Shown: positions 1 through 64,000 of the stretch, in pieces
Layout: every line of letters begins with the position of its first letter
How positions within the stretch are numbered: the first letter of the stretch is position 1
NCBI GenBank assembly: GCA_944358695.1
Contig: CALVRM010000032.1
Location: 13,014 to 77,013, forward strand
DNA length: 64,000 nt
Source of the DNA: an uncultured Bacilli bacterium
Lineage (GTDB): Bacteria; Bacillota_I; Bacilli_A; RF39; UBA660
Direction of reading: 5' to 3'
Translations under genes and position numbers: made by a program
The notes under the pieces: model-generated
What the model was told of the DNA's origin: nothing
Databases searched by the model: none
What the model saw: the letters and a program-made list of their open reading frames with translations, nothing else

Positions 1-1
1 T

Positions 2-856
2 TGTGAATATAAACGTCATTTTCTTGAATATTCACCATATTATGCGATTATTACAAACATTGAATTAGACCACGTTGATTATTTCCAAAACATCGATGAT
101 GTTATTGATGCCTATCAAGAATATGCTAATAATGCCGAAAAAATGGTTATTGCCTGCGGCGATGATCAATACACTCATAGTTTAGAAATAAATAAACCAA
201 TTTTCTATTATGGTTTGGATGAAGACAACGATATTATTGCTAAAGATGTTAATTATAGTGTAACTGGTACTAGCTTTGATGTTTTTGTCGAAGATAATTA
301 TTATGGCCATTTTGATTTACCGCTATACGGTAAACATCAATTGCTAAATGCTTTAGCAGTTATTAGCGTTTGTTATTATGAAAGATTAGAAGCTAAAGAA
401 GTCGCAAAACAAATTAAAACTTTTTCCGGTGCCAAAAGAAGGTTTACCGAAACTATTGTTAAGGATAATGTGATTATCGATGATTATGCCCATCATCCAA
501 CTGAAGTAAAAGTTACGATAAAAGCAGCTAGACAAAAATATGATAGTAAAGAACTAGTTGTTGTCTTTCAGCCTCATACCTTTACTAGAACTAAAGAGTT
601 TGCTAAAGATTACATCGAAATTTTAAGCACCGTAGATAAAGCATATATTATGGATATTCATGGGTCAAGAGAAAATAAACAAGAGGACGATATTACCAGT
701 GAAGATTTAATTAATAATATTCCTAATTCTGAACATATCTCTTTAGATGAAGCCGATAAATTAATGAAACACCAGAACGCTGTCATTTTATTTATGAGTC
801 CAAACGATATTTCACCTCTTGAAAATGATTACATAAAAAAATTGGAAGATTTATAA
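2..856 (+). CDS. murC: UDP-N-acetylmuramate--L-alanine ligase, C-terminal part (5' end outside window)
   Basis: The frame is open from the window edge (CEYKRHFLEYSPYYAIITNIELDHVDYFQN...). DDYAHHPTEV and VVFQPHTFTRT are Mur-ligase middle/C-terminal motifs typical of MurC. Confidence 0.85.
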   Translation, partial: CEYKRHFLEYSPYYAIITNIELDHVDYFQNIDDVIDAYQEYANNAEKMVIACGDDQYTHSLEINKPIFYYGLDEDNDIIAKDVNYSVTGTSFDVFVEDNYYGHFDLPLYGKHQLLNALAVISVCYYERLEAKEVAKQIKTFSGAKRRFTETIVKDNVIIDDYAHHPTEVKVTIKAARQKYDSKELVVVFQPHTFTRTKEFAKDYIEILSTVDKAYIMDIHGSRENKQEDDITSEDLINNIPNSEHISLDEADKLMKHQNAVILFMSPNDISPLENDYIKKLEDL

Positions 857-931
857 AGCACGTTTAAGAACAATTAGAAGGAAACTTCTTTTTTTCTTTG
901 AATTAGTGTATAATATTGATAGGTGACTTTA

Positions 932-1633
932 ATGTTTGATAGATTTGAATTATTAGTTGGCGAGAAGATAAATGTTTTAAAATCAAAAACAGTATTGTTA
1001 ATTGGGCTTGGCGGAGTTGGTAGCTATGCCTTTGAAGCTTTGGTTCGTAGTGGAATAGGCCGCATAATTATTGTCGATAATGATACGATTGACATAACGA
1101 ATTTGAATCGTCAAATGTTAGCTTTAAATACTAACATAGGAAGTTATAAGGTTGACGAAGCTGAAAAACGGAAAAATCTAATCAATAAGGAATGTCAGAT
1201 ATTAAAAATCAAAGATTATATAACCAAAGAAAATATTAATATTCTTTTTAAAACCCAGGTTGACTTTTTGGTTGATGCCGAAGATACTTTATCTACCAAA
1301 AAAGAAATAATCAAATATTGTCTAAAAAATAATATCAAATTTATTTCAGCATGCGGTACTGGTAATAAGATGGATGCTAGTAAATTAGAAATTATTGATG
1401 TGCGACACACAAGCTACGATCCTATTGCTAAAGCCTTGAGACATTTTTTAAAAAAAGAAAATTTGCACGGCAAAGTGCCAGTAGTTACTTCGGCTGAAAA
1501 GCCAATAAAAATAACTCAAATAGGATCTAACGCTTTTGTTCCTGGAACCGCCGGATTGTTATGTGCAAGTTATGCTATAAATGAATTATTAAAGGAGGAA
1601 CATGATGGAAAAATTTATACTGAAAAAAATTAA
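932..1633 (+). CDS. tcdA: tRNA threonylcarbamoyladenosine dehydratase (ThiF/MoeB family, TcdA/CsdL-like)
   Basis: Rossmann motif LIGLGGVGS plus NLNRQ, colinear with TcdA. ATG 932 follows AGGTGA, so the ORF-track GTG at 923 is less likely. Confidence 0.75.
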   Translation: MFDRFELLVGEKINVLKSKTVLLIGLGGVGSYAFEALVRSGIGRIIIVDNDTIDITNLNRQMLALNTNIGSYKVDEAEKRKNLINKECQILKIKDYITKENINILFKTQVDFLVDAEDTLSTKKEIIKYCLKNNIKFISACGTGNKMDASKLEIIDVRHTSYDPIAKALRHFLKKENLHGKVPVVTSAEKPIKITQIGSNAFVPGTAGLLCASYAINELLKEEHDGKIYTEKN

Positions 1634-2135
1634 AACAATGCAAGGAAGTTTACTAGGAATTGGGATCCAAAGCGAAAAAATAAAAGAGGCCATCCAAAAT
1701 AACAAAAATATTTTGACTTGCTATTTGTTAGAAGAATCATCTTCACCTCTTAATAAGAAAAAACTTAAGCTAAAAGAGAAGAAGCGAACAATAAATATAA
1801 AAAAAATAAAGAAAGTTTTTAAGAAAAAACGTATCGATAATATAATTTGTAGTTATCAAACCATAAAACCGTTTTTAAAAACATTTGTTAGAGATAGTGT
1901 CTATATAAATAAAGGCGATTTATATATATATGGATCAAAAGATGATCTATATGAACTAAAAAATAAATATCAAAGATATACTACTAATATCGAAATTAAA
2001 GAAGAAAAAACGACTTCGGTTTTAATTGTCAACAATCAAACAACTAAAAATAATCGATTAAAAGATATCGGCTACTGGTGGCTAGATACTGGAACTGCAA
2101 TTGCTGACTTTTTAACGATGATCTTGGTGAATTAA
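1602..2135 (+). CDS. hypothetical Lys-rich protein
   Basis: The ATG is preceded by AAAGGAGG. The 177-aa product has no motif I recognise. It overlaps the tcdA 3' end by 32 nt. Confidence 0.4.
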   Translation: MMEKFILKKIKTMQGSLLGIGIQSEKIKEAIQNNKNILTCYLLEESSSPLNKKKLKLKEKKRTINIKKIKKVFKKKRIDNIICSYQTIKPFLKTFVRDSVYINKGDLYIYGSKDDLYELKNKYQRYTTNIEIKEEKTTSVLIVNNQTTKNNRLKDIGYWWLDTGTAIADFLTMILVN

Positions 2136-2204
2136 AAGGTAATTAAGATTATTGGTTTAAATAATCTAATATGCAAACAAAAAGGCATTAAACTTATAAA
2201 AAAG

Positions 2205-2236
2205 AAACAATCAAAAATATGATCGATTGTTTTTTC
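2205..2236 (+). terminator. rho-independent terminator candidate
   Basis: AAACAATC ... GATTGTTT stem followed by a T run, downstream of ORF 1602-2135. Confidence 0.45.
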
Positions 2237-2277
2237 TATGTATTTTTGCTATAATTAAAGAAATGTAAGGTGATAAT

Positions 2278-5220
2278 ATGTACTTAAAAGAAATAAAGGC
2301 TCAAGGTTTCAAATCCTTTGCGGATAAAATCAATATTAAACTCACTAATGGGATAACCGGAATTGTTGGACCTAACGGATCAGGAAAAAGCAATGTCGTC
2401 GATGCCGTTAGATGGGTATTAGGCGAACAATCAGTAAAATCATTACGTGGTGACGGAAATATGACAGATGTTATTTTTTCCGGTAGTAAAAGTCGTAATC
2501 CAATGAATGTTGCCTCAGTTAGTTTAATATTTGATAATACTGATAAATACCTTCCTTTAGAATACGATGAAGTAGCTATAAAAAGAAGAGTGTACAAAGA
2601 TGGAACTAATGAGTATTTTTTAAACAATGAAAGAGTTAGGCTAAAGGACATCACGAATTTACTATTAGATAGTGGTATTGCGAAAGAAAGTTTTAATATT
2701 ATCTCTCAAGGTAAAATTGAATCTATCATTAGTAGTAAACCAACTGAAAGAAGAGTAATCTTTGAAGAAGCGGCTGGGGTTTTAAAATATAAAAGGCGTA
2801 AAGAAGAAGCCATTCGTAAATTAGATAAAACACATAATAATTTAAATCGAATAAATGACATTGTAAGAGAATTAGAACCACAGATCGAGCCTTTAAAAGA
2901 AGCCAAAGAGAAAGCCATAGAATATAATAAGGCAAAAGAAGAGTTAGAAGATATAGAGATTGCTTTAATTACCGAGGACATTACTAATATTAATTATCAA
3001 TACCAGGAAAGCAAAAACAAAATTGATATCTTAAATGACGAAATATTAAAGCTTTCATCTTCTACCACTACGTCAGAAGCGAAAACAAGTTTATATAAAA
3101 ATCAAATTGTTAAAATCGACGAACAATTAAAAATTGTTCAATCACAAATTTTGGAATTAACAACGTTAGTTGAAAAGTTAAATAGTCAAAAAGCAATTAT
3201 AATCGAAAGAAAAAATTATGAGGTCGATGATACTAAATTACATAATACAATTTTGGAATTAAAAGAAAAGGCTTTGAAATTACAAAATGAAATAAATAGC
3301 GTAGAAACTGATATAATTAATATCAATCGCGAAACAACCAGTCTTAATGAAAAAATAAAAAGCGTAAACAATGAATTAACTGAATTAAAATCAAAAAAAA
3401 TCCAGATTGAAACCACTTTGACAAACACACTTAGGCAAAAACACAATTTGCAAATAAAAGCTGATTCATTAAAAGACAGCATCGAAAATGGGGCCGGCTT
3501 ACCACTTGCTGTTAAAAGTATATTAAATAATCCCAAACTACGTGGTATTCATAACATTATAGGCAATCTTATTGAAGTAGATGAAAAATATTCTTTAGCT
3601 ATTACTACGGCATTAGGTTATAATGCTAACAATATTATTGTTAACGATGAAAAATGTGCAAAAGAGTCAATTAACTATTTAAAAAATATCGGACGCGCAA
3701 CGTTCTTTCCATTAAACATTATTAAAGGGAAATATATCGATGATGAAACGATGAACATAATTAATCATCAGCCCTATTTTGTTTGTGTCGCTAGCGATTT
3801 AGTAAAATTTGAGGAAAAATATAATAATATTATTCTAAATCAGCTAGGTAACGTATTGGTTACTGAAAATATTGAGGCTGCAATCAAACTTAGCAAATTA
3901 ATAAATGCCAAATATCGGGTTGTAACTTTAACAGGAGAAATTGTTCATGTCGGTGGATCTATGACCGGTGGTAAACAAAATAAAGTCAGAAATGTCATTA
4001 GTGATAGATATGAATTAGAAAACACTTTAAAAGAAGTCCAAAGCTTAATTGGGAAAATTAAAAATGCAGAGAATGAAATTAATGAAATCGACTATGGACT
4101 AAAGTCATTAGAGGATAAAATATATCTTTTAAGCAAAGATAAACTTTTAAAAGAAGAACAAATAATTAATAAAAATCAAACAATAACCGCATTAAAAGAT
4201 AATTTGGAAAAAGTTAACCTCGATATTAATGGAACTAATAATATTTTAGGTGGCACGCTTTCTAAAGAAGAAGAAGAAATCATTTCTAAGTATTATGAGG
4301 CAGTTAAAAAGAAAGAAGAAAAAACAAAAGAGCTTGAAATTTTGACCAAAGAAAAACAAAACATTAATGAAACACTAGAAGAATATGAGCTTTCAGTCAA
4401 AAAAGAAAATAGTATATATAATGCCAAAACAACTGAACTAAAAGACTTAGAAATTAGTGTTAATCGTATGGACGTTAAACTAGATAATCTATTAAATATT
4501 TTGAGTGAAACTTATAGTATGACGTATGAAAAAGCTAAAGACAATTACAAGTTAGATTTAGATTATAATTTAGCAAAAACAAAAGTTAATAATTTAAAAC
4601 GTAAATTAAAAGAACTTGGCATTGTCAATTTGGCAGCACCTGAAGAGTATGAACGTATTAGTTCTAGATACGAATTTTTATTAAGCCAAATCAACGATTT
4701 AGCTGAAGCTGAAAATACTTTATTTAAAATAATTGACGAGATGGATAAAGTTATGATCAAAGAATTTAACGATTCTTTTAAAGTAATTAATAACAACTTC
4801 GAAGAAACTTTCCGCGAGTTATTTAAGGGTGGAACTGCGACATTAAAATTAACCAATCCAAACGATTTATTAGAGACTGGTATTGAAATCATCGCTAGTC
4901 CCCCTGGGAAAAAGTTAAGCAGTATTTCTTTGCTATCAGGTGGAGAAAAAACTTTGACAGCCATTAGCCTGTTATTTGCTATTATCAAATCTAGACCTGC
5001 ACCATTTTGTATTTTAGACGAAGTTGAAGCGGCTTTAGACGAGGTGAATGTGGACACCTTTGGTAAATATATTACTACTTTAAAAAATAAATCACAATTT
5101 ATTATTATAACGCATAAAAAGAAAACAATGGAATACGCTGATGTTTTATATGGTGTAACTATGCAAGAGTCTGGAGTTAGTAAATTAGTAAGTGTTAGAT
5201 TAGATGAAATAGGCAAATAA
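2278..5220 (+). CDS. smc: chromosome segregation protein SMC
   Basis: 980 aa with N-terminal Walker A GPNGSGKSN, long coiled coils and a central hinge. The C-terminus carries the LSGGEK signature and Walker B ILDEVEAALD. Confidence 0.95.
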   Translation: MYLKEIKAQGFKSFADKINIKLTNGITGIVGPNGSGKSNVVDAVRWVLGEQSVKSLRGDGNMTDVIFSGSKSRNPMNVASVSLIFDNTDKYLPLEYDEVAIKRRVYKDGTNEYFLNNERVRLKDITNLLLDSGIAKESFNIISQGKIESIISSKPTERRVIFEEAAGVLKYKRRKEEAIRKLDKTHNNLNRINDIVRELEPQIEPLKEAKEKAIEYNKAKEELEDIEIALITEDITNINYQYQESKNKIDILNDEILKLSSSTTTSEAKTSLYKNQIVKIDEQLKIVQSQILELTTLVEKLNSQKAIIIERKNYEVDDTKLHNTILELKEKALKLQNEINSVETDIININRETTSLNEKIKSVNNELTELKSKKIQIETTLTNTLRQKHNLQIKADSLKDSIENGAGLPLAVKSILNNPKLRGIHNIIGNLIEVDEKYSLAITTALGYNANNIIVNDEKCAKESINYLKNIGRATFFPLNIIKGKYIDDETMNIINHQPYFVCVASDLVKFEEKYNNIILNQLGNVLVTENIEAAIKLSKLINAKYRVVTLTGEIVHVGGSMTGGKQNKVRNVISDRYELENTLKEVQSLIGKIKNAENEINEIDYGLKSLEDKIYLLSKDKLLKEEQIINKNQTITALKDNLEKVNLDINGTNNILGGTLSKEEEEIISKYYEAVKKKEEKTKELEILTKEKQNINETLEEYELSVKKENSIYNAKTTELKDLEISVNRMDVKLDNLLNILSETYSMTYEKAKDNYKLDLDYNLAKTKVNNLKRKLKELGIVNLAAPEEYERISSRYEFLLSQINDLAEAENTLFKIIDEMDKVMIKEFNDSFKVINNNFEETFRELFKGGTATLKLTNPNDLLETGIEIIASPPGKKLSSISLLSGGEKTLTAISLLFAIIKSRPAPFCILDEVEAALDEVNVDTFGKYITTLKNKSQFIIITHKKKTMEYADVLYGVTMQESGVSKLVSVRLDEIGK

Positions 5221-5332
5221 CTATCTAAAGCTCAAAATTAATTGTAAATAGAGAATGAAAACCGAAATTAGGAGAATAGTTCTCTTTTTTGCTTAAACTA
5301 AACTAATATGTTATAATCGAATAGGTGATAAA

Positions 5333-6922
5333 ATGTTACAAGTAAAAAATGTAACTCTACGTTTTGGCAGTAGAGTATTATTTGAGGATGTTAATTTAGA
5401 ATTTATCGCGAATAATTGTTACGGTGTAATCGGTGCTAATGGTGCTGGCAAAAGTACCTTTTTGAAATTGTTAACTGGCGATATTGAAACAACTAAAGGC
5501 GAAATTATTAAAGATAAGCATGATAGATTATCGGTTTTAAAACAAAATCATAATGCTTGTGATGAATATAGTGTTTTGGACACTGTTATTATGGGTAACG
5601 CCAAGCTTTATAGTATTATGAAAGAAAAAGAACGTTTATATATGAAACCTGATTTTACTGACGAAGACGGTATTAGAGTAGGTAAATTAGAGGCAGAATT
5701 TGAAGCGCTTAATGGTTGGGAAGCTGAAAGCGAAGCAGCTATACTTTTATCAGGATTAGGCATTAATAATGATTTTTACGACAAAAAGATGGTTAATTTA
5801 AAAGAAAAAGAAAAAGTTAAAGTTTTATTAGCGTCTGCTTTATTTGGTAATCCAGATATTTTACTTTTAGATGAACCAACTAATGGGTTAGATATTAAAA
5901 GTAAACTTTGGCTTGAAGATTTCTTAGTTAATTTTAAAGGAACTATTATTTTGGTATCTCATGATCGTCATTTTTTAAATACCGTTTGCACTCATATGGT
6001 CGATATTGATCGTGAACGGATTAAAATGAGCATTGGTAACTATGACTTTTGGTATCAATCAAATGAATTAATGCAAAAACAAATAAAAGATACTAATAAG
6101 AAAAAAGAAGAGAAAATAAAAGAATTGCAATCCTTTATTGCGAGATTCTCTGCTAACGCTTCAAAATCAAAACAAGCTACTTCACGAAAAAAATTACTCG
6201 AAAAAATAGAACTAGAAGAATTAAAACCTTCTTCCCGAAAATATCCATATATTAATTTCGAATACGAAAAAAGGTTAGGTAAAGAAATTGTATATTTAAG
6301 AAATATCAATGTTACCATTGATGGAAAAACTATACTAAAAAATTTTTCTCTCACCTTAAGGGCCGAAGATAAAATTGCTTTAATTGGCGAAAATGAAATA
6401 GCCAAAACTACTTTGTTTAAAATTTTAAACGGCGAAATTATTCCAGATAGTGGAGAAATAAAAATAGGAACAACAGTTATTTTCTCATACTTTCCAAAAA
6501 ACCACGATGAATATTTCCATGGGACTGAAACATTAGTTGAATTTCTTCGTAAATATTCAGAAAATAAAGAAGATAGCTTTATTAGAGGCTTTTTAGGACG
6601 TATGTTATTCTCCGGTGAAGAGGCTTTAAAACCAATTAATGTTTTATCTGGTGGTGAAAAAGTAAGATTGATGTTTTCCAAGTTGATGATGACTAAAGGA
6701 AATGTTCTTCTTTTAGATGAACCAACTAATCACTTAGATATTGAGTCAATAACTTCTTTAAACAACGCATTAAAAAAATTTAATGGACCAATTATTTTTG
6801 CTAGTTACGACACTGAATTAATCGAATCTGTTTCTAATCGTTTAATATATTTCGATAGCGAAGGGGATTATATCGATAAACAATTAGATTATAAAGAATT
6901 TGTTCAAAAGTATAACATTTAA
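5333..6922 (+). CDS. ABC-F family ATPase (two ABC cassettes, no TM domain)
   Basis: GANGAGKST Walker A, LSGGEK signature and LLLDEPTN Walker B are present, with the latter two duplicated. A charged linker (KKKEEKIKELQ) separates the cassettes. A TTGCTT-N17-TATAAT promoter lies upstream. Confidence 0.85.
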   Translation: MLQVKNVTLRFGSRVLFEDVNLEFIANNCYGVIGANGAGKSTFLKLLTGDIETTKGEIIKDKHDRLSVLKQNHNACDEYSVLDTVIMGNAKLYSIMKEKERLYMKPDFTDEDGIRVGKLEAEFEALNGWEAESEAAILLSGLGINNDFYDKKMVNLKEKEKVKVLLASALFGNPDILLLDEPTNGLDIKSKLWLEDFLVNFKGTIILVSHDRHFLNTVCTHMVDIDRERIKMSIGNYDFWYQSNELMQKQIKDTNKKKEEKIKELQSFIARFSANASKSKQATSRKKLLEKIELEELKPSSRKYPYINFEYEKRLGKEIVYLRNINVTIDGKTILKNFSLTLRAEDKIALIGENEIAKTTLFKILNGEIIPDSGEIKIGTTVIFSYFPKNHDEYFHGTETLVEFLRKYSENKEDSFIRGFLGRMLFSGEEALKPINVLSGGEKVRLMFSKLMMTKGNVLLLDEPTNHLDIESITSLNNALKKFNGPIIFASYDTELIESVSNRLIYFDSEGDYIDKQLDYKEFVQKYNI

Positions 6923-6952
6923 AATACTCGGAGTTAGCCCGAGTATTTTTTT
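6921..6952. terminator. bidirectional rho-independent terminator
   Basis: ATACTCGG-agttagc-CCGAGTAT stem flanked by an A run and a T run, between convergent genes. Confidence 0.7.
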
Positions 6953-8684
6953 AACTAAAAATTGCATATTTAGTTAATTTATAAATAGTTCCATTAATAC
7001 GCAAATAAATATAATATTTACCATAGATCCCTTGTTTACTAATATATGTTGAAGTTTCCATTTTATTATTTTTTATTTTAGTTCCCTTTGTTACATCTAC
7101 ATCATAAGTCTTTTTACTAAGAACATTATCTAATATTATTTGAACTTGATCAGTTTTCTTAAAAGAGCCTTTGACAATAAAATATTTAGAGTTAGTGGAA
7201 AGATGTAGATCGTATTTTTTATAAATTGAAGGATCTTTTTTAGAGAATATAACCATATGATCATTAGTAGTTTGTGTGATACCAGTATTTCCTAGCCGTT
7301 GTCCATTAGCCGGCATAAACATATCGCCAGTATACATTTTAGACTGTTTAGAACTATAAAGTTCGTGATCAGCTGTTAGTATAGAGGTAACTTCATCATC
7401 GGAAATTATTTTAATTTCTTTATCTTGAGTAATAATGAAATTACCGTCTGAATAATCGATATTAGCACTCGCACTAACTTTACCAAGGTTAATATTTTTT
7501 ACTTCTTTAAAACGTCTTTCGCTGGTATTTAAAGAATATTCAACTAAATGATTTTCATTATTTTTACTATTAATATAAGCAATATTTCCATCTTTTGTTA
7601 AAGTTACTGCTTGTGGTTTAATAGGAGATTCAAACTCACCATCATTCTCAAATAAATACTTTTGATATTTTTTTGGAACTTTATTTTTATCAGCAATCAA
7701 ACCATTTAATTCGCCGGATGTATAATCAATATTTACAATCATATCTTTATTAGCACCAACTGCCAAAATCGAGTTTGTTGTTGCATTGTAAGCCACGGAA
7801 TTTAAAGATATCCAATTTTCCCCATCGTCATTTGGCATTAGATCGTATAGATCAAATTTTTTAACGATTTCGCCAGTATCACGATTTAATTCAACAATGT
7901 AATCTTCTTTAGTTCCACCATCAAAATTATTTGATAAAACCAAAAGATTACCATTTACCATCTCAAAAACATCATGATGATATCCCCCAGGAAGATTGTA
8001 TTCATAATATACTTTACCCAGTAAATCCATTTCCACAAGTCCCGAAGCATAGTATGGATCTTTCATTAAATCCGAACTGCCTAATAAGATATATCCATTG
8101 CTAAGCCTTGTAAAGTCCCAACCACATGGCTCTGTTAAATACCATCTAATGTTCCCTTTTTTATCGTAGGCCACAGGATAGCCATTAACATCTTTTGAAG
8201 TAGTAAAGAAAAATTCTTCTTCAATATCATTATTTATAGTAGCATTTTCTAATCCAAGGGATAATTTTTCTGTTTTTATCTTTAATTCTTTTTCTTCACC
8301 GCTAGTGGCAATAATTACTGTGTTCTCATAATCAGGATAAAGACCGTAAATAGATATAAAATGCTCTTTAGTTGGGACAAACGTATTAACAATATCATTA
8401 TCACCATCTTTGCCTTTAACAGTTACAGTAACTGAAGCTAAATCATTTGTTTTAAATACCACTAAAGCGGTCAATGGCGAAATTTTATAAGGATTAACAA
8501 TTACTTTTGGATTATCAATAGAATAATTGCTGTCCGATAATAAATCTTTTTCAATTTCAGCTTGCTCAGATAAAAGGTCACTTTCAATATCAACCATCGT
8601 ATTTTCTTCGATATAATTATATATAAGAATAGATGCAATAATCGTTACTGCGATTAATATAAAATATTTGTATTTAGTTTTCAT
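6951..8684 (-). CDS. membrane-anchored arylsulfotransferase (ASST)-like beta-propeller protein
   Basis: N-terminal TM anchor followed by a ~540-aa domain. The segments NPYKISPLTALVVF and GGYHHDVFEM resemble the ASST family as I recall it. This is a recollection-level assignment. Confidence 0.5.
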   Translation of the reverse strand: MKTKYKYFILIAVTIIASILIYNYIEENTMVDIESDLLSEQAEIEKDLLSDSNYSIDNPKVIVNPYKISPLTALVVFKTNDLASVTVTVKGKDGDNDIVNTFVPTKEHFISIYGLYPDYENTVIIATSGEEKELKIKTEKLSLGLENATINNDIEEEFFFTTSKDVNGYPVAYDKKGNIRWYLTEPCGWDFTRLSNGYILLGSSDLMKDPYYASGLVEMDLLGKVYYEYNLPGGYHHDVFEMVNGNLLVLSNNFDGGTKEDYIVELNRDTGEIVKKFDLYDLMPNDDGENWISLNSVAYNATTNSILAVGANKDMIVNIDYTSGELNGLIADKNKVPKKYQKYLFENDGEFESPIKPQAVTLTKDGNIAYINSKNNENHLVEYSLNTSERRFKEVKNINLGKVSASANIDYSDGNFIITQDKEIKIISDDEVTSILTADHELYSSKQSKMYTGDMFMPANGQRLGNTGITQTTNDHMVIFSKKDPSIYKKYDLHLSTNSKYFIVKGSFKKTDQVQIILDNVLSKKTYDVDVTKGTKIKNNKMETSTYISKQGIYGKYYIYLRINGTIYKLTKYAIFS

Positions 8685-8692
8685 AAAGCCTC

Positions 8693-9241
8693 CTAGATTA
8701 ATCTAATTTCATTTTCATTAAAGAAAGGTCTTTTTTTATTTATTCTATCAAAAAATAAAATACCATTTAAATGATCAATTTCGTGCTGAAACGCGATTGC
8801 TAATTCTTCACGTGCTCTAACTGAAATTTTATTACCATCAGGATCATATCCACTAATCGTGATACGCGCAAATCTTGGAACATGTCCATCGACTTCGCGG
8901 TTGACACTTAAGCATCCTTCACCAGTTTCGAGAGCTACCATTTCTTCAGAATGACTTATAATCTTGGGATTAACAAAAACATAGTTTTTAAATTTGCCTT
9001 CTTCATATTCATAAACAATTACTATAATTCTTTTTAACTGTCCTAGTTGTGGAAAAGCAAGTCCCATACCTGGACGCAAATTATATTTTTCTGCATATTC
9101 TTCAATTTGACTATAAGTAAGTTGTCTGATGATTTGATCAATAGTCTCTTTATCTTTTTTAGATAAAGGGAGATCAACCGTTTTACTAACTTGGCGAAGT
9201 GTTTTATTTTTTTCATCCAAGACTTTTAATTCCTTAAACAT
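8693..9241 (-). CDS. def: peptide deformylase
   Basis: Three canonical motifs: GLAFPQLG, EGCLS and HEIDHLNG. Confidence 0.9.
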   Translation of the reverse strand: MFKELKVLDEKNKTLRQVSKTVDLPLSKKDKETIDQIIRQLTYSQIEEYAEKYNLRPGMGLAFPQLGQLKRIIVIVYEYEEGKFKNYVFVNPKIISHSEEMVALETGEGCLSVNREVDGHVPRFARITISGYDPDGNKISVRAREELAIAFQHEIDHLNGILFFDRINKKRPFFNENEIRLI

Positions 9242-9414
9242 TTTATCACTTCCATATATAATATTTTATCATATTTTAAAGCAATTAAATAATTAAATTA
9301 CTTTAATTTACATAGTTTTTTATTTAAAAAACATATGTATTATATATTGAGCTAAAATAAATGTCAAATAACATATATTTATGAAGAATAACCATAATAT
9401 AAATGGTGATTTAT

Positions 9415-10362
9415 ATGAAAATAAGACTGGGATATGTTGCGCTATCTTTGACATTAGATATTACGGCTTCAAAAACCATAACTTATACAAACTACCATAA
9501 ACTAAAAACTGAGGTAAGAAATATAAAACTAGATCAGTTGATAAACGAAAATTTTAACAACTTAAAAAAAATCTTTTGGTATAATTATCGAAATAAAATA
9601 CATTTCTATCGTATCAGTCATAACATTATTCCTTTAGCTACACATAAAGACGTAATTTTTGACTATATAACTCCATATCAAAAAGAATGGGAACAATTAG
9701 GAAAATTGACCAAATTATATGATCTTAGAGTTGATACTCATCCAGATCAATTTTGTGTTTTAAACAGCAACCAAATAAAAGTAATTGAAAATAGCATTGA
9801 AATGCTCAAATTTCATCAAAAAATGTTTGAAGCCATGAAAATTGAAGGAAAAACAGTACTCCATGTTGGTGGAGCCTATGGCAATAAAGAAAAATCAATC
9901 AAAAAGTTTATTACTACTTTTAAAAAACTTGACAAAAAGCTTCAAGACATTATTATTTTAGAAAATGATGACAAGATTTTTAACATAAAAGACGTTTTAT
10001 ATATTTGTGAAACATTGAAAATTCCGATGGTCCTAGATTATCATCATTACATGTGTAACAATGAAGGCGAAGATTTAAAAGCGTATCTTCCACGAATTTT
10101 AAGAACATGGGAAAATCAAAAACTTAAACCTAAAATGCATTTTTCTTCGCCGAAAAATAAAAGAGAATTTCGTAGTCATAGTGATTATATCGATGTAAAT
10201 AGTTTCATAAAATTTCTTCAAATATTAGAAACATATAAGATGGATATAGATATCATGCTTGAATGTAAGGCAAAAGATGAAGCCTTATTTAGATTAGTAA
10301 GACAGCTTAAGTATCAAACAAATTATCATTTTATAGATGATACCACATTTGAAATAAAATAG
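9415..10362 (+). CDS. uvsE: UV damage endonuclease UvdE/UvsE
   Basis: Begins MKIRLGYVA, is ~315 aa, and has the conserved H/D/E-rich TIM-barrel pattern of UvdE. ATG 9415 follows GGTGA. Confidence 0.8.
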   Translation: MKIRLGYVALSLTLDITASKTITYTNYHKLKTEVRNIKLDQLINENFNNLKKIFWYNYRNKIHFYRISHNIIPLATHKDVIFDYITPYQKEWEQLGKLTKLYDLRVDTHPDQFCVLNSNQIKVIENSIEMLKFHQKMFEAMKIEGKTVLHVGGAYGNKEKSIKKFITTFKKLDKKLQDIIILENDDKIFNIKDVLYICETLKIPMVLDYHHYMCNNEGEDLKAYLPRILRTWENQKLKPKMHFSSPKNKREFRSHSDYIDVNSFIKFLQILETYKMDIDIMLECKAKDEALFRLVRQLKYQTNYHFIDDTTFEIK

Positions 10363-10460
10363 TTTATTTTTATCCGCTTATTTTTAGTAAAGTTGCAAGA
10401 TAAAAAAAGCACTATTTAGCGCTTTTCCTTTTAAAAAGAAGCTAGAAATTACTTAACTTC

Positions 10461-10625
10461 TTAACAATTGCCGTTACCGAATGCACGAGCACCGATAATG
10501 ATTACTAATAAAATGAATAGAACTAAGATAATAGCTGCTCCATAGCCTGCGCCATAGCCACCTGGGTAGCCGCCACCGCATTGGTTACCGCATCCATAAC
10601 CTTGATAACCACCATAGTAATACAT
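10461..10625 (-). CDS. tiny Gly/Tyr-rich membrane protein (YjcZ-like), absent from the ORF track
   Basis: My reverse-complement translation is MYYYGGYQGYGCGNQCGGGYPGGYGAGYGAAIILVLFILLVIIIGARAFGNGNC (54 aa). A strong SD (TAGGAGGTTGTTAT-ATG) precedes it and a terminator-like hairpin follows it. Confidence 0.6.
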   Translation of the reverse strand: MYYYGGYQGYGCGNQCGGGYPGGYGAGYGAAIILVLFILLVIIIGARAFGNGNC

Positions 10626-10769
10626 ATAACAACCTCCTATCTATTCTAGTATAGTGTACGTCTTTTAACATATAACGACTATTAAAAACACCTAATTTTT
10701 GTTTTTTATATTTTTTCATTCAAAAACTATAAATATTGTGCTATCATATTATATGATAGGAGTTAAAAA

Positions 10770-11936
10770 ATGAACCAATCGTTTAGAAGAATTTTCAAAG
10801 ATTTAGATAAACCGCTATTAATCACAATCATAGTGGGTTTTATCTTTGGGCTTTTAACAATCGTTACTGCTTCCAGTCGCGCAGCGGTGGTTAATTACGA
10901 CGTTTCGATATACTATTATTTCTTTAAACAATTGGTATTTATTATTGTTGGGATTATTGCAGCTTTAATCATTTTAAAAGTAGATACTAAAAAATACAAA
11001 GCGATAGTGCCTCTTTTATTTATTTTATTAATAGTTTTAAACGTAATAGCTTGGAAATCAGAAGCTGTTGCCGGTAGTAACAACTGGATAGATTTAAAGT
11101 TTGTCAAACTTCAGCCAAGTGAACTCTCTAAACCAGTTATTATTGTTTTTCTAGCCATTTTATTTGAAAAATATTATCGTAAACTTCGTACCAAAAACCT
11201 GCCACATTATGACATGATTGGAAAAATTTTACTGATTGCTATAATTATTCCAGCCCTTATTTTTCTTCAAAAAGACTTTGGAACTCTATTAATTACTCTT
11301 TTTATAATTGGTATTTTATTAATTGCTAGTCCAATTCTCAAAATAGAAAAGTTAAAATATGGTGGTCTGTTATTGCTACTTGGAATCGCTGCTTTAGGAA
11401 TATACAGCAGCAGCCAAGGTAGTTTTCTAAACGATGCCCGTTTATCTCGATTTTCTTCTTGGTTAGATCCATGCGGCCAATACGAAAATGGTGGCTATCA
11501 AGTGTGCAACAGTTATATTGCTATTAATGATGGAGGTTTAATGGGCTTAGGCATTGGAAAAAGTAAACAGAAATATTCGTATATTCCAGAACCACATACT
11601 GATTCAGCCTTTGCTATTATAGCTGAAGAATATGGTGTAATTGGTTGTGTCTTTATTTTTCTTGGCTATGCTTTAATATTATGGCGCATAACTTTAATTG
11701 CTTCAAAAGCTTCGACTTTACGCGGAAGATATATCTGCTTAGGTGTAGCCGCCTATATATTTGCCCATATTTTCATTAATATGGGTGGACTATTTGGAAT
11801 AATCCCACTGACCGGGGTTCCGTTGCCATTCTTTAGCTATGGTGGCAGTTTCGCAATATCATTGATTGTTTCTTTAGCACTTGTTCAAAGAGTCAATATT
11901 GAAACTAAAAATCAAAAAATTAAAGTAGCACCTTAG
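10770..11936 (+). CDS. FtsW/RodA/SpoVE family peptidoglycan polymerase
   Basis: 388 aa with ~10 TM segments. The SEDS-family motifs PEPHTDSAFA and PLTGVPLPFFSYGGS are present. Confidence 0.85.
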   Translation: MNQSFRRIFKDLDKPLLITIIVGFIFGLLTIVTASSRAAVVNYDVSIYYYFFKQLVFIIVGIIAALIILKVDTKKYKAIVPLLFILLIVLNVIAWKSEAVAGSNNWIDLKFVKLQPSELSKPVIIVFLAILFEKYYRKLRTKNLPHYDMIGKILLIAIIIPALIFLQKDFGTLLITLFIIGILLIASPILKIEKLKYGGLLLLLGIAALGIYSSSQGSFLNDARLSRFSSWLDPCGQYENGGYQVCNSYIAINDGGLMGLGIGKSKQKYSYIPEPHTDSAFAIIAEEYGVIGCVFIFLGYALILWRITLIASKASTLRGRYICLGVAAYIFAHIFINMGGLFGIIPLTGVPLPFFSYGGSFAISLIVSLALVQRVNIETKNQKIKVAP

Positions 11937-12035
11937 TTTTCTTTTGATTAACTATATCAATATGGTTAATCTTTTTTTAAGGATATAAACATTAAAAACA
12001 GTATGATTAATACAAGGGGGTAGGAAAGGAGAATT

Positions 12036-12713
12036 ATGGAGCTAAAAGATAAAATATTAAAATACCGGAGTATGATCATTGCTATAATAATTATTTTATG
12101 TTTGCTTAGTTTAAATATTTATACTTTGACTTTAGTTGATTTTAATACCGAAGAATCAACCTGTGAAATAGAAAAACCGAGTGAAAAAGAAGAAACCATA
12201 AAAAAAATTAAAGTTGATCTTAAAGGGGAAGTAAACGCCCCAGGAATTTATGAATTAAACGAAAACGATAGGGTAGATGAATTAATCGATAAAGCTGGTG
12301 GTTTAACAAAAAACGCTGACACTTCAATTATAAATTTGAGTAAAAAGTTGAAAGATGAAATGGTGGTAGTTGTTTATTCCATAGCCGAAGTAAAAAAAAT
12401 GAAAGAAAACGAAAAAGAAAAATTAGAATGCCCTGATACAAACGATGCATGCATTGATAATCAATTAGAAACCTTAACCGAAGAAAAGTCCAAAGAAGAA
12501 AAAACTGATAATCAAACCAATTCCAAGATATCAATAAACAAAGCGAGTGCTTCCGAATTACAAACCTTAAGCGGTATTGGTGAGTCTAAAGCCCAAGCTA
12601 TTATAGATTATCGCGAAAAAAATGGAACATTTAAAGCCATCGAAGAAATAAAGAATGTGCCAGGGATAGGTGAATCTATTTTTGAAAAAATCAAAGACAA
12701 TATTACTATTTAA
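12036..12713 (+). CDS. comEA: competence protein ComEA (DNA receptor)
   Basis: N-terminal TM, an SLBB-like segment (VDLKGEVNAPGIYEL) and a C-terminal double helix-hairpin-helix (LQTLSGIGESKAQAIIDYRE..., NVPGIGESIFEKI). Confidence 0.85.
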   Translation: MELKDKILKYRSMIIAIIIILCLLSLNIYTLTLVDFNTEESTCEIEKPSEKEETIKKIKVDLKGEVNAPGIYELNENDRVDELIDKAGGLTKNADTSIINLSKKLKDEMVVVVYSIAEVKKMKENEKEKLECPDTNDACIDNQLETLTEEKSKEEKTDNQTNSKISINKASASELQTLSGIGESKAQAIIDYREKNGTFKAIEEIKNVPGIGESIFEKIKDNITI

Positions 12714-14739
12714 TGTACTAACAACCCTCTTTTTCATAGCGAGTATTATATATACCATTTATCATTTGAATAATTCCCCTGCAAGTTTATACAGCGCCTC
12801 CACTAATGAAATTACGGGAATCATTACTAAATGTCAAAAAAAAGATGAAAGACTACAATTAACCGTCAAAGGTAAAGAGAAAATCATTGTTAATTATTAC
12901 GATGATTTTAACTGTGTTTTAGGCGAAAAAGTGCTGATAAAAGGGCATTTAAAACTTCCAGAGCCTAATACTGTATTTAACCTTTTTAATTACCAGAAAT
13001 ATCTTTTAAGTGAGAAAATACATTATATTATGACGGCTGATACGATAAAAGTAATTGCTAAACCACAATTTATTTACACAATAAAAAATATGCTAATCAA
13101 TCATATCGCCCAATATAAAACCCAAGAATATCTAAACGCCTTTATTTTAGGAAATAATAAAGAAATTGATGAAGATATAATTGAAAGTTATCAAACTAAT
13201 GGCATTAGTCACCTGCTAGCCATATCTGGAATGCATATTACTTTATTATCAAGCATTATTCTTTTTATTTTAAATCGATTTTCAAAACACAAGAAAATAA
13301 ATTACCTAGTCGTTATAATTATCTTACTTTTTTACGCTTTTTTAACTAATTTTACCCCTTCAGTTATAAGAGCAACTTTTTTATTTATCGTTTTAACCAT
13401 AAAAAAAATTATTAACTTAAATATTAAAAGTATATTTTTGCTTATCATTTTAGCCACGATTTATTTGTTTTACAATCCATATATAATTTATAATATCGGT
13501 TTCTTATTTTCTTTTATCATTTCTTTTTATTTAATATTATTTAAAGACTTTATTAAAAAGTTTAAAAGTTATCTAGGTAAAACATTTATTGTTTCTATTA
13601 TCGCCTTTCTTGCTAGTATACCTATTACTATCAATAATTTTTTTGAGATAAATTTATTATCACCATTAATTAATATAGTTTTTGTTCCCTTAGTGTCCGT
13701 AATAATATTCCCACTTTCCTTAATAACCATCTGCATAAAACCTTTAGATGGTTTATTATATTTATTGATTAATGTAATGGAAAATTTATCGATATTATTT
13801 AGCCAAATAAGTAGTTTTCGAATAATATTAAAACATATAAATATCTATGGGATCATTTTATATTATTTGATAATTACATATACTATATATAGTTTAGGTC
13901 AAAAGAAAAAAAGGGGAATTATTATTTTATTAGCCGTTATTATGTTTCATGCTAACAGCAACTATTTAAATACCAGCACCTACATAACGATGATTGATGT
14001 TGGGCAAGGTGATAGTATTCTTTTAAATTTTGCCCATAATCAAGGAACTATTTTAATTGATACCGGAGGGGAAATAAATTTTAAAAATCAAATATTTGAT
14101 CATGTTAAAAATAAGACAATTCCTTATTTAAAATCCGAAGGAATCAATCAAATTGATTATTTAATATTAACGCATGGCGATTTTGATCATCTGGGTCTAG
14201 CCCCTTCCTTACTAGATAATTTTAAAGTTAAAAACATTCTTTTTAACAAATCTAACGACAACAAATTAGAGAAAAAAATAATGAAAAAAGCTAAGCAACA
14301 AGGTATTTCGTATCAAAAAATATCAGATCAAACTATAAGAATTAAAAAATATTTTTTAAAATTTTTATCTGGGCCAAAAACAGCTAGTGAAAATGATGAT
14401 AGTTTAATTATATATACAAAAATAAACGGGCAGAATATATTATTAATGGGAGATGCAACAAAGACAAGAGAGAATTATATTTTAAATACATATAAACTGC
14501 CTATCGTGGATATATTAAAAGTAGGGCACCACGGATCAAAGAGCAGCTCATCTCCCGAATTTATCAATACTGTTAGGCCTAAGATCAGTATAATATCCGC
14601 AGGTAAAAATAATTTGTATGGTCACCCCCACAAAGAAACACTTAAAAAATTAGAAAAAAGTAATATTCTAATTACCCAAATAGATGGTTCTATCAAACTT
14701 ATATTAAAAGATAGAATCATCTATAATACTGCCCGCTAA
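12682..14739 (+). CDS. comEC: DNA internalization competence protein ComEC/Rec2
   Basis: Polytopic competence domain followed by a C-terminal metallo-beta-lactamase domain (HGDFDH, VGHHGS). The likely start is TTG 12682 (MKKSKTILLF) after AGGTGA. The ORF-track GTG 12670 overlaps comEA. Confidence 0.9.
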   Translation: MKKSKTILLFNVLTTLFFIASIIYTIYHLNNSPASLYSASTNEITGIITKCQKKDERLQLTVKGKEKIIVNYYDDFNCVLGEKVLIKGHLKLPEPNTVFNLFNYQKYLLSEKIHYIMTADTIKVIAKPQFIYTIKNMLINHIAQYKTQEYLNAFILGNNKEIDEDIIESYQTNGISHLLAISGMHITLLSSIILFILNRFSKHKKINYLVVIIILLFYAFLTNFTPSVIRATFLFIVLTIKKIINLNIKSIFLLIILATIYLFYNPYIIYNIGFLFSFIISFYLILFKDFIKKFKSYLGKTFIVSIIAFLASIPITINNFFEINLLSPLINIVFVPLVSVIIFPLSLITICIKPLDGLLYLLINVMENLSILFSQISSFRIILKHINIYGIILYYLIITYTIYSLGQKKKRGIIILLAVIMFHANSNYLNTSTYITMIDVGQGDSILLNFAHNQGTILIDTGGEINFKNQIFDHVKNKTIPYLKSEGINQIDYLILTHGDFDHLGLAPSLLDNFKVKNILFNKSNDNKLEKKIMKKAKQQGISYQKISDQTIRIKKYFLKFLSGPKTASENDDSLIIYTKINGQNILLMGDATKTRENYILNTYKLPIVDILKVGHHGSKSSSSPEFINTVRPKISIISAGKNNLYGHPHKETLKKLEKSNILITQIDGSIKLILKDRIIYNTAR

Positions 14740-14763
14740 TGCGTTTAGCGTTTTATATAGATG

Positions 14764-14787
14764 AGCCCTTTATGAGGGCTTTTTATT
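14764..14787 (+). terminator. rho-independent terminator after comEC
   Basis: AGCCCT-ttatg-AGGGCT stem followed by TTTTATTT. Confidence 0.7.
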
Positions 14788-14796
14788 TGCTTAAGA

Positions 14797-15333
14797 TTAA
14801 ACATTGTATGTATTTATACCATATTTTTCCTCTAAAGGGTCATAAAACAAATCTTCAGTTGGTGGATAATAAGTAAGAATACCAAATAGAATATAACAAA
14901 AAATAATTCCAATCAGGCTCAAATAATCAAGTAAACCATAATCTTTACTATTTAAAGTAAAGTAACTTACCCACTGACTAAATATAATAGCCAGTAAAAG
15001 CACAGATAAATTTAGGGTCATGTTTTCACCAAGAAAATTGTATAGCGGTAAATAAATAGCTAAAAAAATAATAACGCTAAAAACCGCAGACAATAGAACG
15101 CTTGTTATAAAATTATGATGTTCGATTTCAAAAGCTTTAAGTAAAGTAAAATCAATTATACTATATATTATAATAGCTGAAAAAAGCATTTTCATATGTT
15201 CCCAAATACTTTCATTCACCGGGAAAAAAATACTAAATAATGTGTTTGGAAACCAAGAATAAATAAAATGCGTTAAAAAACATAAACCAAAAATGATAAA
15301 TACATCTATTATTTTTAACCGTTTTAACGACAT
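14797..15333 (-). CDS. hypothetical polytopic membrane protein
   Basis: 178 aa with ~5 TM helices and no catalytic motif recognised. Confidence 0.5.
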   Translation of the reverse strand: MSLKRLKIIDVFIIFGLCFLTHFIYSWFPNTLFSIFFPVNESIWEHMKMLFSAIIIYSIIDFTLLKAFEIEHHNFITSVLLSAVFSVIIFLAIYLPLYNFLGENMTLNLSVLLLAIIFSQWVSYFTLNSKDYGLLDYLSLIGIIFCYILFGILTYYPPTEDLFYDPLEEKYGINTYNV

Positions 15334-15445
15334 AAAACACCTCTTTTTATTAATTATTATATGAAAATTGTCAAAAAATATAATTTTTTTTAAATAAAAA
15401 AAGGAAATTAGTAGATAAATATCGTATATTATATATAGGGAGTAG

Positions 15446-17179
15446 ATGTCTATGCGCTTTTTAAGTCAAGAAAAAATAAATGAAATTCGTGATAGTGCAG
15501 ATATTGTTAATGTTATCGCAAACTATGTGCCACTTACTCCGAAAGGGAAAAATTTCTTTGGAGTATGTCCATTTCATGACGATAACAATCCAAGTATGAG
15601 TGTTAACCGTGATAAAAAAATTTATAAATGCTTTTCTTGCGGCGCTACCGGAACGGTTTTTAAATTCATTATGGACTATGAAAATGTTTCATTTAGTGAA
15701 GCTGTTCAAAAAGTAGCCGATATCGCGGGAATAACCGTTAATATTAAACAAAAACCAAAAGTTCAAAATCACACCGTCTTGCACGATATTTACGACTTAA
15801 GTTTAAAATTTTACATTAATAATATAAACACTGCTACCGGTAAAGCCGCAAAGGAATATCTTTATAATCGGGGAATTACCGAAGAAATAATAAAAGAATT
15901 TCAAATTGGACTAGCCTTAAAAGGTAAAGATACACTTTCTAAAATTTTATTAAAAAAATTTAACGAAAAGGACATAATGAAAAGTGGGTTAGTTAACAAA
16001 AATGAATATGGATATTTAGATTTGTTTTATGAGCGAATTATGTTTCCACTTTATAACTTAAATGGACAGGCTGTGGCTTACAGTGGTCGTATTTATAACC
16101 GTGAAGATAATTCAAAATATTTTAATACTAGAGAAACTGAAATATTTAAAAAAGGGGAGCTTTTGTATAATTATCACCGTGCTAAAGAAAGCGCCAGGCA
16201 AAAAAACCAAATTATTGTGATGGAAGGCTTTATGGATGTCATTAGGGCTTATTCTGTTGGCATCAAAAACGTAGTTGCAACTATGGGAACTGCTGTTACC
16301 AAAAATCAAGCCTTATTAATCAAAAAGCTTGGAAAAGAAGTTATCCTATGCTTTGATGGCGATGAAGCCGGAGCTAAAGCCACTATGGCCTGTGCTGATG
16401 AACTAATTGCTATTGGTGTTACACCAAAAGTTATTCGTCTTGAAAATGATATGGATCCTGACGAATTTATTCGCCAAAATGGCGTTAAAAATTTTGAACT
16501 TAAAATCAATATGCCAATTAGTATTATGGATTTTAAACTTTCTTATTTGAAAATGAACAAAAATTTAAGTAATAGTGTAGATGAAGCAAAATATATTAAT
16601 GAGGTTATTAAAGAAATAAGTAAAATAAATGATGATATTTTAAAAGAAATCACTATTAAAAAATTAAGCGAAGAAATGAGTATCGATGAAAGCTTAATTA
16701 GAAATAAATTAGAAGTAAAAAAAGTAGAAAAAGTTTCTGCCTCAGTTCAAAAGGTTAAAACCTCTAAATACGAAATTGCTGAGCGTAATCTTTTATTTCA
16801 TATGTTCCATAGCATAGAGGTTATTAAAATGTATAATAACAAAGTAACTTACATGCCAACTCAAGAATATCGCTTACTAGCCCGGGAAATCAGCCTTTTT
16901 TATAAAGAAAATGGATTTATTAATCAAGCTGATTTCATAGATTATATTGAGTGTGATCCAGATATGCTAAAAACAATATCCAAAGTACAAAATGCTGAAC
17001 TTGATGAAAAATACAGTTTAAAAGAAATTGAAGATTACATTAATGTTATTAGAGATTACAATATAAAAGCTGAAACAAATCGTTTGAAAAACCAAATTAA
17101 AAATGAATTAGACCCACTAAAAAAAGCTGAAATAGCTCAAAAAATTATTGATTTAAAAAAGGAGTGTAGTAATGTTTAG
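15446..17179 (+). CDS. dnaG: DNA primase
   Basis: Zinc ribbon [13 protein letters not shown]...CFSCG and a TOPRIM domain ([18 protein letters not shown]). Confidence 0.95.
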
Positions 17180-18245
17180 CGAAATCAAAACATTTGAAGA
17201 AAGAAAAAAAGAATTAATTAATATAGGAAAGAAGAAAGGGCAAATAACTTATGAAGAGTTAGCCGATAAGTTAAAAGGCTTAGAACTAGATGCCGATGCC
17301 TTAGATGATTTATATAACGCTTTTTCTGATAACGGGATTAACGTTGTTTCGGAAAATCCTAACGATGATGAGCATGTACAAATAACTGATACCGAAGCAT
17401 TATCAAAAGACTTAACAATTAATGACCCAGTTAGAATGTATTTAAAGGAAATTGGCCAAATCAAACTATTAACCAACGAAGAAGAAGCTGAATTAGCTGA
17501 TCGTATTATCGCTGGTGATGAAATGGCTAAGGCAACACTTGCCGAAGCCAATCTTCGTTTAGTTGTAAGTATTGCCAAAAGATATGTAGGACGAGGAATG
17601 TTATTTTTAGATCTTATTCAAGAAGGAAATATCGGTCTAATGAAAGCCGTTGAAAAATTTGATGTATCTAAAGGGTATAAATTTTCGACTTATGCCACAT
17701 GGTGGATTAGACAAGCTATTACCAGAGCAATAGCTGACCAAGCTAGAACAATTAGAGTTCCTGTTCATATGGTTGAAACTATTAATAAATTAGCCCGTGT
17801 TGAGCGCCAGCTAACTTTAGAATTAAATAGAGAACCTACCGAAGAAGAATTATCTAAAAAAATGGGAACCTCTGTCGAAAAAATTCGTGAAATTTATAAA
17901 ATAAGTCAAGAACCAGTAAGTTTAGAAACACCAATTGGCGAAGAAGATGACTCACATTTAGGGGATTTTATTCCTGATGAGACTAATATGAGTCCTGAAG
18001 ATTTTGCCGTTAATGAGTTACTAAAAGATGAAATTTCAGAAGTTTTATTAACTCTAACTGAACGTGAAGAAAAAGTAATTAGACTTCGCTTCGGTTTAGA
18101 AGATGGTCGACCACGAACTTTAGAAGAAGTTGGTCAATTATTTGGTGTAACTAGGGAACGTATTAGACAAATCGAAGCAAAAGCTTTAAGAAAACTGCGT
18201 CATCCGTCACGAAGCCGCAAATTAAAAGACTATTTAGGTGATTAA
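17172..18245 (+). CDS. sigA: RNA polymerase primary sigma factor
   Basis: Regions 2-4 are present: [33 protein letters not shown] and the C-terminal [28 protein letters not shown]. Forms the dnaG-sigA operon arrangement. Confidence 0.95.
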
Positions 18246-18850
18246 TGAAAATTAATAAGCGTTTAAAAGCAATTTGTGACTTAGTTCCTGAAAATAGCAA
18301 AGTAATTGATATTGGTGCTGACCATGCATTAGTAGATATTTATTTGAATAAAATCAAAAACTGTGATTGTTTAGCCACGGATATTTCCCCAAACGCTATA
18401 AAGAGAGCTAAAATAAATATCGATAAAAATGAGGCGAATGTTAAGACAAAAGTTATTGATGGACTACCAGAATTAAAAGATGAGATAATTATAATATCTG
18501 GTATGGGAGCTAAAACAATGCTAAAGATTTTACATTCCCAAATAACTAACGACTTGATTTTAAGTCCTAATAATAATGTTCACCTTGTCAGAAAAGCGAT
18601 GAGAAAAAAAGGTTATCATATTGAAAAAGAACTATTAGTAAAAGAAAACCATTATTATGTTATAACATATTATAAGTTTGGTAAGCACAAAAGAACTGAC
18701 GATATAGTTAGTCCTTTTCTTAAGAATAATATACCTTACATGAGAAAATTATTAAATTATTATCAGATAAAATCCATTAATGAAAGAAAACTTTTACAAA
18801 AACTAAAGTATAAACATATAGTAAAAAAAATTAAGCGAACAATTCAGTAA
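18245..18850 (+). CDS. trmK: tRNA (adenine22-N1)-methyltransferase TrmK-like
   Basis: N-terminus KRLKAICDLVPENSKVIDIGADHALV and its position after sigA, as for Bacillus yqfN/trmK. Confidence 0.75.
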   Translation: MKINKRLKAICDLVPENSKVIDIGADHALVDIYLNKIKNCDCLATDISPNAIKRAKINIDKNEANVKTKVIDGLPELKDEIIIISGMGAKTMLKILHSQITNDLILSPNNNVHLVRKAMRKKGYHIEKELLVKENHYYVITYYKFGKHKRTDDIVSPFLKNNIPYMRKLLNYYQIKSINERKLLQKLKYKHIVKKIKRTIQ

Positions 18851-18874
18851 TTTTCTTATTTTAGCAATTTATTA

Positions 18875-18903
18875 AAAAAGAAAACGTCCTAGTTTTCTTT
18901 TTT
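18875..18903. terminator. bidirectional terminator
   Basis: AAGAAAAC-gtccta-GTTTTCTT stem flanked by A and T runs, between convergent genes. Confidence 0.6.
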
Positions 18904-19282
18904 AAATAAAAAATGTTGGTCCACCATCCATAGTTTCTTCTTTTTCCACCACTGGCTCACTCGTCACTGAATTTATACCATTATTAGTACTTTGTTTCTC
19001 TTCAGTTTTAGAGGCGGAAGGAGTATCTACTTTTTTAAACTCATTCATTACTTTAAACATTGTTTTCGCATTTCTCATCACTGGTGTAACTTGTTTCACA
19101 ACTGGAATTGCTTGGTTAATGATTCCTAAAGTTTTCTGAGTCCCATTGACAATATTACCTAATGTAAGGCCACCAGAGGCCCCTCTTAAAGCACTAAATA
19201 AGCCTGGACGAGCTGCTGAAACCATCGGAGTCATCATATAATATGGATTATAAAAATTCATATGCTCACTCCTTTCTAACAT
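18902..19282 (-). CDS. hypothetical protein
   Basis: 126-aa ORF preceded by a GGAGTGAG-like SD, with no recognisable motif. Confidence 0.4.
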   Translation of the reverse strand: MLERSEHMNFYNPYYMMTPMVSAARPGLFSALRGASGGLTLGNIVNGTQKTLGIINQAIPVVKQVTPVMRNAKTMFKVMNEFKKVDTPSASKTEEKQSTNNGINSVTSEPVVEKEETMDGGPTFFI

Positions 19283-19368
19283 ATTATATGTTTTTACAAA
19301 AAAATGTTTTGTTTATCACAAAAATATGTTATAATTATTTACAGTAGATATGATAGGAAGGTGTCTAT

Positions 19369-21243
19369 ATGGGGCTTAAGACTTTACTTTTACCTTGTCT
19401 TTATGTGTATAGATTTTTTGCTAGTATAATAAAATTGCTTGGACTATTCATAAAATACATCTTTCAAGGATTTCTAATAATCTTAAAACAAATAGGTAAA
19501 TTTTTTAAATATGTATTACTCGGGTTTAAAAATGCTCCTTTAATAATTTTTAGTATATTCTCACATTTTTTATTGTCTTTTCAAATTCTTTTTGGATCAA
19601 TTCGCCACAATAGTCAAGAAAGACAGCAACAAAAAGTTAAAGAACGTGAAATAACCGCTAAAAAGCACCGTGAAGAGTTAATCGAAAAGGCCAAACGTGA
19701 GCAAGCTATTCAAAATGAAAAAGAAATTGCTTTAAGAAAAAAAATAAGCAAAGCTAAAGAAAAGGAAACAAAACGTAAAAAACGTAACGATGACAATATT
19801 TATATAAATGAAAACGTTAAACGCGAAAGAAAAACAATAGGGGATCGTTTTGAGAGCTTTGGTAACTCAATTATCAATCTTCCAAACAAACTTAGTAATT
19901 ATTTTAAACGTAAATGGAACAATCTATCTTTTGTTAAAGAAGCAAAAAATAAAAGAGATATTAATCGTGAGGTTTTACTCATCGATTTTAACAGTGACGA
20001 TGCTAAAAAAAGCAAAGTCAAGCTTACTTATAAATACGAGATTAAGACCCCAGAAGGTAAAGACGTCACTGGGTACTTCGATGCTTATTCAAAAGTTGAA
20101 GTTCATTCATTTTTATTAAGCGAAGGAAACACCGTTTATAGTATTAAAACATCAAAATGGATTCAATTACTCCATGGTTCACACGGTACAAGTCATTCTA
20201 AAATAAAGATCAAGGATTTAATTTTCTTATTAGCTCAGCTATCTACGTATTTAAAAGCTGGTATCCCTTTGGTAGATTCAGTAAAAATCTTAATCAAACA
20301 ATTTAAAAATTCTAATTATCAAAAGATATTAAGAAGTGTTGTTTATGATCTTTCAACTGGACAAAGTTTTAGCGAAGCCTTAAGCAAACAAGGTGAAGCA
20401 TTTCCACGATTATTAATTAATATGGTTAAAGCTTCAGAAATGACCGGTGAATTACCAGAAGCTTTGGATGATATGGAAGCATATTATAGTGAATCTGAAG
20501 CTACGCGAAAAGCTATGGTTAGTGCCATGATGTATCCAATTATTATCTTCATTGTCGCTATCGGAGTTGGATTATTTATCATGCTATATGTAGTTCCTAA
20601 ATTTGTAGAAATTTACAATAGTATGGACAACGCTGAAATTCCAGCTATTACACAATTTGTCCTTAACTTAAGTAGCTTCTTAGGTGACTATGCTATTTGG
20701 ATTGGTCTTGGCTTTATAGCCTTCTTATTAATTTTTATGTATTTATTTAAAAAAGTAAAATCATTTAGAGCCACTGTCCAATGGCTAGGTATGCACCTTC
20801 CAGTATTTGGAAATGTAATTATCTATAATGAAGTTACGATGTTTACCAAAACTTTTTCTTCATTACTAGCGCATAATGTATTTATTACTGATAGTATGGA
20901 CATTCTAAACAAAGTAACTAATAATGAAATATATAAAATGATGATAATCGATGCTATTACTAATATAGCCAAAGGTGATAAGATTTCATCAGCATTTAAA
21001 GATCAATGGGCTTTCCCTATCCCAGCATACGAAATGATAGTTACTGGTGAAAAAACTGGGCAATTGCCTGAAATGATGGCTAAAGTATCAGCTTATTATC
21101 AAGATTTACATCGCAATTCCGTTAGTCGTATTAAAACATTTATTGAACCAGTAATGATTATTTTATTAACTGTAATGGTCGGCGTCATTGTTTTAGCAAT
21201 CGTTGTTCCAATGTTCAATATGTATAGTGCTATTCAACAATAA
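19369..21243 (+). CDS. type II secretion/type IV pilus platform protein (GspF/PilC/ComGB family) with long N-terminal extension
   Basis: The C-terminal ~400 aa show the duplicated T2SS-F pattern with three TM blocks. The N-terminal ~220 aa add TM segments and a Lys/Glu-rich coiled region. The SD is GGAAGGTG. Confidence 0.75.
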   Translation: MGLKTLLLPCLYVYRFFASIIKLLGLFIKYIFQGFLIILKQIGKFFKYVLLGFKNAPLIIFSIFSHFLLSFQILFGSIRHNSQERQQQKVKEREITAKKHREELIEKAKREQAIQNEKEIALRKKISKAKEKETKRKKRNDDNIYINENVKRERKTIGDRFESFGNSIINLPNKLSNYFKRKWNNLSFVKEAKNKRDINREVLLIDFNSDDAKKSKVKLTYKYEIKTPEGKDVTGYFDAYSKVEVHSFLLSEGNTVYSIKTSKWIQLLHGSHGTSHSKIKIKDLIFLLAQLSTYLKAGIPLVDSVKILIKQFKNSNYQKILRSVVYDLSTGQSFSEALSKQGEAFPRLLINMVKASEMTGELPEALDDMEAYYSESEATRKAMVSAMMYPIIIFIVAIGVGLFIMLYVVPKFVEIYNSMDNAEIPAITQFVLNLSSFLGDYAIWIGLGFIAFLLIFMYLFKKVKSFRATVQWLGMHLPVFGNVIIYNEVTMFTKTFSSLLAHNVFITDSMDILNKVTNNEIYKMMIIDAITNIAKGDKISSAFKDQWAFPIPAYEMIVTGEKTGQLPEMMAKVSAYYQDLHRNSVSRIKTFIEPVMIILLTVMVGVIVLAIVVPMFNMYSAIQQ

Positions 21244-21253
21244 GGAGGAACTT

Positions 21254-22021
21254 ATGGAAGTATTTTATGGTATAATTATGTTCATCCTGGGAGCTATCCT
21301 AGGTTCTTTTTATAATGTCGTTGGTTTTCGATTGCCAAAAGGTGAGTCAATCGTTTTTCCTCCAAGTCATTGTCCAAATTGCAATAATAGACTGGGAGCT
21401 AGTGAACTGATTCCTATTTTTTCCTTTATTTTTCAAAAAGGAAAGTGTAAACATTGTAAAAAAAATATTCCTATTTTTTATACGGTTTCTGAATTAATAA
21501 CCGGAATATTATTCACTTTAGCGTATTTAATATATGGTTTAACACCCGATTTAATTATCCCAATAACATTTATTTCAATGTTAGTAATAATCGTTGTCAG
21601 CGATTATAATTATATGATCATATCTGACAGTGTGTTGCTAACTTTTGGAATTATTATAGGACTTGAAATTTTATTTATCAACGGTTTTAATGACTTTTTC
21701 TCAAGTCTTGTTAGTGCCATTCTTTCATTTTTCACAATGTGGGCATTAAAAAAATTTGGTGATTTATTATTTAAAAAGGAATCAATGGGCGGTGGCGATA
21801 TAAAGCTAATGGCTATTTTTGGTCTAGTGCTTGGTTTTCCTATGACAATATTTTCTATTTTTTTAGGATCCTTGATTGGTCTACCTATTTCTTTATTTAT
21901 GTTAAAGAAAAATACCGACCATATAATTCCTTTCGGACCATTTTTAGCTATGAGTGCTGTTATAATAGTTTTATCGCAACTAGATTTTACTACTTTAAAA
22001 ACTTTTTTGGGCTATATTTAG
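21254..22021 (+). CDS. prepilin peptidase (A24 family, PilD/ComC-like)
   Basis: N-terminal CPNC...CKHC zinc motif, a polytopic body and the GGGDIKL aspartyl-protease motif. ATG 21254 follows AAGGAGG. Confidence 0.85.
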   Translation: MEVFYGIIMFILGAILGSFYNVVGFRLPKGESIVFPPSHCPNCNNRLGASELIPIFSFIFQKGKCKHCKKNIPIFYTVSELITGILFTLAYLIYGLTPDLIIPITFISMLVIIVVSDYNYMIISDSVLLTFGIIIGLEILFINGFNDFFSSLVSAILSFFTMWALKKFGDLLFKKESMGGGDIKLMAIFGLVLGFPMTIFSIFLGSLIGLPISLFMLKKNTDHIIPFGPFLAMSAVIIVLSQLDFTTLKTFLGYI

Positions 22022-22088
22022 TCCTTTTTAAATTGACAAAAGCATAGAAATAGTATATGATAACAACCATCAAAGGAGAGTATACAAT

Positions 22089-22985
22089 ATGAAAAAAAAC
22101 GTTAAGGCAAATATTCAAGCTGCATTAAAAGATCTAGAATTTTTAAGAATAATAAAACCTATTTTAGAACACCCAGAATTTAAAAAGAGAATTACCTATG
22201 AACATCATGAAGACTTATCAGTTTATGAACACTGTTTAGACAATGCCTATTCCAATTATCTACATGCCAAAGAGCAAGGCTTTAGTATCAAAGAACAAAC
22301 TGAAGCCACTTACGCTGGCATTCTTCATGATTTTTATCCATTTAAATGGATGTTCAATGAAGAAAGAGCAAATGATAAGTTGTTTAAAAAACACGGTTTT
22401 ACCCATGCTAAAGAAGCTTCACAAAATGCCTCAAAATTCTTTCCGGCCTTTACAACTAGAACAGTTCAAAGTAGTATTGAAAGTCATATGTGGCCCCTTA
22501 ATCTTACAAAGTTTCCAAGAGGAAAAGTTCCTTTTTTGGTAAATCTAACTGATACTATCAGTGGTTTAAGTGCAATACCAGAAATGTCCGAATGGGGGAA
22601 ATACCTTGGGCTCGCAAGTATGAAAGATAAACCGACGTTCGAATTTAAGGATTTACATGCTTGTTTTCATGACTTTGCTGATGAATTTGGAATTGATTTA
22701 CATGGCTTTATTATGAGTCCATTTAATAAACTTGAATTACGAATGGCTCTTTATGAATATGCTAAAGCCAATAAAAAAATAGCTTCTAATATAGAAGCGT
22801 TAGATACTGGTTATGTGGCACAAGCCCTTAAACAAACAATCGATCGTGAAGAATTATTGATTCAAACAGACATAGCCCTAACGGCAATCGAAGACCAATA
22901 TACCGATGATGATATCCTTGGATTTTTAGGCTATACTAAAATCACAGAAGAAAATCAAAAAGAACGCCAATATTCCAAAAAATAA
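22089..22985 (+). CDS. HD-domain phosphohydrolase-like protein
   Basis: H...HD pattern (YEHHEDLSVYEH, GILHDF). Function unknown. Confidence 0.5.
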   Translation: MKKNVKANIQAALKDLEFLRIIKPILEHPEFKKRITYEHHEDLSVYEHCLDNAYSNYLHAKEQGFSIKEQTEATYAGILHDFYPFKWMFNEERANDKLFKKHGFTHAKEASQNASKFFPAFTTRTVQSSIESHMWPLNLTKFPRGKVPFLVNLTDTISGLSAIPEMSEWGKYLGLASMKDKPTFEFKDLHACFHDFADEFGIDLHGFIMSPFNKLELRMALYEYAKANKKIASNIEALDTGYVAQALKQTIDREELLIQTDIALTAIEDQYTDDDILGFLGYTKITEENQKERQYSKK

Positions 22986-23007
22986 AAGCCAATTGTGGCT
23001 TTTTTTA
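22985..23007. terminator. bidirectional terminator
   Basis: AAAGCCA-attg-TGGCTTT stem followed by TTTT. Confidence 0.65.
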
Positions 23008-23274
23008 ACGCATTCTATGCCGCTTAACCAAACTATATTTACAAGCATTTCGTTCATCAATTTTTTCAGTGGCAGCTTTTACCATCGACATTGAAGATCC
23101 AGTTAGTAAAAAATTAGTTACAAAAAGAAAAGCACCAATTTCCTGATTATCCAAAATAGCATATGAAAAGGATACGGGAAGAAAGCAAACACTAATATCA
23201 CGAATAGATTTGTTTACATTTTTTACTAATACCAAACCACTATAAGAGAAATTGTCTAAAAGATTGTAATTCAT
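23005..23274 (-). CDS. hypothetical protein
   Basis: ORF beginning MNYNLLDNF, preceded by GAGGAGGATT. No motif recognised. Confidence 0.35.
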   Translation of the reverse strand: MNYNLLDNFSYSGLVLVKNVNKSIRDISVCFLPVSFSYAILDNQEIGAFLFVTNFLLTGSSMSMVKAATEKIDERNACKYSLVKRHRMR

Positions 23275-23427
23275 AGTAATCCTCCTCACATAAAACAAAT
23301 TATAGTATTGATAAAAAAACTTGTCAATATCTTCAAATATTTTTTTTAAAACAGTTTGTAAAATAAGCGTTTTTTGTTATAATATTCATATAAAACACAT
23401 TGTTTTTAAAAGTAAGGAGTGGTAATA

Positions 23428-23913
23428 ATGTATCAATCATTAGATAAAAGGGCTGTTACAGTAATGCGCTTAAACGCTGTACTTTCTGGGATAATTATTA
23501 CGGTAATAACCGTTATTTCTGGTTACTTTATTATAACTAGCAAAATTGGTTCTCTAGGTACCATCATAACTATAATTATTGTTGCTATTATTTTAATCAA
23601 TATCTTATTAAACATTTTTCTTTATCCGCAAATTAGATATAACCGCTATAAATATTTAATAACCAACGAGAAAATTGAAGTGAAAAAAGGATTATTTTTA
23701 ATAACAAGATCAATTATTCAAATAAAAAGAGTCCAAAAAATAGAGCTAAATAGTGGACCAATTGATCGCCAATTTAACTTATCAAACGTTAATATTTTTA
23801 CTGCCGCTGGTGTGGTCGATATCAAATTTCTAAATATCAAAGAGGCTGAGAATATTGTTACAAAAGTTAATGATTTATTAAAAAACAAATTGGAGAATTC
23901 AAATGAAAATTAG
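23428..23913 (+). CDS. YdbS-like membrane protein with bacterial PH domain
   Basis: Two TM helices followed by a bPH_2-like segment (YLITNEKIEVKKGLF...R). Paired with the following ydbT-like gene, as in Bacillus. Confidence 0.7.
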   Translation: MYQSLDKRAVTVMRLNAVLSGIIITVITVISGYFIITSKIGSLGTIITIIIVAIILINILLNIFLYPQIRYNRYKYLITNEKIEVKKGLFLITRSIIQIKRVQKIELNSGPIDRQFNLSNVNIFTAAGVVDIKFLNIKEAENIVTKVNDLLKNKLENSNEN

Positions 23914-25327
23914 GATGCACCCTTCAATTATTTTCGAAAAGCTTTTAGATAGTTTAGGATTCATTATTATTATAGCAGTTTATTTATTAATTCAAATCTT
24001 TCAGGAAAACGGTGTTAAAGGCATCGTTGAAACATCATCTTTCATTGCCGGTTTAAATGGCAACACTATTTTAATAGTAGCTTTAGTTTTTATTGTAATT
24101 ATAGGAATTTTTTCCATCTTTTTCTATTTTCAGTGGCGAAATACTTACATTTATTTTGAAAAAACAAATTTAATTATTGAAAAAGGTAAAATTTTCAAAA
24201 AGGTAACGACCATCCATCTATCAGATATAGCCGCTGTCAATATTAAACGCAATCTTATCGAACAAATAATAGGAACTTCTAATTTAAAGTTCGACCTTAA
24301 TATGAATCAAGAAAATTCCTTTAATAGCAAACTTGTATTCCAAGAAAAAACAGCCATTGAAATAAAAAACAATATTTTAGAACATATTGGTAAAAATATT
24401 GAGAGTGATAATCAAAACATTGACAGTGTGATTTCATATAAACCGGTAGATGTTTTTAGGCATATGCTACTTTCTACTGATATCAGCTCTGTATTCATAT
24501 TAATAGCTGTTTACGGGTTTATTATAATAGCTAGCATAAATGATTTACTAGCTCAAGGCTTAATTGTTCTTATAATCGTTGGAATTATCGCCATAGTACC
24601 ATTAATATGGAATTTGTTTAAAAATTACTTTAGTTATTATAATTTCAAAGTTTCGAGAGATGAAAATACTATAAAATTGTCTTATGGCGCTTTTACCAAT
24701 TATAAATATAGCATTCCAATTGATCGTATTAACGCCGTTATAATAAAGCAAACACTTCAGGCCAGAATCGCTAAATATTACAAAATTGAAGTTGTAAACG
24801 CTGGCCTTGGTGGCAATGAAAACGAAGAAGAAAAGACAATTATTAGTCTTTATGTTAAAGAACATGAGAAAAATATTATTTTAAACAAAATCATTCCTGA
24901 ATACCAAAATGACATAAATATGGAAATTCCGCCTAAACAAGCTTTATTTCATTACTTATTCGCTAAACTACCATTGATTTTAATATTTATTAGTTTAAAT
25001 ATAATAAGTCCTTGGTTTAATTTAGGGGCTGTAATATTAATATTAATTGCTTTAGCGCAATATAAAAGTAATAAAATAGGATATGATAATAATGTATTTA
25101 TTATTCAAAAGGGAATTGTTAATAAAAAAAAGGCAATTATTCAATTTTCTAATGTTGAATTAATAGCTATTCATAAAAAACTTTTTACTGCTATTTTTAA
25201 AACGTATAGCCTTCAAGCAAATATAATCGGTCCATCACAAACTAGTAACTTTAATAGCGGGCTTTTTAAAGAAAAAACGTTAAAGCAAATAGTTAACATA
25301 TATTTAGGAGAAACTCATGAAAACTAA
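23903..25327 (+). CDS. YdbT-like membrane protein with repeated bacterial PH domains
   Basis: 474 aa with alternating TM pairs and three bPH_2-like repeats. Its start overlaps the ydbS-like gene. Confidence 0.7.
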   Translation: MKIRMHPSIIFEKLLDSLGFIIIIAVYLLIQIFQENGVKGIVETSSFIAGLNGNTILIVALVFIVIIGIFSIFFYFQWRNTYIYFEKTNLIIEKGKIFKKVTTIHLSDIAAVNIKRNLIEQIIGTSNLKFDLNMNQENSFNSKLVFQEKTAIEIKNNILEHIGKNIESDNQNIDSVISYKPVDVFRHMLLSTDISSVFILIAVYGFIIIASINDLLAQGLIVLIIVGIIAIVPLIWNLFKNYFSYYNFKVSRDENTIKLSYGAFTNYKYSIPIDRINAVIIKQTLQARIAKYYKIEVVNAGLGGNENEEEKTIISLYVKEHEKNIILNKIIPEYQNDINMEIPPKQALFHYLFAKLPLILIFISLNIISPWFNLGAVILILIALAQYKSNKIGYDNNVFIIQKGIVNKKKAIIQFSNVELIAIHKKLFTAIFKTYSLQANIIGPSQTSNFNSGLFKEKTLKQIVNIYLGETHEN

Positions 25328-25940
25328 TTATCAAAAAATATTAGAAGAAACTTTAAAAGCCATAAGCGGGAAACCTAAACTTTTATTACATGCCTGCTGC
25401 GGAGTATGTAGTAGCTATGTTTTAGAATATCTTACTAAATATTTTACAATAACAGTTTTATATTATAACCCCAACATTTTTCCAGAGTCCGAATATCAAA
25501 AAAGGTTAGAAACACAAAAGGAAATTATTTCTAAAATGGTTCCGCAAGTAAGTTTGATGGAAATTGGCTATTGTGAAAAGGACTTTACTAAAAAAATTAA
25601 AGGTTTGGAAAATGAAAAAGAAGGTGGGGCCAGATGTACTAAGTGCTATTACTTGAGATTAGAAAAAACTGCCCAATTAGCCAAAGAAAACCACTTTGAT
25701 TATTTCTGTACAACTCTATCAGTAAGCCCATATAAAAACTCAGAACAATTAAATCAAATTGGGAAATTACTTTCAGAAAAATATCAAATAAATTATTTAT
25801 ATTCTGATTTTAAAAAGAAAGACGGGTATAAACGTAGCAATGAACTAGCCAAACTATATAATCTATATCGTCAAAATTACTGTGGCTGTCAATATTCAAA
25901 AAAAGAAGTGACCGAAAAATTAGTAATTAAAACTACTTAA
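25317..25940 (+). CDS. queH: epoxyqueuosine reductase QueH (DUF208)
   Basis: HACCGVCS, CTKCY and NYCGC cysteine motifs in a ~200-aa protein. Confidence 0.85.
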   Translation: MKTNYQKILEETLKAISGKPKLLLHACCGVCSSYVLEYLTKYFTITVLYYNPNIFPESEYQKRLETQKEIISKMVPQVSLMEIGYCEKDFTKKIKGLENEKEGGARCTKCYYLRLEKTAQLAKENHFDYFCTTLSVSPYKNSEQLNQIGKLLSEKYQINYLYSDFKKKDGYKRSNELAKLYNLYRQNYCGCQYSKKEVTEKLVIKTT

Positions 25941-26009
25941 AATTATATACTACTTGTGCTTTAATAAAAATAAATAAATGTGCTATAATAAACGTAAAGG
26001 TGAAGTAAC

Positions 26010-26852
26010 ATGAACAAAGAAGTAATTGTAAAAGCCATGGTTCTTATAATATTTTTAATTTTAATAATTTCAAATGTAAATTACATTTTAACACCTAAAA
26101 TAGAAATAGTTAAAATTGATCCAGAAATTCCTAGAGTATTTAACAATCCAACTATTGAGCTTCCAATAAAAACAATCAAAAGCAAAGCCGAAAGAGAAGC
26201 TAATATACCGTCTATTATTTCAGATAAAACTATTTATTTAACATTTGATGATGGACCAAGCTATTTAACAAATGATATATTGGATATCTTACAAAAAGAA
26301 AAAGTCCCGGCAACCTTTTTTGTCATTGGCAATCACATCGATGAGCATTCAAATATAGTTAACCGTGCTTATGCTGAAGGACATACAGTAGCCTTGCACT
26401 CCTTCACCCATAATTATAAATATATTTATTCCAATGAAAATAATTATTTCAATGATTTAAAACTAATAGATGACAAAGTTTATAGGATCACTGGCCACCA
26501 TTCTTATATCGTCAGACTTCCTGGAGGTAGTTCAAATACTGTCAGTAAAAAATATAACAAAGGAATTGTCACCCGAATAACTTCAACACTAAACAACAAT
26601 AGTTATTACTACTTTGATTGGAATGTTGATTCTGGTGATGCTTCGGGTAAATTAACCAAGGAGCAAATAATTCATAATATAAAGCTAAATCTTCACCACG
26701 GATCAAATATAGTTCTTATGCATGATACTAGTGCTAAAAAATCAACGGTCGAAGCACTTCCAGAAATTATAAAATATGGCAAAGAAAATGGTTATACCTT
26801 TGCCAGAATAACTAAAAACACTTTAAAAGTAAGGCACCAAATAAATAATTAA
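26010..26852 (+). CDS. polysaccharide deacetylase (NodB homology domain), membrane anchored
   Basis: N-terminal TM, then TFDDGP, HSFTH and LMHD motifs. Confidence 0.8.
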   Translation: MNKEVIVKAMVLIIFLILIISNVNYILTPKIEIVKIDPEIPRVFNNPTIELPIKTIKSKAEREANIPSIISDKTIYLTFDDGPSYLTNDILDILQKEKVPATFFVIGNHIDEHSNIVNRAYAEGHTVALHSFTHNYKYIYSNENNYFNDLKLIDDKVYRITGHHSYIVRLPGGSSNTVSKKYNKGIVTRITSTLNNNSYYYFDWNVDSGDASGKLTKEQIIHNIKLNLHHGSNIVLMHDTSAKKSTVEALPEIIKYGKENGYTFARITKNTLKVRHQINN

Positions 26853-27123
26853 ATGGGAAAATCCACGATAAACTGGCCTTTTACAATTGGCATACAGTTT
26901 TAAATGAAATATACTGAAAAGGCTTACAAAGCTTTTTTTATTTATAAATAGTAGCAATGTATGAATTGAAATTCACCCCGCAAAGAAAAACCACAAAAAA
27001 TAAATTTTACGCAAAATTATATAATTCACAGTTTAAGGAATAAATTAGTCACATTAGTTACATTTAGATCTTGACAAAAAATAAAAAGAAAGTAAAATAT
27101 TCTCTTATGAAGAAGGTGATAGT

Positions 27124-27801
27124 TTGCCCAATTTAGATACATTTAAACAAAAAGTAAAACTTTTAGGAATTAACCTAGACAATTATCCAAATGATGCCAT
27201 AACTTTTATATACGATAACTTTTGCTTTTTTGAGCAAGATTTTTCAATTACTCCTGATATTATTTTACAAATAAAGAGTAAATTAGGAATAATTCAAGAA
27301 GAGAATGATATATATATAAAATTTATTGACCATTTAGCTCAAAATAACATATTACATGGAAACATCTTAGAAGTTGGGAGCGGTTTTTATCCCACATTAG
27401 CTCAAAAATTAATGCAAATTGAAACTGTTGACAACGTTACAGCTATGGACCCTAATTTAACCATTATCAATGATCCACAATTAAAACTTATTAAAGCTGA
27501 TTTTACTTCAAATACTGATATTAGTAAATATGATTCTATTATTGGATTTAAACCGTGTGCTGCAACTCTTCCTATTATTCAAGCCGCTAATAGTCAAAAA
27601 CGTCCTTTCAGCATTGTTTTATGTGAATGTACTCACTTTCAAAATCCCTATCTTTATATGCCAATTTCAATTGAAAAATGGCGAGATTATGTTTGGAATA
27701 CCGCCAATGAAACATTAGATAGTGGTGCAATTTTAAAAGAAAGTTTCCTAGAATTTCCTAAACATTATACTCTTACTAAAACCTATCAAAAAAGCAAATA
27801 A
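27124..27801 (+). CDS. hypothetical protein (possible Rossmann-like fold)
   Basis: TTG start after GAAGGTGA, with a TTGACA-N16-TAAAAT promoter upstream. ILEVGSGFYP is glycine-loop-like. No firm family. Confidence 0.4.
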   Translation: MPNLDTFKQKVKLLGINLDNYPNDAITFIYDNFCFFEQDFSITPDIILQIKSKLGIIQEENDIYIKFIDHLAQNNILHGNILEVGSGFYPTLAQKLMQIETVDNVTAMDPNLTIINDPQLKLIKADFTSNTDISKYDSIIGFKPCAATLPIIQAANSQKRPFSIVLCECTHFQNPYLYMPISIEKWRDYVWNTANETLDSGAILKESFLEFPKHYTLTKTYQKSK

Positions 27802-27875
27802 AAACATTTTATACACAATTTGACAATTTAATAAAAAACATGTATAATTTAAAAATGTGGATTGGGGGAACGAAT

Positions 27876-28250
27876 ATGCCAAATGAAATTAATATGATGG
27901 ACATAGAAACATTAAAAGAATTAAAAAGTAAATTAGCTTGTTCAACTTCAAAAGAAGAAACGCTTACAAGTTTTTTAAGCCAATATCAAAATTGTAATAA
28001 ATCAGATTTAGAGCAAGTTACTGAAGTTAGTATCTATAATATAAACCTAGGTAATAGAACCGAAAGCATGTTTCATAAAAGAATGCATAGTATACGTCCT
28101 TACAGTAGTGTCCAAAATTCTGAAGCTAAAAAGGCTCAAGGAGATTGGGAAGTTATTTATAATATCGCTTATCCAAATGGAGAAACAACTATCATTCGCA
28201 CCGAAATAGAAAAATCAGGATATCAAAAAATAATCGATAAAGCCGCATAA
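27876..28250 (+). CDS. hypothetical protein
   Basis: ATG 27876 follows GGGGGA, and a terminator hairpin overlaps the stop codon. No motif recognised. Confidence 0.35.
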   Translation: MPNEINMMDIETLKELKSKLACSTSKEETLTSFLSQYQNCNKSDLEQVTEVSIYNINLGNRTESMFHKRMHSIRPYSSVQNSEAKKAQGDWEVIYNIAYPNGETTIIRTEIEKSGYQKIIDKAA

Positions 28251-28445
28251 GGCTTTTTTTATTAAATATACTCTAGTAATAATCAGTCATATAATTTATA
28301 GTTATAACAATATAACATATCGGCCCAAAAACACTAACCATTGTAAAGTAAATATATAATTTAATATATTCAATTGTGAAACTTAAAAATACGTGATATA
28401 ATTAACTAGTATTTATTATATACTTAACTATATGGAGGTAGTTTT

Positions 28446-29246
28446 ATGTTACTTATATATCTAATTTTAGGAATAATTCAAGGATTTACTGAACCAATTC
28501 CCGTGTCTTCAAGTGGACATTTAGTAATTTTTAAAAATATCTTTAACGTTGAAGCCTTAAATGATTTAAACTTTGAAATTATTTCAAACTTTGGTAGTTT
28601 CATTGCTATTGTCATTATTTTTAGAAAAGATATTACTAAACTTATCAAAGATTTCTTTATGTATATTAAAACTAAAGAAATAAAATATAGTAATGGTTTC
28701 AAATATTGCTTATTAATCATTATCGGAAGTATTCCAGCGGGAATCGTAGGTTTATTGGCTAAAGATTTTATTAGTGAGCATTTAAACAATGTGAAATTCG
28801 TTGGGGTAGCCTTATTAATTACAGCTATATTTTTATTTCTAATTAGAAAGTTAAAGGGAACCAAAGATGATAGTCAAATTACCTTTAAAGATGCCTTACA
28901 AATTGGCCTTTTTCAAGTAGTTGCGCTACTTCCAGGCATTAGTCGTAGTGGTTCTACATTAGTCGGTGGAATGTTCTCTGGCTTAAAAAGAGAAGTCGCT
29001 TTTAAATTTTCATTTATGCTGTATATACCAATCACTTTAGCTACTATGACGTTGGGAGTTAAAGATATTGTTGAAACAGGAATTGATCCCAATCTATTAA
29101 TGTGCTATATTTTGGGTGCTATTGTAGCCTGTATTGTCACTTTTTTTGCCACAAAATGGTTTAAAAATATTATGCTTAAAGGCAAGTTGATTTATTTCGT
29201 CTATTATTGTATTATCGCCGGGGCACTAGTTATAATTTTTCTTTAA
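28446..29246 (+). CDS. uppP: undecaprenyl-diphosphate phosphatase
   Basis: EPIPVSSSGHL and PGISRSGST motifs, with 8 TM segments. Confidence 0.9.
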   Translation: MLLIYLILGIIQGFTEPIPVSSSGHLVIFKNIFNVEALNDLNFEIISNFGSFIAIVIIFRKDITKLIKDFFMYIKTKEIKYSNGFKYCLLIIIGSIPAGIVGLLAKDFISEHLNNVKFVGVALLITAIFLFLIRKLKGTKDDSQITFKDALQIGLFQVVALLPGISRSGSTLVGGMFSGLKREVAFKFSFMLYIPITLATMTLGVKDIVETGIDPNLLMCYILGAIVACIVTFFATKWFKNIMLKGKLIYFVYYCIIAGALVIIFL

Positions 29247-29268
29247 CAAGGTCTATCCTTGTTTTTTA
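29245..29268 (+). terminator. rho-independent terminator after uppP
   Basis: AACAAGG-tctat-CCTTGTT stem followed by TTTT. Confidence 0.7.
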
Positions 29269-29323
29269 TTGACTTTTTTATATTAACAAGCTACAATTTA
29301 ATTAAGTAGTAAGGGGGAACATC

Positions 29324-30262
29324 ATGGAACAATTATCAAATACAAATCAAAAACTTATTGAATTATTAATCCAAGAAACACCAAATGATAAAATATGTAC
29401 TATTTTAGGTATAAACAAAGATAGCCTAAAAAGACGTTTAGACCTTTTGAAGAAACATGGATATAATATAAACAGAAAACTATATTATGACGGAACACAA
29501 AAATACGTTATTTCAAAACAATTGCCTAATTCTGATACTACATTATATGGAGTTCCTGATAATCAATTTAGTCTGCTATTCGCTGCTGATCAACATATCG
29601 GTAGTAAAAAAGAAAACTTAGAATACGCCAAACAGTTATACGAATTTGCAACCGATAACGGCTACAATATTATTGTAAATCTTGGAGATATTGTCGAAGG
29701 ATTATTAAATCCGCATAAACATAAAACTCATATGGAGCAGCTTTATTATTTTCTAGAGCAATATCCTAAAGACGATAGAATTTTAAATCTTAATGTATTA
29801 GGAAATCATGAAGCCGATTTTACTAGAAGCCTTGGAATTAATCTTCACACTTTTCTAAATGAAACTGATAAACGCAGTGATATAGTATCACTAGGTTTTG
29901 GTGTCCAAAAATTAAGGATTATTAGTGATAAAATCGCCTTGGCTCATCAAGCAAGAGATTTAAGAGGCGTTAATGCCACCTGTAAAGTTTCGGCCCACGG
30001 CCATCGTTATCAATTCAAAGTTGACAATTATACCCCAACTATGTATTGCATGACATTAAGTGACGATATAAAAGACGGCTTCCCACCAGGGTTTGTAAGT
30101 GCTGATTTTCTAATGGATAGCAATGGACAATTTCAGAAAGTTACATACACCCAATATACTATTGTCAATAATCATATAATTAGAGTCGGGCATAATCATT
30201 TTAATTTCTCTACCAGTGGACAAAGAACCGAAAAAAGCTATAAAAAAAGTCCTTTTCACTAA
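29324..30262 (+). CDS. HTH-containing metallophosphoesterase-like protein
   Basis: N-terminal HTH-like segment (ICTILGINKDSLKRRL), then the calcineurin-like motifs DQH, GDIVEG, GNHE and GH. Confidence 0.5.
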   Translation: MEQLSNTNQKLIELLIQETPNDKICTILGINKDSLKRRLDLLKKHGYNINRKLYYDGTQKYVISKQLPNSDTTLYGVPDNQFSLLFAADQHIGSKKENLEYAKQLYEFATDNGYNIIVNLGDIVEGLLNPHKHKTHMEQLYYFLEQYPKDDRILNLNVLGNHEADFTRSLGINLHTFLNETDKRSDIVSLGFGVQKLRIISDKIALAHQARDLRGVNATCKVSAHGHRYQFKVDNYTPTMYCMTLSDDIKDGFPPGFVSADFLMDSNGQFQKVTYTQYTIVNNHIIRVGHNHFNFSTSGQRTEKSYKKSPFH

Positions 30263-30305
30263 AAAATCACAATATTAGTATACAGTATATATAAGGAGGC
30301 CAAAA

Positions 30306-30974
30306 ATGAAATTATTAATTGTTGATGATGAAAAATTAATTAGAGACGTTATTACTGAATATGCTAAAAACGAAAAATTCGATACCATTGAAGCAGAAAA
30401 TGGCCAAGAAGCTTTAGACATTATCAAAAATGAAGAAATAGATTTGGTTGTTTTAGACATTATGATGCCTAAAATGGATGGTTTAAATTTTTTAAAAGAA
30501 ATGAAAAAGATAAGTAATATTCCTGTAATTATTTTGTCGGCTAGAACCGAAGAATATGACAAATTAGCTGGTTTTAATTTAGGAACAGATGACTATTTAA
30601 CTAAACCGTTTAGCCCAAAAGAATTAATTGCACGAATTAAAGCCATATTAAAACGTTGTGGAACAAACTTAGATAATATGTATATATACAAAGACTTAAC
30701 CGTCGATTACGAAGCCCATAGCGTTTATATTAATAATAAAGAATTAAAACTCACACCTAAAGAATATGAACTTCTTTGTTATTTTATCGAAAATAAAAAT
30801 ATTGCTTTATCCAGAGAGCAATTACTAAGTAATCTTTGGGGATACGATTTTTATGGTGATGACCGTACTGTCGATACACACATTAAAATGCTGCGAAATA
30901 ACTTAGGCAAATATCGCGATTTAATCATTACAGTAAGAGGAGTAGGTTATAAATTTGTTACAGATAAAAAATAA
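30306..30974 (+). CDS. OmpR-family response regulator
   Basis: Receiver domain (LIVDDE, DIMMPKMDG, KP) and a winged-helix C-terminus (TVRGVGYKF). Confidence 0.9.
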   Translation: MKLLIVDDEKLIRDVITEYAKNEKFDTIEAENGQEALDIIKNEEIDLVVLDIMMPKMDGLNFLKEMKKISNIPVIILSARTEEYDKLAGFNLGTDDYLTKPFSPKELIARIKAILKRCGTNLDNMYIYKDLTVDYEAHSVYINNKELKLTPKEYELLCYFIENKNIALSREQLLSNLWGYDFYGDDRTVDTHIKMLRNNLGKYRDLIITVRGVGYKFVTDKK

Positions 30975-32385
30975 CATACAAAAACTAAAAAGTATTATTA
31001 ACCAAAAAATAAAGAAAAACAGTATGGCCACCAATATTTGGTTCTTTCTCGTTATTTTTTCAGTACTAATTTTAGGTTTTCTTTGGTTTTTCCAAATAGT
31101 ATTTTTAGACAGTTATTATAAATTGTATAAAACAAAAGAATTAAATAACGCCGCAGGAGAATTGAAAAAGGATTATAAAAAAAATAATTTAAATTCTTTA
31201 GAAAATATTGCCATGAAAAACGGAATTTGTATCGAAATTTATAACGAAAACACTAATAATTACAACGGAACATACTTTAATCAAGGTTGCATGGAATTTG
31301 GAAATCGGAATTTTGATGTCAAAAAAGACTTTATTAGAAGTGGTGAAAATCAAAAAAAATATAATTTAATCAACAATAAATTTCAAAATGAAACTTTAAT
31401 ATACGCTTTAAAGCTAGATCATAATACATATGCGTTTATTAACGCTTCTTTAGTCCCACTAGACAGCACCATCACGATTTTACAAAGTCAATTAATCTAT
31501 ATTACCATAGTAGTTTTAATCTTATCATTTGTAATTGGTTATTTTATTTCTAAAAAAATTTCCAAACCGATCAGTAAAATTAGTCAAGATGCCAAAAAGA
31601 TGGCTGATGGGAATTACAATGTAACTTTCTCGTCAAATGAAGACATATATGAAATAAATGAACTAGTTGATACACTAAACTATACTCGAAAAGAATTGTC
31701 AAAAACTGAAGAGCTAAAACGTGATTTAATGGCTAATGTATCACACGATTTAAAAACACCATTAACCATGATTAAAGCTTATGCCGAAATGGTACGTGAT
31801 TTAACTTATAAAAATAAGAAAAAACGTGAAGAAAATCTAAATACTATTATTAATGAGGCCGATAGATTAAATTTATTAGTTAACGATATTTTAGATTTAT
31901 CAGTTCTTCAAAATAGTGGTTCAAATTTAAATTATCAAACGTTTAATCTTATTGAATTAACAAACCAAATAATTAAGCGATTTGCGATTTTAACGGAAAA
32001 GGAAAACTATAAATTTATTTTTAAACATCCAAAAGAAGCAATTGTGCTAGCTGATAAAAATAAAATATATCAAGTGGTTTACAATTTAATAAATAACGCA
32101 ATTAATTATACAGGTAAAGACAAGGAAATTACCATTACTATAAGTGAAAAAACCAAAACATACCTCGTGGAAATAGCTGACTCGGGCGCAGGTATTAAAA
32201 AAGAAGATCTAAAATATATATGGGATAAATATTATCATAACGAAAAAAAACATAAAAGAAATGAATATGGAACTGGCCTTGGATTATCCATTGTCAAAAA
32301 TATTTTGCAAAATCATAAATATAAATATGGCGTATCTAGTTCTTCCAAAGGAAGTAAATTTTTCTTTGAAATCGATAAATCATAA
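30955..32385 (+). CDS. sensor histidine kinase
   Basis: Two TM segments, a HAMP-like linker, H box SHDLKTPLT, N box NLINNAINYT and G boxes DSGAGI and GTGLGLSIV. The exact start is uncertain. Confidence 0.9.
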   Translation: MLQIKNNIQKLKSIINQKIKKNSMATNIWFFLVIFSVLILGFLWFFQIVFLDSYYKLYKTKELNNAAGELKKDYKKNNLNSLENIAMKNGICIEIYNENTNNYNGTYFNQGCMEFGNRNFDVKKDFIRSGENQKKYNLINNKFQNETLIYALKLDHNTYAFINASLVPLDSTITILQSQLIYITIVVLILSFVIGYFISKKISKPISKISQDAKKMADGNYNVTFSSNEDIYEINELVDTLNYTRKELSKTEELKRDLMANVSHDLKTPLTMIKAYAEMVRDLTYKNKKKREENLNTIINEADRLNLLVNDILDLSVLQNSGSNLNYQTFNLIELTNQIIKRFAILTEKENYKFIFKHPKEAIVLADKNKIYQVVYNLINNAINYTGKDKEITITISEKTKTYLVEIADSGAGIKKEDLKYIWDKYYHNEKKHKRNEYGTGLGLSIVKNILQNHKYKYGVSSSSKGSKFFFEIDKS

Positions 32386-32474
32386 ATCACTTTTAAATAT
32401 TTAATAGACCAATGATAACAAAATTTGGTATAATAAACTTAAGATCAAACAAAATATTTTAGTAGAAAATATAG

Positions 32475-33407
32475 GTGATTATAATGTTATATTTATTTTA
32501 CGGAACTAAGCAATTTTTAATAAAGAAAGAAGTAGAAAAAATTCAAAAATCTTTTAGTTCAATTAATATTAGTATCTATGATTTAGATAATGATTTAACT
32601 AGAGATGCTATTGAAGATTGTCAAACAATTTCTTTATTCGAAGAAAAAAAACTTGTTATTTGCAATAATGCCACTATGTTTACAGGTAACAGCAATAAAG
32701 ATCTTGAGATTATTGAAGAATATTTAAAAAATCCTAATCCTAATACTATATTAATTTTTACTATCAATAGTGAAAAAATTGATGAACGTAAAAAAATCAC
32801 TAAAATAATAAAAAAAGAAGGGCAGATAACTGCTCTTAACGATAACACCAATACAATAGACTTTGTTAAAAAAGAATTTAGCGGATATAATATTTCTCTA
32901 AACAATATTCATTTATTAATTGATAGAGTAGGTGAGAACCTTTTAATACTTGAAAATGAAATAAATAAAATTAAAATATATAAAAATCAAGATCATAATA
33001 TCATTGACCAAGACATTATAAATTTAACAACAAAAACTATCGATATTGATATTTTTAAATTAATTGATTTTATTATTAAACAAAACAAAAACAAAGCTTT
33101 AGGGATTTACCATGAAATGATGAAAATAAACGAAGAGCCTATCAAAATTATTATTATGTTAGCCAACCAATTTAGAATTATGTATCAATCAAAGCAATTG
33201 TTAAAAAAAGGTCTTTCCGAAAAAGACATTGCTAATACCCTTAAAATTCATCCATATCGCGTTAAATTAGCAATTCAAAATAGCCGAAACTATGACAGCA
33301 AAACATTACTTAACTATTTATCAGAGCTAGCCGATATTGACATCGACATAAAAACTGGAAAGGTCAATAAAGATTTAGCCCTAGAGTTATTTATTTTAAA
33401 AAGTTAA
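32475..33407 (+). CDS. holA: DNA polymerase III delta subunit
   Basis: ~310 aa. The N-terminus (LYLFYGTKQFLIKKE) and C-terminal helical domain are typical of HolA. Confidence 0.75.
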   Translation: MIIMLYLFYGTKQFLIKKEVEKIQKSFSSINISIYDLDNDLTRDAIEDCQTISLFEEKKLVICNNATMFTGNSNKDLEIIEEYLKNPNPNTILIFTINSEKIDERKKITKIIKKEGQITALNDNTNTIDFVKKEFSGYNISLNNIHLLIDRVGENLLILENEINKIKIYKNQDHNIIDQDIINLTTKTIDIDIFKLIDFIIKQNKNKALGIYHEMMKINEEPIKIIIMLANQFRIMYQSKQLLKKGLSEKDIANTLKIHPYRVKLAIQNSRNYDSKTLLNYLSELADIDIDIKTGKVNKDLALELFILKS

Positions 33408-33409
33408 AT

Positions 33410-33455
33410 AAAAGGATTGTAATCCGTACAATAAAAAGCGGATCAATCCTTTTAA
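33410..33455. terminator. bidirectional terminator (interrupted long hairpin)
   Basis: AAAGGATTG ... CAATCCTTT outer stem with an inner ATCCG/CGGAT stem, between convergent holA and rarA. Confidence 0.6.
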
Positions 33456-33493
33456 TTTACATTATAATAGCGATTTAAGTTTATATAACACTT

Positions 33494-34702
33494 TCACTTA
33501 TCTTTAACAAGTTCAATTTTATCGTATATTTCTTTAATACTTCTTTCATATTTACTAGTATTTTTCGGAACATAGTATTTGCGGTTTACTAATTGGTCAG
33601 GCAAATATTGTTGTTTTACATAATTGCCTTTATAATTATGCGGATACTTATAATCTTTTGAGTTAGTTTTTATATGGTCGGGAACCTTTCCGACATTTCC
33701 TTTACGAATATCATTTAAAGCTGCATCAATCGCCATGTAAGCGCTATTACTTTTAGGTGATAAAGCCATTTCTATAACAATTTCTCCTAAGGGAATACGA
33801 GCCTCCGGTAAACCTAAGCGTTCACAAGCCATAATACACGCATTTAATCGCGGACCGATACTCGGATTAGCTAATCCAATATCTTCATAAGCGATTACAC
33901 TTAAACGCCGAAATATAATATCTAAATCTTCAGCTTCGATTAATCTAGCTAAATAATGCAAAGCCGCATCAACGTCACTTCCGCGAATAGATTTTTGTAA
34001 AGCACTAATTACGTCATAATAACCATCATCGTTTTTATCTATATACAAATTAGGTTTATTGTTTATTTTTTTTAACAACTCTAAATCGACTTTAAAATCA
34101 GAAGACGAATAATAAGCAACCTCAAGTAAATTATAAGCAAATCTTAAATCACCTCCAGCTAAAGAAGCAATATATGTAAGAGCCTCGTCATCAATAGATA
34201 GATTTTTTAAATATTTAACGCCTTTTTCAAGGCCTTCTTTAATATCCGTAATTTCTAACGGTTTAAGCTCAAAAAGTTGACATCTGCTTCTAATAGCTGG
34301 ATTGATTGAATGATAAGGATTGGCCGTAGTCATTCCGATTAAAGTAATAACACCGTTTTCTAGATAGGGGAGCAATAAGTCCTGTTTATCTTTGTTCAAA
34401 CGGTGAATTTCATCCATAATTAAAACAAATCCTTCCGATTCTTTTGCCTTTAAAACCATTTCATCGAAATCTTTTTTGCTATTTATCACCGCATTTAAAA
34501 ATCCATACTTTAAATTTAATTCATTAATAAGCGTATAAGCTAAAGTCGTTTTACCAGTACCACAAGGTCCATATAAGATCATTGAAAATAATTTCTTATG
34601 ATTAATTAAATTACGTATAACTTTATTTTCTCCAATAAGATGCTTTTGGCCAAGTATATCCGCTAAAGTGTTAGGTCTTAGTTCATCCGCAAGTGGTTTC
34701 AT
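33494..34702 (-). CDS. rarA: replication-associated recombination protein A (AAA+ ATPase)
   Basis: Walker A GPCGTGKTT, Walker B LIMDEIHR and the MgsA C-terminal domain (ISALQKSIRGSDVDAALHYLARL). Confidence 0.9.
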   Translation of the reverse strand: MKPLADELRPNTLADILGQKHLIGENKVIRNLINHKKLFSMILYGPCGTGKTTLAYTLINELNLKYGFLNAVINSKKDFDEMVLKAKESEGFVLIMDEIHRLNKDKQDLLLPYLENGVITLIGMTTANPYHSINPAIRSRCQLFELKPLEITDIKEGLEKGVKYLKNLSIDDEALTYIASLAGGDLRFAYNLLEVAYYSSSDFKVDLELLKKINNKPNLYIDKNDDGYYDVISALQKSIRGSDVDAALHYLARLIEAEDLDIIFRRLSVIAYEDIGLANPSIGPRLNACIMACERLGLPEARIPLGEIVIEMALSPKSNSAYMAIDAALNDIRKGNVGKVPDHIKTNSKDYKYPHNYKGNYVKQQYLPDQLVNRKYYVPKNTSKYERSIKEIYDKIELVKDK

Positions 34703-34749
34703 AAACATCACCTAATAAAACTCTTGCTAAATAAAATTACTTTACCTAA

Positions 34750-36204
34750 CAAGGTGGTTTCCTTTCCTTATAATTGTATCATACTTCTACCATTTTTTGA
34801 TAAATTTTATTTAAACATTCTTGATTTAATTCACTAGGGTGTTCGTAAGGGACACCCTTTGATAATATATTATATATGATATTTATTATTCTTCGCATGA
34901 CACAAGTTAAGGCTTGTCTTTTTGTTTTGCCATCTTCTATCTTTTTATAATAATATTCTAAAAAGATAGGATTATGGGGATTATTACTGCCTTTGCCTGT
35001 GCATATACTTCGGCAAGCTAAATAATATATGTAACCGTTTAGTTTTCTGTTGCCATATTCGTTACGTACTGTTTTGTCGTGATTACCACTTGAAAAGTTG
35101 ACTGGGGCAACTCCGCAGTATCTAGCTAGTTTAGAGGAATTAGAAAATCTTTTAATATTTCCTATTTCTGATATTATTTCCGCACTTGTTATTTTGGTTA
35201 AGCCAATAAAGGTATGTAGTTTTACATCTAATTTGTCGTATAATTTTATTATCTCTTTCTCAAAGTCTTTTAATTGTTCGTTATTCGTTTTTATATTTCT
35301 AACTATTGTTCTTATTAACATATTTCGATTATCTTCATATATAGTGTCTTATAATCATAGTTTTTGATAAGATTTAGTATTGTATTGGCTTTGGTTATTG
35401 GAAATTTCCCTTTGGTAGTTAAACTTTCTTTTAACTCTTCTGCTGATAGTTCTTTAATCATATTAGGACTAGGATATGTTTCCCAAAAATCTAAAGCTGA
35501 TATGTGGTCTATTTTAGAAAAGAATTCTTTGTAGTTGGGATAATGATGTAATAGTTGAGCATGAAGTTTGTTTTTTAGTTTTACATTAGTGTTTGCCAAA
35601 GTAGTTTTCATTTTTATAAGTTGTTTTAAAGTCCAATATATCTCATCATCTTTAGCGTCGGGTAAATGGTCTAATTCGTCCAAAGTTACTTTAGCAATAC
35701 ATTCAGCATCTAATTCATCGGTCTTATCAATAATCGGATGTTTTTTTCGTTCGTTGTAAGTGTAGTTAGAATTTACGTGTTTTACTATTTGATTATGAGA
35801 AAGTAAGAAACTACACAAAGTATGCCCTAGATGTTTTGTATCTTCTAAACCAAATACTGCTTTAACTTCTTTACTTGTATATTTTAATACCATATCTAAT
35901 AATTTATTAAAATCCTCTTTTGTATTTTTAAAAGTTAATGTGTCTAGTTTATCATTAAATGGGCTGATGACCACAGCGGTATGTGAGGCTTTATGACAAT
36001 CAATTCCAACATATATAAAACCTAACTTACGGTGGTTATAAAAGTTCATTGTATCACGTTCCTTTCTTTAATAGATAAATATAATAAGATATAATCCAAG
36101 ACACTCTTAGCATTAGCATTAGTGGCTTTTGGAAATTTTCGCGCCCCAAAAGCCACCTGCAACAGTTGGGTAGTCAGTTAATTATAACTTTTTATATTAT
36201 CTTG
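34750..36204 (-). mobile_element. IS110-family insertion sequence (boundaries approximate)
   Basis: Transposase reading frames span 34779-36049, with a ~155-bp non-coding 5' end carrying a strong hairpin. I could not identify terminal repeats, as expected for IS110, so the ends are not resolved. Confidence 0.45.
34779..36049 (-). pseudogene. IS110-family transposase split by a frameshift near 35318-35349
   Basis: N-terminal ORF 35315-36049 carries the DEDD-type start YVGIDCHKASH. C-terminal ORF 34779-35321 carries the Transposase_20 motif SEIGNIKRFSNSSKLARYCGVAPVNFSSG...GNRKLN. The two frames overlap and join with a 1-nt shift. Confidence 0.8.
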
Positions 36205-36396
36205 TTATGATAATTGCTTACATATTGTTTTGATTTCATCGGCTTCTTCTTTGGTTATCTTTATTAGAACAAGCATATTGTTTTCAAAAACCACTTCAAA
36301 CTTGTCACCAATATCAAACCCTTTTTCTTTAAGCCATTTACCAGTTATCTTAATGGCTGGTCGTTCATTTATTTCTGTTACGGTATAGATTTTCAT
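36205..36396 (-). CDS. SymE-like type I toxin (AbrB/SpoVT-fold)
   Basis: 63 aa. AIKITGKWLKEKGFDIGDKFEVVFENNMLVL matches the SymE-family core pattern (L.G.WL...GF..G..V.V....L.I). Confidence 0.65.
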   Translation of the reverse strand: MKIYTVTEINERPAIKITGKWLKEKGFDIGDKFEVVFENNMLVLIKITKEEADEIKTICKQLS

Positions 36397-36440
36397 ATAT
36401 AAAAACTCCTTTCTGAAAGTTTTGGCTACTTAAAATAGGC

Positions 36441-36480
36441 ATTATACCACTAGTATTAATATGACCTAGTCATATCTACA
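36441..36480 (-). promoter_or_regulatory. extended -10 promoter for the symE-like gene with upstream palindrome
   Basis: The minus strand reads TGgTATAAT (36441-36449). The palindrome ATATGAC-cta-GTCATAT at 36459-36475 covers the -35 region. Confidence 0.5.
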
Positions 36481-36599
36481 AGAGTTTTAAAATAGCCATT
36501 TTTTATCCAAGCTTTCGCTTGTACTCGATTTTTTTCATATTAGGTTTTAATTGTCAATACTTTTTTTCAACTATTTTATAAAAAAACAAACCTTATTCT
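36442..36599. repeat. inverted repeat IR-A, left copy (158 bp)
   Basis: Reverse complement of 38073-38231 with 2 substitutions and one T-run indel, by my manual alignment. Confidence 0.9.
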
Positions 36600-36618
36600 T
36601 CGCATGAATAAAGTTTGT
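36578..36618 (-). terminator. rho-independent terminator of the DUF285 gene
   Basis: The minus strand reads ACAAACTTTATTC-atgcgaa-GAATAAGGTTTGT followed by TTTTTTT. Half of the stem lies inside IR-A. Confidence 0.7.
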
Positions 36619-36643
36619 ATCTCTAATAATTTATTTTATTATA

Positions 36644-37726
36644 TTAACATTGACCTGTGGTTACTTCTGACACTCCACTACCTGCAAATATATTAGTAGT
36701 ATCAGCATTTTCTGTTGTCCAGTTATCTCCAACATATACTACTTCTAATTTTGGATTAGCTCCAAACATCGAATTCATATTAATAACATTACTTGTATCA
36801 AATGAACATAAATTAAGAGTAGTTAAATTTATTTTACAAAACATGAAATCCATTTTTATAACATTGCTTGTATCAAAATTACTTACATCTAAAGAACTAA
36901 GACTCTCACAATTAGAAAACATACTTCGCATATCAGTAACTTGGCTTGTATCAAAATTACTTACATCTATCTCACTTAAGCTAGTACATTCTTGAAACAT
37001 TGAAGTCATTACAGTAACATTACTTGTATTAAACTTACTTACATCAATAGATGTTAATTTATAGCATCGTCCAAACATCCCAAACATATTTGTAACATTA
37101 CTTGTATTAAAACTAGTTAAATCAATACTTTCAATTACCCGGCAATCACAAAACATATTATTCATATCAATCACATTTGAAGTATTAAAAAAATTCAAAT
37201 CTAATTTTAATAAATTTAGACATTCGCCAAACATATGATTCATGTAAATTACATTCTCAGTATCAAAATTATTATTAAAATTTATTTCCTTTGTTCCTGT
37301 AAACTGGTAAAACAAATACCCACTATTCTCATTAGCTATTACCCCGTTTTTAGCTCCAATATATAAATCATATTTTGCATTATCTTCATTATTTGGAACA
37401 ACATAAGCCATAACTCCGCCTTTACCTTCTTCTGATACATCCCAACTTTCAGTTGCATTATCTGGCACTTTATTATTATCTAAAAAAGTCACGGATACTA
37501 TATTTTCCTTGTAATAATCGGTGTGAAAATCTTCATTACTTGTGTTAGACCAACTTTGGATAACTTTGCTTTGCTCTTTTATATTTCCTTTGGCAGTTAT
37601 GCTTAGGTTTGTTTGAAAGGCGGCATAACCTGCCGTCATTACAAACAATAAGCATAACACACTCATTATTACTACTTTCTTTTGTTTACTTCTTCTTTCT
37701 TTTCTTGTTAATCTTCTTTTTCGCAC
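36644..37726 (-). CDS. BspA-like leucine-rich repeat surface protein (DUF285 repeats)
   Basis: Basic N-terminus, a TM/signal segment, then ~7 tandem repeats of the pattern F.TSNV..M..MF..C..L..ID(L/V)S.F. Confidence 0.75.
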   Translation of the reverse strand: MRKRRLTRKERRSKQKKVVIMSVLCLLFVMTAGYAAFQTNLSITAKGNIKEQSKVIQSWSNTSNEDFHTDYYKENIVSVTFLDNNKVPDNATESWDVSEEGKGGVMAYVVPNNEDNAKYDLYIGAKNGVIANENSGYLFYQFTGTKEINFNNNFDTENVIYMNHMFGECLNLLKLDLNFFNTSNVIDMNNMFCDCRVIESIDLTSFNTSNVTNMFGMFGRCYKLTSIDVSKFNTSNVTVMTSMFQECTSLSEIDVSNFDTSQVTDMRSMFSNCESLSSLDVSNFDTSNVIKMDFMFCKINLTTLNLCSFDTSNVINMNSMFGANPKLEVVYVGDNWTTENADTTNIFAGSGVSEVTTGQC

Positions 37727-37858
37727 AATATCTTACTCCTTGCTTATTAAACTCGTATATATTTGTTTTCATTATATCATATTTTACACAATTTGTACTA
37801 CAATTCGTGTAACTTACTATTTGTAGTACAAAAAAATATAATTTTAAGTAGAGGTGAT

Positions 37859-38056
37859 ATGATGAAAAATTTTGAACTACCTAATATTGAAGATGAACAA
37901 ACTGTATTAAAGACTATTAGAATTAAATTAGCAACTTTAAAAAAAGTAGAAGAAGTTTCAAAAGAAAGCAATTTATCTATTAATAGAATTATTAATGAGT
38001 GTATTGAGTTTGCACTTAACAACTTAAATGACACACCACTAAAAAAGAATAAATAA
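37859..38056 (+). CDS. ribbon-helix-helix (CopG/Arc-like) small regulator
   Basis: KTIRIKLATLKKVEEVSKESNLSINRIINECIEFALNNL fits a beta-strand/helix/helix RHH pattern. A GAGGTG SD precedes it. Divergent from the DUF285 gene. Confidence 0.5.
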   Translation: MMKNFELPNIEDEQTVLKTIRIKLATLKKVEEVSKESNLSINRIINECIEFALNNLNDTPLKKNK

Positions 38057-38072
38057 GGTTTAAGCAATAATC

Positions 38073-38231
38073 AGAATAAGGTTTGTTTTTTTATAAAATA
38101 GTTGAAAAAAAGTATTGACAATTAAAACCTAATATGAAAAAAATCGAGTACAAGCGAAAGCTTGGATAAAAAAATGGCTATTTTAATACTCTTGTAGATA
38201 TGACTAGGTCATATTAATACTAGTGATATAA
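38073..38231. repeat. inverted repeat IR-A, right copy (159 bp)
   Basis: See the left copy. Its outer end overlaps IR-B by 8 bp (TGATATAA). Confidence 0.9.
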
Positions 38232-38328
38232 TTGGGCAAATCATTTCTACCCACGATTAACACCAACATCAAAATAATCCCTCTAGGTCAGACCTAGAGG
38301 GATTTTCTCACGCCATGACTTGCCACGT
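38224..38328. repeat. inverted repeat IR-B, left copy (105 bp, perfect)
   Basis: Exact reverse complement of 38899-39003 by manual comparison. Confidence 0.9.
38239..38307 (+). ncRNA. candidate ~70-nt small RNA, copy 1 (promoter-to-terminator unit inside IR-B)
   Basis: Extended -10 TGaTATAAT at 38224-38232. Terminator AATCCCTCTAGG-tcaga-CCTAGAGGGATT followed by TTTT at 38276-38306. There is no ATG in between. Confidence 0.45.
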
Positions 38329-38898
38329 AAACTTGAAACTAATGCAAGTTTATTTTAAGATTATTAATATATAAATTCATAAAAACATTATCATTATATT
38401 TTATATTTAAAAAATGTTTTTATGAATACTAATAAAGTGTTAATAAACTTGCTCCGCACTCCGTGCGTTTGAAAAATTGAAATGTTTAAAACGTATTAAC
38501 TTTATGCGCCACTTCTTTAATAATATTAAATGATATAGGCACATAAAGAAGATAGCTAATATTTATTATTAACTAAAATAATCACTAGCAATATATAAGT
38601 AAAATAAAAATATATTAAAGTTTAATAAATTATAAAAATTATTATATTCTTACATTTTAAGCTAGTGTTATAACGTGTAATTTTTCAATTTAGTTGTAAA
38701 GTTTAATTTGTATTGAAAATTGTAAGTTATCATTATTTATTATAAATGAAGAAACAACTTACAATTTTAATTTTCCAAATATCATAATTATTATTTAAAA
38801 AGAAAAGATTTTGGAAAATTCAATACAAATGGGTGTTCACAATTTTTTCTGATTATCCTTATTTAATATTAGGAAAAATCAGAAAAAAATAAGAACAC

Positions 38899-39003
38899 AC
38901 GTGGCAAGTCATGGCGTGAGAAAATCCCTCTAGGTCTGACCTAGAGGGATTATTTTGATGTTGGTGTTAATCGTGGGTAGAAATGATTTGCCCAATTATA
39001 TCA
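38899..39003. repeat. inverted repeat IR-B, right copy (105 bp, perfect)
   Basis: Exact reverse complement of 38224-38328. Confidence 0.9.
38920..38988 (-). ncRNA. candidate ~70-nt small RNA, copy 2 (convergent with copy 1)
   Basis: Mirror image of copy 1, with the -10 at 38995-39000 on the minus strand and the same terminator hairpin. Confidence 0.4.
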
Positions 39004-39036
39004 TAAATCGTATTAAAAAAGCGAATATATTTTCGC

Positions 39037-39708
39037 TTATATGTACATATCTTCAAATATGATATATTTATTCAGATCCTTTTTTTCCAAATCTTCAATT
39101 CCTAGAACAACTGTTGCATAATAGTCTTCATTAATCTCATAAAAAGCATAAGTCACTCTATACGATAATCCTAATTCTTTATAATCGATATAAAATACTT
39201 TAAAATTTTTGCCATTGATTTTTGTCGTGTATTCAGTTAGCTTAGTGTCATCAGCATATTGTGTATCATAAATATTTTTTATTCGTTTTTTTTCGTTATT
39301 ATAATAATCGTCATAAGCATAATCGATATAATATATTAAATAGTCACCAAATATATTATCATATTCCTTATAATCATCAGTATTATCACCCGATTCAAAA
39401 TATCCACTAGGTAGCTTAAACGATAATTGTGTATCGTCTAGATTTAAATCAACATATCCAGTGTTATGAGATTCAGTCGCCTCAAGGTTATTATCAACAT
39501 AAGTCACTAGTAATGCAGAAAAAAATATAAAAATAAATCCTAAAATAACAACAAATACTCCGCCAATAACTATCCCAACAATAGCTCCAGTACTCATTCC
39601 TTGACGTTTTGGCGTAGAAATTTGATAAGTAGGGTACAACAAATGTCCGCAATTATAACAAAATTTAGAATCTTCTTGATTTTTTGTACCACAATTTTCA
39701 CAAAACAT
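39037..39708 (-). CDS. zinc-ribbon membrane protein
   Basis: N-terminal CENCG...CYNCG zinc ribbon, one TM (GAIVGIVIGGVFVVILGFIFIFF) and an extracytoplasmic Tyr/Asp-rich domain. Confidence 0.6.
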   Translation of the reverse strand: MFCENCGTKNQEDSKFCYNCGHLLYPTYQISTPKRQGMSTGAIVGIVIGGVFVVILGFIFIFFSALLVTYVDNNLEATESHNTGYVDLNLDDTQLSFKLPSGYFESGDNTDDYKEYDNIFGDYLIYYIDYAYDDYYNNEKKRIKNIYDTQYADDTKLTEYTTKINGKNFKVFYIDYKELGLSYRVTYAFYEINEDYYATVVLGIEDLEKKDLNKYIIFEDMYI

Positions 39709-39835
39709 ACTTTCACCGTCCCTTAAATATTAATTAAATTATATCACACAATCGTAAAAAAAGTCATAATAACTACTAAAAAGTAGTAATTTGAATTTTC
39801 TTAATCATTCTGTTAAAATTTAATATGGTGATATT

Positions 39836-40729
39836 GTGAAAAACGAATATGAAAAAAAAATTGAAGATTTTGAAAATTATTTGTTACTAGAAAAAAAATA
39901 TAGTAAAAATACAATAAGCTCATACGAAAATGACCTTCAAAAATTTAAAATTTTTTTCGTAGAAAAGCAAAAAACACTTAAAAATTTAAATAATAATGAT
40001 CTTAAAAATTATATTCATAATCTCAATCAAAAAATGAATGCTAAAAGTGTATCACGAAACATCAGTACGTTAAAAAGCTTTTATAAATTTTTAATGATCG
40101 AAAAATACATTAATAAAAACCCTTTAACAACTATTGCTAACCCAAAAATAAAAAAGGATTTACCCAAAGTTCTTTCGGAAGAAGAAATAATAAAACTATT
40201 AGATTTTAAAGTTAAAGATAATTATGGCTATCGCAATAAAGCAATGATCGAACTTATGTATAGTAGTGGTCTTCGAGTAAGTGAATTAATTAATGTTAAA
40301 ATAACTGATATTGATTTAGAATTAGAAGTCATTAGAATCTTTGGAAAAGGAGCAAAGGAGCGAATTATTCCCCTAGGTGCTTACGCTAGTATGGCCTTAA
40401 AAGAATACATCACATATCACCGAGGAAGTCTTTTAAAAAAGAAAAATAGTGATTATTTGTTTTTAAATAGCCGTGGCGATAAAATGACTAGACAAGCCTT
40501 TTTTAAAATATTAAAAAAAATTGCTAAAGAACAGGGAATTAAAACTGAATTTTCACCTCATACTCTAAGGCATTCATTCGCAACGCATCTTTTAAAGCAT
40601 GGCGCTGATCTAAGAAGTATTCAAGAACTATTAGGGCATAGTGACGTTTCCTCAACGCAAATATATACACATATAACTAATGAAGCCCTTAAAGAAAACT
40701 ATAAAAATTCTCATCCTCATGGAAATTGA
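39836..40729 (+). CDS. xerD: tyrosine recombinase, XerD-type
   Basis: 297 aa with an N-terminal core-binding domain (YSKNTISSYENDLQKF). Catalytic motifs are GLRVSEL and HTLRHSFATHLLKHGADLRSIQELLGHSDVSSTQIYTH. Confidence 0.75.
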   Translation: MKNEYEKKIEDFENYLLLEKKYSKNTISSYENDLQKFKIFFVEKQKTLKNLNNNDLKNYIHNLNQKMNAKSVSRNISTLKSFYKFLMIEKYINKNPLTTIANPKIKKDLPKVLSEEEIIKLLDFKVKDNYGYRNKAMIELMYSSGLRVSELINVKITDIDLELEVIRIFGKGAKERIIPLGAYASMALKEYITYHRGSLLKKKNSDYLFLNSRGDKMTRQAFFKILKKIAKEQGIKTEFSPHTLRHSFATHLLKHGADLRSIQELLGHSDVSSTQIYTHITNEALKENYKNSHPHGN

Positions 40730-40752
40730 TATTTTAAGGAAGTGAAGATACT

Positions 40753-41445
40753 ATGAAATGGAACCAAAAAAATTATAACGAGTTAATTCAATATCTATAT
40801 AATAACGCAGATACAAAATACCGAAATTTCAATAAAAAGCTTTTAAATAACGATAAAGAAATGGTTATAGGTATAAGAATACCACAGCTAAGGAAAATCG
40901 CTAAATACATCGCTAAAAACGATTATCAGGGGTTTTTAAAATATAATACTCATACTACTCATGAAGAAAAGCTCTTGCATGGACTTGTTATAGGTTATCT
41001 AAAAGTTGATAGTAAAGAAATTCTCAAAGAAATTGATTCTTTTATGGGCTATAATAATAACTGGGCTATTAATGATACAACAGCTAATAACTTGAAAATA
41101 TTTAAAAGCATTCCTATAAACCATATCGATAAATATTTAGAATCAAACAATCCCTGGGAAATAAGATTTGGTCTAACTTTACTGCTAAACCATTATATTT
41201 GTGAAGAAAATATTGATAAAATTTTAAAAGTATGCGATAATGTAAAGCATAACGATTACTATGTAAAAATGGCCAACGCTTGGTTAATATCGATCTGTTA
41301 TATTTTGTTTCCTAAAAAAACATCAAAACTTTTAAAAAATAATCATCTCGATAAATTCACTTTCAACAAAGCCATTAGTAAAATTTGTGACTCATTTCGT
41401 GTTAACAAAGATGATAAAAATTATCTAAAAACTTTAAGAAGATAG
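40753..41445 (+). CDS. DNA alkylation repair protein (AlkD/HEAT-repeat family)
   Basis: 230-aa helical-repeat protein. The N-terminus (ADTKYRNFNKKLLNNDKEMVIGIRIPQLRKIAK) resembles this family. Recollection-level assignment. Confidence 0.6.
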   Translation: MKWNQKNYNELIQYLYNNADTKYRNFNKKLLNNDKEMVIGIRIPQLRKIAKYIAKNDYQGFLKYNTHTTHEEKLLHGLVIGYLKVDSKEILKEIDSFMGYNNNWAINDTTANNLKIFKSIPINHIDKYLESNNPWEIRFGLTLLLNHYICEENIDKILKVCDNVKHNDYYVKMANAWLISICYILFPKKTSKLLKNNHLDKFTFNKAISKICDSFRVNKDDKNYLKTLRR

Positions 41446-41455
41446 GGGAGAAGCT

Positions 41456-42283
41456 ATGCAAGAAGTTATTATAGATACTATTATTGATGGAATAAAGCTA
41501 TTACCATTTTTATTCATTGCTTTTTTAATCATTGAACTAGTCGAACATAAATTATCCAGTAAAAGCCAAAAAGCAATTGAAAAATCAGGGAAGTTTGGAC
41601 CTATTATAGGTAGTACATTAGGACTAATCCCTCAGTGTGGATTTTCAGTCGTAGCTACAAATTTGTATGTGACCAGAATAATTAGCCTCGGAACATTAAT
41701 CGCTGTTTATCTTTCTACAAGTGATGAAATGTTGCCGATCTTAATTGCTGAACATGCTAGTGCTACCACCATTATACAAATATTAATTATAAAATTCATT
41801 GTTGGTATTATTTTTGGATTTATTATTGATTTATTCGTAAAGAAACAAGATAATTTTAATTACCATATTTGTAATCACGATCATTGTGATTGCCAAAATA
41901 GTCTTATAAAATCAAGTTTTAAACATACGATGAAAACATTTTTATTTATTTTTGTTATAACGTTAATTTTAAATTTTACTTTTTACTATATCGGCGATGA
42001 GACATTAAAAAATCTTTTTACTCAAGATAATTGGTTTACGCCATTTATAACTAGTTTAATTGGTTTAATACCTAACTGTGCTTCCAGTGTAATCATCACT
42101 GAATTATATCTAAATGACATATTAGCTATTGGCTCAACAATCGCTGGGCTATTAACCGGAAGTGGAGTAGCTTTACTTGTTTTATTTAAAACCAATAAAA
42201 ATCTCAAAGAAAACATCAAAATTGTTAGCTTATTATATTTAATTGGAACCGCCGTCGGAATAATTAGTGAAATATTAGTATGA
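41456..42283 (+). CDS. putative metal permease (ArsP_2-like 10-TM protein)
   Basis: Duplicated motifs LIPQCGFSVVATNLY and LIPNCASSVIITELY, plus a His/Cys-rich loop HICNHDHCDC. Confidence 0.5.
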   Translation: MQEVIIDTIIDGIKLLPFLFIAFLIIELVEHKLSSKSQKAIEKSGKFGPIIGSTLGLIPQCGFSVVATNLYVTRIISLGTLIAVYLSTSDEMLPILIAEHASATTIIQILIIKFIVGIIFGFIIDLFVKKQDNFNYHICNHDHCDCQNSLIKSSFKHTMKTFLFIFVITLILNFTFYYIGDETLKNLFTQDNWFTPFITSLIGLIPNCASSVIITELYLNDILAIGSTIAGLLTGSGVALLVLFKTNKNLKENIKIVSLLYLIGTAVGIISEILV

Positions 42284-42334
42284 ATCGTTCATACTTTTTT
42301 TGATTTTAATTCATATATTTATAGTGGTGATATC

Positions 42335-43090
42335 ATGTCCGATACAGTAATACCATTTATTCTTACTTTTATTGCAGGATTTTCAACATTAATTGGAACC
42401 ATTTTCATTTTTTTTAAATGTAATATTACTAAATTAACCAAATATGCTTTAGCTTTTGCAGCAGGCGTTATGGTTTGTGTTTCATTTACTGATTTACTGC
42501 CTGAATCTTTAAATTTATTTCTTAAAAACAACGTTAAAATTACAGCTTTTTCCTTGGTATTATGTTTTATTATTATTGGATTGATAATATCAGCCTTAAT
42601 TGATAAAATGATTCCTGAAAACAATAAAGCTAATGATAAAAAGATTTATAAAGTCGGCATTTTTTCAATGATTGCTATTATTATTCACAATATTCCAGAA
42701 GGAATCGCCACCTTTTTATCATCAAGCACTAGTTTAAGTCTTGGTATAACTTTGACTGTTGCTATCGCTTTACACAATATCCCTGAAGGTATAAGTATTT
42801 CTATTCCAATTTATAAAGCCACTGGTAATAAAAAGAAGGCTTTTATTTACACTTTAATCTCTGGTATGGCAGAACCCTTTGGTGCTTTTCTTGCTTTCTT
42901 TTTTCTAAAACCAATTATTAATGATAATATCATGGGTGGACTGCTGTCAATAATTGCCGGAATAATGATTCATATTAGTTTACTACAAATGTTACCCACT
43001 TCTTTAAAATACAAAGAGAAGGGGAGTAGTTTCCTTTTCTTTATTATTGGTCTTTCTTTTATGTTATTGAGTCATTATTTAATGAAATAA
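42335..43090 (+). CDS. zupT: ZIP-family zinc transporter
   Basis: Duplicated HNIPEGIA / HNIPEGIS motifs and 8 TM segments. Confidence 0.85.
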   Translation: MSDTVIPFILTFIAGFSTLIGTIFIFFKCNITKLTKYALAFAAGVMVCVSFTDLLPESLNLFLKNNVKITAFSLVLCFIIIGLIISALIDKMIPENNKANDKKIYKVGIFSMIAIIIHNIPEGIATFLSSSTSLSLGITLTVAIALHNIPEGISISIPIYKATGNKKKAFIYTLISGMAEPFGAFLAFFFLKPIINDNIMGGLLSIIAGIMIHISLLQMLPTSLKYKEKGSSFLFFIIGLSFMLLSHYLMK

Positions 43091-43174
43091 TAAATTATCT
43101 ATAATTAAAAAACTCCAATTTATTTTCAAATAGTTGAAGTTTTACAAGAAGATATAATATCGTTTTAATAAATT

Positions 43175-43507
43175 TCATTTTAATAAGAGAGCAAAATAAG
43201 ACAAACATACAGCAATCACCGAAACAACATATGGGAATAACTGGAAAATATGACTTTTATGTCGATAAAATATAGCTTCAAGTTTTATAATGTCCTCATA
43301 AGACAACTTAAAAGGCAAAAACAAGGTGTAATTTTTTACAATAGATAAAACATTACGCACAATATCTATTGAGACACCCGTTTATTGCGAAATCGTTTTT
43401 AAAGTAAAAATAGTATTAGAATTTACATAAAATTTCCTAATAAGATATTCAATAACGTCATAATATTTATTTATATCGTTTAAATCTTTTTTTCGTATAA
43501 AAAGCAT
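43175..43507 (-). pseudogene. 110-codon frame interrupted by one in-frame TAA (43382-43384)
   Basis: ATG 43507 follows GGAGGCTAATTTT. 41 codons run to a TAA, then the same frame continues into ORF 43175-43360, which has a C-terminal TM. Confidence 0.3.
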
Positions 43508-43528
43508 AAAATTAGCCTCCTTATTATT

Positions 43529-43593
43529 AAAAAACACTCCATTCAAAGTAGAAGTGCATAATTGTATAAATTAACAAGTTAACATAATATATA
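43529..43593. repeat. 65-bp direct repeat, left copy (attL side)
   Basis: Identical to 49863-49927 (AAAAAACACTCCATTCAAAGTAGAAGTGCATAATTGTATAAATTAACAAGTTAACATAATATATA). Confidence 0.9.
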
Positions 43594-43604
43594 CAGCTAC
43601 TTTA
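43577..43604. other. hybrid half-dif site at left junction
   Basis: AGTTAACATAA-TATATA-CAGCTACTTTA. The first 17 nt are identical to the right site. The last 11 nt are unrelated to a XerC arm. Confidence 0.5.
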
Positions 43605-43631
43605 TTAATAGTTTACTTAATATAAAATTAC

Positions 43632-43868
43632 TTACACATCTTTCCTAATTAAATCCTTAACTTGAAACTTATCTTTTGTCTCTTCATTTATAAAAAATAT
43701 TTTATAGCCACAATTATTGGCTATTTTTTCAATTGTGTCAAAATCAATTTGACGCTGTTCATTTTCGTATCTGGATAAACTTTGTTGATTTATTTTTATA
43801 ATTAAACTCATTTGTTCTTGACTTAGTTTTTTTTGTCTTCTCATATATTTTAAGGTTTTACCTATCAT
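43632..43868 (-). CDS. XRE-family HTH repressor (prophage)
   Basis: 78 aa. LSQEQMSLIIKINQQSLSRYENEQRQIDFDTIEKIA is a Cro/CI-type HTH. Divergent from the phage structural module. Confidence 0.8.
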   Translation of the reverse strand: MIGKTLKYMRRQKKLSQEQMSLIIKINQQSLSRYENEQRQIDFDTIEKIANNCGYKIFFINEETKDKFQVKDLIRKDV

Positions 43869-43890
43869 AATATATCACCTTGATTAAAAT

Positions 43891-43972
43891 ATACCATTTT
43901 GGCGTATTCTTGTCTTGACATACACCAAATCGGTGTGATATTATTTAAGTATGGGTACGCCATTATGGTGTA
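43891..43972. promoter_or_regulatory. divergent promoter/operator region of the prophage switch
   Basis: Three related palindromes: ATACC-ATTTT-GGCGTAT (43891-43907), TACACC-AAATC-GGTGTG (43921-43937) and TACGCC-ATTAT-GGTGTA (43956-43972). TTGACA (43915-43920) and TATTAT (43939-43944) form a rightward promoter with the second palindrome in its spacer. Confidence 0.55.
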
Positions 43973-43987
43973 TAAAGGTGGTGATAT

Positions 43988-44059
43988 ATGGAAAATATAT
44001 TTGAAGTTCTTGATGAAATAATTCAAGAATATGAAAATTACTATAATTTAACACATTAG
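43988..44059 (+). CDS. 23-aa acidic ORF (prophage)
   Basis: MENIFEVLDEIIQEYENYYNLTH, with the ATG after AAAGGTGGTGA. Too short to verify. Confidence 0.3.
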   Translation: MENIFEVLDEIIQEYENYYNLTH

Positions 44060-44073
44060 AAGGGGAGAAAGAA

Positions 44074-44169
44074 ATGTATTTATGGTTATTTTTAATAATT
44101 TATTTATCTAGTTTACTAGCTTATATTACATGTGCAATAATTATTAAATATTTAGAAAGTAGAAGATAG
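44074..44169 (+). CDS. 31-aa single-TM ORF (prophage)
   Basis: MYLWLFLIIYLSSLLAYITCAIIIKYLESRR, with the ATG after AAGGGGAG. Confidence 0.3.
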   Translation: MYLWLFLIIYLSSLLAYITCAIIIKYLESRR

Positions 44170-44180
44170 GAGGAATAAAT

Positions 44181-44480
44181 TTGAAAGATATATTAGCTCA
44201 AATTATAAATTTTGATGAAAAGAAGATTGTAGACAAGGATACTGGTAAAGTTACTATTATGTATGAAGTAAATTATGCTGTTAAAACTGATCCATATAAA
44301 GGTCATTATGGACCTACTATTTTAACTAGTTATGCGAGTGAGGGTGCTTTTAAAATATTAAATGAAAAAATTAATAAAGCAGTTAAGATTGATTTAATTG
44401 ATAAACCTATTTTTGGAAAAGTCAATACATTTAAAAAGGTTGTATCAAAAATTGACGGTGTTGACGTACGCAATTTTTAG
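44181..44480 (+). CDS. 99-aa prophage protein, positional candidate for the ssDNA-binding protein
   Basis: TTG start after TAGGAGGAATAAAT. Its size and position, before the coat gene, match inovirus gene V. No sequence motif supports this. Confidence 0.35.
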   Translation: MKDILAQIINFDEKKIVDKDTGKVTIMYEVNYAVKTDPYKGHYGPTILTSYASEGAFKILNEKINKAVKIDLIDKPIFGKVNTFKKVVSKIDGVDVRNF

Positions 44481-44705
44481 TAATTTATAAAACTGAACAC
44501 GGTTTTGTACCAAGAATTTTAAAAAACGCTATATTTTATAGAGTTGGTGAGCATATTGGTAATGGTTGGATAATAGTTAGTATTCAAAGATTATATCAAG
44601 GTGTTTTCATTGATAATGATAAATATATTGAATTTGTTTATTATTCACATAAAGAGAAAAAGAAAACTAAATTAAGAAAGATATTTGAAATTATTTTTGA
44701 TAAAT
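44465..44705 (+). CDS. 80-codon open frame with no ATG/GTG/TTG, in the -1 frame relative to the preceding ORF
   Basis: Reads RTQFLVIYKTEHGFVPRILKNAIFYRVGEHIGNGWIIVSIQRLYQGVFIDNDKYIEFVYYSHKEKKKTKLRKIFEIIFDK. The frame overlaps the T5 run plus TAG at 44474-44480. Confidence 0.4.
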
Positions 44706-44825
44706 AAATTAAAAAGGTTATATTAAAGTAGGGGAGGGGTTTTATTGAACCGCGTAAGCGGTTATTTTACGGCGTAGCCGCAGGGAGGAAGAGGAAGGGT
44801 ACTAGGATTGAAAGGAGGGTTTCTG

Positions 44826-45005
44826 TTGAACTTTTTAGAAACAACTGCATCTTCAGCATCAGCTTTCGATTTTTCAACATTAGATTTCAGTTCATTAATT
44901 CCCACTTTAACAGCAGCTTTAGCAGTAGCACTACCAATTTGTGTTGGTATATTTGCTATTAAAAAAGGTGTTACATGGGTAATGAGTTTTGTAAAACGCT
45001 CTTAA
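44826..45005 (+). CDS. major coat protein candidate (pVIII-like)
   Basis: 59 aa from TTG 44826, which follows AAAGGAGGG. It has an acidic/Ser-rich N-terminus, one hydrophobic helix (LIPTLTAALAVALPICVGIFAI) and a basic tail (KKGVTWVMSFVKRS). Confidence 0.55.
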   Translation: MNFLETTASSASAFDFSTLDFSSLIPTLTAALAVALPICVGIFAIKKGVTWVMSFVKRS

Positions 45006-45008
45006 GTT

Positions 45009-45158
45009 ATGAGGAGTTATATAGTATTGCTCCTCAACGGGGAGAACGAGCGTGAGGAACTATATAATAGTTTAGAAGTTGCAATTGTATTTATCCTTTC
45101 AATCCTATATAAAAAACTAGAAATTAAAGAAGTTAGGGGGTGTCCGTTTTGCGATTAA
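45009..45158 (+). CDS. 49-aa ORF with one short hydrophobic segment (possible minor coat protein)
   Basis: MRSYIVLLLNGENEREELYNSLEVAIVFILSILYKKLEIKEVRGCPFCD. It has no SD and its start abuts the coat-gene stop. Low support. Confidence 0.2.
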   Translation: MRSYIVLLLNGENEREELYNSLEVAIVFILSILYKKLEIKEVRGCPFCD

Positions 45159-45925
45159 AATTTATGTTTCCTATATTACTGTTTTTTTTATTTCCCACTT
45201 TATCTAAAGCAGATACCCCCAACTTAAATATTGATTACACATATTATTCTAAGAGTTTTCATGAAAATTTTAAAAATGATATAGCCTCAATTTTAGATAG
45301 TAATGATTTTGATTTTGTTATTTATGACAGTTCTTCAACACTGCAAAATCAACACGCTAATTTATATTACTTTCCAAAGTCTCAATCACAAGATTTAGAA
45401 ATTGTTTATTATACTGATGGTACATATTATTATCTAACTTTTTATAATAAGGGTACTGAATCAATAAAATATTCAATTTGTGATGTTTATTCTAATTATT
45501 ATGAAGGTGATAGTAGTTCTTTTGGTTCTTTAGCTAGTTGTATAAATAATATCGATAATTTTGAAACTAAAAGTATGAATTTACGACCCAATAGTTATGC
45601 AACAAATGGAGGTTTCTTTTATAGTTACCATATTCAAAATGAACGACAAATGAATTATCCTTATTATATTTCTAATAAAAGTATACCTTTAAATATTTCT
45701 GAAGAAATACAAGTTAAATTTTCTAATGAAGAAATAATAACTCCTACCAGTGCTAAGGATATATTTTATGCAAATCACATTGAATTAAATGATGATGTAT
45801 TAAATGATTCAAATGAAGAAATTTTATTTTTTGTAAGAGCCATATTTTATTTGCTTTTTTCGATAGTTTTAGTAATACTATTTAAATTGATATTTAAATT
45901 TCTGAAATTTTTAATACCATTTTAG
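45149..45925 (+). CDS. secreted, C-terminally anchored prophage protein (minor coat/adsorption candidate)
   Basis: TTG 45149 follows AGGGGG. Signal peptide MRLKFMFPILLFFLFPTLSKA and a C-terminal TM (IFYLLFSIVLVILFKLIF). Confidence 0.5.
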   Translation: MRLKFMFPILLFFLFPTLSKADTPNLNIDYTYYSKSFHENFKNDIASILDSNDFDFVIYDSSSTLQNQHANLYYFPKSQSQDLEIVYYTDGTYYYLTFYNKGTESIKYSICDVYSNYYEGDSSSFGSLASCINNIDNFETKSMNLRPNSYATNGGFFYSYHIQNERQMNYPYYISNKSIPLNISEEIQVKFSNEEIITPTSAKDIFYANHIELNDDVLNDSNEEILFFVRAIFYLLFSIVLVILFKLIFKFLKFLIPF

Positions 45926-45936
45926 GAGGGCAAAAA

Positions 45937-47337
45937 ATGAAAAAGATTATATTTACATTATTATTAATTTTTTCTGCTTTTGGTTCTGCTTCTGCACAAG
46001 AAAAAACATTTACTCTAGATTACACCGAAGATATTACGTCCTTCTTTGAGTATGAAGCCCCATATGTGAATGGTACTATTGAAACTGCAATTAATAAGGC
46101 TATTGAATATTATAAAAATAAAAACAAAAATTTTATTGTTGCAATATACCCATATGAAAATAGTTTTAGTTTATATTTTTATAACGATATAAATGATGTT
46201 AGTTTTTCAAATCGTTATGATGCTGAAAATGAACAATATCTTTCTTCTTTCTATACTATTTCAGGAGAAACAATCGACTATTGTAATTTTTCTAATTTTA
46301 GTAGTCCCTTTTCTTCATGGGAAGAGGAGTTACAACGTTGTGATGAAAATTCAAGTTCTTTTTACACTGGATTTACTTTTTCTCCAGAATTTAAAATTAA
46401 TGAATATCAAGGCGTAATTCCATACTATTCAACTTTTAAAATCTCTGAAGTTGATGAAGATCAAGACTATATTTTAAATGTACATTCTGAATATGGAAAC
46501 TTTGAACCTACTACATTAAATAATTTAAATTATTTAATGTATTATAACTATTATAGTGGTGATATTGAACAAGAAATGTTACCTACTGTTAAATATAAAA
46601 TTGGTTCAAAGGAACTTGAAGAAAAAACTAAAAAAATTAAAAGAATATATTTAAGGGCAGATATTTCTGAGATAGATTACACTAAATATAAATATGAATA
46701 TTCAATTGATAGTGGCAATACTTTTCAACTTTATGAAGATAAAGAGACTTACGTTTTTAACATAGAAGAAAATACAACAGTCATTTTTAAAATATCATTT
46801 AATGAAAATCCTTCTTTATTTAAAACATATAGTTTTGTTGTTGACGGCATTGGTAAAGATAATAGTTATTATGATGTAGCAGAAGGTAAATATAATCCTA
46901 ATTTAGATAATAACAAAGATGAAAATTTTTGGGATATATTAGAAGGTGGAGTTGAATCCATAATGGACTTTTTAGGTGATACTTTAAATTCTTATAAATC
47001 TTACGTATCTGATTCTTTTCCGATTTTAGGGCAAATAGGTGATATATTTAATGCTTTCAACATTGATAGAAATAAATATGAAACTATATGTATTTCTCCC
47101 AATACGGAAGAAGGATTTCAACATATGACAGATTTTGAACATGATTATTGTCCAACCGATTTTACTATTGATTTTGGTTTTATTTTTAACGATGGATTTA
47201 CCCACGAACTTACCATTCTTGACTTAAGTTCCTTTGAAAAATATAGAAATACTATTTTTACCATGATTAAAATATTTATAGGTGTTTTAACCTTCTTCAA
47301 AGTAATTAAAATATTGGAGGTGACTTTTAAACGGTGA
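45937..47337 (+). CDS. secreted, C-terminally anchored prophage protein (pIII-like adsorption candidate)
   Basis: Signal peptide MKKIIFTLLLIFSAFGSASA, 466 aa, C-terminal TM (IFTMIKIFIGVLTFFKVI). This is the pIII topology. Confidence 0.5.
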   Translation: MKKIIFTLLLIFSAFGSASAQEKTFTLDYTEDITSFFEYEAPYVNGTIETAINKAIEYYKNKNKNFIVAIYPYENSFSLYFYNDINDVSFSNRYDAENEQYLSSFYTISGETIDYCNFSNFSSPFSSWEEELQRCDENSSSFYTGFTFSPEFKINEYQGVIPYYSTFKISEVDEDQDYILNVHSEYGNFEPTTLNNLNYLMYYNYYSGDIEQEMLPTVKYKIGSKELEEKTKKIKRIYLRADISEIDYTKYKYEYSIDSGNTFQLYEDKETYVFNIEENTTVIFKISFNENPSLFKTYSFVVDGIGKDNSYYDVAEGKYNPNLDNNKDENFWDILEGGVESIMDFLGDTLNSYKSYVSDSFPILGQIGDIFNAFNIDRNKYETICISPNTEEGFQHMTDFEHDYCPTDFTIDFGFIFNDGFTHELTILDLSSFEKYRNTIFTMIKIFIGVLTFFKVIKILEVTFKR

Positions 47338-47639
47338 ATAACGATTTAAAAAACGAAAGAGGATTTGCTATTTCCGCTTTAATTCCAATAATTATATCAG
47401 TCATAATGTTTTTGTTTATTTTACCCATTTTATGGCAGGTTTTTGGTTTTGAACCAGTAAAGTTACCTGACGAACTTGTGGACTTTGTAGGTAAAATAAA
47501 ATACTTAGTTTATATGGTTGCTTACTTTATTCCTATCGAATTCATTCTAGGTTGCATAATTATTATATTGCTTGCGAGGAATGCTAATATTTTCTTCTCG
47601 CTTATTAATTTTATAATGCGGAAACTAGGTGGTAATTAA
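47334..47639 (+). CDS. small 3-TM prophage membrane protein (pVI-like position)
   Basis: The GTG start overlaps the upstream stop codon. 101 aa with three hydrophobic helices. Confidence 0.4.
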   Translation: MNNDLKNERGFAISALIPIIISVIMFLFILPILWQVFGFEPVKLPDELVDFVGKIKYLVYMVAYFIPIEFILGCIIIILLARNANIFFSLINFIMRKLGGN

Positions 47640-48586
47640 TGTTTGATGTAGGAGCTATATTTAGTGGTTTAATGCATGGAATTGCTACAATGCTTTTATC
47701 TTTCTTAAAACTACTAATACCCGTTTTTATTGCTATTATAATTCTCATACTGATAATTGCATTCTTTTATTTAAAGTACCGATTTGTTGACGGCATAAGA
47801 CCTAAACTTTTTAAATTACCCTATAAATTTAAATATAAAGGCAAAAATTATGTTATTCTAATGCCCGCGACTAGGAATACTAAAAAAGATGGTTTCTTTA
47901 AAAATATATTTTATCTCTTTCCTAAGCAACTAGCTTATGATTTAATTAATCAAGATCCTAATAGTTTCGATAAATTCGGTATTCATATGGTAGTAGGGGA
48001 GCAAGGTAGTGGTAAAACAATGACAGTCGCTTATTTGCTTCAAACTTGGAAGAAAAAATATCCCTTAATGCGTATTTATACTAATATGGCGTATAAATAT
48101 GAAGATGGCGAACTTATTACATGGAAACATCTTTTAGAACATAATAATAGTATTTATGGCATTGCCAATGTTATAGATGAAACTAAAACATGGTGGTCTA
48201 ATAAAGAATCTAAAGATGTTCCTCCTGAAATTTTAGGGGAAATTTGTCAGCAACGTAAACAAAAGAAAGCTACAATAGGTACAGTGCAAGTTTTTAGTGA
48301 ACTTGCTAAACCTTTTAGGTCTCAATGTCATTTTATTTATGTTCCTCATACCATTTTTGGGTGTCTTACGATAGTATTTAAAACTAAAGCTAAATATTAT
48401 GACTCTGAAAATGATACATTTAAAAAATATTGTGGTTTCTTTTTATTCGCACATACAAAACAATTACGTGAAAGTTATGATACTTATAAGAAAATTGAAA
48501 AATATAAAGAAGTTGATTTTGATGTAAGTAGTTACTTCGATTCTTGGGGACAGGCCCCATCGGTGGGGGCGTCCCAAGATGAGTAA
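47639..48586 (+). CDS. membrane-anchored P-loop ATPase, Zot/pI-like morphogenesis protein candidate
   Basis: N-terminal TM, Walker A GEQGSGKT and Walker B-like ANVIDE. It sits after the coat genes and overlaps the Rep start. Confidence 0.55.
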   Translation: MFDVGAIFSGLMHGIATMLLSFLKLLIPVFIAIIILILIIAFFYLKYRFVDGIRPKLFKLPYKFKYKGKNYVILMPATRNTKKDGFFKNIFYLFPKQLAYDLINQDPNSFDKFGIHMVVGEQGSGKTMTVAYLLQTWKKKYPLMRIYTNMAYKYEDGELITWKHLLEHNNSIYGIANVIDETKTWWSNKESKDVPPEILGEICQQRKQKKATIGTVQVFSELAKPFRSQCHFIYVPHTIFGCLTIVFKTKAKYYDSENDTFKKYCGFFLFAHTKQLRESYDTYKKIEKYKEVDFDVSSYFDSWGQAPSVGASQDE

Positions 48587-58112: not shown

Positions 58113-59270
58113 TTACTTTGAATTATATTTATCATTCAGTAAGTTAAAAACCTTTTCCCATTCATTAACAACCACCGAGCAATCAAATTGTCTAGAAAAA
58201 TCTTTAGCATTCTGTGAGAGCTGTTTCAATTCCAAAGGACATGTAATTAATTTCCCTAATTTATCAACAAATAAATCAACGTCATTGTTCTCAACCACAT
58301 ATCCTGTCTTACCATCTATTATTTGCTCATAAACGGTCTCACCAAAATTAAACGAAACCACCGGTAATCCACATGAATAACCTTCAATAATGCTTAAAGA
58401 AAATCCCTCAGACAAAGAAGTATTTAAAATAATAGAAGATTGCAGTAAAACTTCAAGCGGATTTTTCGTAATCCCCTTATATACAATATTTTTATTTTTC
58501 GAAAATACGTCCTTACTATGCTTATTAAATTCACCGGCTCCATAAATTTCAAATACCCAGTCAGTACAGTTAAACTTTTGAAAACATCTATCGACAATGT
58601 CAATCATTAAATCAATTCTTTTGTTATTATCAATTCGAGTAATTACGACAATTTTTTTATTGTTAGCAACATCACTTATTTTATCGGTTGTAAACTTATT
58701 AGGATTATAAATATAATGATTTTTTTGAAATCCAAATTTTTCAGCTTTATTCATCGTAGATTTACATAACCAATAAAGCCCAAAAAGTTCATTATTTAAT
58801 CTTTTTAAAATTTTAATATTATTTTTATCACGAAGCATGTACTCAAATGAAGAGTGCTGAACAAAGCAAGTACGCCCAAGGTAATCTTGCGGAATGCCTA
58901 ATAATACTTGATAATGAGCGGCTATAATATAATCAGGCTTCATTTCAGCAATAATTCCTTTCATTTTTTTATAATCGTCATTCAATTTCCTTCTATCAAT
59001 AAAATATTGTTTACAAGTTTTAAAAAAATCTTTTTTAAACATTTTCTTTAAAACATCTCTTTTGTGTGTAATTCCCCAAGAATCACTATAATTAACAATA
59101 TTTGTTTTAAAAGAAGCAATTAACTTATCATGTTCATCATTATCTCTAATAGCCAAATAATTAACATCATAACCCCTTTTTAGAAACTCTTCTCCTAAAG
59201 TTTTATTAACAAACCATATTCCTCCCATTGCACTAGCTTTATTAGTTAACAGTAAGATCTTTTTCATCAT
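58113..59270 (-). CDS. GT4-family glycosyltransferase
   Basis: The C-terminal SLSEGFSLSIIEGYSCGLPVVSF is the EX7E-type GT-B motif. The start is probably at MMKKILLL, after GGAAGG. Confidence 0.75.
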   Translation of the reverse strand: MMKKILLLTNKASAMGGIWFVNKTLGEEFLKRGYDVNYLAIRDNDEHDKLIASFKTNIVNYSDSWGITHKRDVLKKMFKKDFFKTCKQYFIDRRKLNDDYKKMKGIIAEMKPDYIIAAHYQVLLGIPQDYLGRTCFVQHSSFEYMLRDKNNIKILKRLNNELFGLYWLCKSTMNKAEKFGFQKNHYIYNPNKFTTDKISDVANNKKIVVITRIDNNKRIDLMIDIVDRCFQKFNCTDWVFEIYGAGEFNKHSKDVFSKNKNIVYKGITKNPLEVLLQSSIILNTSLSEGFSLSIIEGYSCGLPVVSFNFGETVYEQIIDGKTGYVVENNDVDLFVDKLGKLITCPLELKQLSQNAKDFSRQFDCSVVVNEWEKVFNLLNDKYNSK

Positions 59271-59306
59271 TAACCTTCCTTTCATTTATAAATCAAATTC
59301 TCAAAG

Positions 59307-60287
59307 TTAATGTTTTAAAAATATTTTCTTTATAAACCCATTACAATAATACAATACATTAGCCGATAAAGTGCAAAATGTTACCATAAATATACCAGAA
59401 AGGTGATGATAAAAATAGCGGTTTTTCCGGTAATGTGGGAACTGCTCATTGACGTTCTTTTTAGCAATCTCAACTGCTGCTTTATAATCTTTTTTCTTAA
59501 AATGGCATGCATTAATAATAAAAGTGTTATACAAATAACGTACATAACAATATTCAAGTTCTTTTTTATATTCATCATAAAAGCCATTAGTCTTATAAAA
59601 TTCAACAATTCCATTAAAATTATCAATATAATCATATAACCTTTTATCATATGTTTTAATGATAGAATTATTTCTCTGCACATAATTAATTAAAGGCTCT
59701 TTAACAGTTCCAATACTATTAATATAAGGAAACATTTTATAAATAAGTTCTGTATCTTCATACCAGACACCTTTTTTAAATAAAACATTTTCGAATAAAG
59801 AACGTTTATAAATTTTGTTCCAAGCCGTCGGATAAAAATTCAACATTTGTTTTTTTATTTGTTCCTTAGTGTTAATATCTTTTTCGACACATGATGAAAT
59901 AACGCGCGTTTGATCAGGAAACACCATATTAACATCACAGACAACTATATCATAGTTATCTTCTTTAGCTTTTTGATAAAGTTTTTCAAACATAGTGGCT
60001 TCTACATAATCATCACTATCTACAAATCCAATGTACTCACCCCTAGCTTTAGCAATACCATAATTTCTAGCATCACTAAGCCCGCCATTTTCTTTTATAA
60101 ATGCCTTGATTAAATCTGGATTTTTCTGCACGTATTTATCAATGATCTTCTGACAATTATCCGGACTCCCGTCATTTACAACGATAATTTCAATATCTTT
60201 TAAACTTTGCATAGTTAAACTATCCAAACATTTTTCTAAATACTTCTCGACATTATAAACTGGAACAATTACACTAACCTTTACCAC
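59307..60287 (-). CDS. GT2-family glycosyltransferase (paralogue A)
   Basis: VSVIVPVYNVEKYLEKCLDSL, VNDGSPD and VDSDD motifs. GTG start after AGGTGA. Confidence 0.85.
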   Translation of the reverse strand: MVKVSVIVPVYNVEKYLEKCLDSLTMQSLKDIEIIVVNDGSPDNCQKIIDKYVQKNPDLIKAFIKENGGLSDARNYGIAKARGEYIGFVDSDDYVEATMFEKLYQKAKEDNYDIVVCDVNMVFPDQTRVISSCVEKDINTKEQIKKQMLNFYPTAWNKIYKRSLFENVLFKKGVWYEDTELIYKMFPYINSIGTVKEPLINYVQRNNSIIKTYDKRLYDYIDNFNGIVEFYKTNGFYDEYKKELEYCYVRYLYNTFIINACHFKKKDYKAAVEIAKKNVNEQFPHYRKNRYFYHHLSGIFMVTFCTLSANVLYYCNGFIKKIFLKH

Positions 60288-60322
60288 GCCATCACCTAAT
60301 TTCTTAATCTTAAAAAAATATT

Positions 60323-61270
60323 CTATTTATGAGTAAGTCGCTTAATCATTTTAAGCAAGCCATAATGTTTATAATAAGCCATTTTACAAATAACCTTTAG
60401 TTTAAAACTGGATTTTTTTAAATAAATATTGTTTTGCCATTGTGGATAACAATCTTTCATCGTATTTACAATTTTCTCTAAATAAATGTCCGTATTTTTG
60501 TAATTTAAAAAACGTAAAGTAGCACTTCTAAGCAAATGCGTTATATATAAGTATTCAACCTCAGCAGGAAACTTTTTCCCTAAAAGCTCACGATTTTTAT
60601 CTAAAACGGTAAAAATATCCAATAATTTTTCATTAAAACTAACCTGGTTCATAATAGAACTACTTCTTTGTAAATAATAATAAAGCCCTTCCTCTATAAA
60701 ACCGATTTTATCAGTTCTTAAAGCCAATGAAGGAGTTAATTCCAAATCTTCGTATAAAATACCTTTTTTAAATTGATGTTTTTTAAGCAAATAGCTCTTA
60801 TATAATTTTATACATCCTGTTGTCGGTCCAATAATATAATTTTTAACATCATCGTCACTAAAATGCAAATTCGATTTAATTAATTCCTCTTTCCCATCAT
60901 CATAAACATTAATAGTATCACAAACAACAATATCTAAGCCATCCATGGTAGCTTTATTATACATTTTTAAAAGCATGTCAGCAGCAATATAATCGTCACT
61001 ATCCACCAAAGAAATATACTCACCCTTAGCTTTAGCAATACCATAGTTTCTAGCATCACTAAGGCCACCATTTTCTTTTATAAAAGCCTTGATTAAATCT
61101 GGGTATTTTTGCGCGTATTTATCGATAATTTCCTGACAATTATCTGGGCTCCCATCATTGACAACAATAATTTCAATATCCTTTAAACTTTGCGTAACTA
61201 AACTATCCAAACATTTTTCTAAATACTTCTCGACATTATAAACCGGAACAATTACACTAACCTTGCACAT
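60323..61270 (-). CDS. GT2-family glycosyltransferase (paralogue B)
   Basis: Same N-terminal motifs as paralogue A. ATG 61270 (MCKVSVIV) follows GAGGTG. Confidence 0.85.
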   Translation of the reverse strand: MCKVSVIVPVYNVEKYLEKCLDSLVTQSLKDIEIIVVNDGSPDNCQEIIDKYAQKYPDLIKAFIKENGGLSDARNYGIAKAKGEYISLVDSDDYIAADMLLKMYNKATMDGLDIVVCDTINVYDDGKEELIKSNLHFSDDDVKNYIIGPTTGCIKLYKSYLLKKHQFKKGILYEDLELTPSLALRTDKIGFIEEGLYYYLQRSSSIMNQVSFNEKLLDIFTVLDKNRELLGKKFPAEVEYLYITHLLRSATLRFLNYKNTDIYLEKIVNTMKDCYPQWQNNIYLKKSSFKLKVICKMAYYKHYGLLKMIKRLTHK

Positions 61271-61445
61271 AATTAACACCTCGCAAAACATATTTATTAT
61301 AAACATTATAACAAATATCTTAACTATTTACTAGCCAAAACAAAATTAAAATAAATTTCAAAAATAAAGCATAAAAAAACAGCACTTAGCCTAAAGAAGG
61401 CTTTTTACTGTTTTCTACTATCCAAATATCTAACATAAAATAATA

Positions 61446-62204
61446 TTAGTAATCAATGCATGAATTTCCGATATAATCTAAAACTTTTTGTGTAGTTTGA
61501 TCATCATAATGCAATCCGTCTGGTGTTTGAAAGTCAAGGTGATGATAACTATCACAATATTTAACACTATAACTACTCAAATAATGATTTAAATAATAAT
61601 TAAACCACTCGATTTTATCATTAGTTCGTTTGTTACTTTTGTAAATAATTTCCTCATCAACTGGATTAACAGACAAAAGATAAAAACGAATATTATCATA
61701 TTTATCCAATATCTCACTATAAGCTTCGGCATATTGTTTAGCCAGCATTTGAACACTTGTTTCAGAATTTAAATCATTTACGCCCATGTTAACAACAACA
61801 TGGTAAATATAATTTTTATCATTATTAATTAATTTCTCAAGTTCAGGTAGAGCTTTTTCAACTGTCCAAGAAATCTTTGCCCCGGCTTTAGCAATAATCT
61901 TAAATTTCAAAGGAATATTTACCGCTGATTCATCAATCCACTCCATTCGTGAGTCACCAATAATCACAACTTTATTACCGTAAAAATGATTGATTAACTT
62001 CTTTTCTCCCGTAGGTATCTGTTTAAAATTATCAGTAGTAATTTCATCTTTAGCAATTACTGTATAAAAAGAAACTAATGAAATCACCACTATTCCAACG
62101 ATTACAAAACCATTACAATATTTTACCACGGAAGAAAAATTAACACTATTATGAATTATTGCTACTAAAATTATCAATAATAAAATAATAACTACAACAA
62201 GCAT
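61446..62204 (-). CDS. membrane-anchored SGNH/GDSL-type hydrolase
   Basis: VIIGDSRMEW, NMGVNDL and DGLHY blocks. Paralogue of 52836-53708. Confidence 0.55.
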   Translation of the reverse strand: MLVVVIILLLIILVAIIHNSVNFSSVVKYCNGFVIVGIVVISLVSFYTVIAKDEITTDNFKQIPTGEKKLINHFYGNKVVIIGDSRMEWIDESAVNIPLKFKIIAKAGAKISWTVEKALPELEKLINNDKNYIYHVVVNMGVNDLNSETSVQMLAKQYAEAYSEILDKYDNIRFYLLSVNPVDEEIIYKSNKRTNDKIEWFNYYLNHYLSSYSVKYCDSYHHLDFQTPDGLHYDDQTTQKVLDYIGNSCIDY

Positions 62205-62265
62205 AAAATCACCACAAAGTCTATTTTATCATATTTTCTTGATTTTTAAACATTTTTTAGTTTAT

Positions 62266-63738
62266 TTAATATAATAACAAATATAATTTATCGCCTTTAA
62301 AAACTAATTGCTTTTTGTCAAATTTGTCATATTCTTTACCTTTAAAATATTCATTAAACTTTTCTTTGCTCATCGGTTTGTAAGCTAAATCAACATCACT
62401 GTAAACATGAAAAGCACAGTTCATTGCCCAGTCAACAGCTAGCAATCTAATATTAGCACCATTAGCATGGCCAAAACTATAATAATAGTTAACTGAACTA
62501 TCTTTAGCGTAGTAAACCGTATCTACTTTATTGCCACTTTCATTTTCGTACCATTTAATACGTTGATATATATTATTTAAATATTTAACATCTTCTTTAT
62601 AACGTTTAATATCTATCATCGTATTTTGATGAATAGCATAACAAGATAAAAGTAAAAGGGCCGTAATTATAGCTCCAAATAAATAATTAATTTTAAAATT
62701 ATAATTAAAGGTAGAAATAATAAGCAAGAATAAAACGCTTGGTAAAATTCCTAAAGTTAGTGCCATACGGGCAGCTATATAATTATTATCTGCAGCCATA
62801 AATAAATTAGGAATAAAAGGTGCAATCACGCAAGATATAATTAATATAAAAAGCAAAAATATATTAATTAATTTGTGCTCATTTTTAACTAATAAGTAAA
62901 TAAACATCACAAATAAAATAGCAACAATAAAATAGTAAAATTTAGTATTAATAAATCCAAATAATAATTCTAACGAATTAGGTAATAATGCAGTAACTAC
63001 TGCTATTAAATTATCTAAAATACTAAAATTACCGAGTTTAGATATGCTAACTGATAAAATAGCCGCTACACATTTAATAATAGCAAAATTAACTAAAAAC
63101 GCCATAGCGTATATTATAATAGCCACCCCAAGCATTTTACCTAAAGATAAAACCTTTTCCTTACTATCGATCTTTTTAGTAATCATAATAAGTAACAAGC
63201 AAACAAATAAGTAAGCAGCAATTCCTTGATAACAAGCTACGCCAATAATTGCTAAAATGAAAGCTAAAACATAGTTTAATATCCCATCTTCAACAATTTT
63301 AGTGGCAACTAAAACCATACATAGAATTCCAAGCGCTATAACAAAAGATTCGTCTAAAAGTAAAACTTCAATTAATAAAGGATTATAAAAAAGTAAGAAA
63401 ACACTAGTTAAAACAAATACTTTTAATAATTTGCTGTTCAAATTAAGATTTTTTTCAATAACTGTATATAATTTTAAAATAGCAATAGCCAAAAATAAAT
63501 TAGTTAAAAACGCTGAAATAAACCCAATCGAATCAAAAGGTAAACCAACTAAACCAAAAATCCAAAAGAACAAAGCACTAAAAACACGACCATTTTGTAA
63601 GAAAAGTAATGCCGTATCGTTATAGCCATTATACATTGTACAATAACTATCTAAAGCATGTGAAGCTGCAAAAGCCGGATAAGTCACAATGATCCCTATA
63701 CTAAATATTATCAAAAATTGCAATACTTTTCTTTTCAT
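62266..63738 (-). CDS. polytopic membrane protein (GtrII-like glucosyltransferase candidate)
   Basis: 490 aa with ~12 TM segments and a C-terminal soluble domain. Its start overlaps the stop of the upstream small membrane protein gene. Weak family assignment. Confidence 0.4.
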   Translation of the reverse strand: MKRKVLQFLIIFSIGIIVTYPAFAASHALDSYCTMYNGYNDTALLFLQNGRVFSALFFWIFGLVGLPFDSIGFISAFLTNLFLAIAILKLYTVIEKNLNLNSKLLKVFVLTSVFLLFYNPLLIEVLLLDESFVIALGILCMVLVATKIVEDGILNYVLAFILAIIGVACYQGIAAYLFVCLLLIMITKKIDSKEKVLSLGKMLGVAIIIYAMAFLVNFAIIKCVAAILSVSISKLGNFSILDNLIAVVTALLPNSLELLFGFINTKFYYFIVAILFVMFIYLLVKNEHKLINIFLLFILIISCVIAPFIPNLFMAADNNYIAARMALTLGILPSVLFLLIISTFNYNFKINYLFGAIITALLLLSCYAIHQNTMIDIKRYKEDVKYLNNIYQRIKWYENESGNKVDTVYYAKDSSVNYYYSFGHANGANIRLLAVDWAMNCAFHVYSDVDLAYKPMSKEKFNEYFKGKEYDKFDKKQLVFKGDKLYLLLY

Positions 63739-64000
63739 TATTTCACATCCTCGTCTTTCTTATTTTTATTCTGACAATTATCATAAATAATAACTGCTAA
63801 ACAACCAAACGACATTACTAAATACATCATTGGACTAACCCAACCGAATACATGGCCCGAATAATATGCAATAACTAACCCTAGAAAAACACTCAAAGTA
63901 GCTAAAACAGTTTTAAATCTAAAATTATTTTTAAAATTTCTCAAAGCTTTAATAGCTAAATAAATAAGCAATCCAAAATATGGCCCAATTAATATAAGAA
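63738..64000 (-). CDS. small membrane protein, 5' end probably outside window
   Basis: The frame stays open to the window edge (..LILIGPYFGLLIYLAIK...). It has two or more TM helices and a basic/acidic tail. Confidence 0.3.
   Translation of the reverse strand, partial: LILIGPYFGLLIYLAIKALRNFKNNFRFKTVLATLSVFLGLVIAYYSGHVFGWVSPMMYLVMSFGCLAVIIYDNCQNKNKKDEDVK

Follow-up and report, generated by a model that had tools for sequence, protein, structure and literature searches.

Two perfect inverted repeats that face each other across an AT-rich segment raise the question of whether they are a pair of small-RNA genes, the ends of a mobile element, the arms of a switch or the remains of a duplication. 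In the window (the whole 64-kb stretch of DNA analysed here), positions 38224-38328 and 38899-39003 are exact reverse complements in 105 of 105 nucleotides and lie 570 nt apart. The arm-core-arm module that they delimit is real, non-random and conserved. The host is an uncultured gut member of the Bacilli, 'Tenericutes'/RF39-like; the species representatives nearest to it are uncultured 'Tenericutes'/Bacilli gut MAGs, whose XerD is 83-84% identical. The module and the promoter regions next to it comprise the following features.

36441-36599, minus strand: module A, an inverted copy of A' (157/160 identical), ending in TGGTATAAT
38073-38232, plus strand: module A', a 160-nt promoter/operator region ending in an extended -10 box
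38224-38232, plus strand: extended -10 box TGATATAAT before the left arm
38233-38328, plus strand: left arm, 96 nt, consisting of leader, hairpin, T run and tail
38329-38898, either strand: core, 570 bp, non-coding, extremely AT-rich, conserved in three lineages
38899-38994, minus strand: right arm, exact reverse complement of the left arm, with its hairpin at 38923-38951
38995-39003, minus strand: extended -10 box TGATATAAT before the right arm, directly after the terminator of the Zn-ribbon gene (39019-39038)

The arms are present in two copies. A whole-window repeat search and a pattern search allowing three mismatches found no third copy in the 64 kb, shuffled sequence gave 0 matches to the arm repeat, and among about 100 fetched loci arm copies occurred at the homologous locus only. 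No described transposon end was matched. No target-site duplication surrounds the arms, the flanks being ..ACTAG and TAAATCG... The outer 9 nt of the repeat are extended -10 boxes from two different promoter contexts, and promoter consensus fixes eight of these nine positions; the homologous arm is therefore 96 nt long, not 105. The left arm has a CA-rich, unstructured leader of about 40 nt, followed by a hairpin, a T run and a GC-rich tail of 20 nt ending in CCACGT, by which the repeat continues 20 nt beyond the T run. Neither arm contains ATG or GTG between the -10 box and the hairpin. The sole start codon there, a TTG, overlaps the -10 box and lacks a Shine-Dalgarno sequence. The arm folds into the leader plus a 13-bp hairpin with a z-score of -5.7. 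A further closing stem, GGCAAaUCAU/AUGAcUUGCC of the 95-nt arm, does not keep its position in the related lineage L059 and was treated as chance.

These results bear out most of what the earlier note had read from the locus, namely perfect 105-bp inverted repeats, an extended -10 box at each arm start, a GC-rich hairpin with a T run in each arm (with a stem of 13 bp in place of the 12 bp given there), and the lack of an intervening start codon and of a target-site duplication. Its proposal that each arm is a gene for a small RNA (sRNA) of about 70 nt holds in part: the anatomy is that of a short self-terminating unit and is strengthened by comparison with other lineages, but the 20 nt past the T run are not explained by a bare sRNA gene. 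The sRNA reading of the arms can be considered plausible.

Related contigs were reached via homologues of the 64-aa protein encoded between A and A' (144 proteins) and of the transposase of the neighbouring IS. Three or more related lineages of uncultured gut Bacilli share the arm-core-arm layout. In lineage L059 the order is A, DUF285 gene, 64-aa gene, A', SymE, intact IS110 transposase, arm, core and second arm; the arms are 95 nt long and 100% complementary, and the homologous core of 589 bp aligns with that of the window as two separate blocks, at 93% for the left-end hairpin and at 77% for the right 240 nt. A third full core was found in L090, where the 27 nt present of the second arm are identical to the first. 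Further arms were found in L092, L094, L097 and L082, and a partial arm in L087; in L082, an arm and 100 nt of core are fused to an unrelated, truncated gene. Arm identity is 58-79% between lineages and 100% within each genome. This pattern indicates concerted evolution, in which the arms keep exchanging sequence, and agrees with the gene conversion suggested earlier. The parts conserved across lineages are the 5' end of the arm, TT(A/G)GG(A/C/G)AAAT, a CA-rich and G-poor leader of about 35 nt, and the inner end, (C/A)CACG(C/T). No copies of the module were found in GTDB species representatives, JGI metagenomes, IMG/VR, phage records or plasmid records. A search of the whole window against Rfam 15 gave no matches at the gathering threshold; the best match at E<=10 was rnk_leader, with 33.4 bits against a threshold of 50, covering the terminator hairpin only and on the outward strand. 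The L059 and L090 versions gave nothing consistent in Rfam. The earlier note had not recognised the structure as any described RNA family, MITE or IS end, and the Rfam search and arm ends that are unlike IS ends agree with this.

The hairpin AATCCCTCTAGGTCAGACCTAGAGGGATT occupies 38276-38304 in the left arm and 38923-38951 in the right arm and is followed by TTTTC on the inward side (the left-arm T run lies at 38303-38308). It is a perfect 13-bp GC-rich stem and a perfect palindrome, located 43 nt past the -10 box. The stem sequence is different in each lineage (window AATCCCTCTAGG.., L059 AGCCCTATGGAG.., L094 AGCCCTATGGGA.., L092 AGCCCTAGGAG...), and all four lineages keep perfect stems of 10-13 bp with an inward TTTT or TTTC; in three of the four, the hairpins including their loops are perfect palindromes. 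The terminator scan also calls the arm hairpin on the outward strand, where it is followed by ATTTTGATG. Since it is palindromic and scored in the outward direction as well, the hairpin could end core transcripts instead of arm transcripts. The outward side has a poor U run in L059, L092 and L094 (GGCTTTGAT, GGCTAGAT), whereas the inward side keeps TTTT/TTTC.

The window contains 26 copies of the sequence TGNTATAAT, where 11.2 are expected; none of 100 shuffles attains this count, and many copies lie just upstream of ORFs in the correct orientation. This enrichment and position mark it as the working -10 type of the organism, to which the boxes before the arms conform as a consensus match. A consensus extended -10 box precedes each arm in two lineages. 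The left arm is abutted by a second inverted repeat of about 160 nt (36441-36599/38073-38232), formed by A and A'. At the -35 position of A', nucleotides 38198-38214 form a perfect palindrome, ATATGACTAGGTCATAT. Read on the minus strand, A has TGGTATAAT at its end; beyond it come a 5'UTR, the ribosome-binding site and the ATG of a symE-like ORF, signals by which A is the predicted promoter of this ORF and of the IS110 unit. TGGTATAAT also precedes arm' of L059. As A and A' are nearly identical, one 160-nt promoter region would drive two different downstream sequences. The two arm promoters are unlike each other: the left one consists of A' with a palindromic putative operator beside a gene for a small putative DNA-binding protein, and the right one has nothing but a -10 box that follows a terminator.

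The earlier note had described the core as ORF-free and AT-rich. No credible ORF was found, but the core is no inert spacer. It contains three ORFs of 21-34 aa, none of them conserved or preceded by a Shine-Dalgarno sequence; no ORF with a ribosome-binding site is present in the core of the window or of L059, and no small toxin-like or small hydrophobic ORF was found in it. The minus strand folds with an MFE of -143.5 kcal/mol (z -12.4) and the plus strand with an MFE of -130.6 kcal/mol (z -9.4), both against about -78 for shuffles. The most prominent structural elements are as follows.

38329-38357, plus strand: left-end hairpin AAACTTG-N9-CAAGTTT followed by ATTTTA, nearly invariant across lineages
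38706-38830, either strand: perfect three-way junction with Watson-Crick pairs only; P1 38706-15/38821-30, P2 38716-28/38756-68, P3 38769-79/38810-20
38833-38898, either strand: long right-end hairpin, conserved in three lineages

The consensus structure of the three-lineage alignment includes 167 core-internal pairs. Their cells are paired in 91.9% of cases compared to 41-50% when the partners are slid by 1-3 columns, and compensatory changes on both sides occur in 26 pairs compared to 2-7 after sliding; none of 500 shuffles attains these values, which come from three lineages only and from a structure predicted from the same sequences, a circumstance that inflates the paired fraction and, to a lesser extent, the count of double changes. 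Compensatory changes affect P1 and P2 of the three-way junction, whose helices are almost entirely Watson-Crick, and in the middle of the core the hairpins hold their position and not their sequence. The left-end hairpin looks like a second inward terminator. A lean towards the minus strand (in the orientation of the window) is suggested weakly by the counts of G-U versus A-C pairs (34/7 vs. 17/11) and by a minus-strand fold 13 kcal/mol lower in two of the three lineages, which is likewise weak evidence of strand. With helices almost all Watson-Crick and so slight a G-U preference, a role of the core at the DNA level is as likely as one at the RNA level. Judged from folding and covariation, the core is a conserved, extremely structured non-coding element, as RNA or as single-stranded DNA.

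The strength of this structure underlies the main rival to the reading of the arms as sRNA-like units. According to it, the core encodes a structured RNA transcribed from a promoter inside the core, and the arms are bidirectional terminators or insulators and recombination substrates that produce no discrete sRNA. The core is the best-conserved and most structured part of the module, and a TATAAT-like box is conserved in it at about 38678-38684. The outward terminator call with ATTTTGATG and the sub-threshold rnk_leader match on the same strand would fit transcripts leaving the core, and the 20 nt of repeat inward of the hairpin are expected at the 3' end of an outward transcript. The other lineages point the opposite way, with a kept inward T run, a poor outward U run and consensus extended -10 boxes before each arm in two lineages, and no convincing, correctly spaced -35/-10 pair is conserved inside the core. 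We therefore regard this explanation as unlikely, though the one to be taken most seriously among the alternatives.

The orientation of the core was compared between assemblies. In a contig from a different sample (L001, ERZ24773329), the Zn-ribbon/xerD flank differs from the window at one position over 6810 nt (99.985% identity). The contig runs through the arm and continues into 569 nt of core in the orientation opposite to that of the window. The core thus appears to flip. This evidence comes from two short-read assemblies, with a 3x coverage of L001, and the 105-nt perfect repeat exceeds typical k-mers and can mislead an assembler; both core orientations nevertheless probably exist. With a single inversion set against a single substitution in 6.8 kb, flipping would seem to be faster than point mutation. 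Two contigs of the L059 lineage with the same IS type show the same core orientation. The arm adjacent to the IS is joined to the left end of the core in L059 and L063 and to the right end in L082, L090 and L094, a difference that could equally come from entry of the IS at either arm. The apparent inversion of the DUF285/64-aa cassette (L089 vs. L095, L059 vs. L060) was set aside as unreliable because the contigs cross a 1.9-kb repeat. No dedicated invertase accompanies the module, the only nearby recombinases being xerD and a frameshifted IS110 transposase, and xerD was rejected as the invertase, being syntenic and housekeeping in all relatives. The recombination pathway is thus probably homologous: 96 identical bases would suffice for RecA-type recombination, which would also explain the homogenisation of the arms.

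Gene conversion alone can hold repeats identical, and no target, product or invertase was found. The module might accordingly be a neutral inverted duplication of a promoter-leader-terminator unit, with functionless pairing and inversion. Drift of this kind does not predict the compensatory changes that keep the core helices, nor the persistence of the paired layout, despite a divergence of the arms by 21-42%, in three lineages or more. We consider the neutral explanation rather improbable.

The module forms the right end of an accessory island, the parts of which are listed below.

34721 to ~39020: accessory island of ~4.3 kb between rarA and Zn-ribbon/xerD, with the non-coding module at its right end
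34721-36440, minus strand: IS110-family unit with LE GCCTATTT.., symE-like ORF, bridge-RNA region, transposase split into two ORFs and RE ..TTTATTTAGCAAGAG
36205-36396, minus strand: symE-like ORF, 63 aa, matching Pfam SymE_toxin
36644-38056: cargo between A and A', comprising a DUF285 LRR lipoprotein gene (36644-37726, minus strand) and a divergent 64-aa gene (37862-38056, plus strand)

In five relatives, rarA directly abuts xerD, and the two closest add only a membrane-protein gene and a Zn-ribbon gene. Given this syntenic rarA-xerD locus without the island in seven related species, the segment from the IS right end (34721) to about 20 nt past the right arm is a lineage-specific insertion. 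No copy of A, arm or core was found in the 49 loci compared. The island is located at different chromosomal sites in two lineages. A position of the module near an origin of replication was rejected, since the switch in GC skew and gene-strand bias is located at about 49.7 kb and is terminus-like; skew around the module itself is accounted for by the minus-strand genes of the island.

The IS110 transposase, frameshifted into two ORFs in the window, is intact in L059, where the SymE/IS110 unit sits exactly between the -10 box of A' and the arm. In the window, A' continues straight into the arm; the window hence represents the empty site and L059 the filled one. The same IS right end abuts the 5'UTRs of genes elsewhere, namely rarA (in the window), an ABC transporter gene and a DUF2238 gene, and in L005, a relative with no IS, rarA is preceded by TGTTATAAT|TTATAAAGGTGATG. 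Comparison of these junctions indicates that the SymE/IS110 element inserts one base after an extended -10 box. The IS right end carries an outward-facing TGATACAAT. A may itself be part of the IS: it lies before the left end of the IS in all contexts found, and AG stands both at its start and at the finish of the IS right end, as in ISPpu9. Derivation of the arm or core from the IS or its bridge RNA was rejected, as no similarity was found and shared k-mers were AT-rich noise; the arm ends likewise have no similarity to the ends of three IS110 variants.

The 64-aa protein has no Pfam or PDB sequence match. A sub-threshold NCBIfam match to the N-terminus of the BfmA/BtgA mobilisation protein was obtained (E 0.0012). 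The AF2 model consists of two helices (pLDDT 85), for which Foldseek returned ribbon-helix-helix repressors as non-significant matches only. These weak hints were judged insufficient for assignment to the ribbon-helix-helix repressors, and the protein can be described as putatively DNA-binding.

The arrangement of the island allows the core to be read as a DNA-level element of a small mobilisable circle of about 2.55 kb (36450-39003), in which it would serve as single-strand origin, packaging signal or transfer origin and the arms as flanking repeats. A (36441-36599) and the right arm (38899-39003) are the halves of the inverted A' plus left arm and overlap by the 9-nt -10 box. Such a layout is expected of an integrated circle opened at the -10 box, whose joined ends would re-form a second A-arm junction; the overlap itself is, however, explained by consensus -10 boxes. 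The almost entirely Watson-Crick junction helices and the hairpins that are palindromic down to their loops in three of four lineages would suit such an element, as would the weak BfmA/BtgA match (below the cutoff), the different chromosomal sites of the island in two lineages and an inovirus-like prophage with a rolling-circle initiator 5 kb away. The unit nevertheless has no Rep, relaxase or integrase, no sequence similarity exists between the module and the prophage, and no match was obtained in the plasmid, phage and IMG/VR collections. A circle of this kind seems to us distinctly improbable.

Still less probable is that the 105-bp repeats are the terminal inverted repeats of a MITE or foldback transposon, which the neighbouring IS110 recombinase might mobilise in trans in the manner of MITEPpu9 (ssr9) of ISPpu9. 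The arm directly follows the IS110 right end in four lineages, matching the position of ssr9 in ISPpu9 (PMC12288879), and the L082 fusion to a truncated gene points the same way. IS110-group elements have no terminal inverted repeats (PMC12288879), and the module lacks a target-site duplication, occurs at one locus per lineage in all sequence searched, has arm ends unlike IS ends and has an outer boundary that falls on a promoter -10 box. Some assemblers, and MDA, are known to produce perfect inverted repeats as artefacts, but a chimeric hairpin join is scarcely credible here, given that independent assemblies from other samples reproduce A..A' plus left arm (L002) and flank plus right arm plus core (L001) and that other lineages have the same layout with different sequence.

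The module was then compared with known systems. Like invertons (fimS, hin, Bacteroides invertible promoters), it has inverted repeats around a short non-coding segment and adjoining surface-protein genes, and the segment appears in both orientations in two short-read assemblies. Inverton repeats are about 10-40 bp long and are served by a dedicated invertase, whereas the repeats here are 96-105 bp and have none; in invertons the promoter lies inside the flipping part, whereas here the predicted promoters belong to the fixed arms, facing inward, and what inverts is a large structured element. MITEPpu9/ssr9 of ISPpu9 is similar in that an sRNA-like unit directly follows the right end of an IS110-family element, here in several lineages (PMC12288879). 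ssr9 is flanked by A'/B' boxes copying the IS ends and forms transposase-dependent circles (PMC12288879). The arm ends are, by contrast, unlike IS ends and are not flanked on both sides by IS end boxes with the core dinucleotide, nor does the arm of the window adjoin an IS; the junction looks like an IS target and not like a hitchhiker.

Type I toxin-antitoxin systems (SymE/SymR; Fst RNAI/RNAII) share with the island a SymE_toxin-family ORF under the same promoter module and, in the case of Fst RNAI/RNAII, convergent short units with a palindromic shared terminator. The two RNAs of the module would, however, be identical and not complementary, and the core has no small hydrophobic ORF. The arm sRNA was also considered as an antitoxin of the symE-like mRNA on account of the resemblance TTTGATnTTGGTG; this was rejected, as duplex energies did not stand out from those of shuffles (54/500 and 55/500 as good). 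Pairing of the arm leader with core RNA was neither significant nor conserved, so that no target of the putative sRNA was found between the two candidates tested, the symE-like mRNA and the core RNA. The core, a non-coding element of 570-730 nt, resembles OLE, GOLLD, ROOL and HEARO in its many conserved helices, its covariation, its occurrence in low-GC Bacillota and its link to mobile DNA. The core differs from them in matching no Rfam model of theirs even at E<=10, in its extreme AT-richness, almost purely Watson-Crick pairing and flanking perfect inverted repeats, and in that its RNA is putative. As single features are common with each system and a defining feature fails for each, the module would appear to be an invertible non-coding switch that is a member of no named family.

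The reading that we favour, to which we give somewhat less than an even chance, is that the module consists of paired sRNA-like units, putatively transcribed, that double as the recombining arms of an invertible structured core. Each arm would most likely give an RNA of about 70 nt, which in the left arm would start near 38238-38240 and end at 38305-38308 and would consist of the CA-rich leader and the GC hairpin with a U run. Some of these transcripts would probably continue into the core. The arms would be kept identical by recombining with each other (gene conversion), and the same recombination would flip the 570-bp core. Since the two promoters are unlike and the core is asymmetric, a flip would exchange which promoter reads which core strand. 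A bolder version, which we hold to be improbable as it stands, is that the core is a new large structured RNA, the sense and antisense of which are toggled by homologous recombination between its own promoter/terminator arms; the module would then be an invertase-free phase switch at the RNA level on a small mobile island, with the promoter junction targeted by IS110/symE.

If the arms are transcribed and the core flips, the switch would have a layout not described before, in which fixed inward promoters and built-in terminators lie on long recombining repeats around an invertible structured core and no dedicated recombinase takes part. The few large, highly structured bacterial non-coding elements gain a candidate in the core, which comes from an uncultured gut lineage with hardly any known regulatory RNAs. 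That an IS110-family element with a SymE-like gene inserts exactly one base behind an extended -10 box is relevant to how bridge-RNA recombinases may choose their natural targets and secure their own expression.

The DUF285 lipoprotein gene and the divergent gene for a 64-aa putative DNA-binding protein are enclosed by a 160-nt inverted repeat, the two copies of which (A and A′) are identical at 157 of 160 positions. Both copies are predicted promoters facing outwards, and each contains the palindrome ATATGACTAGGTCATAT. The features concerned are as follows:

34721–36440, minus strand: IS110-family element (also L059, a related lineage, 1920–3655, and loci L081–L098)
36441–36599, minus strand: promoter copy A
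37862–38056, plus strand: gene of the 64-aa protein family (also loci L065–L080 and L099–L100)
38073–38232, plus strand: promoter copy A′

The IS110-family element inserts one base past an extended −10 box (TGNTATAAT, followed by the insertion point) and carries an outward-facing TGATACAAT at its right end. The 160-nt A promoter, which may belong to the element, begins with the dinucleotide AG, and AG also forms the last bases of this right end. In three lineages, a SymE_toxin-like ORF always lies upstream of the bridge-RNA region and the transposase. In the window, two separate ORFs make up the transposase, and the same split occurs in two of the contigs compared, L002 and L003. In other lineages, SymE/IS110 follows both promoter copies, giving inverted repeats of ~1.9 kb.

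In locus L082 (2060–2657), one arm of the arm/core module and ~100 nt of the right end of the core are joined to the 5′ portion of an unrelated gene (MIINKLDSIEFRLKELHDF...); the fusion marks a rearrangement breakpoint within the core. In lineages lacking the module (L071, 6144–6513; L073, 4549–4939), the 64-aa gene is followed by a different predicted unit of promoter, structured RNA and terminator (TGCTATGAT ... CGCCTAATTCATGGATGATGAGTTAGGCG TGTTT), located upstream of a HIGH_NTase1 gene.

Further along the window, direct repeats of 68 nt (43526–43593 and 49860–49927, 99% identical), each with a dif-like motif (reverse complement, TATATATTATGTTAACT), flank a 6.3-kb insert encoding an XRE-type regulator and a REP_ORF2-G2P rolling-circle initiator (48579–49583, E = 6e-20). 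The insert resembles an inovirus/plectrovirus-like prophage that has integrated at dif. The genes change from plus to minus orientation at ~49700, where the cumulative G-C skew also peaks. This position resembles a replication terminus, which is consistent with the presence of xerD (39836–40729) and the dif-like repeats.

The lipoprotein gene contains at least six tandem leucine-rich repeats of 78 nt (26 aa) each (36764–37271, minus strand). The 64-aa protein has 144 homologues (57–84% identity), in most cases on short contigs, and its gene always has a divergently oriented surface-protein gene (DUF285 or DUF6273) as its partner. These surface-protein neighbours are different or fragmented from sample to sample, an indication that the loci of the 64-aa protein family are variable surface-antigen loci.
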